This document shows positions 1 through 64,000 of a DNA stretch of 64,000 nt, piece by piece (within the stretch, counting starts at the first letter, position 1; each line of letters opens with the position of its first letter). The position numbers and the translations under genes are program-made. Location of the stretch: contig OZ024765.1 in NCBI GenBank assembly GCA_964016885.1, forward strand, positions 9,548,001-9,612,000, given 5' to 3'. Under the pieces are notes generated by a model, which did not search any database, was not told where the DNA came from, and was given only the letters and a program-made list of their open reading frames with translations. The DNA comes from Eledone cirrhosa. Its lineage: Eukaryota.

Positions 1-200
1 AAGCCTAAATCCATTCAAGTCAGTGCCCCAGCATGGCCAGTCTAATAACTTAAACCAGTAAAAGGATACAATCATGGCTATGCCCCAGCATGGCCACAGT
101 CTAATGACTGAAACCAGTAAAAGAATACAAGACTAAAACCCTTCAAGGTGGTGCCCCAGCATGGCCACAGTCTAATGACTGAAACCACTTATAGAATAAG
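1..200 (+). repeat. Three tandem copies of a SINE-tail-like unit (GTGCCCCAGCATGGCCACAGTCTAATGACTGAAACC)
   Basis: Direct repeats at about 23, 81 and 152; related sequence near 54009. Confidence 0.6.
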
Positions 201-228
201 AAACTACCAAAATATGAGATATACATAC

Positions 229-380
229 CTGTCATAGCATTCATAAACGTAGCCAGGGATCTATTGAGCATCTTGAAGAACGGGTCCCGTACGGGAAACT
301 TCCTGGAACCACACAGGACGGTGTGTTCCAGAATGTGGGGTACTCCGGTGCTGTCCATTGGAGTTGTACGGAACATAACA
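229..380 (-). CDS. PITRM1: PITRM1 coding exon 4 (M16C metalloprotease HXXEH motif); gene continues beyond the left edge
   Basis: [50 protein letters not shown] contains the inverted zinc motif HILEH; AG and GTATG boundaries, 152 nt. Confidence 0.97.
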
Positions 381-502
381 CTATGGAGAACGATGTTGAT
401 AGAAAGAAAAAAAATTTTATGATGAATTTTTCAAATGATTTTCATTAATGTAAGGAGCCTTATATCTTAACTAGCACAGGGCCTCATTTCTCCTAAACCT
501 GG

Positions 503-810
503 CACTGATGAGGTCACACCAAAATATCGTGAACATGAGTTTATGATTTGTGAAGGGGTCACACCCAAATATCATGAACAGAACCTTACTATATGTGATA
601 GGGGTCACATACAAATATCGTGAACAGTAGGTTATGATTTGTGAAGGGCTCATATCCAAATATCAAAAACAGAAGTTTATAATTTGTGAAGGGGTCACAC
701 ACAAATATTGAGAACAGACCCCTTATCATTGATGATGGGGCCACACCCATGTATAATGAATAGAAGTTTAATATTTGTGATGGGGTTACATCCAAGTATC
801 ATGAACAGAA
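503..810. repeat. Degenerate ~45-bp minisatellite, about 7 copies
   Basis: TGAAGGGGTCACACCCAAATATCATGAACAG recurs every 45-46 nt. Confidence 0.8.
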
Positions 811-1421
811 GTTGTCATGTAGCTGTCATGGCAAAAGCACCCAGTCCACTCTGTAAAGCGGTCGTGTAGGTGTCATGACAAAAAGCACCCAGTCCACACT
901 GTAAAGTGGTCGTGTAGGTGTCACAACAAAAAGCACCCAGTCAACACTGTAAATGTGGTTGGCATTAGGAAGGGTATCCAGCCATTGAAAACCAGCCAGA
1001 AACAGTTCTATACGAGTGAGACAAGAGCACCCGACTCAACTTGCCTCAAATGGGACAAACCCATCTAATCCATGCTAGCGTGGATGATAGACGTTAAATA
1101 ATGATGATGATGATTCCATAGATTACTCAGCCAGCCCTTTTCTATGAACTGATGCCCTTAATATCCACTCTTTTTCTCCCTCTCTGTCTCTCACAGCTCT
1201 CCTGAGCTCCACTTCTCATGCCATCCAACCTCAAACATCCAATAAGACCTAAATTGATCAACCTCCTCATAGTGGGCCCTAGAAACTGAAGCCAAAATCA
1301 GTTCTGTATGAGCAAGACATGGTCATCTGATCTGACTTGTCTCATAACAGGAAAACTCATCTAACCCATGCTAGCATGAAAAAAATGGATGTTAAATGGT
1401 GATGATGATAATGATGTTCTC

Positions 1422-2115
1422 TGATCTCAGTCAGGTGAACAACAACCTGAAATATCTTATACACAAGAAGAGAAGTCACATTGATCTCAGTCAGGTGAAC
1501 AACAACCTGAAATATCTTATACACAAGAGAAGTCACATTGATCTCAGTCAGGTGAACAACAACCTGAAATATCTTATACACAAGAGAAGTCATATTGATC
1601 TCAGTCAGGTGAACAACAACCTGAAATATCTTATACACAAGAAGAGAAGTCACATTGATCTCAGTCAGGTAAACAACAACCTGAAATATCTTATACACAA
1701 GAAGAGAAGTCACATTGATCTCAGTCAGGTGAACAACAACCTAAAATATCTTATACACAAGAGAAGTCACATTGATCTCAGTCAGGTAAACAACAACCTG
1801 AAATATCTTATACACAAGAAGAGAAGTCACATTGATCTCAGTCAGGTGAACAACAACCTAAAATATCTTATACACAAGAGAAGTCACATTGATCTCAGTC
1901 AGGTGAACAACAACCTGAAATATCTTATACACAAGAAGAGAAGTCACATTGATCTCAGTCAGGTGAACAACAACCTGAAATATCTTATACACAAGAAGAG
2001 AAGTCACATTGATCTCAGTCAGGTGAACAACAACCTAAAATATCTTATACACAAGAGAAGTCACATTGATCTCAGTCAGGTGAACAACAACCTGAAATAT
2101 CTTATACACAAGAAG
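1422..2115. repeat. 57/60-bp minisatellite, 12 near-identical copies, in PITRM1 intron 3
   Basis: TGATCTCAGTCAGGTGAACAACAACCTGAAATATCTTATACACAAG(AAG)AGAAGTCACAT; the ORFs here are repeat artefacts. Confidence 0.95.
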
Positions 2116-2214
2116 AGTCATCACATTCAATGAACCTTGTCTCATAACAGGAAAAAGGTTAACAAGGAAAAAACAGTAAAAAAAATTACAAATACAACAA
2201 AAACTACTACTAAC

Positions 2215-2321
2215 CTGAAGGCATTGTTGTTATCATCTCGGTCAAGGTGGAGGTGTTGTGCTCCAGTCTGGTCGTGGCGTAGTGAGACAGTTGAGATGAA
2301 TAATTCTGGGACAGCAGAAAT
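2215..2321 (-). CDS. PITRM1: PITRM1 coding exon 3
   Basis: GTAG|[35 protein letters not shown](S)|GTTAG; 107 nt, phase 0->2; PreP-like N-terminal segment. Confidence 0.95.
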
Positions 2322-2957
2322 CTACAATAATGATAATAATTGTTACTTATATAGGCACAAGGCCAGCAATTTGGGGGAAGGGTTAGTCGATTGAATCAAC
2401 CCCAGTGTGTGACTGGTACTTTATTTTATCGACCCCGTAAGGATGAAAGGCAAAGTTAACCTCAGCGGGATTTGAACTCAGAACGTAAAGAGTTATAACT
2501 CTATGCTGCAAAGCATGGTGCCTGACGCTCTACTGATTCTGCCAATCCACTGCCCTGTCAGGCTCAAGCTCTTCTTCAGGAATACAAAATGGAGACTGGA
2601 TCACAAAGGGAAAATAAAAATATAGGAGGTCCAAGTAAAGAAAAAAAATCAAAAATAAAGAGTGTAAACAAGACAAACCGTTAGTTAGTCTTGGTAATGA
2701 GTTTGAAAAGAAGTGTGTGTGTATTAGTGTAAATATTATGTGTGAGTATAAGTGTATGTTTAAACGTGTGTTTTTTTAAGGTATATTGTGTAAAGTATCA
2801 GAGATAGTGAGTGTAAACGTATATCCGTGTGGTATGGTAGTGGATATATATATATATATGTATATGGTTGTGGATAAATATATATATGTATATATACACA
2901 ACACATAAAAACAAGATGGTGTAGGACAGAACAAAGGAAAGACAAAATAAAAACCCA

Positions 2958-3000
2958 GTCACTGAGGAGGTCACAGAATGCGTGACAAAAGAGCTTTGAC
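2958..3000 (+). ncRNA. Minimal hammerhead fold (G12->A) in a Penelope-like repeat
   Basis: GTCA-CTGAGGA-G-GTCAC AGAATGC GTGAC-AAAA-GAGC-TT-TGAC; perfect stems I and II. Confidence 0.65.
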
Positions 3001-3482
3001 AATATATAAACAACCATCCGGTTATCGAACCAACCAACCAACTGGAAATTTATAATAAATTGAAGTGAAAACCAACAGGTGCCTGTGTTTTTATTGGCAG
3101 CATGACCCTCCCAAAGTATATCAATATATAATACAGAGTACCCGACCTCCCATGGGTACAAGCTGAAGCATATAGACAATATGCCCCCACACCCCCCACC
3201 GCAAGGTGGTCGTGGAGGTGCCACAGCAAAAAAGCACCCAGCCCACACTGTAAAGTGGACGTGTAGGCGCCACAAAAAAGCACCCGGCACTCACTGTAAA
3301 TGAGGTTGGTGTTAGGAAGGGCATCCAGCTGTAGAAATCAAGCCAGATCAGTTCCTGTATGAGCAAGGCATGGTCAGCCGACCAGACACTGCCCACAACA
3401 GGACAACCCGTCTAACCCATGCTAGCGTGGAAGAACGGATGTAAAACGGTGATGATGATGATGATGATGATACAATGCTTAC

Positions 3483-3561
3483 CTTTTCAACAGTGTAGCC
3501 ATGAATCTTGTCACCTTCTTTGACTCTCTGGAGTGAGGCAGCACTGAGGGTGTTGATATAA
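3483..3561 (-). CDS. PITRM1: PITRM1 coding exon 2
   Basis: CATAG|...AAG|GTAAG; YINTLSAASLQRVKEGDKIHGYTVEK resembles vertebrate PITRM1 GDKIHGFTV; phase 2->0. Confidence 0.92.
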
Positions 3562-3935
3562 CTATGAACAGAATTAAAATGCTAGTCAGACATCAAATAT
3601 AGGAGAAACTTGAGGGCATGAGGGCTAACCACAACCTTAACTCTGAACATCCTGTACCACATGAAACCGCATGAGCAAGACATACTTGGAAAGTACAAAA
3701 CAACACTATGCCTGCATGGTAAAGACCCCCTTCGGTCACTAATAACTATGGTTTTGCACCTAGAATGTTCCCTTCCAAGACACAAGTCTGGGCAAGGCTG
3801 TTTGTGGAAGACCAAGCCATCTTGGTGCGCTTTCATCAAATAAAATACAAAATTTGTTTTATAAATAACAACATACCCATGGAAATCAACCTTAACGGTC
3901 AGAAATTCGTTGGATTAAATATAACTTCTACATAG

Positions 3936-3982
<47 letters not shown>

Positions 3983-5561
3983 GGAACAGACAGAGTGAGG
4001 GAGAGAGACAAACAGAGAGAGAGAGAGAAAGACTGAGTTAAAGAAACGGGGAGTTAGAAAGTCAGAGGATTAGAGATAAAGAGATAGAGAGAGTGGGATA
4101 GGGTGAGAGTGGGATAGAGAGAGAGAGAGTGGGAAAGAGAGAGAGTGGGATAGAGAGAGTGTGGGATAGAGAGAGAGTGGGATAGAGAGTTAGAGAGACA
4201 GAGTTAGAGACAGCGTTCATACTCCAATACAATGTTTCACCCCTCTACACCAAAACAATAATATTAATAATTGTTTCTACTTTTGGCAAAAGGTCAGCAA
4301 TTACTCAGTGTATTACTGGTACTTTATTTTATCGACCCCATAAGGATGAAAGACAAAGTTAACCTCGGCGGGATTTGAACTCAGAATGGCAAGGGCTGTA
4401 ACTCTCTGCGTCAAAGCATGGCGTCCGACCCTCTACCGATACTGCCAATCCACTTAATAATAAATATATAAAATTACCGAGCTTGTGTGCTTCCGCCCGG
4501 TGAACGTTATGAATAGGGCCGACTGCCAGGCTTTGGTGATAGGGTGGCATCTGAACATACTAAGTTGGCATTCCTGAGCGTTCAACATACATGTCTTACA
4601 CCTCCTATTTTATCGTCACTTTCCGATAGATTTGGAGGTCAGATTCGTTGAAAACACAGACAAAAAAAACAGGAAAAATAAACTTTAGAGGGTCCATCCT
4701 CCCCACCCACGATTTCTATAACTGACTTATAATTTCCGACTGTAGCGGCAGTGGAAGGATTTCTAAATTGTGGGGAGGGGGAGGGTACAAATTTGGTCAA
4801 TTTAGTTGTAGTGATTAGTTTAGCTGTTATTATCAACTATCAACCAAGATATAAAAAACTACGATATGCGATAAACATAACATGTACATATATTGTACCG
4901 CACATACGAATCAATGTGTTTTGATAGTTTTGAGAGAAAAATATAATTATTGGGGAACGTATAGCCACCCCACCCCCTATACACACACACACACAAACCT
5001 CTGGACTGATTTGAGGTTAAATTCGTTGAAAACACGAAAAAAAATCTAGGAAAAGGAACAATTTCCCACCGTACAGGTGAGGAATGTTTTTTTTGTTGAT
5101 TTACTCGTTTGTTTTGTTGTTGTGGTGTTATAAACTCTATTTCCTAAATCCAAAGGAACGCCATTGAAATCTAATTATAAGACAATGTCCTCGTGGCCGG
5201 GAAATCTGTGATGTGCTTGTATATATAATAATAATGAAATTATTGTGTACAATGCTCAGGTGCACTATAACTATATTATAGTTCTCTGTGTGGAATTATA
5301 ACGAGAGAAGATAACAATAAACGGATGTCCTTGAAGAAAAATCTGGAAGTCAACAAACCCGAAAATGTTTATAGAAGAATTTCGGTGAGTTTAGTAAAAT
5401 TCGTATGAAAAGGGTGATGAATCAAGACTCCTTAATTACCGTATGTTGTGAAGGAATAGAAAGAAACCGAGAGAGTAAATGAGACAGTGTGTGTGATGTT
5501 TATAGCTTAGTCTGTGATCAAAATTACGGATTTAACACAAATTTATTAAATCCTTGCTTAC

Positions 5562-5620
5562 CGTTTTCTCAATATATGCCGCCGGCTACACAAAACCGGC
5601 CTTCCTAAAGTCCGGAACAT
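5562..5620 (-). CDS. PITRM1: PITRM1 coding exon 1 (mitochondrial targeting peptide)
   Basis: ATG at 5620; MFRTLGRPVLCSRRHILRK(R) is Arg-rich and acid-free, like a presequence. Ends CG|GTAAG in phase 2, which fits the next exon. Confidence 0.85.
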
Positions 5621-7204
5621 GTCTTTGACGAAAAAACTGCTCAGTATATATGTATGTGTGCGTATTTATTTATATTTCTATATATATATATAACAGCCTC
5701 GCAATTACTCACAGAGAGGTGATTGTATAAACATGTGCTGTTTAGTAATGGTGTAAGCGGCATAAATTCATAACGACATCAAGGGGAAGTCACTCCCAAA
5801 CACCCAGCGTGAATATTTTTTACCTGTTCGATACCAAGCCTTCACTATGATACAAAACTGTTTGTTTTAAAGTGTTTACATTTATCTAAAAACCTTCCTT
5901 TTTAATTTTATTTAAGAACACTATGATAAGTGATATTCCAAACATCAACTTTATGGCGAAAAATATGTTAACAATAGGATTAAACTGTTTAAATTTATCT
6001 AAAAACTTCCATCATAATTTATATTTCATTAGAAATATTTCAATGAAACGGTTAAAGTGTTTATATTTATGTAAAAACCTCCTATCGTAATTTTATATAA
6101 GTGCTAAGTTATGATCCGAACACCAATTTAATAAAGCAGAAGTTAGTTGTTAAATCCCTCCAAAATATTTTCAAAATTTGAAAATCATATTAGAAACTAG
6201 CAAACGAGCCAGTAGTTGCCGAACACATCTTTCGCCACTGTAAATAAAGACTCCTTTAGCAGTTATTGGTTATAGAGTAGTCGCCACTTTAACAGGGTAG
6301 ATGGTTGAAGGTCGTTAGTTGCCAGTGTGGTAAGTGATAGTATCCTCGTTCGATTATCTTGTTGACATAGACGTGAGGGAAGGTCCCTCGATCTATTTAC
6401 CATCTATTTACAATATTCCTTTCGTCAGGTCGCCAATTCCGGCAGCATGGATTATAGATGTTATTGAGACACGAGTAACATAACAATGATTTCAACAGCA
6501 GTAATTAGAGATGAAATGTATGTTTATTTAAATGGTTGAAGTTACAGATAAAAAGAGGTTACAAAAGGGAATGTGCCATTGCGCCGTTAAGCCGGCGAGG
6601 CTAGGGGTGCAATATCTCACTGTTACATTATGCGTGTTGCTGGCTCGAAGTTTCTGGTACAAGAGAGAGATTCTTCAAATCTTCGCGGGGAATTTCTTCC
6701 TCAGGGCGCGTAGGGATACATCCTCTTCTACTGGCGCTGATTGGCTGAACTGAGCCAAATCACGCACAGAGAATGTATGTGAGCCCGCGGAATGAAGGTC
6801 ACTACACCCCCTTCTCTCTTCAACGTGACCGTCCTTAAATAGCTCCAAAACTCTGCTATTTTAGTGGGGAGAAGATAATTAAGCATGAGCATCACGGACA
6901 TGGCTTTTTAGTCCTGCTAGGGACTTGCCGATGGCCAGCAATACCATGCATTGCAAAAAATGTCATATGTCAAGCGATGCCTGTGCTTGAAGCTTCATTA
7001 AGCGAGGAAAGGCTTTGCATGAGGCCAATCACACTCTCTGAACATCAAATGTATTTGCCCAAAAAGAAAAACTGGTCTATATCATTTGATGTAAACGAAG
7101 TCCCAGGTTATATATCAGAGTGATCTTCTAATAGAGAGATGTCTTAATGAAGACTAGGAGTCTCTTGCTCCACAAAACAACAAAATTCATACATATATAC
7201 ATGC

Positions 7205-8108
7205 ATGCATGCCAAGAACATAGATGGGATGAAGAAAAATCTTGACCTGGGTACAACATTCTCAAAGGATATAGGAATGGAGTTTGGCCAAGATAACTGT
7301 TCATATATGACTGTAAAACGGGGAAAAACAACAACCCAATCTAGCAACATTGTTATCAATGGCCTAACCGTTTCACCGATATCTGATGAGAACTGCTATA
7401 GATACCTGAGAATAGATGAGAACATATCCTATAATGGTATCTGTAATAAGGAACACGTAACCAGGGAATATTACACCCGATTAAGAAAAATATGGTTATC
7501 TGAACTCTCTGTGCACAATAAAACAGTGGCTCACACTGTTTACTGGGTCTGTCCTAACACCAACGTTTGGAATACTCAGTTGGATGATAGGCGAAATCCG
7601 AGCAGTTGATGTTAGGACTCGAAAAATACTAAACAACACCGGAAACTTCCACATCAACAGTGACATAGACCACCTCTACTTGAAACGTAAGCCGGGAGGC
7701 AGAGGCCTAACATCAGTCCAGACAGCATTTGAATGTCGCACCATATCCCTCATAAAGTGCAGGCATAACAGACCAGATATAATGATATGGGACAGGGAAA
7801 AGAAGGCATGCACAGTAGTGGAAGTTAGCTGCCCAGCAGATGCCAATATAATATCAAAGTTTAGCGGAAAGGAGAATATTTATGCAGAACTAATGAAAAA
7901 TCTGCAGATACTCCACCCTGACTATATCTTCAGATTTATGCCTGTGATTATTGGGGCACTGGGATATGTTAGTAACTGGCTCAATACAAATCTTGAGAAG
8001 CTGGGCTTCACAGAAACAGAAAGAACACAACTAGTTAGGAAATTACAAGTACAATCCATTAATGGAACAGTAAAAATATGTAAAACATTCCAAAAAATGT
8101 GCATCTAA
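7205..8108 (+). mobile_element. Decayed R4/Dong-like non-LTR retrotransposon 3' part (RT thumb plus restriction-like endonuclease)
   Basis: Frameshifted ORFs with YRYLRI, LYLKRKPGGRGL, HNRPDIMIWD...VVEVSCP, KENIY and PVIIGALG. Confidence 0.85.
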
Positions 8109-8791
8109 TAACTGCAAATACACATGTACAGATACTAAGCATATACACATGCACACATACAACTCAAACCATCCACATCCACACATACAGTAACATCCAT
8201 ATCTGCACACACATGCCTGCATGCAGACATACATACATACATACCTACCTAGTTGATGTTGTGAAAATTCCAATGAGTCTTGTAACTATGTTAGAAACTG
8301 ACTCTCTCTCTATTGGCCAAAATTTGTGAAAATATAAAACCAGTACATACATACATACATACATACATACACACATACATGATGGCTGCCTCCTCGTTAT
8401 CAAGTATGGCCATTGCATGATATACCATTATTAATAATTATTAATTAATTCTATCGTGCAATGCCTGTGTGTGAAGATATTTTTAAAGTGGAGAAAGACT
8501 ATGCACTGAGCCAATCCCACTCTCTGAGCGACAGTAGCTATAACCCAAAAAGAAGAAAACATCAACATCATCGGAAACTACTGAGCCACAGGTTTTATGT
8601 CGGAGTTATCCCAGTTTCCTGAGTTGCCTTCTCCTAGAAGAATGCCCTGACAAAGGCTAGGGGTCCTTCACTCCCAGTGGTTTAACTGCGCAATACACGT
8701 GTATATACATATTTACACACTTTCGGATGGCCGTTGACTCTTATGAGTTCTTCCGCCCTTTGTCAGGTTTTGTTTTTTGTCCTGCAGAAGA

Positions 8792-8873
<82 letters not shown>

Positions 8874-8881
8874 ACACACAC

Positions 8882-8916
<35 letters not shown>

Positions 8917-9298
8917 TAGACAGAGATAGAAACAGAGAGAGATCAAAGTAAAAACCACAAAATTTATTGTATAGTAAATTTTATTTTTTGAAGCAAAAGA
9001 AATTGGAATTATTATTGAATTTACACACAATATGTATATGTATGTATAAATAATTATTCGAAATTCGAGAACATGTGACATGGCCAAATAATGAGTAATC
9101 ATGGACACATCCTCTTTATCCTCAGATGTTTGCTGGAAATCACACCAAATGCAGTAAAAATTGTTGCATCTCCATCAAACAGCTGAGGAAAAAAAACGAA
9201 TGTCTTTGTATTTACTAATTATCTATCTAAGATTTATCTGCACAAATTTTTAGTTATATATATTTACCTAAGTCAATGCAGGGTTTAACTGACTTATA

Positions 9299-9635
9299 TA
9301 CGAGGGTAATCCCAAAAGTATGGTCTCCAAAGCGATGGGGACGCAGAGAAACTGTTCATATGGCTGTTGGCAACACTGTTGTAATTGGTACTTCCTTCAC
9401 TCCCAAACAAGCATGCGCGCGCTTCGCTGGAATGCTTTTATGGGACGCAGTTATTATATACGAGGGCAAGCCCAAAAGTAAGGTCTCCTTCCGAGGACTG
9501 GATGACTCTGGATGCTCTCTGCATTTTGGTTCCTGAGGTTTCCCGAAGCACCATCCACAGGATTTTAACGGAAAAGTTACAATATTGGAAGTTGCAATAT
9601 TGAAAGGAGACCTTACTTTTGGGATTGCCTTCATA
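9299..9635 (+). mobile_element. Internally deleted mariner-type element with a duplicated left TIR
   Basis: TA-CGAGGG..CCCAAAAGTAAGGTCTCC at 9299 and 9459, inverse copy at 9606-9635; remnant SRSTIHRILTEKL resembles a mariner transposase HTH. Confidence 0.8.
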
Positions 9636-10060
9636 TATATATATATAACATATCTAATATGTGTATGTATGTATGTTTATATGTATGTATATATGTATGT
9701 ACGTATATATGTATCAACTAACTTCTCCTACAAAACATATTTCAAGTTTCGCAGTGGTTTCGCAATTCATTCCTTAAAACATCATACTATTTTATTCTTC
9801 TTCCTCTTTAGACTCCCTGTTTCTAAAAAGTGAAAAACCTAAAGTGATTGCCAATATGATTACTATGAGTATCATGAAGATAGTTACAGCATATTGCCAT
9901 CCAGGGCCAGTGAAAAAACTTGGCTCTACTGGTGTACCTGCAAAAAGGAAAATAAAAACATGTTTATGTGAGATTATGTTTTATATATATATATTTATAT
10001 ATAACTCACAAAATTTAGTAAAAATATGTTAGTAAAAATATGATATTTTCTAAAATATAG

Positions 10061-11006
10061 TGACTGATCGGCTTGATTTGCATATTAGCAGACTGGCTGA
10101 TCAGTCAGATCTGCATATTAGCACATCCACTGGTCAGCCAGATTTGCATATTAGCAGACTGGCTGATCAGTCAGATCTGCATATTAGCACATCCACTGAT
10201 CAGCCAGATTTGCATATTAGCAGACTGGCTGATCAGCCAGATCTGCATATTAGCACATCCACTGATCAGCCAGATTTGCATATTAGCAGACTGGCTGATC
10301 AGTCAGATCTGCATATTAGCACATCCACTGATCAGCCAGATTTGCATATTAGCAGACTGGCTGATCAGTCAGATCTGCATATTAGCACATCCACTGATCA
10401 GCCAGATTTGCATATTAGCAGACTGGCTGATCAGTCAGATCTGCATATTAGCACATGCACTGATCAGCCAGATTTGCATATTAGCAGACTGGCTGATCAG
10501 TCAGATCTGCATATTAGCACATCCGCTGATCAGCCAGATTTGCATATTAGCAGACTGGCTGATCAGTCAGATCTGCATATTAGCACATCCACTGATCAGC
10601 CAGATTTGCATATTAGCAGACTGGCTGATCAGTCAGATCTGCATATTAGCACATCCACTGATCAGCCAGATTTGCATATTAGCAGACTGGCTGATCAGTC
10701 AGATCTGCATATTAGCACATCCACTGATCAGCCAGATTTGCATATTAGCAGACTGGCTGATCAGTCAGATCTGCATATTAGCACATCCACTGATCAGCCA
10801 GATTTGCATATTAGCAGACTGGCTGATCAGTCAGATCTGCATATTAGCACATCCACTGACAGCCAGATTTGCATATTAGCAGACTGGCTGATCAGTCAGA
10901 TCTGCATATTAGCACATCCACTGACAGCCAGATTTGCATATTAGCAGACTGGCTGATCAGTCAGATCTGCATATTAGCACATCCACTGATCAGCCAGATT
11001 TGCATA
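10061..11006. repeat. 72-bp (2x36) minisatellite, about 13 copies
   Basis: CTGATCAGCCAGATTTGCATATTAGCAGACTGG / CTGATCAGTCAGATCTGCATATTAGCACATCCA alternate. Confidence 0.95.
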
Positions 11007-11654
11007 TCAGAAGATAGGCCAGTCAGTTTCACTGACAGTTTGCAACTGAACAGCAAACTGCATTGATGTTGTGCAATTGCTTGATGACAGTCGTAGGGTT
11101 CTCACACATGGCCACACTAGCCACCCCACTACCGTGCGCACCCTTAACATGGTTAGTGTTATTGCTGTTTACGCAGTTGTTTTTGTATATATATATATAT
11201 TGTTATACTTGGGGAGGGTTATATTGTTGTAATAATTGTTTCTACGTTAGGCACAAGGCCAGCAATTACCCCAGTGCATTACTGGTACTTTATTTTATCG
11301 ACCCCGTAAGGATGAAAGGCAAAGTTAACCTCGGCGGGATTTGAACTCAAAATGGCAATGGCCGTAACTCTATGCGTCAAAGTATGGCGTCCGACCCTCT
11401 ACCGATACTGCCAACCGACCGCCCTAATATTGCCAGAAATGATAACAGAACACACTCACTGTTTGGTTGGTTTTCACTTCTGTATCTTTTATATCTCCAT
11501 AGTTAATTTATTTGGCAATCAATGTTTATCATTGACTGACCAACGGTTAAAAATACAGATATAAATATATATATATATATCAACCGATATAAATATATAT
11601 ATATATAGCAACAGATATAAATATATATATATATCAACAGATATAAATATATAT

Positions 11655-12070
11655 ATAGCAACCGCAGAGGATATGCGACGGCTGGAGAGAAATGAGGCAA
11701 GCATGCTCCGTTGGATGTGCAGTGTAAATGTGCGTGAACGACCCAGCATAAATGTGTTGAGAGAGAAACTGTGTCTGAGAGGGATAGAATGTAGTGTACG
11801 GGAGAGGAGACTGAGGTGGTATGGACATGTGATGCGCATGGAGGATGACCAATGGGTGAAGAAGTGCCAGGAATTGCCAGTTGAAGGAAGACGTGGTAGA
11901 GGTAGACCACGAAAAACATGGGCGGAGGTGGTGAGAACAGACCTCAGATCATTGAAGCTCACGGCGGAGATGACGAGGGACCGTGACGAGTGGAGAGATG
12001 CTGTGCTGAATAAGACCCGTCCCACCCTTGCAAGCAGGGAAAAGCGGACGTAAAATTATGATGATGATGA
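11655..12070 (+). mobile_element. RTE-clade LINE 3' end
   Basis: EASMLRWMC...RRLRWYGHVMRM...GRGRPRKTW...WR, followed by a 3' tail and (TGA)n. Confidence 0.9.
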
Positions 12071-12358
12071 TATATAGTCTAACAAAGTTCTTTCGTTGCA
12101 CATCTACAATATCATCAGTGGTACTATTATCATGTGTTCTCCTATTGTATTGTAAGGTTTACGCCATTTTTATTTTATTCATTTATTTTTGTCTCCATCT
12201 CTGCACATGCGTTTGCGTGTGTGCATAATGTTTGATGTGTGAGTTCACGTTTGAGTGTATGTGTTTTGGGGGTTTTTGTATTCTATCTTTGTTTACTAGT
12301 GTGTGTTTATATGTGTTTGTTGTTATTGTACTTGTGTATTTATTTATTTTATTTATTT

Positions 12359-12389
<31 letters not shown>

Positions 12390-12649
12390 TATTTCCCTTA
12401 AGTCAGTATTGTTTGTTTGGGTATGGTTGTTGTTTTTATTACATTCATTTTTTCTGTTTAACTTTGGTTTTCTAAGCTATATTTCATTTGCTTCTCTGAT
12501 TTGCCAACCTGTTGGGTCATTTCCATGTTTAGATATTATTTTAATTTCTATGTTGTCTATATTACCATCATGTCTTTGTCTGGCGTGTCCGTATAGTACT
12601 GAACCGTTTTTTTTAAATTCCCCCCAGTGTTGGTCTATTCTTTCTCCTA

Positions 12650-13465
12650 TGACAAAAAGCACCCAATCCACGCCGTAAAGTGGTTGTGTAGGAGACACAG
12701 TAAAAAGGCTCCCAGTCCACACTGTAAAGTGGTCATGTAGGAGACACAGTAAAAAGGCTCCCAGTCCACACTGTAAAGAGGTCGTGTAGGAGACACAGTA
12801 AAAAGGCTCCCAGTCCACACTGTAAAGAGGTTGTGTAGGAGACACAGTAAAAAGGCTCCCAGTCCACACTGTAAAGAGGTCGTGTAAGAGACACAGTAAA
12901 AAGGCTCCCAGTCCACACTGTAAAGAGGTCGTGTAGGAGACACAGTAAAAAGGCTCCCAGTCCACACTGTAAAGTGGTCGTATAGGAGACACAGTAAAAA
13001 GACTCCCAGTCCACACTGTAAAGAGGTCGTGTAGGAGACACAGTAAAAAGGCTCCCAGTCCACACTGTAAAGAGGTCGTGTAGGAGACACAGTAAAAAGG
13101 CTCCCAGTCCACACTGTGAAGTGGTCGTGTAGGAGACACAGTAAAAAGGCTCCCAGTCCACACTGTAAAGTGGTTGTGTAAGAGACACAGTAAAAAGGCT
13201 CCCAGTCCACACTGTAAAGTGGTCATGTAGGAGACACAGTAAAAAGGCTCCCAGTCCACACTGTAAAGTGGTCATGTAGGAGACACAGTAAAAAGGCTCC
13301 CAGTCCACACTGTAAGGTGGTTGTGTAGGAGACACAGTAAAAAGGCTCCCAGTCCACACTGTAAAGTGGTCATGTAGGAGACACAGTAAAAAGGCTCCCA
13401 GTCCACACTGTAAAGTGGTCGTGTAGGAGACACAGTAAAAAAGCTCCCAGTCCACACTGTAAGTG
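12650..13465. repeat. 49-bp minisatellite array embedded in an RTE-tail-bearing element
   Basis: GTAGGAGACACAGTAAAAAGGCTCCCAGTCCACACTGTAAAGTGGTC repeated about 16 times, followed by GGAAGGGCATCCAGC...GACGTTAAACGATGATG. Confidence 0.92.
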
Positions 13466-13624
13466 GTTGGTGTCAGGAAGGGCATCCAGCTATAGAAAAC
13501 CAGCCAGATAGTTCTATACGAGCAAGACATGGTCACCCGATCAATCTTGCCTCAAGTGGGAGAATTCCCGTCTAACCCATGCTAGCATGGAAGATAGACG
13601 TTAAACGATGATGATGATGATGAT

Positions 13625-14210
13625 GATGCTTCGTTGGATGTGCAATGCCAATGTACATGAACGACCAACCAAGCATGGACGAGTTGAGAGTGAAACTGTG
13701 TATAAGAGGAATATACTGTAGTGTGCGGGAGAGAAGACTGCATTGGTATGGACATGTGATGCACACGGAAGATGACTGCTGGGTGAAAAACTAGCAAGAA
13801 ATCCCGGTGGAAGGAAGACGCAGTAGAGGTAGACCACGAAAAACATGGGGGGAAATGGTGAGAGCTGACCTCAAATCGCTGAAGCTTACGGAGGAGATGA
13901 ACTGTGTATAAGAGGAATATACTGTAGTGTGGGGGAGAGAAGACTGCATTGGTATGGACATGTGATGCACACGGAAGATGACTGCTGGGTGAAAAACTAG
14001 CAAGAAATCCCGGTGGAAGGAAGACGCAGTAGAGGTAGACCACGAAAAACATGGGGGGAGATGGTGAGAGCTGACCTCAAATCGCTGAAGCTTACGGAGG
14101 AGATGACGAAGGATTGTGACAAATGGAGAGATGCTGTGCTGAATAGGACCCGTCCCACCCTTGCAAGCAGGGAAAAGCGGACATAAAATGATGATGAGGA
14201 GAATGATGAT
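13625..14210 (+). mobile_element. RTE LINE 3' fragment with internal tandem duplication
   Basis: The LHWYGHVM...RGRPRKTW segment occurs twice (about 13695 and 13900), then the RTE tail. Confidence 0.85.
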
Positions 14211-14619
14211 GATATATATAAGGGCATTAACTCTAACATAGCTTTGTATATGAAATATACAAAGTAGCGCCATCTAGTGTGTTCCAGCAGAAGCTAAAGA
14301 AGGGTAACTAGTGGTGATGATGTCATCGTTTCTGTCTCTCTGGTCATTATCAAGTTAATGCTCCATGACTCGCTCGCTGCTGGAATTTAATATAAGCGAA
14401 AACATACAGTTGAGAAGCCTATGTACATGGGCTGATCAGCCACATTTGCATATAGAGTATCTGCTGGCTCAGCCAGAAGATTAAATAGACAGAGAGAGAT
14501 ATTTAAAATCCTGACCGCAGTGCCAAGCCGCCGAAACTGCTTAGTGCCACAGTCAGGGTTTTATATATCCCTATTCCCACTCTTCCCCATGCATTGAGTA
14601 CTCCCATAATTAGTACTCC

Positions 14620-14625
14620 CATAAT

Positions 14626-14661
<36 letters not shown>

Positions 14662-15210
14662 ATATTATATATATATATATATTATATACATATATATTAT
14701 ATATATATATTATATATATATATATAATATATATATATTATATATATATATTATATATATATATATAATATATATATATTATATATATATATTACATATA
14801 TATATATAATATATATATATTATATATATATATATAATATATATATATATAATATATATATATAATATATATATATATATAATATATATATATATAATAT
14901 ATATATATTATATATATATATAATATATATATATATAATATATATATATATAATATATATATATATAATATATATATATTATATATATATATATAATATA
15001 TATATATAATATATATATATATAATATATATATATTATATATATATATATAATATATATATATTATATATATATATGTAATATATATATATAATATATAT
15101 ATATTATATATATATATATAATATATATATATAATATATATATATTATATATATATATATAATATATATATATAATATATATGTATATAATATATATATA
15201 TATATAATAT

Positions 15211-15246
<36 letters not shown>

Positions 15247-15251
15247 ATTAT
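14620..15251. repeat. (AT)n-rich tract with long inverted arms
   Basis: ORFs 14594+ and 15254- translate to the same peptide. Confidence 0.85.
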
Positions 15252-15389
15252 CATCAGTCCAGCTTCTACACTAGCATGGGTTAGACGGGTTGTCCCATTT
15301 GAGGCAGGTTGGGTCAGGTGACCATATCCTGCTCATACAGAAGTTTTTCTGGCTTGGTTTCTACAGCTGGATACCCTTCCTAATGCCAA

Positions 15390-16905
15390 CCACATTTACA
15401 GTGTGGACTGGGTGCTGTTTGCCTTGACACCTACAAAACCACTTTACAGTGTGGACTGGGTGCTGTTTGCCTTGACACCTACAAAACCACTTTACAGTGT
15501 GGACTGGGTGCTGTTTGCCTTGACACCTACAGAACCACTTTACAGTGTGGACTGGGTGCTTTTTGCCTTGACACCTACAGAACCACTTTACAGTGTGGAC
15601 TGGGTGCCTTTTGTCGTGACACCTAAACAACCACTTTACAGTGTGGACTGGGTGCTGTTTGCCTTGACACCTACAGAACCACTTTACAGTGTGGACTGGG
15701 TGCCTTTTGTCATGCCACCTACACAACCACTTTACAGTGTGGACTGGGTGCCTTTTGTCATGACACCTACACAACCACTTTACAGTGAGTACTGGGTGCT
15801 TTTTGTCATGACACCTACAGAACCACTTTACAGTGAGTACTGGGTGCTTTTTGTCATGACACCTACAGAACCACTTTACAGTGTGGACTGGGTGCTTTTT
15901 GCCTTGACACCTACAGAACCACTTTACAGTGTGGACTGGGTGCTTTTTGCCTTGACACCTACAGAACCACTTTACAGTGTGGACTGGGTGCTTTTTGCCT
16001 TGACACCTACAGAACCACTTTACAGTGTGGACTGGGTGCTTTTTGCTTTGACACCTACAGAACCACTTTACAGTGTGGACTGGGTGCTTTTTGTCATGAC
16101 ACCTACATGACCACTTTACAGTGTGGACTGGGTGCTTTTTGTTGTGACACCTACATTACCACTTTACAGTGTGGACTGGATGCTTTTTGTCATGACACCT
16201 ACATTACCACTTTACAGTGTGGACTGGATGCTTTTTGTCATGACACCTACAGAACCACTTTACAGTGTGGACTGGATGCTTTTTGTCATGGCACCTACAG
16301 AACCACTTTACAGTGTGGACTGGATGCTTTTTGTCATGACACCTACACAACCACTTTACAGTGTGGACTGGATGCTTTTTGTCATGACACCTACACAACC
16401 ACTTTACAGTGTGGACTGGATGCTTTTTGTCATGACACCTACACAACCACTTTACAGTGTGGACTGGATGCTTTTTGTCATGACACCTACACAACCACTT
16501 TACAGTGTGGACTGGGTGCTTTTTGTCATGACACCTACACAAACACTTTACAGTGTGTGCTGGGTGCTTTTTGTCATGACACCTACACAACCACTTTACA
16601 GTGTGGACTGGGTGCTTTTTGTCATGACACCTACACAACCACTTTACAGTGAGTGCTGGGTGCTTTTTGTCATGACATCTACAGAACCACTTTACAGTGT
16701 GGACTGGGTGCTTTTTGTCATGACACCTACACAAACACTTTACAGTGTGTGCTGGATGCTTTTTGTCATGACATCTACAGAACCACTTTACAGTGTGTGC
16801 TGGGTGCTTTTTGTCATGACATCTACAGTGTAGATGTCATGATTCTACACGACCACTTTATAGTGTGTGCTGGGTGCTTTTTTTGTGACACCTACATGAC
16901 CACAT
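15390..16905. repeat. 48-bp minisatellite array (about 30 copies)
   Basis: TTTACAGTGTGGACTGGGTGCTTTTTGTCATGACACCTACACAACCAC; preceded by the reverse-complement RTE-type tail. Confidence 0.95.
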
Positions 16906-17047
16906 GTTAGCAAGTGTGTGTGTTAAGTATAAATGTATATATGTATGAATGTGTATATGTATATATATGTATGCATATATGTATATATGAATATACACAA
17001 ACATTACACAAGCATGTGTGTATCATTCATCACCATCCTGTTCTATA

Positions 17048-17088
<41 letters not shown>

Positions 17089-17658
17089 ATGTGTGTTTAT
17101 ATATATATATGCATACATACCAAAAATAATTGAGATACCCAATGGTATCAACATGGTTTGTCCTTTGGGGAAAAGCGTTGTGTATTCTGCCCTCCGGGGC
17201 TGTGGGGAGACAAGCCAATTATATTACAAATTCTGTTAAATAATCTTAAATTGTTATATACCTGCAAACCAGCTATGCCGAGTCTTTGCAACAAGATCTG
17301 GACATTGTTGTCACAGTTGGTGTTGTTTTTTTTTTTTTGTTTTTTTTTTGTTTTTTTTTTCGCCTTTTTTTTGTTGTTTGTTTTTTTTTTTTTGGTTTTG
17401 TTGGTTTTTTTTCGCTGTTTTTTTTTTTTTTTTTTTTTTTGGTTTTGTTGTTGTCTCCTTTACTAACACCTTTGTGTGTCCCCTTCTTTTGTGCCCTTGT
17501 GGCTTATAAAGAAATTTATATGAACACCTTTGTGTACTCTTGTTTATGAAGACAGTGGTGGTTACTGTAAAGGTAGCTCTTGCTTGATATTCCTGTGTAC
17601 ACAACTTAGGTGTACATCATTTGAAATATTTTCCAAGAATGAATGAAATGAGTAAATT

Positions 17659-18163
17659 ATGTGTAGGTGTGTGTGTGTGTGTATGTGTGTGTGTGTGTAT
17701 GAGAGTGAGTGTATGTGTGTGTGTGAGTATGTGTGTGTGTGAGTATGTGTGTGTGTATGTGTGTGTGTGAATGTGTGTGAGTATGTGTGTGTGTGTGAGT
17801 ATGTGTGTATCTGTGTGTGTGAGTGTGTGATTGTGTGTATGTGTGTGATTGTATGTGTATATGTGTGTGAATGTGTGTGAGTATGTGTGTGAGTGTGTGA
17901 TTGTGTGTATGTGTGTGATTGTATGTGTATATGTGTGTGTATGTGTGTATCTGTGTGTGAATGTGTGTGTGTGGGATTGTGTGTGAGTGTATGTGAATGT
18001 GCATGTGTGTATCTGTGTGTATATGTGTCTGTCTGACTGTGTGTGTGTGTGTATCTGTGTGTGAATGTGTGTGTGTGTATGTGTATGTGAATGTGCATGT
18101 GTGTGTCTGTGTGTATATGTGTGTGTCTGACTGTGTGTATGTATGTGTGTGTGTGTGTGTGTG
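17659..18163. repeat. Degenerate (GT)n microsatellite
   Basis: Seen directly in the sequence. Confidence 0.9.
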
Positions 18164-18350
18164 TAAGTCTTGCTTTTAATACTACATTCAAAATGACATC
18201 AGTTAACTCTTTATGAAGTCATTCTGTTTTTTATGATCAAAAAACAAATATATTCCTTTCTTTGCCGAAATCAGAAGAGCAGTGAACAAAGATCCATTTT
18301 CTTTTTTATAGTAGTGGTATTTTGGTATTTAGTTACAACCCGTATTATAT

Positions 18351-18538
18351 GGTGGATTGGCAGTATCGGTAGAGGGTCGGATACCATGCTTTGAAGCATA
18401 GAGTTACCTCCCTTTATGATCTGAGTTCAAATCCCGCCGAGGTTAACTTTACCTTTCATCCTTACAGGGTTGATAAAATAAAGTACCAGTAATACACTGG
18501 GATAAATTGCTGGCCTTGTGCCAAAAGTAGAAACAATT
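18351..18538 (+). mobile_element. tRNA-derived SINE family 1 (representative copy)
   Basis: A-box TGGCAGTATCGG, B-box GAGTTCAAATCC and GATAAAATAAAGTACCAGT core. Other copies near 2340-2553(-), 4270-4453(-), 11235-11420(-), 30300, 35275-35575, 36601-37048(-), 41365-41772(-), 52631-53030, 53370(-), 58280-58462(-) and 60921-61100(-). Confidence 0.9.
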
Positions 18539-18564
18539 ATATATATATATATCATCATCATCAT

Positions 18565-19930
18565 CACCGTTTTACGTCCATTCTTCCACGCTAGGATGGG
18601 TCAGACGGGTTGTCCTGTTGTGGGCAGTAGCCGGTCGGCTGACCATGTCTTGCTCATACGGGAACTGATTCTGGCTTGATTTCTACAGCTGGATGCCCTT
18701 CCTAACACCAACCTCATTTACAGTGAGTGCTGGGTGCTTTTTTTCTGTGGCGCCTCCACGTCCACTTTACAGTGTGAGCTGGGTGCTGTTTTGCCATGGC
18801 ACCTCCACGACCACCTTGCAGTGGGAGGGTATGGGGCCATATTGTCTATATGCTTCAGCTTCGGCTTGTACCCGTGGGGGGTCTTCTATATTACTGCGTG
18901 ACGCCAGAGGTCACGGTCATGTGTCATCGCCTTTGAGAGGTGTCATTGGGTAAGGTCGGCTTTTATCACCTCATCCCAGGTCTTCTTGGGTCTCCCCACT
19001 CCACGGTTTCCATCGACATCTAGTGCTCTACACCTTTTTATGCAGCTGTCATCCTTCATACGCATCACATGTCCATACCAATGCAACTGCCTCTCCTGCA
19101 CACAGCATTTGATTCCTCTTATGCTCAGTCTCTCTCTCAATTCGTTTATGCTTTGCCGTTCGCATATATTACTATTACACATCCATCGAAGCATGCAGGC
19201 TTTATTTATTTCTAATCTACGCAAGTCTTCCACAGACAGAGCCCAGGTCTCACTACCATGTAACATTGCTGTTCATATACACGCATCATACAGTCTGCCT
19301 TTCATTTTGAGGGAAAAGCCTTTTGCAGCTAGCAGTGGCAGTAGGCCCTGAACTTCTTCCATCCTGTTCTTACCTTAGTTATTGTACTTTCTGAACACCC
19401 CCCTCCGCTGCTAATTTGGTCACCTAGGTAGCAGAAGCTGTCTACTGTTTCTACAGAGCCCTCCCATAGTTTGGTGCTACTTGTTTCCTGTGGCTGTTTG
19501 CTGCTTGCTGTCCCAGCACAGCTGCTGCATGTGAAGCCTACATTCTTAATTAAGCTTCCTGAGATCCCCCTACATCTCTTATGTACCCATTGTTTGCATT
19601 TGGGGCAGAGAATGGAGTTCCTACCTACACCTTTCTTACATACTGAGCAAGGCTATTTCCCTGAGGGGATCTGGGTTCTGTTTTCTCGTCTACTTACAAG
19701 GACCTTAGTCTTTGCCAGGTTGACTTTGAGACCCTTTCTTTCTACTCCCTGCTTCCAAGTTTGGAATTTCTTCTCTAGTTCTACCATAGATTCAGCTATG
19801 AGTGCGAGGTCATCAGCATACAGGAGTTCCCATGGGCATCTGGTCTTAAACTCCTCCGTTATTGCCTGCAAAACTATGATGAACAAGAGAGGGCTAAGAA
19901 CAGAGCCCTGGTGGACACTGACCTGTATGC
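18565..19930 (-). mobile_element. RTE LINE, 5'-truncated and decayed (RT domain to 3' tail)
   Basis: PWELLYADDLALIAE, KGLKVNLAKTKVL, MLHGSETW and LHWYGHVMRM; stops and frameshifts. Confidence 0.92.
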
Positions 19931-19936
19931 TAAATT

Positions 19937-19977
<41 letters not shown>

Positions 19978-19979
<2 letters not shown>

Positions 19980-20310
19980 AGGCACATGGCTTAGTGGTTA
20001 GAGCATTGGCCTTGCAATCGAAAGGTTGTGAGTTAAATTCTCAGACCGGGTCATGTGTTGTTTCCTTGAGCAAGACACTTTATTTCACATTGCTCCAGTT
20101 TACTCAGCTGTAGAAATGAGATGATAGGGACAGGGGTCCATATCATTCCACTGCAAAGTGGTCGTGGAGGTGCCACGGCAAAAAAAGCACCCAGTACTCA
20201 CTGTAAATGAGGTTGGTGTTAGGAAGGGCATCCAGCTGTAGAAATCAAGCCAGAATCAGTTCCCGTCCCACCCTTGCAAGCAGGGAAAAGCGGACGTAAA
20301 AGGAAATGAA
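19978..20310 (+). mobile_element. tRNA-derived SINE family 2 with RTE-type 3' tail
   Basis: TGGCTTAGTGG A-box, GTTAAATTC B-box-like, CCTTGAGCAAGACAC core and LINE-identical tail; copies at 32661-32995 and 53640-53972(-); related heads near 28725 and 59222-59467(-). Confidence 0.85.
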
Positions 20311-20373
20311 TGATATATATATATATAGCCGCCGAAATGGCTTGAGCTCTGCCGTTGGGTTCCTGAACATTTT

Positions 20374-20419
<46 letters not shown>

Positions 20420-21103
20420 TTATATTATATATATATATATAGGAAAATGTTCAGGAACCCAACGGCAGAGCTCAAGCCATTTTGACGGCTATTTCTGGAC
20501 AGAAATAGCCGTCGAAACAGCTTGAGCTCGGGCGTCGGGGTCCTGAACATTTTCCTATTACCCACTCTACTACCCAAAGTATCAAGTACTCTGGTGCATT
20601 ATGGTCCACCTAGTTCCTTACCACTCTTCCTTCGTTATATATATATATGTATATATATATATATAAAAGACGTAAAATAAGAAAATAAAAAAAAATAAAA
20701 ATAAAAATTTTTTTTAAATTAACTTACTTACTTAAATTTTCACTCCAACTAATTAGTTTCTGCAATGGGATAAAGACAGTTACGTAATGAACTGTTGAGA
20801 ATTTCATTGCGTCATCAGGGAGGTCATTCTCAGCCAAGTCTCCAGGCAATGCGCGGACACTGGGGACTCATATAAAAATAATAATAATTCAGTAAATGGA
20901 ACAGCTATCGAGGACTGGATTCCAGGTACTGAAAAATCTCACTGCCACTGGTCATATGGCCGATTCTAAAGAATCAATCACGTGACACAGAGGCTAGTCA
21001 GTAGGAATGGGATGGTAAGATGACAGACGCCTACTAACACCCCCAAAAAAATTTAGAAGTGGTTTTGGCAGGTTTGCTCGACAAATCAGTGATTTGGAGA
21101 TAA

Positions 21104-21263
21104 ATATAGATAATTTAATATATCTACTAACATAAGCGCACAGATGTACGCTAATGCCAGCAAATACACAGGTTATGTCATAGTACCTAGGTGGTTCAAT
21201 GCATTGCTGGCATTAGCGTACATCTGTGCGCTTATGTTAGTAGATATATTAAATTATCTATAT
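21104..21263. repeat. Perfect 60-bp inverted repeat with 40-nt spacer
   Basis: 21104-21163 is the reverse complement of 21204-21263. Confidence 0.92.
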
Positions 21264-21763
21264 ATGTATATATATATTTTACATTCTGGGTTCAAACCAT
21301 GTTGGTAACTAACTGAGGCTTCAATGCTCATCAGGTCAAAGAGGGTAAACTATCAAAATATCAGATTCCCTCCGTCGTAGAGGGGGACATCGAGCGTTCT
21401 TCCTCCCCTCTCCCCAAACCTACTCTCTACTATCGAGGTAGAGATGGCTACCTGCTGGAGCGAGCCCCACCCAATTGGGATGGTTTATTCCAGCATGTCT
21501 CCCTTGCCATCTTCCATGGCAACATTTTCTCCACTCTGTCCTTTACTGGGGCCACAAAGTGGCATACACATTGGCTCCCCCACACTAGAGAACACTTCCC
21601 CCACTCTGTCCAGGTCCTGCATCACTGGAGCAGCATTGCTGGGTCGGTCAACTGTAAAATTACCTGAAAACAACCAAGCACATCAAATTCACATTTTTTT
21701 CCTCTCAGCCCTTCCATGCTTCACCATTCATACATGTTAACATCATATATCCCCCTCTTTTTT

Positions 21764-21814
<51 letters not shown>

Positions 21815-22129
21815 GTCCTCTTCTTCTTCTTCTTCTTCTTCTTCTTCTTCTTCTTCTTCTTCTTCTTCCTATTCTTGTTTCTTTAACATCTCCACTGTGA
21901 AGATCAGTGTTTTAAAATCAGTTGATGGGAAGGGCAAGAGAGATGGAGGCATGATAATGGGAGTTCAGCTCCTCTGTATTTGGACCTGGGGTACATGTGT
22001 ATGTGTATTTACTTTGTAGCTTCCTTGCCCCTTATATTCTATTTAATATGATACATTTAATTCAATTTTTTAGCCTCTCCTTTCTTAATACACCCCAGTT
22101 CATTCGAAAACACTTATATAAGCATAGAT

Positions 22130-22760
22130 ATAGGGAGATCAGCTCTCACTACTTGGTCTTCCTCTACTACAGCTTCCTTCCACTGACATCACCTAGCACT
22201 CATCATCCATAAACATCACATATTCACACTACACACTACATCTGATTCCTCTTATACACACTTTTTCTCTTAATTCATCCATGCTTTGTCATTCATGCCA
22301 CATTAACATGCCACATCCATCTGAGCATGCTCCCAGCCTTCACACATATTCTGCACTCACTGTCCATGTTTCACTACCATGCAACATTGCACTTTGCACA
22401 CATGTATCATAGAGCCGTTCTTTCGTTCATTGAGAGTAACATTTTGTTATTAACGAAGGTAATAGCTCTCTAAACTTCTTCCATCCTATCCTTATTCTAG
22501 CTACTATGCTCCCAGAGAAACCTTCTCCACTGCTAATTAAATCACCTAGATAGCAGAAGTCATCAGCCACTTCTAAGAGCGGAAAAAGTTTATTTCATTG
22601 AAGCTCTTACTATCAACTGTCCCTGTACATCTGCCACATACAAAGTCTACCTTTCCTGCTAGTCTGCCTTTTACCCCACTACACCTCTTGTGTACTCAAG
22701 ATATACATTATATACATCATGTAGTGTATCTACCTACACCTTTACTACATATTGAATGAT
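22130..22760 (-). mobile_element. Old RTE LINE fragment
   Basis: Homologous to 18950-19650 (CACCTAGATAGCAGAAG, CACTACCATGCAACATTGC). Confidence 0.75.
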
Positions 22761-22869
22761 GAAATGTAATGAGTGTTAATTAATTTTTAGAAATAATCAA
22801 GAATTTGGAAGAATTAAAAATAAAAGGTACTAACTTTTTCATTAGTAAACCTGATATTTGGAACCTTGT

Positions 22870-23098
22870 TTAACCCTTTAGTATTCACATTACTCTATAT
22901 TTACTATTATATTTTCACAGTAAAGGCTTTACCTCACATAATTATCTCACATAATATCGAATCTATGAGATTTTGATATTATTTATGTTGATAACAATAC
23001 CTTAACATCAATATGAGTGGCCGGTTACAGCCAGTTTGAACAGAAAGAGGTGAGGGAATTCTGGCCAGATATAGCCAGTTTAAATGCAAAAGAGTTAA
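22870..23098. mobile_element. piggyBac-type MITE
   Basis: TTAA-CCCTTTAG...AAAAGAG-TTAA; related copies near 27245-27420, 28965-29398, 51875-52294, 53096-53300 and 58680-59170. Confidence 0.7.
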
Positions 23099-24187
23099 CA
23101 AAAATGTCAGATAACAGAATTGTGGTGGAGTGTTTTATTACAAGTATGAACATTTTAAAACAAACAGTTCTATAAACATTACAGGATTGGAAAGCAGCAG
23201 TAGAATTTGAAAATTGAATTGAATTAGTAACTTTACCATATTTCGTTTACTACCGAATATAGTGTGTAAGTCCCTGGAACAGAAAAAAATAGCCTGATAA
23301 TGCATTAATGTGGCAAGACAAACCATGGAGATGTGTGGAAATGAGGGGCCTACCACAGCGACATTTCAGTTTCCCACAGATATCGGCTCCCAATCAGAGT
23401 GCATTGGAGATGTGGAGCTCGTCCAGACTGAGAAGACCACCAATGCTGGCCACAGGCAGGGCATCAATCCAGTCCCCCAAAATTTTTGCACTTGTTGAAA
23501 GTAGGTGACACCTTAAAAATTGGTCAGATTGATCAAAAAGAGAGTTGACGGTATCTTTCGAACACAGACTGTCCCATATTCTCTACTTCTGTCTATCCTC
23601 ATCTATATCAGGAACTAACCAGCTCTCTCCACTGTAGTAAAGCTTCATCCATCTCCTGTTGGAACTAGTCAATGTTGGAAAGGAGCAAGCTTGGGTGGAG
23701 GAAAGAAAGCAAGGAAGAGACAGAGATGACCACTTATGCAGACCTAGACACCCAAATTGTTTGGGTAAAGCAGCCTGGTCTCAGGATTCTGAAGAAAGTC
23801 AAATATTGACCAAGCATTCGAGTTTACTGAAGATTAAGTGGTCAAAGCTTTGGAGAGATGACGAAAATCTATAAGAGGGACTAACTCTGACAAAATACAA
23901 TAACTTAGGAATCAACAATTCCTAAGTATATATATATATATATATATATATAAAAACCTTGGTGGGGTTCAATGGCCTCAAGGCTTTTTAATAGTTGTTC
24001 ATGGTTAGCCAACTAGGATTGAAAGATTGATTCAAAGGCTTGGTCAGTAATTAGGGCTCCAAAAATATGGTGAACTTAGTAATTCAAATCAAACAGTTCT
24101 GTATCATAAAACCAGGGCAATTTCATGTAGTTTTAGGCTATTTTAGGTGGGTTTAGCCTGTTTTATATGGGTTTAGGCAGTTTGGTA

Positions 24188-24440
24188 TCAAAAAGGTTTA
24201 TTTTCCATCACTGTCTTCCAGTCATCTACATTTTCTCGTCCAAGGAATTTCAATAATTCGAAGTAGGAAAATACAAAAGCCCGAGTGATGGCCTGATTGT
24301 GCATAAGCCCAAGAGATTCTGCTTGCAGTGTGTGATTGAACCGTAGTCTCTCTTCCAGCTCAGCCAAGTGACGGGCTTTCTCTCGGGCCAATTGTATTGC
24401 CTCTTCCATCATCTCTTTGGCCTCCTGTTCTCTTCGTAAC
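24188..24440 (-). CDS. KIAA2012: KIAA2012-like terminal coding exon R
   Basis: TTCAG|LRREQEAKEMMEEAIQ...NQAITRAFVFSYFELL...KPF-TGA; the terminal R-x-x-V-F-S-Y-F motif resembles the KIAA2012/DUF4670 C-terminus as I recall it. Confidence 0.85.
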
Positions 24441-25165
24441 CTGAATGAAAAACATTTAGATATTATATTTTGAGCGAGATAGATAGAGAGAGAGAAAGAG
24501 AGGGATGTGGGATGTTTTTTTTTTGTGGGTGGGGTGGGGGTGGGGGGTTTATTGATCGATTGACAAGATCTCAGATTTCATTCGCTTACTGATTGGAATG
24601 GAAGTCATCAAATCAGACCAAGGAAAAAAGGTTTCTATTGGTCTTTCCATTACTTATTCTATCTATTGGTGTTAATATGCCTGAATAGGGAAATATGGAT
24701 AGTCTGAGAGAAAACCTGGGTATAAGAGGAATTAAATGTAGTGTGCAAGAGAGAAAACTGTGCTGGTATCGACATCTGATGTGTATGGATGATGATTGTC
24801 ATATTAAAAGGATCTAGTTCATCATATCAACCCCAATACTTATTTTTAATAACATTTTTTTTTTAAGTCTGATAAATATTTTATCAATGTCTGCTTATCA
24901 AACTGCTATGTTATAGGACATAAACACAGACAAATGCAAACATAGATACGGAAACACGCACACATACAAACACATGGACATACACACACATACACACTGA
25001 TCACCCCCCAATGCATATTTCATTCTATCGTTTCTTTCAAATCTGATACATATTTTATCAGAAGCTGCTTGTCGAACTTCTAAGTTACAGGACATAAACA
25101 CATAGATGAGGATGCACACACAGACTCACACTTCTTTGTGTGTCTGTGTGAAGTACTGTCTAGTA

Positions 25166-25341
25166 CAGTGGTTGCTAACCAGTGGTCTGCACACCACTGG
25201 TAGTCCGAGACAAAACTTTGGTGGTCCGCAGAAAAATTTTAATGTATTTATTTTATTTTTTTTTAATTGCTATTAGTAGTCAGCGAGATTTAAAATTATG
25301 AATTTAGTGGTGCATGAGGTACGAAAGGTTGGTGACCTTTG
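25166..25341. mobile_element. hAT (Charlie-like) MITE
   Basis: TIRs CAGTGGTTGCTAACC / GGTTGGTGACCTTTG; imperfect 8-bp TSD GTCTAGTA / ATCTAGTG. Confidence 0.7.
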
Positions 25342-25355
25342 ATCTAGTGTATTAC

Positions 25356-25506
25356 CGTTTTTTTTCTTCTTCACGCAAGCGTACTTCTTCCTCCATCTTT
25401 TTCTTCATTTCATATTCCAGACGTTCCTGCGACTCCATTTGAAGCAACTTCTCCTGCTCTGCTCTCTGTGCCTCCTCTTCCATCTCTCGTTGGCGCACCA
25501 ACAACT
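25356..25506 (-). CDS. KIAA2012: KIAA2012-like exon Q (coiled coil)
   Basis: TAACAG|ELLVRQREMEEEAQRAEQEKLLQMESQERLEYEMKKK...EEEKK|GTAAT; phase 1->2. Confidence 0.88.
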
Positions 25507-25748
25507 CTGTTAGCGAGAAGAGAGAGACTGAAGTATATTATATATACAAACCTCCACCTACTTCTCACCCGTCTATTTTTCACTCCCACCTTACTACATT
25601 CAACATGCCCAATCTCAAATCATTTCTCTGCCAAGAGATGGCAACATGAATGGATGAACCTGTTATTTTTCTCTAAAAACAATTTTTACAATTCCACCCT
25701 GCCCCTCCCTTCAATCTATCTAATTTCTCATTCTTTTTTTTTTTTTTT

Positions 25749-25783
25749 TTTCTGATGAAGGACTAGCCTCCGAAACGTTAAGA
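25749..25783 (+). ncRNA. Minimal hammerhead fold (GAAACGTTA type)
   Basis: CTGATGA-A-GGA CTAGCC TCC-GAAA-CG-TTA-AGA; weak stem I. Confidence 0.5.
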
Positions 25784-25876
25784 CTCTCTTCTTGCTATTT
25801 CAAGCGTTAACCTAATATATTCCTTCCATATAATGTACCGATTGTGTTGTTATTTCTGTTTACCTTTTACATACTT

Positions 25877-25925
<49 letters not shown>

Positions 25926-26064
25926 CAATTCTGATTCTTTTTTAATTGAGTTTGAATTATTTTTCCCACATCTTACGTTAACTATTTTCCCATTTTGACG
26001 CTATAGTCACTTATATATTATGGAATACTGTTGGCTTCTTGCTACAATACTTTCTATACCTTTC

Positions 26065-26124
<60 letters not shown>

Positions 26125-26306
26125 ATATTTGGGGAGGGTCATGTTGTTATAATATTGCTAGAAATATATAGTAAAATATACTCACTGTTTGGTTTAGGTT
26201 GGTTTTCACTTGAGTATATTTTATATTTCTATAGTTAATTCAGCTGACAATCAATGTTTATCATTGATTGACCAACAGTTAAAAATATAGATATAGATAT
26301 AGTTTC

Positions 26307-26346
26307 TCAGAGTTCTTTCATCACACACCTGTGACATCATCAGTGA
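26307..26346 (-). ncRNA. Minimal hammerhead fold, same design as 2958-3000
   Basis: Minus strand reads TCA-CTGATGA-T-GTCAC AGGTGT GTGAT-GAAA-GAAC-TC-TGA. Confidence 0.62.
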
Positions 26347-26469
26347 TATTATTATGTTTCCTCCTGTTGTATTATATATATGCATATATATAGATATATC
26401 ATCACTTTATGTCTATTCTATGCTTGCGTGGATTAGATGGGTTTTGTTTACATACATATATATGTAAAG

Positions 26470-26924
26470 GTTTGTAAAGGTAAGAGACCACCTCACAAGC
26501 CAAAGCTCCAATTCAAGGATTATGTAAGGGATTCATTGAAAAAAACTGGTTTGATGGTGGCTGACTGGGAGATAGGAGCTCTTGAAAGAGAAACTTGGCG
26601 TGGAATGGTGAATGATGGGGTCCATAATTTTGAGGACAGATGCATAGAGCACAAGAAGATCAATGCCCTGGTGTGTATCTCTCGATTGAATTGGTGTGCC
26701 CTGAGTGTGGAAAGGTGTGCTTGAGAAAATCTGGTCTCAGGAGCCACAGTCGCAGCCATGTTGAGAGAGAACCAGTGAACTATGATCTCCATGATATTGC
26801 GAGGGTTCACAGGCAACCTTATACAAGACCTGGGGCCAGGGAAGTCCATAGTTGTCGTCAATGTGCGAAGGAGTGCAAGTCTCTAGCAGGCTTGAAAAGC
26901 CATATCCAAGCATCACATATCTGA
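26470..26924 (+). mobile_element. RTE-like LINE 3' end with C2H2-type zinc-finger tail
   Basis: GKRPPHKPKLQFKD...W...A.ER..WR, then CPECGKVC...GLRSHSRSH and CRQCAKEC...GLKSH. Confidence 0.75.
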
Positions 26925-26991
26925 ATCTGACAAGCAATTGCAATACTCTTAGCAGAGTTTGCAGCCATCTTGTATATGTATACATACTTAC

Positions 26992-27164
26992 CCCGACGTC
27001 GACGTTCTTCATCCAACTGCTTCATTTTTAGTTGGTGAAGCTTCCTCGCATGCTCTTCCTTCCTCTTCTTCTCAGTCTCAGCCTCCTGAACCCTGCGTCG
27101 CTCCACCTCTTCCTCTTCTGCCTCTTTCCGGCGCCGTTCCTCCTCTATCTGTTGTCTACGCAAC
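26992..27164 (-). CDS. KIAA2012: KIAA2012-like exon P (E/R/K coiled coil)
   Basis: TTGTAG|LRRQQIEEERRRKEAEEEE...DEERRRR|GTAAG; phase 2->1. Confidence 0.88.
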
Positions 27165-28399
27165 CTACAAGACATCAGTGATGGCTGAGATTTAAACTGC
27201 AAATCATATCAGACATTATAAAGACGTATTTCAGATTAGATTTTACTCTTTAAACCAGTCGTATCTGGCCAGAATTCTCTCATCTCTTTCTGTTCAAATC
27301 AGCTATAACCAGCCACCCATACTGATGTTAAGGTATTGTTCTCAAAATAAATAACATCAAAATCTTGTAGATTCGATATTATGTGAAGTAAAGCTTTTAC
27401 CGTGAAAATACAATAGTATCATCATCATCATCATCATCAACGTTTAACGTCCATATTCCACGCTTGCATGGGTTTGGACAGGAGTTTTCCCACTTGAGGC
27501 AAGAGTGGTTGTCTTGCTCGCATAGGACTGTCTGGCGGGTTTTCTACAGCTGGATGCCCTTCCTAACACCAACCACATTTACAGTGTGGAACTGGGAGGT
27601 TTTTACCGTGTTACCTACACAGCCACATTACAGCGTTTGTTTCGGGCTGGATGTTGTGGTACCAACATAACTTTACATTGAAAGGGGTGGTGTGGATGGG
27701 ATGGGATGGGGGTGTATTTTGTTAGAGGTGCCTACTGACTGTAGTAGGTTTCACTTTGTACTTAGGCAAGGCAAGTCTTCTTTATTACTGTGTAGCACCA
27801 AAGATCTCGGTCCAGTGACATTGTCTTGGAGAGGTGTAAGTGTGTGAGGTCGGAATTTATCAAGTCATCCCAGGTTTTTCTGGGTCTGCCTACTCCTTGG
27901 CTACCGTCTATTTTTATTGCCCTGCACTTTTTTATACAGCTATCGTCTTTAATGTAAATGCTAAAGGGTTAAACATGGGTATGCAGAGAGCTGGAACAAA
28001 TACCGCAAACTACTTAATCCAGTTCTCTAACAACCAACAATTCATTGGTGACTGAAAATAACAATAGGGGCAGGGTTTCTAATTTAGGCACAAGGCCAGC
28101 AATTTTCCATGAGGTTTTTTTTTTTGGTATTCGAATGATAGTGGTCCCGATTCCTATCATGTTGTTTGTTACACTTCATACCTATATAGGTTTAGCTGAC
28201 TTCCTACAATGTTGTATCTCATAAAAGATTTCTTTGCTGTTTTAATCATAATGGCCCCAGTCCTATCATGTTGTTACAGTAATGCACTGGGATAATTGCT
28301 GGCCTTGTGCTAATAGTAAAAACAATTATTATTGTATACAATACAATTAGAGTTCAGAGATGAGCCAAAATCAAAACAGCTCAAGGTTTCCACACTTAC

Positions 28400-28614
28400 C
28401 TCCCTTCTTCCTCCTGTAATAAACGCTGTATTTCCATTTCCTCACGAATCTTTTCTTGGTGTTCAGCAGCTTTTCTTTCACGCAAAATTTGCTCTTCTCG
28501 TTCCTTTCGCTTTCTTTCTACCATCTCGCGCTGTTTCATTGCTCGAGCTCTCCTGTCAGCAGCCCGAGCATCTTTCATGGAAATTGAATTTGGTAGAGTG
28601 ACATCCTCAACTGT
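28400..28614 (-). CDS. KIAA2012: KIAA2012-like exon O (coiled coil)
   Basis: TTGCAG|TVEDVTLP...ARAADRRARAMKQREMVERKRKEREEQ...EEG|GTAAG; phase 0->2. Confidence 0.88.
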
Positions 28615-29671
28615 CTGCAATTAATTAGTTGTTGTAATTAACTCTTGACATCCTGTTTCCACATGAAACCACATTAGCAAAACATTCATCATCATCTTCA
28701 TTTAACATCTGCTTTCCCTGCTAGTGGAGGTGCATGGCCTAGTGTTAAGGATGTTGGACTTACGATCATAATGTTGTAGGTTCAATTCCTTGGCTGGGTT
28801 GCATGTTGTGTTCCTTATGTTCTTGAGCGAAACATTTCATTTCCTATTGCTCAGTATACTCAGTTGAAAATGAGTACCAGCAATAGCCTGGGGTTTAATC
28901 CTGCAATGGACCGGCATCTTGTACACTATCACTTCACGCCATGAAACTGGGATAAGCACTGGCCTAACCTTTTAGCATTCACATTATTTTATATATACTA
29001 TTATATTTTCATGGTAAAGGCTTTACCTCACATAATATCTCACATAACATTCACATTACTCTATATATACTATTATATTTTCATGGTAAAGGCTTTACCT
29101 CACATAATATCTCACATAACATTTACATTACTCTATATATACTATTATATTTTCATGGTAAAGGCTTTACCTCACATAATATCTCACATAACATTTACAT
29201 TACTCTATATATACTATTGTATTTTCATGGAAAAGGCTTTACCTCACATACTTATGCCACATAATATCGAATCTATGAGATTTTGAAAGTATTTATTTTG
29301 AGAACAATACCTTAACATCAGTTTGAGCGACCAGTTACAGCCAGTTTCAACAGAAAGAGGTAGAGAATTCTGGCCGTTTTTGAACATTAAAGGGTTAAGA
29401 CAGACTTTAGACTAGACTTTCCCAGATAGCAAGGGTTGAATGGGTGTACATAGACAAAGTCAGTACAGAAGCAGGGTTACTGAACTCCCAGACAGGCTGA
29501 GGAATCTGCATCGCACTTACATACAGAAAGTACAAAACAACATTATGACTACAACACATTAATACTGCAAATTTGCTCAACAATCTGTCCACTAGTAAAA
29601 ATATTATAAACATTTGAATTAACAGATCACATGGAACCACATTAGCAAGACATTGTTGAAAAGTAGATTTC

Positions 29672-30165
29672 CTGTCACCACAGTGCCAGACGCATTCCAT
29701 GCCATGCTGCCCTCAACGAGGTCATTAAGCATGGCTTGGACGCTGCAGGCTTCCCTTCCCAGCTCGAGCCAGTGGGGCTGGACCGAGGGGATGGCAAAAG
29801 GCCAGATGGCATGACCATCTTCCCGTTCTGAGGTGGCAAACCCCTTATCTGGGATGCCACTTTCACCGACACTTTCTGCAGCCGCAACCTGGTGCAGTCT
29901 GCGACTGACCCAGGTTCTGCTGCACGTCGGGCTGAGGGGGCCAAACTCCTCAAATACTGGTCCCTCTCCGACAGGTTTGCAGTCGTACCCCTGGCAGTGG
30001 AGACTTCTGGTGTCCTCGGCCCCAGGGCTACCTCCTTACTCACCACCATAGGCGCTGAGCTGGCCAGCCGCAGGTGTGAGCCCCGCGAGTTGGAGTGGCT
30101 TTTCCAGCGCGTCTCCCTTGCCATCCTCCGGGGAAACGCCTTCTCCATTCTGTATGCCGGGGTTG
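29672..30165 (+). mobile_element. CRE-like non-LTR retrotransposon 3' fragment (restriction-like endonuclease)
   Basis: RHAALNEVI...LEPVGLDRGDGKRPDG...WDAT...KY...PLAVETSG...FQRVSLAILRGNA; one stop codon; a second fragment lies at about 42234-42350. Confidence 0.85.
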
Positions 30166-30494
30166 TGGGTGGGCCCCATCGCGTACCAATACATTTGTTA
30201 AATACCATTCTTTTATCTGATATAACACCAATAGATATTATATATTTTTTTTTAAAATAATAATAATTTATCAACACTATGACTACATCACATTAAATAT
30301 CAAATCCCGCCGAGGTTGACTTTGCCTTTCATCCTTACGGGGTTGATAAAATGAAGTAGCAGTAATGTACTGGATAATTGCTGGCCTTGTGCCTAAAGTA
30401 GAAACAATTAAATATTAAAGTCTTTACTGTAAAACAGCAACTGCTCCACAATAATCTGTCCACTAGTAAAGATGCTATAAACATCTGAACAACA

Positions 30495-30981
30495 TCAATG
30501 ACAACAACAACAACAATAACAACAAAATAATGACGACAACAACAACAACAATATTGAAACAGCAACAATATTGACAACAACAACAACAATAACAACAAAA
30601 TAATGACAACAACAACAACAATATCGAAACAGCAACAATATTGACAACAACAACAAAATAATGACAACAACAACAACAACAACAATAACAATAACAACAA
30701 AATAATGACGACAACAACAACAACAAAATAATGACAACAACAAGAACAATAACAAAATAATGACAACAACAACAATAACACCAACAACAATAACAACACC
30801 AACAACAATAACAACAATATAATGACAACAACAACCACAACAACAACAACAACAACAACAATAACAACAACAATAATGACAACAACAACCACAACAACAC
30901 CAACAACAATAACAACAATATAATGACAACAACAACCACAACCACAACAACAATAACAACAATATAATGACAACAACAACC

Positions 30982-31013
<32 letters not shown>

Positions 31014-31165
31014 AACAACAAAATAATGACAACAACAACAACAAAATAATGACAACAACAACAACAACAACAACAACAATAACAACAAAATAATGACAAC
31101 AACAACAACAATAACAACAGCAACAATAACAACAACAACAGCAACAACAACAACAACACCACCAC
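30495..31165. repeat. (CAA)n-rich microsatellite
   Basis: Seen directly; intronic. Confidence 0.9.
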
Positions 31166-31195
31166 CTGAAAGATATGAGGTACAGCAAGTCTGAC

Positions 31196-31465
31196 CTTGT
31201 TCACCACCTCTGCTGTTACAACTGCAGCTTTCTCTTCTGTCGACATTAAAATACGTCTCAACTCCTTTTTAATGTCCAACTCTTCCTGCAGATCTGCTGC
31301 TGCTGAGCAATTCTGTTTTGAAATGTCTTCAGCCATATTATCATCATCATCATCATCATCATCTTCTTCTTCTTCTTCTTCTTCTTCTTCTTCTTCGGTG
31401 TCTTCTTCGTTTAGCTGTTGGCCTTCTATATCATCCTCTCCGTAGCTTATATACCCACCTTTGTC
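31196..31465 (-). CDS. KIAA2012: KIAA2012-like exon N (acidic)
   Basis: TTACAG|DKGGYISYGEDD...polyE/D...ELDIKKELRRILMSTEEK...VVNK|GTCAG; 270 nt, phase 0->0. Confidence 0.8.
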
Positions 31466-31486
31466 CTGTAAGAGTCAAAATTAACG

Positions 31487-32048
31487 ATGGTGATGGTGGT
31501 GGTGGTGGTGGTGGTGATGGTGGTGGTGGTGGTGGTGGTGATGGTGATGGTGGTGGTGGTGGTGATGGTGATGGTGATGGTGGTGGTGGTGGTGATGGTG
31601 GTGGTGGTGGTGGTGGTGGTGGTGATGGTGGTGGTGATGGTGGTGGTGATGGTGACGGTGATGGTGATGGTGGTGATGGTGACGGTGATGGTGATGGTGG
31701 TGATGGTGATGGTGATGGTGATGGTGACGATGGTGGTGATGGTGGTGGTGATGGTGATGGTGATGAGGATGGTGATGGTGGTGATGGTGACGATGATGAT
31801 GGTGGTGGTGATGGTGACGGTGGTGACGACGATGGTGACAGTGATGGTGATGGTGACGATGATGGTGGTGGTGACGATGGTGATGGTGATGGTGGTGATG
31901 GTGACGATGATGATGATGGTGACGGTGATGATGATGGTGATGGTGACGGTGACGATGATGGTGACGGTGGTGATGATGATGATGATGATGATGGTGACAA
32001 TGATGATGATGGCGATGGTGATGGTGATGTTGACGACAGTGACAATGC

Positions 32049-32080
<32 letters not shown>

Positions 32081-32150
32081 GCAATGATGGTGATGATCAT
32101 CATAACAATGAGGATGATGGCGATGGTGATGGTGATGATGATGACGGTGA
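31487..32150. repeat. (GGT/GAT)n microsatellite
   Basis: Seen directly; fills most of the intron between exons M and N. Confidence 0.9.
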
Positions 32151-32219
32151 CACAAGACATTAATTACAAAATTTAAAAGAAATAATAAATAAAATATGAA
32201 CACAATTGAGTCTTCTTAC

Positions 32220-32533
32220 CAATTCCTTTCTCTGCTTGTGATGGAAAACAGCAGAAGATACACCATTCTCACTGTCTACATCATCAATGTCGTCCTGAGT
32301 TAAAGTCTGAATTCCATGATCTGAAGATCTGTTGAACAAGTTCCTTTGTTTTTCTGAGTTTATAGATGAATTCAAATGGTCTGTAATCACCTCCATCATT
32401 TTAATGCTGGACCAGCTTCCAGTATTTTCAAAATGGCTGCTGGATTTTGTTTCAGCAGAAGACAGCTTTCTGTGTCTGACATGCCTGTTCTTTGATTTCT
32501 TTGGTTTACGATGTTTCTTGGATTTGAAATTGT
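32220..32533 (-). CDS. KIAA2012: KIAA2012-like exon M
   Basis: TTTCAG|NFKSKKHRKPKKSK...MMEVITDH...KQRKEL|GTAAG; phase 1->0. Confidence 0.8.
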
Positions 32534-33023
32534 CTGAAAATGGTTGGTGAGATTATATAGGTTATATATATATATATGATAAAATGTGATAGATTTCTGC
32601 AGTTTTACAATCAGAAGATAGAAATAAACATCATTAAAGAAAATATATATATATATATATAGAGGCACATGGCTTAGTGGTTAGAGCATTGGCCTTGCAA
32701 TCGAAAGGTTGGGAGTTCAATTCTTAGACCGGGTGATGTGTTGTTTCCTTGAGCAAGACACTTTATTTCACATTGCTCCAGTTTACTCAGCTGTAGAAAT
32801 GAGATGATAGGGACTGGGTTCCCTATCATTCCACTGCAAAGTGGACGTGTAGGCGCCACAGCAAAAAAGCACCCAGCACTCACTGTAAATGAGGTTGGTG
32901 TTAGGAAGGGCATCCAGCTGTAGAAATCAAGCCAGAATCAGTTCCCGTCCCACCCTTGCAAGCAGGGAAAAGTGGACGTAAAATGAAATGATGATGATGA
33001 TATATATATATATATATATATAT

Positions 33024-33219
33024 AGCGAAGGAAATGTGGTAAGGCACCAGATGGACCATAACGCACCAAAGTACTCAATACTTAGGGTAGTAGAGTGGGT
33101 CATAGGAATGAGTAGGACCCCGACGGCTGAGCTCAAGCCGTTTCGACGGCTAATTCTGAGTCCAGCATTAGCCGTCGAAACGGCTTGAGCTCAGCCGTCG
33201 GGGTCCTACTCGTTCCTAT
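33024..33219. repeat. Dispersed ~200-bp element ending in a long hairpin
   Basis: ~52-bp inverted arms within 33102-33219; homologs at 20325-20636, 50668-50843 and about 14508-14620. Confidence 0.8.
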
Positions 33220-33664
33220 ATGTATATATATATATATTGTTATACTTTGGGAGGGTCATGTTGCCAATAAGAAACACACAGTTATAAATTTCCAGTTGGT
33301 TGGTTCCACAAAGAAAAACACACATAGACACCTGGATGTAACACATGCGCAAACTAAGCACACAACACACACAAAAACAAGATGGCGTAGGACAGAACAA
33401 AGGAGAGGCACAAAACAAAGAAAAGAATCCCCAGTCACTGAAGTGGTCACAGAATGTGTGATGAAAGATGGTGGTGGTGGTGTTGTTGGTGGTGGTGTTG
33501 GTGGTGGTGGTGGTGGTGATTTTGTTGGTGGTGTTGTTGTTGTTGGTGGTGGTGGTGATTATGATGATGTTACAAATAAAGTCTCAGTGCTTGTCTGGGA
33601 GTGTGGGAAAGGATTGGGAGGGGTCACTAAATGGTAGTTATGTCATGTGGTCACACATACTTAC

Positions 33665-33832
33665 GTTTTGAACTGACTGACGTTGTTGACGTTCTCTCTC
33701 TCTCTTTCTTTTGCGTTTTCTGTTTGTTATTGTTGTTGTTGCTGTTGCTGTTGTTGCTGTTGTTGTTGTTGTTGTTGCCATTCTCCACAGCAGAATACAG
33801 CTGTTTCATTTCTCCAGAATAATCGACTCGAC
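33665..33832 (-). CDS. KIAA2012: KIAA2012-like exon L (poly-Asn)
   Basis: CCCAAG|RVDYSGEMKQLYSAVENGNNNN...SVSSK|GTAAG; 168 nt, phase 1->1. Confidence 0.7.
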
Positions 33833-33915
33833 CTTGGGAGGAACATGAAGAGATATGAGTAGAAGTGGCAGTGATGGTTGTAAGAGAGAAACAGAGGGAC
33901 AAAGAGGAAGAGGGA

Positions 33916-34753
33916 TATGGTATGGTATGGTATGCTATGGTATGCTATGGTATGGTATGGTATGGTATGCTATGGTATAGTATGCTATGATATGCTATGC
34001 TATGGTATGGTATGCTATGGTATGCTATGGTATGCTATGCTATGGTATGGTATGCTATGCTATGGTGTGGTATGCTATGGTATGGTATGGTATGGTATGG
34101 TATGGTATGCTATGGTATGCTATGGTATGGTATGGTATGGTATGCTATGGTATGCTATGGTATGCTATGGTATGGTATGGTATGGTATGCTATGGTATGC
34201 TATGGTATGCTATGGTATGGTATGGTATGGTATGCTATGGTATGCTATGGTATGCTATGGTATGCTATGGTATGGTATGGTATGGTATGGTATGGTATGG
34301 TATGCTATGGTATGCTATGGTATGGTATGGTATGGTATGCTATGGTATGGTATGGTATGGTATGGTATGGTATGCTATGCTATGCTATGGTATGCTATGC
34401 TATAGTATGCTATGGTATGCTATGCTATGGTATGCTATGGTATGCTATGGTATGCTATGGTATGCTATAGTATGCTATGCTATGGTATGCTATGCTATGG
34501 TGTGGTATGCTATGGTATGGTATGCTATGCTATGCTATGGTGTGGTATGCTATGGTATGGTATGCTATGCTATGCTATGGTATGGTATGCTATGCTATGG
34601 TGTGGTATGCTATGGTATGGTATGCTATGCTATGGTATGCTATGCTATGCTATGGTATGGTATGGTATGCTATGCTATGGTATGGTATGGTATGCTATGG
34701 TATGCTATGCTATGCTATGGTATGCTATGCTATGCTATGGTATGGTATGGTAT
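33916..34753. repeat. (TATGG/TATGC)n pentanucleotide satellite
   Basis: Seen directly in the sequence. Confidence 0.95.
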
Positions 34754-34918
34754 AGTCCCATAACTCCTGACGGAGTCGTAGGGGCGTCACAATGGCATAC
34801 AGTGTTTCTTGGACATTTTTTTAAAAGCCTGGCAAAGCCTATCCCTCTCCAAGTTTGAACACCGCCTATTTCTTCCAGCTGGTATGGTATAGACCTGTAA
34901 CTCCTGAGGAGTCGTAGG

Positions 34919-35077
34919 CAGGGCCGTCTTAACGCATGGGCATGCTGGGCAACTGCCCGGGGGCCCCACGAGGATAGGGGGCCCATTTGTATTTTTATTC
35001 CTGTGAGTGGTTGTCTAGGTAGGGGCCCCAGTTCTCTGCTTTGCCCGGGGGCCTATAATGCTGTTAAGACTGCCTTG
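34919..35077. mobile_element. hAT (Tip100-like) MITE with perfect 8-bp TSD
   Basis: TIRs CAGGGCCGTCTTAAC / GTTAAGACTGCCTTG; TSD GTCGTAGG at 34911-34918 and 35078-35085. Confidence 0.88.
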
Positions 35078-35654
35078 GTCGTAGGGGCACCATATTGACA
35101 TGCAGCGTTTCTAAGGCATTTTTAAAAGCTGGTGGAGCCCATCTCTTCTCCAAGTCTGAATACAGTAGATTTCTTCCAGAGAAGGATAGAGAGTGAGAGA
35201 GAAGAAGTGAAAGAGAGATATAGAGGAAAAATTGACCCCAGTTCTTGACTGGTATTATTTACTAATTTTTAGGGTGGTGGATTGGCAGTATCGGTAGAGG
35301 GTCGGACGCCATGCTTTGACGTATAGAGTTACAGCCCTTGCCATTCTGAGTTCAAATCCCGCTGAGGTTAACTTTGCCTTTCATCCTTACGAGGTCGATA
35401 AAATAAAGTACCAGTAATGCACTGGGTAATTGCTGGCATTGTGCCTAAAAGTAGAAACAATTATTTTTCCTGCCGAGGTTGACTTTGCTTTTCATCCTTA
35501 CGGGGTCGATAAAATAAAGTACCAGTAATGTACTGGGTAATTGCTGGCCTTGTGCCAATAGTAGAAACAATTATTTACTATTTTTTATCAACCTGGAATG
35601 GATGAAAGACAAAGGAACATTAAACAGGAGTTATGCTTTAAAAAGCTTACTTAC

Positions 35655-35859
35655 TGATTTTAAATCCATCTTTCTTCGGAACTGAAGATTTTTGTGCTGG
35701 TTTCAAACCAACTTTCTGGTAGTTCACCTTCAAGGGTTTCTTGTGGCTTCTTTTAACAATGGAAGACACCTTCTTCTTCATTGGTTTTGTAGGTATTGTT
35801 CGACGACGACTCTTGGCAATGGATTCTGATTGTGTTTTGGGTTGTATATTATCATTGAG
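35655..35859 (-). CDS. KIAA2012: KIAA2012-like exon K (Lys-rich)
   Basis: CCCCAG|LNDNIQPKTQSESIAKSRRR...KKDGFKI|GTAAG; phase 0->1. Confidence 0.75.
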
Positions 35860-37129
35860 CTGGGGTTTGGAACATAACATAACAAAGGTTCTTACATAGA
35901 ATTACGATGGAAGATTTTTAGATAAATATATACACTTTAGCCCCTTTCATTACATAAGGCCAATAATCAGTTTGTATACAGTTAGCAGGGCTCACAAACA
36001 CTGTACCTCCCCCACAGCACAGGTATTGCCCCTCACAGGCATCGCCCCCTCACTCAGAGCACAGGCACTTCACCCTCACAAGGCAGACATCACCTCTGCC
36101 TCACAACACAGACATCACCTCTGCCTCACAACACAGACATCACCTCTCCCTCACAACACAGACATCACCTCTCCCTCACAACACAGGCACTACCCCTAAC
36201 AGCCACAAACACTGCCCATAACATGCACAGGCACTAGCCCTCACAGGTACCACATTTCAGAGGCACAAACACTGCTTCTCCTTCACGGGCATTGCCCCTC
36301 TCCCCCGACCCTTCCCTCATAACACAGGCACCCCTCCATCACAGGCATCACCTCTCCCTCCCAACACAGGCACTAACCTTTCCTCACAGGCATTGCCGCT
36401 CTATCTCAGACCCCCCCCCCCCCCGCCTCATAGATCCTGCTCCTGCACAGGCCTCATCCCTCCCTCGCAACACAGGCCTCATCCCTCCCTCGCAAGCATT
36501 GCCGCGCTCTTTCCCAAACCCTGTCCTCCCCCTCACAGATCCTGCTCCACCCTCACAGTACAGGCGCCACCCCTTTCTCACTAAACTAAAGAGTAAAAAA
36601 TAATTGTTTCTACTTTAGGCACAATGCCAGCAATTACCCCAGTGCATTACTGGTACTTTATTTTATCGACCCCGTAAGGATGAAAGGCAAAGTTAACCTG
36701 GGCGGGATTTGAACTCAGAATGGCAAGGGTCGTAACTCTATGCGTCAAAGCATGGCGTCCGACCCTCTACCGATACTGCCAATCCACCACCCTCTGTGAG
36801 GGCTAGTGCCTGTGCATGTTATGGGAAGTGTTTGTGGCTGTTAGGGGTCGTGGATTAAAAGATAATTGTTTCTACGTTAGGCACAAGGCCAGCAATTACC
36901 CAGTGCATTACTGGTACTTTATTTTATCGACCCCGTAAGGATGAAAGGCAAAGTCAACCTCGGCGGGATTTGAACTCAGATCGTAAAGGGACGTAACTAT
37001 GCTGGAAAGCATGGCGTCCGACCGTCTACCGATACTGTCAATCCACCGTCATTGTGGATTAAAGTGGATTAAAAGATAATAAAGTGGATAAAAACAAAAA
37101 AGACCACCAAAAACAACGTATTGTCTTAC

Positions 37130-38343
37130 CCTATTAGACTTGTCATAAACCACACCTGCATCACTGGTTGGGGTCTGTACAACCACCACAATGTCCCCTA
37201 TTGTGTTTGTTACTGCTGGGGTCTCCGTTTGAACCCCTGTCAGCAGCTGGGTGTGTCCTGCACTAATAACTTCTTGGACATCTCCGTCTCCGTTTCCGTC
37301 GTTCTGATTGACGAACGAGAACGACGTGTCTTTTGTCGGGATTTCTCCGAGAATTGACGCAACTTTCTTCTCCGAGACATCCCTCTCTTCCGTGTCACCG
37401 TCACCGTCACCGTCACCAACACCGTCACCATCACTGTCACCAACACCAACACCACCACCGTCACCAACACCATTACCAACACCAACACTGTCACCAACAC
37501 CAACACCGTCACCAACATTGTCACCACCACCGTCACCATCACCATCACCACCACCGTCACCAACACCGTCACCATCACCGTCACCATCACCGTCACCAAC
37601 ACCATGAGGAAGAAAATGATCATCATCATTATCATCACCATCATATGGATCACCACCACCACCATCAGCATCATCATCATCATCATCACCACCATCACCA
37701 TTGTCATCACCGAGGCCAACAACCACTGAAACATCATTATTGCGATCATCATCATCATCATCATCATTATCATCATGATGATGTGCATCCTTTACTTTCT
37801 CTTTTCCTTCTTCTTTGCTTCTTCCTCCTCCTCCTCCCCCTCCTCCTCCTCCCCCTTCCTCCACCCCCACCCCCACCACAACGTATCCCTTGTCTATTCG
37901 AGTATTTGCTTCTCTGTGTCTCATCTCAATTGGTCCCTCCATCTTCACAGCCTCGTCATCACCACCATCATCATAATCGCCATCATCACCATCATCATCA
38001 CCATTACTCTCATGATGATGATGATGATGATGATGATCATCATCATCATCATCATCATTATCATCATCACCACCACCACCGTCATCATCAAATGATATCA
38101 CACATTTCTCTTTCTGCATATCTTTCTCTATGACATCATGTTGTTGATGGTATTGTTGTTGTTGTTGTTGTTGGTGGTGGTGGTGCTGTTTCTGTAGCCG
38201 TTGTTGTTGTTGCTGTTTTAGTTGCCGTTTTTGTTGTTGTTGTTGTTGTTCCTGTTGTTGTTGTTGTTGTTGTTTGTGGTGGTGGTTGTGTTGGTGTCTG
38301 GTGAAGGGTGTAACCAGAGGAAGAAGAATCTGAGGTGGTATTT
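37130..38343 (-). CDS. KIAA2012: KIAA2012-like exon J (1214 nt; Q/H/D/G low complexity)
   Basis: TTCCAG|[18 protein letters not shown]...polyQ...MQKEKCV...polyD/G...VVYDKSNR|GTAAG; open throughout, phase 1->0. Confidence 0.72.
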
Positions 38344-38729
38344 CTGGAATAGATAAATAGATAGAGAGATAGATGGAGAGAGAAATAGGCTAACAGACAG
38401 ACAGACAGACAGATGGACAAACAGTCTCCAAGGATACTTTATCCAATTTCCTTGGTGTTAAGTGTCTGAGAATATAAGGCATCCTCTGAACAGGACATCA
38501 AACTCGCAACCTCCCGATTACGAGTCCAATTCTCTGACCACTAAACCAACTGCCTTCACTGAGAGAGTATAAGGGGAGGAAAAATGAGGCCATTTACAGC
38601 TTCTACTGTAAATCTAGAACTGTACACTAGACTATTTGTGACACTAAAATATGAGATTATTTTGAATTTTTTTGTTTGCTTTGTTTTCTTGTTTTTTTTT
38701 GTTGTTTTTTGTTGTTTTTTTTTACAGAT

Positions 38730-39200
38730 CATACCTTCAGTATTTATGCCAACCCTTAACTATGGTCCTGGATCTTCGGTAATGACTGAAAGAATAGAAT
38801 TGCGAATACAAGTGGCCAAAATGAGATTCCTCTGAAGGGTCTTTGGAGTAACATTACTCGGTAAAGTGTGTAACTCGGAGATCAGAGAGTCATTCGAGGT
38901 AGAGCTGCTACTTCTCCGAATTAAGAGATCACAACTCTAATACTATGGACATGTGGTTAGAATGTCTCAGGAAAGAATCACTGGACAGATTTTACAGACA
39001 AAAACCAACTGGCAGGAGACATCGGGGTAGACCCTGAGCAGGATGATTGGATAACATCCTTGAGCTTGGCTGGTCACACTTGGGTATCCAGCCAGATCAG
39101 TTGGAGACGGTTGCTTCTGAGAGGACCTGTTGGAAGGTATGTTGAGGACTCTGCTCCACAACCCTCTCAGGAATAAGTGGGCAAAGAAGAAGATGATGTT
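38730..39200 (+). mobile_element. Old RTE-like LINE 3' fragment
   Basis: FMPTLNYG...RIQVAKMRFL...YGHVVRM...RGRP remnants. Confidence 0.75.
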
Positions 39201-39217
39201 GATGATGATGATCTCAC

Positions 39218-39308
39218 CCTCTTTGTCTCTTTCTTCTGTTTCCATTGAGCTGTCAACTGAATAATCAGCATTCTGAAACAAGACATGTGACACTTCTCGA
39301 CTTATTGC
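39218..39308 (-). CDS. KIAA2012: KIAA2012-like exon I
   Basis: TCACAG|AISREVSHVLFQNADYSVDSSMETEERDKE|GTGAG; phase 0->1. Confidence 0.8.
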
Positions 39309-39355
39309 CTGTGAAAAATATAGAAAAAAAATGAACAAAAAGCTATAGATAGAAC

Positions 39356-39396
<41 letters not shown>

Positions 39397-39885
39397 GAGA
39401 GAGAAAGAGATGTAAAATCCTTACGTATAGTATATATGTGTATATAGTATATATACATATATGAGTTGTGACAACAATGGTGTCAAGCTGTATCAGCCAT
39501 TGCGTTTCCCTTGGACAACATCCTTTATGTATAAAGTCGGTGCTGTTTTGTATTTTCCAAGAATGTCTTACTAATGTAGTTTTTGTAGTTTGTTAATTCA
39601 AATGTTTATAGTATCTTTACTAGTGGACAGATTGTTGTGAAATTTTAAAGTATTAGAGCAAAGACTTTAATGTTTAATGTGATGCAGTCATAATACCGTT
39701 TTGTAAGGAGATTTTATGTGGTACAGACTTAATAATGGATAGATCTGTGTGAAAATTTGTAGTATTAAAGTAAAGCATTTAATTTTTAATGTGATACAAT
39801 CATAATACTACTTCGTACAAGAATGTTTTACTAATATGATTTCTTGTGGTAGAGGAAGTTAAGAGTTAAAATAGAATCAACTCAC

Positions 39886-40016
39886 TCTGATGTCAGAATC
39901 CAAACTTAGGCCAGATCCTTCTTGTTCAAGAACAAAACTAGCCATCTTTTGAGCATTTGTGGTTAATATCTTCATCACTTCAGATGCTGATAGGGCTGCA
40001 GTTGAATTATGTTTCT
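39886..40016 (-). CDS. KIAA2012: KIAA2012-like exon H
   Basis: TTACAG|EKHNSTAALSASEVMKILTTNAQKMASFVLEQEGSGLSLDSDIR|GTGAG; phase 1->0. Confidence 0.8.
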
Positions 40017-40046
40017 CTGTAATCACATGTGCATATATTATATATA

Positions 40047-40131
<85 letters not shown>

Positions 40132-40444
40132 AAGAAGTGTAAGTCAACAGGTTAAAATTAACTTTGTTTATTCATATTCACATACTGAAGTGTCAGTAAA
40201 CAATCAACACATACTCAAAGTTATATATATGTATATGTATAATAAAGCCAAAACAATGCAGGTATGGACATAGAATAAAGAATGCAAATGCAAAAGATAT
40301 TGTTGACAATTAGTCTTTTACCTTAGATTTATTTAAATGTCCTTAATTTTTTGAGATAATATCTCTTCTTCGGAGGGAAGTAAAGCGGTTAAACCAGTGT
40401 TCTAAATAGCTTGCCAAATAAATCTAATGTAAAAGACTAATTGT

Positions 40445-41067
<623 letters not shown>

Positions 41068-41143
41068 GGCCAATGACTGAAACAAGTAAAAGGATAAAAG
41101 AATGGTGTATACAGTATTGACACTTTTAGTGTACCTTACTTAC

Positions 41144-41329
41144 CTGTTTCTATAATGAGCCGTTCTTTCCTGCTGTTTCCATGGTAGCCATTTTGATATG
41201 TTGCATCTGCATCTGCAGAGATGTCAGGTAAATGAATCTCCTTCTTTTGCAGCACTGCACCGCCAACATGCACTATTTCTCCTCCCGGTGCATATACAAT
41301 ACTTCCGCTGATATTTGTTGCATCTGCAA
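41144..41329 (-). CDS. KIAA2012: KIAA2012-like exon G
   Basis: TTACAG|ADATNISGSIVYAPGGEIVHVGGAV...LIIET|GTAAG; 186 nt, phase 1->1 (an in-frame alternative AG lies 6 nt downstream). Confidence 0.78.
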
Positions 41330-42742
41330 CTGTAAGTTAGGAATTGACCACAGCGATGACCAACAATTGTTTCTACTTTTGGCACAAGGCCACCATTTAT
41401 CCCAGTGCATTACTGGTACTTTATTTTATCGACCCCCCCCCTCCCCCCACGTAAGGATGAAAGGCAAAGTTAACCTCGGCGGCGGGATTTGTACTCAGAA
41501 CGGCAAGGGCCGTAACACTATGCGTCACAGCATGGCATCCGACCCTCTACCGATACTGCCAATCCACCACCATTGCGATGACCAATAATTGTTTCTACAT
41601 TTGGCACAAGGCCAGCAAATTACCCAGTGCATTACTGGTACTTTATTTTATCGACCCCGTAAGGATGAAAGGCAAAGTCAACCTCGGCGGGATTTGAACT
41701 CAGATCGTAAAGGGACGTAACTCTGCTGGAAAGCATGGCGTCCGACCCTCTACCGATACTGCCAATCCACCACCATTGCGATGACCAATAATAATCATCC
41801 ATATGCATCACGTGACCTGCATCCATCATCTGATTCGTCTCCCACCTAGTTTAATTCTCAGTTCCTCCATGCTCTTGCTCTGATCGCTCTGATCGATCGT
41901 TCGACAAGATCCAAGACCTCATTCGCTTGTTGCCAAATGGGGTGGACTTTATTAAGTCGGACCAAGGAAAGAATGTTTCCATTGCTGATATTATCTACCG
42001 GTCACAATGTGAAAAGGAGCCACGTGAAAATAATAAAGTGCCTTGCTCAAGGACATAACATATCACCCAGACCGAGAATTGAACTCACAACCTCACGATT
42101 GCGAATCCAATCCTCTAACCACTAACCCAATCAACATATTTTTGTCAATTATTTCTCTCTGTCACCACACGAACGAAAGGATGACGATAATTGTCTAAAA
42201 CACATAGTGTAATGAGGCTGTTTACTTGCACAAGTACCGAGCGCTCTCCGACAGGCTCGCGGTTATGCTCTTGGCAGTGGAGACTTCTGGTGTCTTTGGC
42301 ACCAGGGCTACCTCCCTATTCACCAACATAGGCGTTGAGCTAGTCAGCTGAATTAAGTATAGAAATATAAAATGTACTGAGGCGAAAACCAACACCAATC
42401 AAACAGTGAGTGTGTTTTACTATATATTTCTGGCAATATTATAACAACATGTGATGCACATGGAGGATAACCGCTGGGTAAAGAAGTGCCAAGAAGTCCC
42501 AGTAGAAGGAAGACGCAGTAGAGGAAGACCACAAAAAACAAGGGCGGAGGTGGTGAAAGCAGACTGCAGATTGCTGAAGCTCACTGAGGAGATGACGAAG
42601 GACTGTCACAAGTGGAGAGATGCTGTGCCGAATAGGACCCATCCCACCCTTGCAAGCAAGGAAAAGCAGACGTAAAATGATGATGATGATGATGATGACC
42701 CTCCCCAAATATAACAGTAATTATACCATTTGTACAACTCAC

Positions 42743-43054
42743 ATTTTCTCCTGTGATGCTGCTGCTGGTGGTGAGGGTGGCGTAGTTGTTGATAATAATG
42801 ATGGGGGACGCTACTATTATGATGATGATGATGTTGATGGTGTAGGTGTAGAGGAGGAAGTAGAGGGGGAGGAGGGGACGGTGGTGGAGCAGGAGGAGGA
42901 GGAGGAGGAGGCAAAGGGTGCAAGAGATGAAGAAAGGGATGGAAAACACTCTTGCATGGCCGAGTTTCTTCAACGTGACCTCGTTTCTCTGTGGTTCTGG
43001 AAGTTTCTTCATCACAAATCAATGGCAGAGAAGTTTGATGATAACATGAACTAA
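42743..43054 (-). CDS. KIAA2012: KIAA2012-like exon F (Pro/His rich)
   Basis: TTCCAG|ISSCYHQTSLPLICDEETSR...PPPPPP...HHRRK|GTGAG; 312 nt, phase 1->1. Confidence 0.72.
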
Positions 43055-43094
43055 CTGGAATAAAGAAACAAATAACATTTTACTGGATATATAT

Positions 43095-43878
43095 GGTGGT
43101 GGTGGTGGTGGTAGTGGTGGTGTAGTGGTGGTGGTGGTGGTGGTGGTGTTGTTGGTGGTGGTGGTGGTGGTGGTGGTGGTGGTGGTGTTGTTGGTGGTGG
43201 GTGGTGGATGGTGGTGGTGGTGGTGTTGTTGGTGGTGGCGGTGGTGGTGGTGTTGTTGGTGGTAGTGGTGGTGGTGGTGGTGGATGGTGGTGGCTGTGGT
43301 GGTGGTGGTGGTGTTGTTGGTGGTAGTGGTGGTGGTGGTGGTGGTGGTGGTGGTGGATGGTTGTGGTGGTGGTCGTGGCAGTGTTGGTGGTGGTGGTGGT
43401 GGTGATGGTGGTGGCGGTGGTGGTGGTGTTGTTGGTGGTAGTGGTGGTGGTGGTGGTGGATGGTGGTGGTTGTGGTGGTGGTGGTGGCAGTGTTGTTGGT
43501 GGTGTTGTTGTTGTTGGTGGTGGTGGTGGTGATGGTGATGGTGGTGGCGGTGGTGGTGGTGGTGTTGTTGGTGGTAGTGGTGGTGGTGGTGGATGGTGGT
43601 GGTTGTGGTGGTGGTGGTGGCAGTGTTGTTGGTGGTGGTGGTGGTGGTGTTGTTGTTGGTGGTGGTGGTGGATGGTGGTGGTTGTGGTGGTGGTCGTGGC
43701 AGTGTTGGTGGTGGTGGTGGTGGTGATGGCGGTGGTGGTGGTGGTGTCGGTGGTGTTGTTGGTGTTGGTGGTGGTGGTGGTGGTGGTGGAGATGGTGGTG
43801 GCAGTGGTGGTGTTGTTGGTGGTGGTGGAGATGGTGGTGGTGGTGATGGTGGTGGAGATGGTGGTGGCGGTGGTGTTG

Positions 43879-43910
<32 letters not shown>

Positions 43911-44630
43911 GGAGATGGTGGTGGTGGTGATGGTGTTTGTATAGTCGTGGTATTTGTGAGTTGTGATGGTGATGTGTGTGTATTTGTGGTCATGTTGGTG
44001 TTGGTGCTGTGTGTATGTGTAGTGGTGGTGGTGTGTGTGGTGGTGGTGGTGGCAGTGGTGTTGGTGGTGTGTGTGGTGGTGATGGCGGTGGTGTGTGTGG
44101 TGGTGATGGCAGTGGTGTTGGTGGTGTGTGTGGTGGTGATGGCGGTGGTGTTGGTGGTGTGTGTGGTGGTGATGGCGGTGGTGTGTGTGGTGGTGATGGC
44201 AGTGGTGTTGGTGGTGTGTGTGGTGGTGATCGCGGTGGTGTGTGTGGTGGTGATGGCAGTGGTGTTGGTGGTGTGTGTGGTGGTGATGGCGGTGGTGTGT
44301 GTGGTGGTGATGGCAGTGGTGTTGGTGGTGTGTGTGGTGGTGATGGCGGTGGTGTTGGTGGTGTGTGTGGTGGTGATGGCGGTGGTGTGTGTGGTGGTGT
44401 TGGTGGTGTGTGTGGTGGTGATGGTGGTGGTGTTGGTGATGTGTGTGTGGTGGTGATGGTGTTGGTGGTGTGTGTGGTGGTGATGGCAGTGGTGTTGGTG
44501 TGTAGTGGTGTGTATGTGTAGTGGGTGGATGGGTTTCTCTGTGTGTGGGGGGGATGTGGATGAGTGTGTATGTGAGTGAGTGTGTGTGTGTGATTATGTG
44601 TATGTGTATGTATATGTATGTGTGTGTGTG
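43095..44630. repeat. (GGT)n / (GT)n compound repeat
   Basis: Seen directly; intron between exons E and F. Confidence 0.9.
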
Positions 44631-44651
44631 TGGATTAGTCAGGCAGCTCAC

Positions 44652-44936
44652 TGTTATAACGACCTCCTGAAAGGGAAGCAGTATCCATGGAAACAGCTGT
44701 CTGAAAGGGCCCGTTTGTGACACGGAGAGCAGAAGTTCTTGACGACCCCTTTTCTGGTCTCCATTGTATGGGAGGGAGTTGTAGGTGTGATGACAGTACA
44801 GGGTTCACTCGTGGCACTACGATATCTCCATAATGTCTAGTAGTAGTAGAATCATTAGTTCCCCCTACGACATTTTGGGTGATGTTTGGTCCCGGGAATT
44901 CCATGGTGTGTATGGAACTGAACTTTCCTGCATTTT
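44652..44936 (-). CDS. KIAA2012: KIAA2012-like exon E
   Basis: TTGCAG|ENAGKFSS...HLQLPPIQWR...GGRYN|GTGAG; 285 nt, phase 1->1. Confidence 0.78.
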
Positions 44937-44989
44937 CTGCAAATAGAAAATTAAATGTAGAGAACAGAAACACATGCACACACACACTC

Positions 44990-46785
44990 ACAACCACTTT
45001 ACAGAGTGAACTGGGTGCTTTTTTCCTCGTGTCACCAGTACAACCACCTTACAGAGTGGTCTGGGTGCTTTTTTCCTCATGTCACCAGTAACACCACCTT
45101 ACAGAGTGGACTGGGTGCTTTTTGTCATGACACCTACACAATCACTTTACAGTGTGAACTGGGTGCCTTTTGTTGTGACCCCTACACGACCATTTTATAG
45201 TGTGGACTGGGTACTTTTTATTGTGACACCTACACAACCACTTTACAGTGTCGACTGGGTGCTTTTTGCCATGACACCTACTCTACCACTTTACAGTCTG
45301 GACTGGGTGCTTTTTGCCATGACACCTACATGACCACTTTACAGTGTGGACTGGGTGCTTTTTGCCATGACACCTACACGACCAGTTTACAGTGTGGACT
45401 GGGTGCTTTTTGCCATGACACCTACACGACCACTTTACAGTGTGGACTGGGTGCTTTTTGCCATGACACCTACACGACCAGTTTACAGTGTGGACTGGGT
45501 GCTTTTTGCCATGACACCTACACGACCACTTTACAGTGTGAACTGGGTGCTTTTTGCCATGACACCTACACGACCAGTTTACAGTGTGGACTGGGTGCTT
45601 TTTGCCATGACACCTGCACTACCACTTTACAGTGTGGACTGGGTGCTTTTTGCCATGACACCTACACGACCACTTTACAGTGTGGACTGGGTGCTTTTTG
45701 TCATGACACCTACACAACCACTTTACAGTGTGAACTGGGTGCTTTTTCTCATGACACCTACACAACCACTTTACAGTGTGGACTGGGTGCTTTTTGTCAT
45801 GACACCTACACGACCACTATACAGTGTGGACTGGGTCCTTTTTGTCATGACACCTACACAACCACTTTACAGTGTGGACTGGGTGCTTTTTGCCATGACA
45901 CCTACACGACCACTTTACAGTGTGAACTGGGTGCTTTTTGCCATGACACCTACACGACCAGTTTACAGTGTGGACTGGGTGCTTTTTGCCATGACACCTG
46001 CACTACCACTTTACAGTGTGGACTGGGTGCTTTTTGCCATGACACCTACACGACCACTTTACAGTGTGGACTGGGTGCTTTTTGTCATGACACCTACACA
46101 ACCACTTTACAGTGTGAACTGGGTGCTTTTTCTCATGACACCTACACAACCACTTTACAGTGTGGACTGGGTGCTTTTTGTCATGACACCTACATGACCA
46201 CTATACAGTGTGGACTGGGTCCTTTTTGTCATGACACCTACACAACCACTTTACAGTGTGGACTGGGTGCTTTTTGCCATGACACCTACACGACCACTTT
46301 ACAGTGTGGACTGGGTGCTTTTTGCCATGACACCTACACGACCACTTTACAGTGTGGACTGGGTGCTTTTTGTCATGACACCTACTCTACCACTATACAG
46401 TGTGGACTGGGTGCTTTTTGCCATGACACCTACACAAACACTTTACAGTGTGGACTGGGTGCTTTTTGCCATGACACCTACTCTACCACTTTACAGTGTG
46501 GACTGGGTGCTTTTTGTCATGACACCTACACGACCACTTTACAGTGTGGACTGGGTGCTTTTTGCCATGACACCTACACAACCACTTTACAGTGTGTGCT
46601 GGGTGCTTTTTGTCGTGACACCTACACGACCAGTTTACAGTGTGGACTGGGTGCTTTTTGTCATGACACCTACACGACCACTTTACAGTGTGGACTGGGT
46701 GCTTTTTGTCATGACACCTACACGACCAGTTTACAGTGTGGACTGGGTGCTTTTTGCCATGACACCTACACGACCAGTTTACAAC
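44990..46785. repeat. 48-bp minisatellite array (about 37 copies), same family as 15390-16905
   Basis: Same unit; fills almost the whole intron between exons D and E. Confidence 0.95.
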
Positions 46786-46831
46786 ATATATGAATAAATA
46801 ATCAAATAATTTAATGTATTTGCTATCTCAC

Positions 46832-47003
46832 CTGCTCTAGGTTTCCGTAGATTCACAGGAAGTCCTATATCTCGACATGGTCTTTTCATGGTGTCGGTAC
46901 TGTTGTACACCTGATGTGGCTTATTTCCTTGACCAATGGTCAAATCTACAAAGGGACAATGGTGTTCCTGAATATGACCATGGTCTTCATTACCCAACAT
47001 TGG
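46832..47003 (-). CDS. KIAA2012: KIAA2012-like exon D
   Basis: TTTCAG|[10 protein letters not shown]...LRKPRA|GTGAG; 172 nt, phase 0->1. Confidence 0.75.
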
Positions 47004-47377
47004 CTGAAATAATAATAATAATATATACACACACACATATATATATATATATATATGTGTGTGTATATATTATTTTAATAAATATATATATAAATATATA
47101 TATATATATATGTATGTATATATATATATATATATATGTGTGTATGTATGTATGTGTATGTATGTATGTATATATACTATATATATGTATGTATATATAT
47201 ATATATATATACATGTATATACATACATATATATAGTATATATATATATATATTTATATATATGTATATATATACTATATATATGTATGTATATATATGT
47301 ATATATATATATATATGTATGTATATATATACTATATATATGTATGTATATATATACTATATATATGTATGTATATA

Positions 47378-47439
<62 letters not shown>

Positions 47440-47481
47440 CATATATATATATGTATGTGTATGTATATATATATGTATGTG

Positions 47482-47547
<66 letters not shown>

Positions 47548-47623
47548 TATATACACATAGATATGTTGATTTAAAACTGCACTATCCACAAGTGTTTTTT
47601 AGCCTTCATATCATGTTCTCCTG

Positions 47624-47690
47624 TTTTATCTGATGAAAACGCAAATATTATTGCATGATGATGTTTGTTTTTGAAATGCGCATAATAAAA
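47624..47690 (+). ncRNA. Type I hammerhead ribozyme fold, intact core
   Basis: Stem I TTTTAT/ATAAAA; CTGATGA; 16-bp stem II (four G-U, one mismatch); GAAA; palindromic stem III ATGCGCAT; AUA cleavage triplet. Confidence 0.8.
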
Positions 47691-47835
47691 TACATGGAAC
47701 TCCTTTAACCATCTTTTGATCTTATATTATATATATATATATATATAATGAAAAATTGAACAGGGACAGAACAGAGAGGCAGTACGATAAATGTTTATTA
47801 AATTCACGCTCAGGAGAGTGGGGGGTAGGTGGGGG

Positions 47836-47867
47836 ACGACGTTTCGGGCATAAGCCCTTCTTCAGGT
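47836..47867 (-). ncRNA. Minimal type I hammerhead (Penelope-like)
   Basis: Minus strand reads AC-CTGAAGA-A-GGGC TTAT GCCC-GAAA-CG-TC-GT; stem I is only 2 bp. Confidence 0.65.
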
Positions 47868-48121
47868 GAGAGTTCAAAAGGTGTGTAGGGGAGTGGTGGA
47901 GAGACATATAGCGAAAGGAAACGGTGCGAATGAAAAATTAACAAATAAAGACAAAAATATAATAAATAATAAATAAAAATAAAGCATGATCAAAATACAA
48001 GGAATGAGAAAATTTAAAAATAAAGGCATGATCAAAATAAACTGAAATTATATACATATATGTGTGCATGTATGTATATATATGTGTATATATATGTATG
48101 TATATATATGTATATATATAT

Positions 48122-48171
<50 letters not shown>

Positions 48172-48288
48172 GTGTGTATATATATATATATATGTATGTA
48201 AAAGATAAACAGAAATAACAACACAATGTGTACAGTATGTGGAAGGAATATATATTAGGTTAACGATTGAAATAGCAGGAAGAGGGTC

Positions 48289-48363
<75 letters not shown>

Positions 48364-48526
48364 TTCAAAATATTAACAAAAATAGAACTTCATTGTGATC
48401 AAGTATATCTCATTATACATACCTCAGAGGCACTGAGCTAACTTCATCAGCACGTCCTCATCAGACAAAATAAGATGATGCATGACATACCCTGACATAG
48501 TAGATGGTTAAGATCCAGTCATGGTA

Positions 48527-48618
<92 letters not shown>

Positions 48619-48620
48619 AG

Positions 48621-48706
48621 TTCCACAACAGTTAGTTCACCATACCGAGAACAAATGTTTCACCTTATTTGAATCCTCAGCTCGGTCTAAGTGAAGTTGT
48701 ATGGAA
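48621..48706 (-). ncRNA. Type I hammerhead fold with extended stem I and decayed stem II
   Basis: Minus strand reads ACCGAG-CTGAGGA-TTCAAATAAGGT-GAAA-CATTTG-TT-CTCGGT; stem I extends through TTCAC/GTGAA and further flanking pairs. Confidence 0.65.
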
Positions 48707-49956
48707 AAGGAAAAACAACCATATATATATATATAAATGAAAGTATAGAAATTATTGTAGCAAGAAGCCAACAGTATTTCATAATATATAAGTGACTATA
48801 ACGTCAAAATGGAAAAATAATTAAAGTAAGATGTGGGAAAATAATTCAAACTCAATTAAAAAAAAAATCAAAACATAGATTTATCCACAGAATTTTGTGA
48901 AATCCAGGGGAAAAATCAATAGAGCCTTAACTCTGAATAAAATAAAGTTTAAATATTCATCCTTCAATTTGGAAAAACTACAAATGCTCTGTATAGTCTT
49001 AAAAAGACTTATATATATATATATATTGGATGTACAATGTAAATGTGAGAAAAAGGCAGAGCTTGGATGAGCTGAGGGTGAAGCTGGTTTAAGGGGGATC
49101 TGAGATGTTGTGCAGGAGAGAAGACTGCGTCGATATGGACATGTGTTGTGCATGGGCAATGACCAATGGGTGAAGAAATGCCAGGAAATCCCAGTGGAAG
49201 GAAGCCAAGAAAGACCTGGTCAGAGGTTGTGAAAGCTGACCTCAAATCGCTAAGAGTGGCAGAGGAGATGACGAAGGAACGCGACAAGGGGAGAGATGCC
49301 CGTGTTGAATAGAACCCATCCAAGCTATGCAAGCATGGAAAAGCAGATGTAAAAGTCATTATCATGATCATGATCATCATTCATTTTTATTAAGGCTAAA
49401 TAATCAAGTCTTGTTAACCTGGAGCTTCACCTGTTTATCACAGGGTCATCGGACAAGAACTAATGTTTCAATGGCAGATACAATATAAATAAGGAAGACT
49501 TGGGGTGGGGGAAGAAGAATTTAATTGAGAAGGGGTAATTTGGATAGGATGGGCAGGGTGGTGGTGGAAGAAGGCGATAAAGCATAGTGGTGATTGTATC
49601 CATAGAAAAGATATGTTGTGTATATATATACATATATATGTGTGTGTGTGTATATGTGTGTGTGTGTATGTGATGTGTATGTGTGTGTAAATAAACATGT
49701 AGGAAGTGTGGTAGTGAAAAGGTCAATACAAATTTGTCAGTGAATGCATTGATATGCAAATGAGTATTGGTATGCAAATGAGTAACAATGTATGTTACTC
49801 ATTTGCATTCTTTGTACATGAATTGTGAGTTGCTTCTTTTATCCAACATGTCCTTCAGTGGGATTTGAGGGAGATTTGAGCGCTGTCATTTCTTGCATGT
49901 TAAGTGATCATGTAGAGGTTCCTTCGTTTGCTCATCCTCTCAGTTGGTGAGTCATT

Positions 49957-50490
49957 AGTGGTGGCAGTGGTGGTGGTGGTGGTGGTGGAGATGGTAGTGG
50001 TGGTGGAGGTGGTGGTAGTGTTGGTGGAAGTAGAGGTGGAGGTGGTGTTGGTGTAGGCAGAGGTGGAGATGGTAGTGGTGGTGGTGGTAGTGGTGGTGGA
50101 GGTGGAGATGGTAGTGGTGGTGGTAGTATTGGTGGAAGTAGAGGTGGAGGTGGTAGTGGTGGTGGTAGTATTGGTGGAGAAGGTTGTGGTAGTGGTGGTG
50201 GAGGTAGAGGTAGAGGTGGTGGTGGTGTTGGTGGAGGAGGTGGTGGTGGTAGTGGTGGTGGTGGAGGTGGTGGTGTTGGTGGAGATGGTAGTGGTGGTGT
50301 TGGTGGAGGTAGAGGTGGAGATGGCGGTGGTAGTGGTAGAGGTAGAAGTAGAGACGCAGATGGTGTGGGGGTGGGGTGGGTGGGGGGTTAGTTGTCAGTG
50401 GTGGTGGTAATGGAAGCAGTGGTAGTTGTGGTGGTAGTGGTGTTGGTGGTGGTGGTGGTAATGGAAGTAGTGGTGGTGGTGATGGTGGTG
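49957..50490. repeat. (GGT/GTA/GAG)n low-complexity tract
   Basis: Seen directly in the sequence. Confidence 0.85.
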
Positions 50491-51382
50491 GGTGTGTTAC
50501 AACACACCTGATAGGAGTGGAATGTATAGCAACAGACCATAGCAACAGACATTTTGCAACAACAACAACAACAACAGTATTCTTTGACATACCACACACA
50601 CCCACACATATACACACATACATACACACACACACATGTATGTATATATATATATATATATATATATAGGGAAAGGTTAAGAGCTCAAGCCGTTTCGATG
50701 GCTATTATCCAGAAATAGCCATCAAAACAGCTTCAGCTCTGCCGTCGGGGTCCTGAACTTTTTCCTATTACCCACTCTACTACCCAAATTATTGAGTACT
50801 CTGGTGCGTTATGGTCCATCTGGTTCCTTACCACACTTCCTTCATCATCATCATCATCATCATCATCACCGTTTTATGTCCGTTCTTCCACGCTAGCATG
50901 GGTTAGGCGGGTTGTCCTGTTGTGGGCAGTGTCTGGTCGGTTGACCATGCCCTGCTCATACAGGAACCGATTCTGGCTTGATTTCTACAGCTGGATGCCC
51001 TTCCCAACACCAACCTCATTTACAGTGAGTGCTGGGTGCTTTTTCGTGGCGCCTACACGTCCACTTTACAGTGTGGGCTGGGTGCTTTTTTGCCGTGGCA
51101 CCTCCACGACCACCTTGCTTCAGCTTGTACCCATGGGAGGTCGGGTACTCTATATTACTGCGTGACGCCAGAGGTCACGGTCGTGTGTCATCGCCTTTGA
51201 GAGGTGTAATTGGGTAAGGTCGGCTTTTATCACCTCATCCCAGGTCATCTTGGGTCTCCCCCACTCTGCGGCTTCCATTGACTTCTAGTGCTCTGCACCT
51301 TTTTATGCAGCTGTCATCCTTCATACGCATTCCATTGACGAGGAAGTTTCATTTACCTATGAAAAATATTTATTGCGTATTG

Positions 51383-51474
51383 ACCTGTTACGCGTGTTTC
51401 ACAGAGGATTGGCTCAAGGTGACCCATAGGAGTTATGGACCTGACTCCAGTATTGACCTGCTCCTCAGACTGGT
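51383..51474 (-). ncRNA. Type I hammerhead fold with long branched stem II
   Basis: Minus strand reads ACCAGT-CTGAGGA-GCAG[~53 nt]CTGT-GAAA-CACGCG-TA-ACAGGT. Confidence 0.62.
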
Positions 51475-52476
51475 GTTGTGACAAAAGAAGTATTTTTGTT
51501 GTGGTATGTGGCCTGAGAGGGTATATATATATATATATATATAGGCATCGGCCCTATTTTTTGTGTATGGGCGTTTTGTGTGTATTTGGGTGTAATTAGT
51601 GGGGTGGTAATGCAGGTGTGTATTCACCGATATTCATGAGCATATTTACAAAATGAGGGGTTTACTAAAATTATTAATTATTTAATTACTAAGATGGTAA
51701 GTTAAGAAATGGTTTATATATAAAATAATGTTGGAAGATTTTAATTTAAATTAGAATCCTGTATTTCAATTAATTAATGAAGAATTTTCAAGGATTTATT
51801 AAAATTTTTAATTACTTTATTAGTAAAATAATAATATATAGTTCTTATATAAAACTATGTTGGAAGATTTTAAATTAACCCTTTAGCATTTATATTGCTC
51901 TGGAACCCTGACTCCAGCCTGACTAGGAGTAGGAAGCTGTCATTCCCTGACGTTATCTCTAGGGATACGGGAATCAGCAGACAGGACGTGGGGGCAGCGA
52001 TGGAGGACAGGGGATTCTGGGGCATGAGAGTGAGATCCATCATCTCGACAGTAGTCGACGATGATGATGATTACTCTTTTACGCATTTTTATTACTCTAT
52101 ATATACTATTGTCTTTTAGTGGTAAAGGCTTTATCTTATATAATTATCTCACATAATATTGAATCTATGAGTTTTTGATATTATTCATTTTGAGAACAAT
52201 ACCTTAACACCAGTATGAGTGACCGGTTACAGCTGGTTTGATCAGGTGAGAGAATTCTGGCCAGATACAGCCAATTTAAATGCTAAAGGGTTAAAAAACA
52301 AGAACCCTTTAAAATGGATGGTTATATTTCATAAAACCAGAGCCAGTTTTGGCTGTGTTGGTATCAAAAGTGTTAAAACCTTCATAAAAATGACTCAAGA
52401 ATGATTTATTGTACAGGCTTAAGGATACCCCTCCTCCTCTCTCTCTCTTTCTCTCTCTCTCTCATATTGCCCCAGA

Positions 52477-52507
<31 letters not shown>

Positions 52508-64000: not shown

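Follow-up and report, generated by a model that had tools for sequence, protein, structure and literature searches.

Background

Small hammerhead variants of Penelope-like elements (PLEs) reportedly cleave as dimers, and hammerheads in the pLTRs of these retrotransposons are already known. Their function in PLEs is stated as unclear in the part of PMC8557442 considered here, which gives as marks of the Hydra clade an RWK-like motif, DKT, a CxCX5C linker and CxxC plus CxH near the C-terminus, describes the Naiad clade as being without canonical hammerheads and, in its search for ribozyme cores, allowed only 7-17 nt between the core halves. In the Poseidon element of Anolis, according to the portion of PMC11167929 considered, the hammerhead needs protein in order to cut, and insertion in vitro can do without it; reverse transcription has two internal start sites in the RNA, which set the tail, and uncut RNA is the main template.

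Here we consider a stretch of 64,000 nt from Eledone cirrhosa (contig OZ024765.1), the whole of which is called the window, in which a preliminary description had proposed two copies of a hammerhead with a long, branched stem II.

Two hammerhead copies in the window

Both motifs were found on the minus strand of the window, with the letters that the preliminary description had given (51383-51474, copy 1; 62658-62744, copy 2). Their parts and surroundings are as follows, with the basis of each assignment in brackets.

51469-51474, minus: copy 1, stem I 5' strand ACCAGU (window sequence; pairs counted in the family alignment)
51462-51468, minus: copy 1, core CUGAGGA, intact (window sequence)
51401-51461, minus: copy 1, extended stem II of 61 nt, predicted unbranched irregular hairpin (family folds and covariation)
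51440-51449, minus: copy 1, conserved module, 5' strand UGG-AG-UCAGG (alignment, family clusters, RNAalifold)
51423-51439, minus: copy 1, apical hairpin CCAUA/UAUGG, family-specific, of other sequence in every family (family folds)
51410-51418, minus: copy 1, conserved module, 3' strand CUUGA-G-CCA (alignment, family clusters, RNAalifold)
51389-51400, minus: copy 1, GAAA (51400-51397), short palindromic stem III ACACGCGU and GUA triplet (window sequence)
51383-51388, minus: copy 1, stem I 3' strand ACAGGU (window sequence and pair counts)
51338-51650, minus: 5'-truncated pLTR fragment assigned to a Hydra-clade Penelope-like element, family A, ends approximate (common to up to 29 other loci; coverage falls upstream; in L122 and L126 the family adjoins the end of an ORF that codes for an endonuclease)
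62658-62744, minus: copy 2, decayed hammerhead with CUGUUGA, U10.1·U11.1 and GUU (window sequence and family B majority)
62712-62721, minus: copy 2, conserved module, 5' strand (window sequence, family comparison)
62683-62691, minus: copy 2, conserved module, 3' strand (window sequence, family comparison)
62600-62789, minus: pLTR-like fragment of the older family B, ends approximate (family B copies)

Stem I of copy 1 has six positions with one A·A mismatch, and the 10.1-11.1 pair is G-U, as against G-C in the majority sequence of family A; stem III is likewise ACACGCGU in copy 1 and ACGCGCGU in that majority. The stem III letters CACGCG, then UA, precede the 3' strand of stem I, and the cut is predicted after 51389. 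Copy 1, whose core is intact, could still be competent. Copy 2 reads CUGUUGA (62740-62734), a 60-nt stem II region, GAAA (62673-62670), CAUAUG, UU and AUGU, and its core carries three faults: A6U, U·U at the base of stem II and the triplet GUU. Since the family B majority (CUGAUGA...GAAACAUAUGUA) is intact, copy 2 is a decayed member of that family and is probably dead; it scores 67.6 bits against the model built here, which contains copy 2 itself.

As single sequences, the copies fold no better than their shuffles (z +1.68 for copy 1 and +0.14 for copy 2). An Rfam scan of the window gave no hammerhead among the 150 of 251 matches listed, nearly all of which were microsatellites matching miRNA models, and a scan focused on copy 1 gave no RF00163 match and just a weak match to a CRISPR repeat. 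With weak single-copy folds and no Rfam hammerhead, the argument has to be made from the families: the two copies in the window are ordinary truncated insertions, and the interest lies in the family series.

Families and abundance in the genome

Using the two copies as queries against the 3.0 Gb genome, we collected 2,262 first-look candidates for copy 1 (family A), 40 of which were scored and found 88-94% identical, and 192 for copy 2 (family B), 73-83% identical. Family C comprises 2,446 candidates and family F 1,827, and the motif ACACUCUG at the 3' end of family F recurs in A, B and C. The homologs thus gathered, thousands of copies, agree with the dispersed-repeat carrier of the preliminary description; its two copies of one design are both present, as members of two related repeat families and not of a single one, the second with a broken core.

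The type I core CUGANGA/GAAA with a NUH triplet is found in copy 1 and in the majorities of families A, B, F, C' and H, where the stems also pair, so that the family consensus supports the hammerhead design; window copy 2 and a subfamily with the core CCGUCGA lack it. A pattern made of the core alone, with the core halves 45-70 nt apart, matched 2,438 times in the genome and 23 times in a reversed control, which puts the long stem II design beyond chance at the level of families. Thirty of these 2,438 loci were sorted: 15 have a GAGUCR/YGAGC module exactly 11 nt before GAAA, ten belong to a second design with stem III CCAUGG (see below) and five pass neither test. The pattern of module plus GAAAC gave 9,575 genome matches against 5 in the control and added families N and O.

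Metagenomes returned 13 matches, none with hammerhead stems on inspection, and a viral collection returned none; as such collections hold little animal DNA, this blank result is no proof of an octopod-only design.

Predicted fold of stem II and covariation

The stem II region measures 57-63 nt across the families. For the majority inserts of A, B, C (three subgroups) and F, the predicted fold is a hairpin that is interrupted but unbranched, with z scores against shuffles of -0.57 for A, which is not more stable than its shuffles, and of -1.9 to -3.1 for the others. The plan, read from the base, comprises a base of 5-8 bp, a GAU/AUC helix, a 2-nt bulge and a helix of 2-3 bp ending in G-C; towards the apex follow an AG/G loop, a UCRGG/CYUGA helix and a free apical hairpin. 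Across about ten families, stem II is accordingly predicted to be an unbranched, covarying hairpin with a fixed module.

Covariation was assessed on 33 copies from 10 labelled families, mostly those closest to the family majority, using 23 pairs of a structure derived from these same rows. Paired cells amount to 84.7%, against 76.3±0.9 in shuffles, and cells changed on both sides to 89, against 37.8±6.2, a number that reflects a few family-level events; none of 500 shuffles reached either value, though the cell counts are inflated by related rows. Controls in which the structure was slid along the alignment gave 28-38% pairing. By stem, pairing is 69% in stem I, 93% in the base of stem II and 95% in stem III. 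The shuffles were not beaten in the number of pairs with two-sided change (10 against 9.7) or in extra pair types (33 against 35.4). Two pairs inside the insert illustrate the changes, one being U-A in 11 rows and C-G in 12, and the next G-C in 9 and A-U in 18. RNAalifold returned no structure for the full 33-sequence alignment; given 14 inserts, it recovered seven module pairs unaided, two of them compensatory, at just -0.34 kcal/mol. A larger set of 92 rows (80.9% paired) had been fitted to the model and is given no weight. Covariation is present in all three stems and also within the insert, and the earlier reading of the stem differences between the two copies as covariation is thus borne out by the 33-copy alignment and by RNAalifold on the inserts.

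The branched form of stem II did not survive the same comparison. Its inner hairpin, GGAGU/ACUCC, is part of the minimum free energy (MFE) fold of copy 1 as a single sequence, about 9 kcal/mol below the fold constrained to the core. It can form in 19 of 46 family A copies and in none of the 61 copies of C, F and B (0/36, 0/17 and 0/8, respectively); being possible in one family only, and absent from the other three, it was rejected.

Stem III is a perfect 8-nt palindrome in 20/46 copies of A, 32/36 of C, 14/17 of F and 6/8 of B, with four sequences across the groups. A short palindromic stem III that differs in sequence from group to group is the signature of dimer-type PLE hammerheads, as these are described in the parts of PMC4209133 and PMC6765202 considered.

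Position relative to the neighbouring gene

Exons matching a PF15709 (DUF4670) protein, which we take to be KIAA2012, lie at window 24194-39969 on the minus strand; the closest database protein, from Octopus sinensis, is 72% identical over a query of 86 residues. The preliminary description had placed the hammerheads in the sense orientation of a KIAA2012-like pre-mRNA. The strand is indeed shared, but the first matched exon begins only 11 kb downstream of copy 1 and 23 kb downstream of copy 2, the matching protein starting at 39969, where it may be incomplete. That a branched stem II with the inner GGAGU/ACUCC hairpin forms in a ribozyme acting on this pre-mRNA is barely credible: the MFE fold of copy 1 and the common strand would fit it, and they are opposed by the restriction of the hairpin to some family A copies, by the position upstream of the first matched exon, by the decay of copy 2 and by the thousands of copies elsewhere. 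Among thousands of insertions, the link of these copies to a KIAA2012-like transcript is probably incidental.

Three other features of the window were recorded. At 146-430 (minus) an exon-like frame with a HILEH motif has a weak Peptidase_M16 match (E 0.29); at 20341-20476 a TA tract lies at the centre of a long perfect inverted repeat, probably the inverted end of a repeat element, which gives the top matches to miRNA models; and a tandem array of 48-nt units occupies 15272-16970.

The conserved module

The module reads GAGUCRG / YYGAGC and stands at a fixed distance, 11 nt, before GAAA. Its AG/G loop was located in 11 of the 13 clusters of two or more members, 55 singletons being left uncounted. 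The module sequence is constant while that of stem I varies freely between families, and the two halves keep their complementarity and register across apical hairpins of differing length and sequence. The AGUC/GAG part may bear a likeness to the bulged-G motif.

The module's own central pairs vary on one side or not at all, so the letters could be conserved as DNA, for instance as an internal promoter or an endonuclease recognition site of the pLTR, with pairing secondary. Such an account may draw on the promoters that reside in PLE pLTRs (PMC6765202, in the part considered) and on the place of the module in family C, about 250 nt upstream of the ATG; it is nevertheless improbable, as two-sided changes flank the module within the insert and its halves remain complementary and in register whatever the apical hairpin. 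A reading of GAGUCRGGUCC as a Pol III B-box was tried and rejected: the loose pattern did match tRNA-like SINEs, and the module is without the invariant A that the B-box consensus has.

Equally, the long stem II might descend from a chance insertion in one ancestral element, inherited by all families under little selection. The families are all related to one another, a stem II of 7 bp serves in the published Octopus family Hydra-1_oBim (PMC8557442, in the part considered), and no hammerhead-like match was found outside the genome, in the metagenome and viral collections. We hold this account to be very improbable, since the length of 57-63 nt and the module stayed fixed while stems I, IIa and III and the apical hairpin were rewritten with their pairing kept.

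The carrier element

Family A copies share one common 3' region and have variable upstream cut points, and 8 of 30 family A loci contain a partial partner copy on the opposite strand (L008 and L019 forming one pair). Walking upstream from the hammerhead of family A, we found a long low-complexity UTR and then a frame, now degraded, that encodes a CxCX5C linker and a YxGxI/T motif like that of GIY-YIG endonucleases; this ORF end shares its strand with the hammerhead in L122 and in L126, at distances of 1.8 and 1.1 kb. Only a degraded 3' part of the family A ORF is present, with CxCX5C there and CxxC plus CxH in other A copies. A search with the family A ORF fragment led to sister elements at 40-49% identity; the homolog search with this fragment found nothing.

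Family C has a related long hammerhead, with an ATG 191 nt past the predicted cut, and its copy in L177 contains an open frame of 861 aa with RW-R, DKT, CxCX5C, CxxC and CxH. Pfam named no domain in the ORF of family A or family C, and PF26215 is carried by many of 50 database homologs of the ORF. An ORF of reverse transcriptase (RT) and GIY-YIG endonuclease thus stands beside the repeat, as an intact frame in C and as a degraded 3' part in A, and the Penelope-like traits of 5' truncation, inverted partial copies and an optional 3' tail were all found. Because the motifs of L177 are the marks of the Hydra clade, the hammerhead is assigned to the pLTRs of Hydra PLEs; at the level of sequence, these motifs establish a Hydra-clade Penelope-like retrotransposon as the carrier of families A and C.

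Other carriers were considered and ruled out. For the Neptune clade, DKG and a CX2-5CxxC linker would be expected, and DKT and CxCX5C were found; for the Naiad clade, an N-terminal endonuclease, and the endonuclease motif begins at residue 746 of 861. The 3' end of Naiad_Ovul, in the part of the PMC8557442 supplement considered, is a different sequence. A non-LTR retrozyme would consist of short head-to-tail non-coding units, whereas families A and C join ORFs and occur singly or inverted.

L177 (1514-4099, plus strand) and L179 hold nearly complete members of family C, in which the frame is intact or long and a terminal copy is inverted; both would lend themselves to biochemistry. The upstream part of L076 is another repeat.

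Lapse of the core, ends of copies and possible role of the arm

In the C cluster, 26 of 37 copies have the core CCGUCGA and keep the module, a sample made up of the top matches of one young subfamily of family C that is about 97% uniform. Families N and O, which were found by a pattern requiring the module, keep it with C·A, U-A or A·A at 10.1-11.1 in place of G10.1-C11.1. Changes at A6 lower hammerhead activity (A6C; PMC3088659, in the part considered). The persistence of the module where the cutting core has changed suggests that the arm likely has a role other than catalysis, most plausibly binding of the element's RT-endonuclease.

The 3' ends of copies cluster 55-70 nt past the cut (34/70 in A, 18/69 in C, 18/34 in F and 10/20 in N), while many others reach the reference end. 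Among 74 secondary copies, not one begins exactly at the cut; the closest starts are at -3, -2 and +7.

In the mechanism that we propose, the RT-endonuclease of the element would grip the stem II module, reverse transcription would start about 55-66 nt beyond the predicted cut, in the zone in which the ends of copies accumulate, and its template would be mostly uncut RNA. Cleavage would be weak and optional, and the arm would serve as a recognition site near the start of reverse transcription. Any cleavage, to go by known PLE hammerheads, would be slow and would need two copies paired through the palindromic stem III, or the help of protein.

The extension of stem II might instead belong to the ribozyme proper, as a module for folding or tertiary contacts that docks on the interrupted stem I or on a dimer partner and speeds cleavage. 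Contacts between loop II and stem I are the usual accelerators of hammerheads (PMC3088659, in the part considered), the distance from module to GAAA is fixed at 11 nt and, in families A and C, stem I contains internal mismatches, all of which would suit such a function. What makes it rather unlikely is that the module persists with a CCGUCGA core or a lost 10.1-11.1 pair, and that the sequence of stem I is free to vary between families and that of the module is not. The module also sits more than 12 bp from the core, beyond the usual contact distance; loop II-stem I contacts ordinarily lie nearer the core than 12 bp.

With some reserve, we therefore favour the reading of these sequences as type I pLTR hammerheads of Hydra-clade PLEs whose stem II is a predicted unbranched hairpin of about 60 nt, with a fixed internal-loop module that would likely dock the element's own RT-endonuclease and would not be part of the cutting centre. 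A broader proposal, which is speculative, is that PLEs turned stem II into a conserved docking arm for their telomerase-related RT, an arm that would remain under selection while the cutting core lapses, the hammerhead serving as a scaffold; long arms missed by short-spacer searches might then also explain the 'half-core' Naiads, which are described as lacking ribozymes.

Other hammerhead-like motifs

The second long-stem-II design, to which ten of the 30 sorted core-only loci belong (its loci include L240, L241, L242, L252, L253, L259, L261 and L262), has a stem II of 47-59 nt with the base GUCCG/CGGAC, stem III CCAUGG and insert z scores of -3.3 to -4.8. It is unmatched by the model built here, and no ORF was linked to it. 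In L261 its units are direct repeats with a spacing of about 680 nt, a retrozyme-like arrangement, and tandem units were seen in this group only.

Hammerhead cores with spacers of 47-60 nt and unrelated inserts, one of each, were found at L069 2945 (minus strand), L256, L263, L280 and L281. Within the window, a further repeat resembling a hammerhead, its stem II 36 nt long and AU-rich and its stem III UGCGCA, lies at 47618-47696 (plus), with similar copies in L124 and L204; a hammerhead-like motif with a short stem II (17-nt insert) lies at 26343 (minus) and a decayed one at 61389-61461 (minus).

Comparison with known systems

Rfam RF00163 (Hammerhead_1) shares core and topology with the families described here. 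By its gathering score of 34, neither copy 1 nor any of eight related loci is a member of it, the best score being 17.2 bits, in one of the eight, with no match over copy 1. Listings of the open literature and the papers cited here gave no description of a long stem II with this module, nor does the covered part of a retrozyme preprint (10.64898/2026.07.22.740005) describe it; a word search of the PMC8557442 supplement, in the part considered, found none of the window-family sequences. The suggestion of an undescribed architecture holds to this extent, but the carrier is a known kind of element with known pLTR hammerheads.

The closest relatives are the Hydra-clade PLE hammerheads of PMC8557442, as far as that source was covered, which have in common with ours the type I layout, the pLTR position, the short stem III, the protein clade and flanks of TA repeats. 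The Hydra rows of its File S2 considered here, including Hydra-1_oBim, differ in having a stem II of 3-7 bp with a loop II of 3-10 nt, in contrast to 57-63 nt and a module. The minimal PLE hammerheads of PMC4209133, in the part considered, share the palindromic 15.2-16.2 pairs with loop 3, G10.1-C11.1, many families per genome and a predicted activity as dimers; their helix II is at most 7-8 bp, as against the 57-63 nt region here, and usually one additional base stands between 9 and 10.1, which families A, B, C and F lack.

Long spacers between core halves have been noted before in the part of PMC8557442 considered: one plant family, PLE-X1_sMoe, has a 35-nt loop II, and eight Naiads labelled 'HHR_half_core' have a spacing of 35-50 nt that was left unfolded; no conserved module is described there for either. 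We observed, by eye, that two Naiad consensus ends in the portion of its supplement considered (CUGAUGA-G, about 50 nt with complementary ends, C-GAAAC) look like complete long-stem-II hammerheads.

Anolis Poseidon (PAc), as described in the part of PMC11167929 considered, resembles the present families in its two alternative 3' ends (the 'tail') downstream of the hammerhead and in a template that is apparently uncut when copied; it differs in belonging to another clade, in an ORF that starts within stem II and in having measured activity.

About ten families with one stem II module, differing core integrity and one intact ORF form a natural series, in which the roles of the arm and of the catalytic core as the cis-acting part are directly testable. 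Long-stem-II hammerheads are a blind spot of current searches: given the miss by Rfam and the spacer of 7-17 nt allowed in the search described above, counts of invertebrate ribozymes and statements of absence from clades may need another look. Set beside the known systems, the PLE hammerhead with a long, conserved, unbranched stem II is a real, abundant and structurally supported variant.
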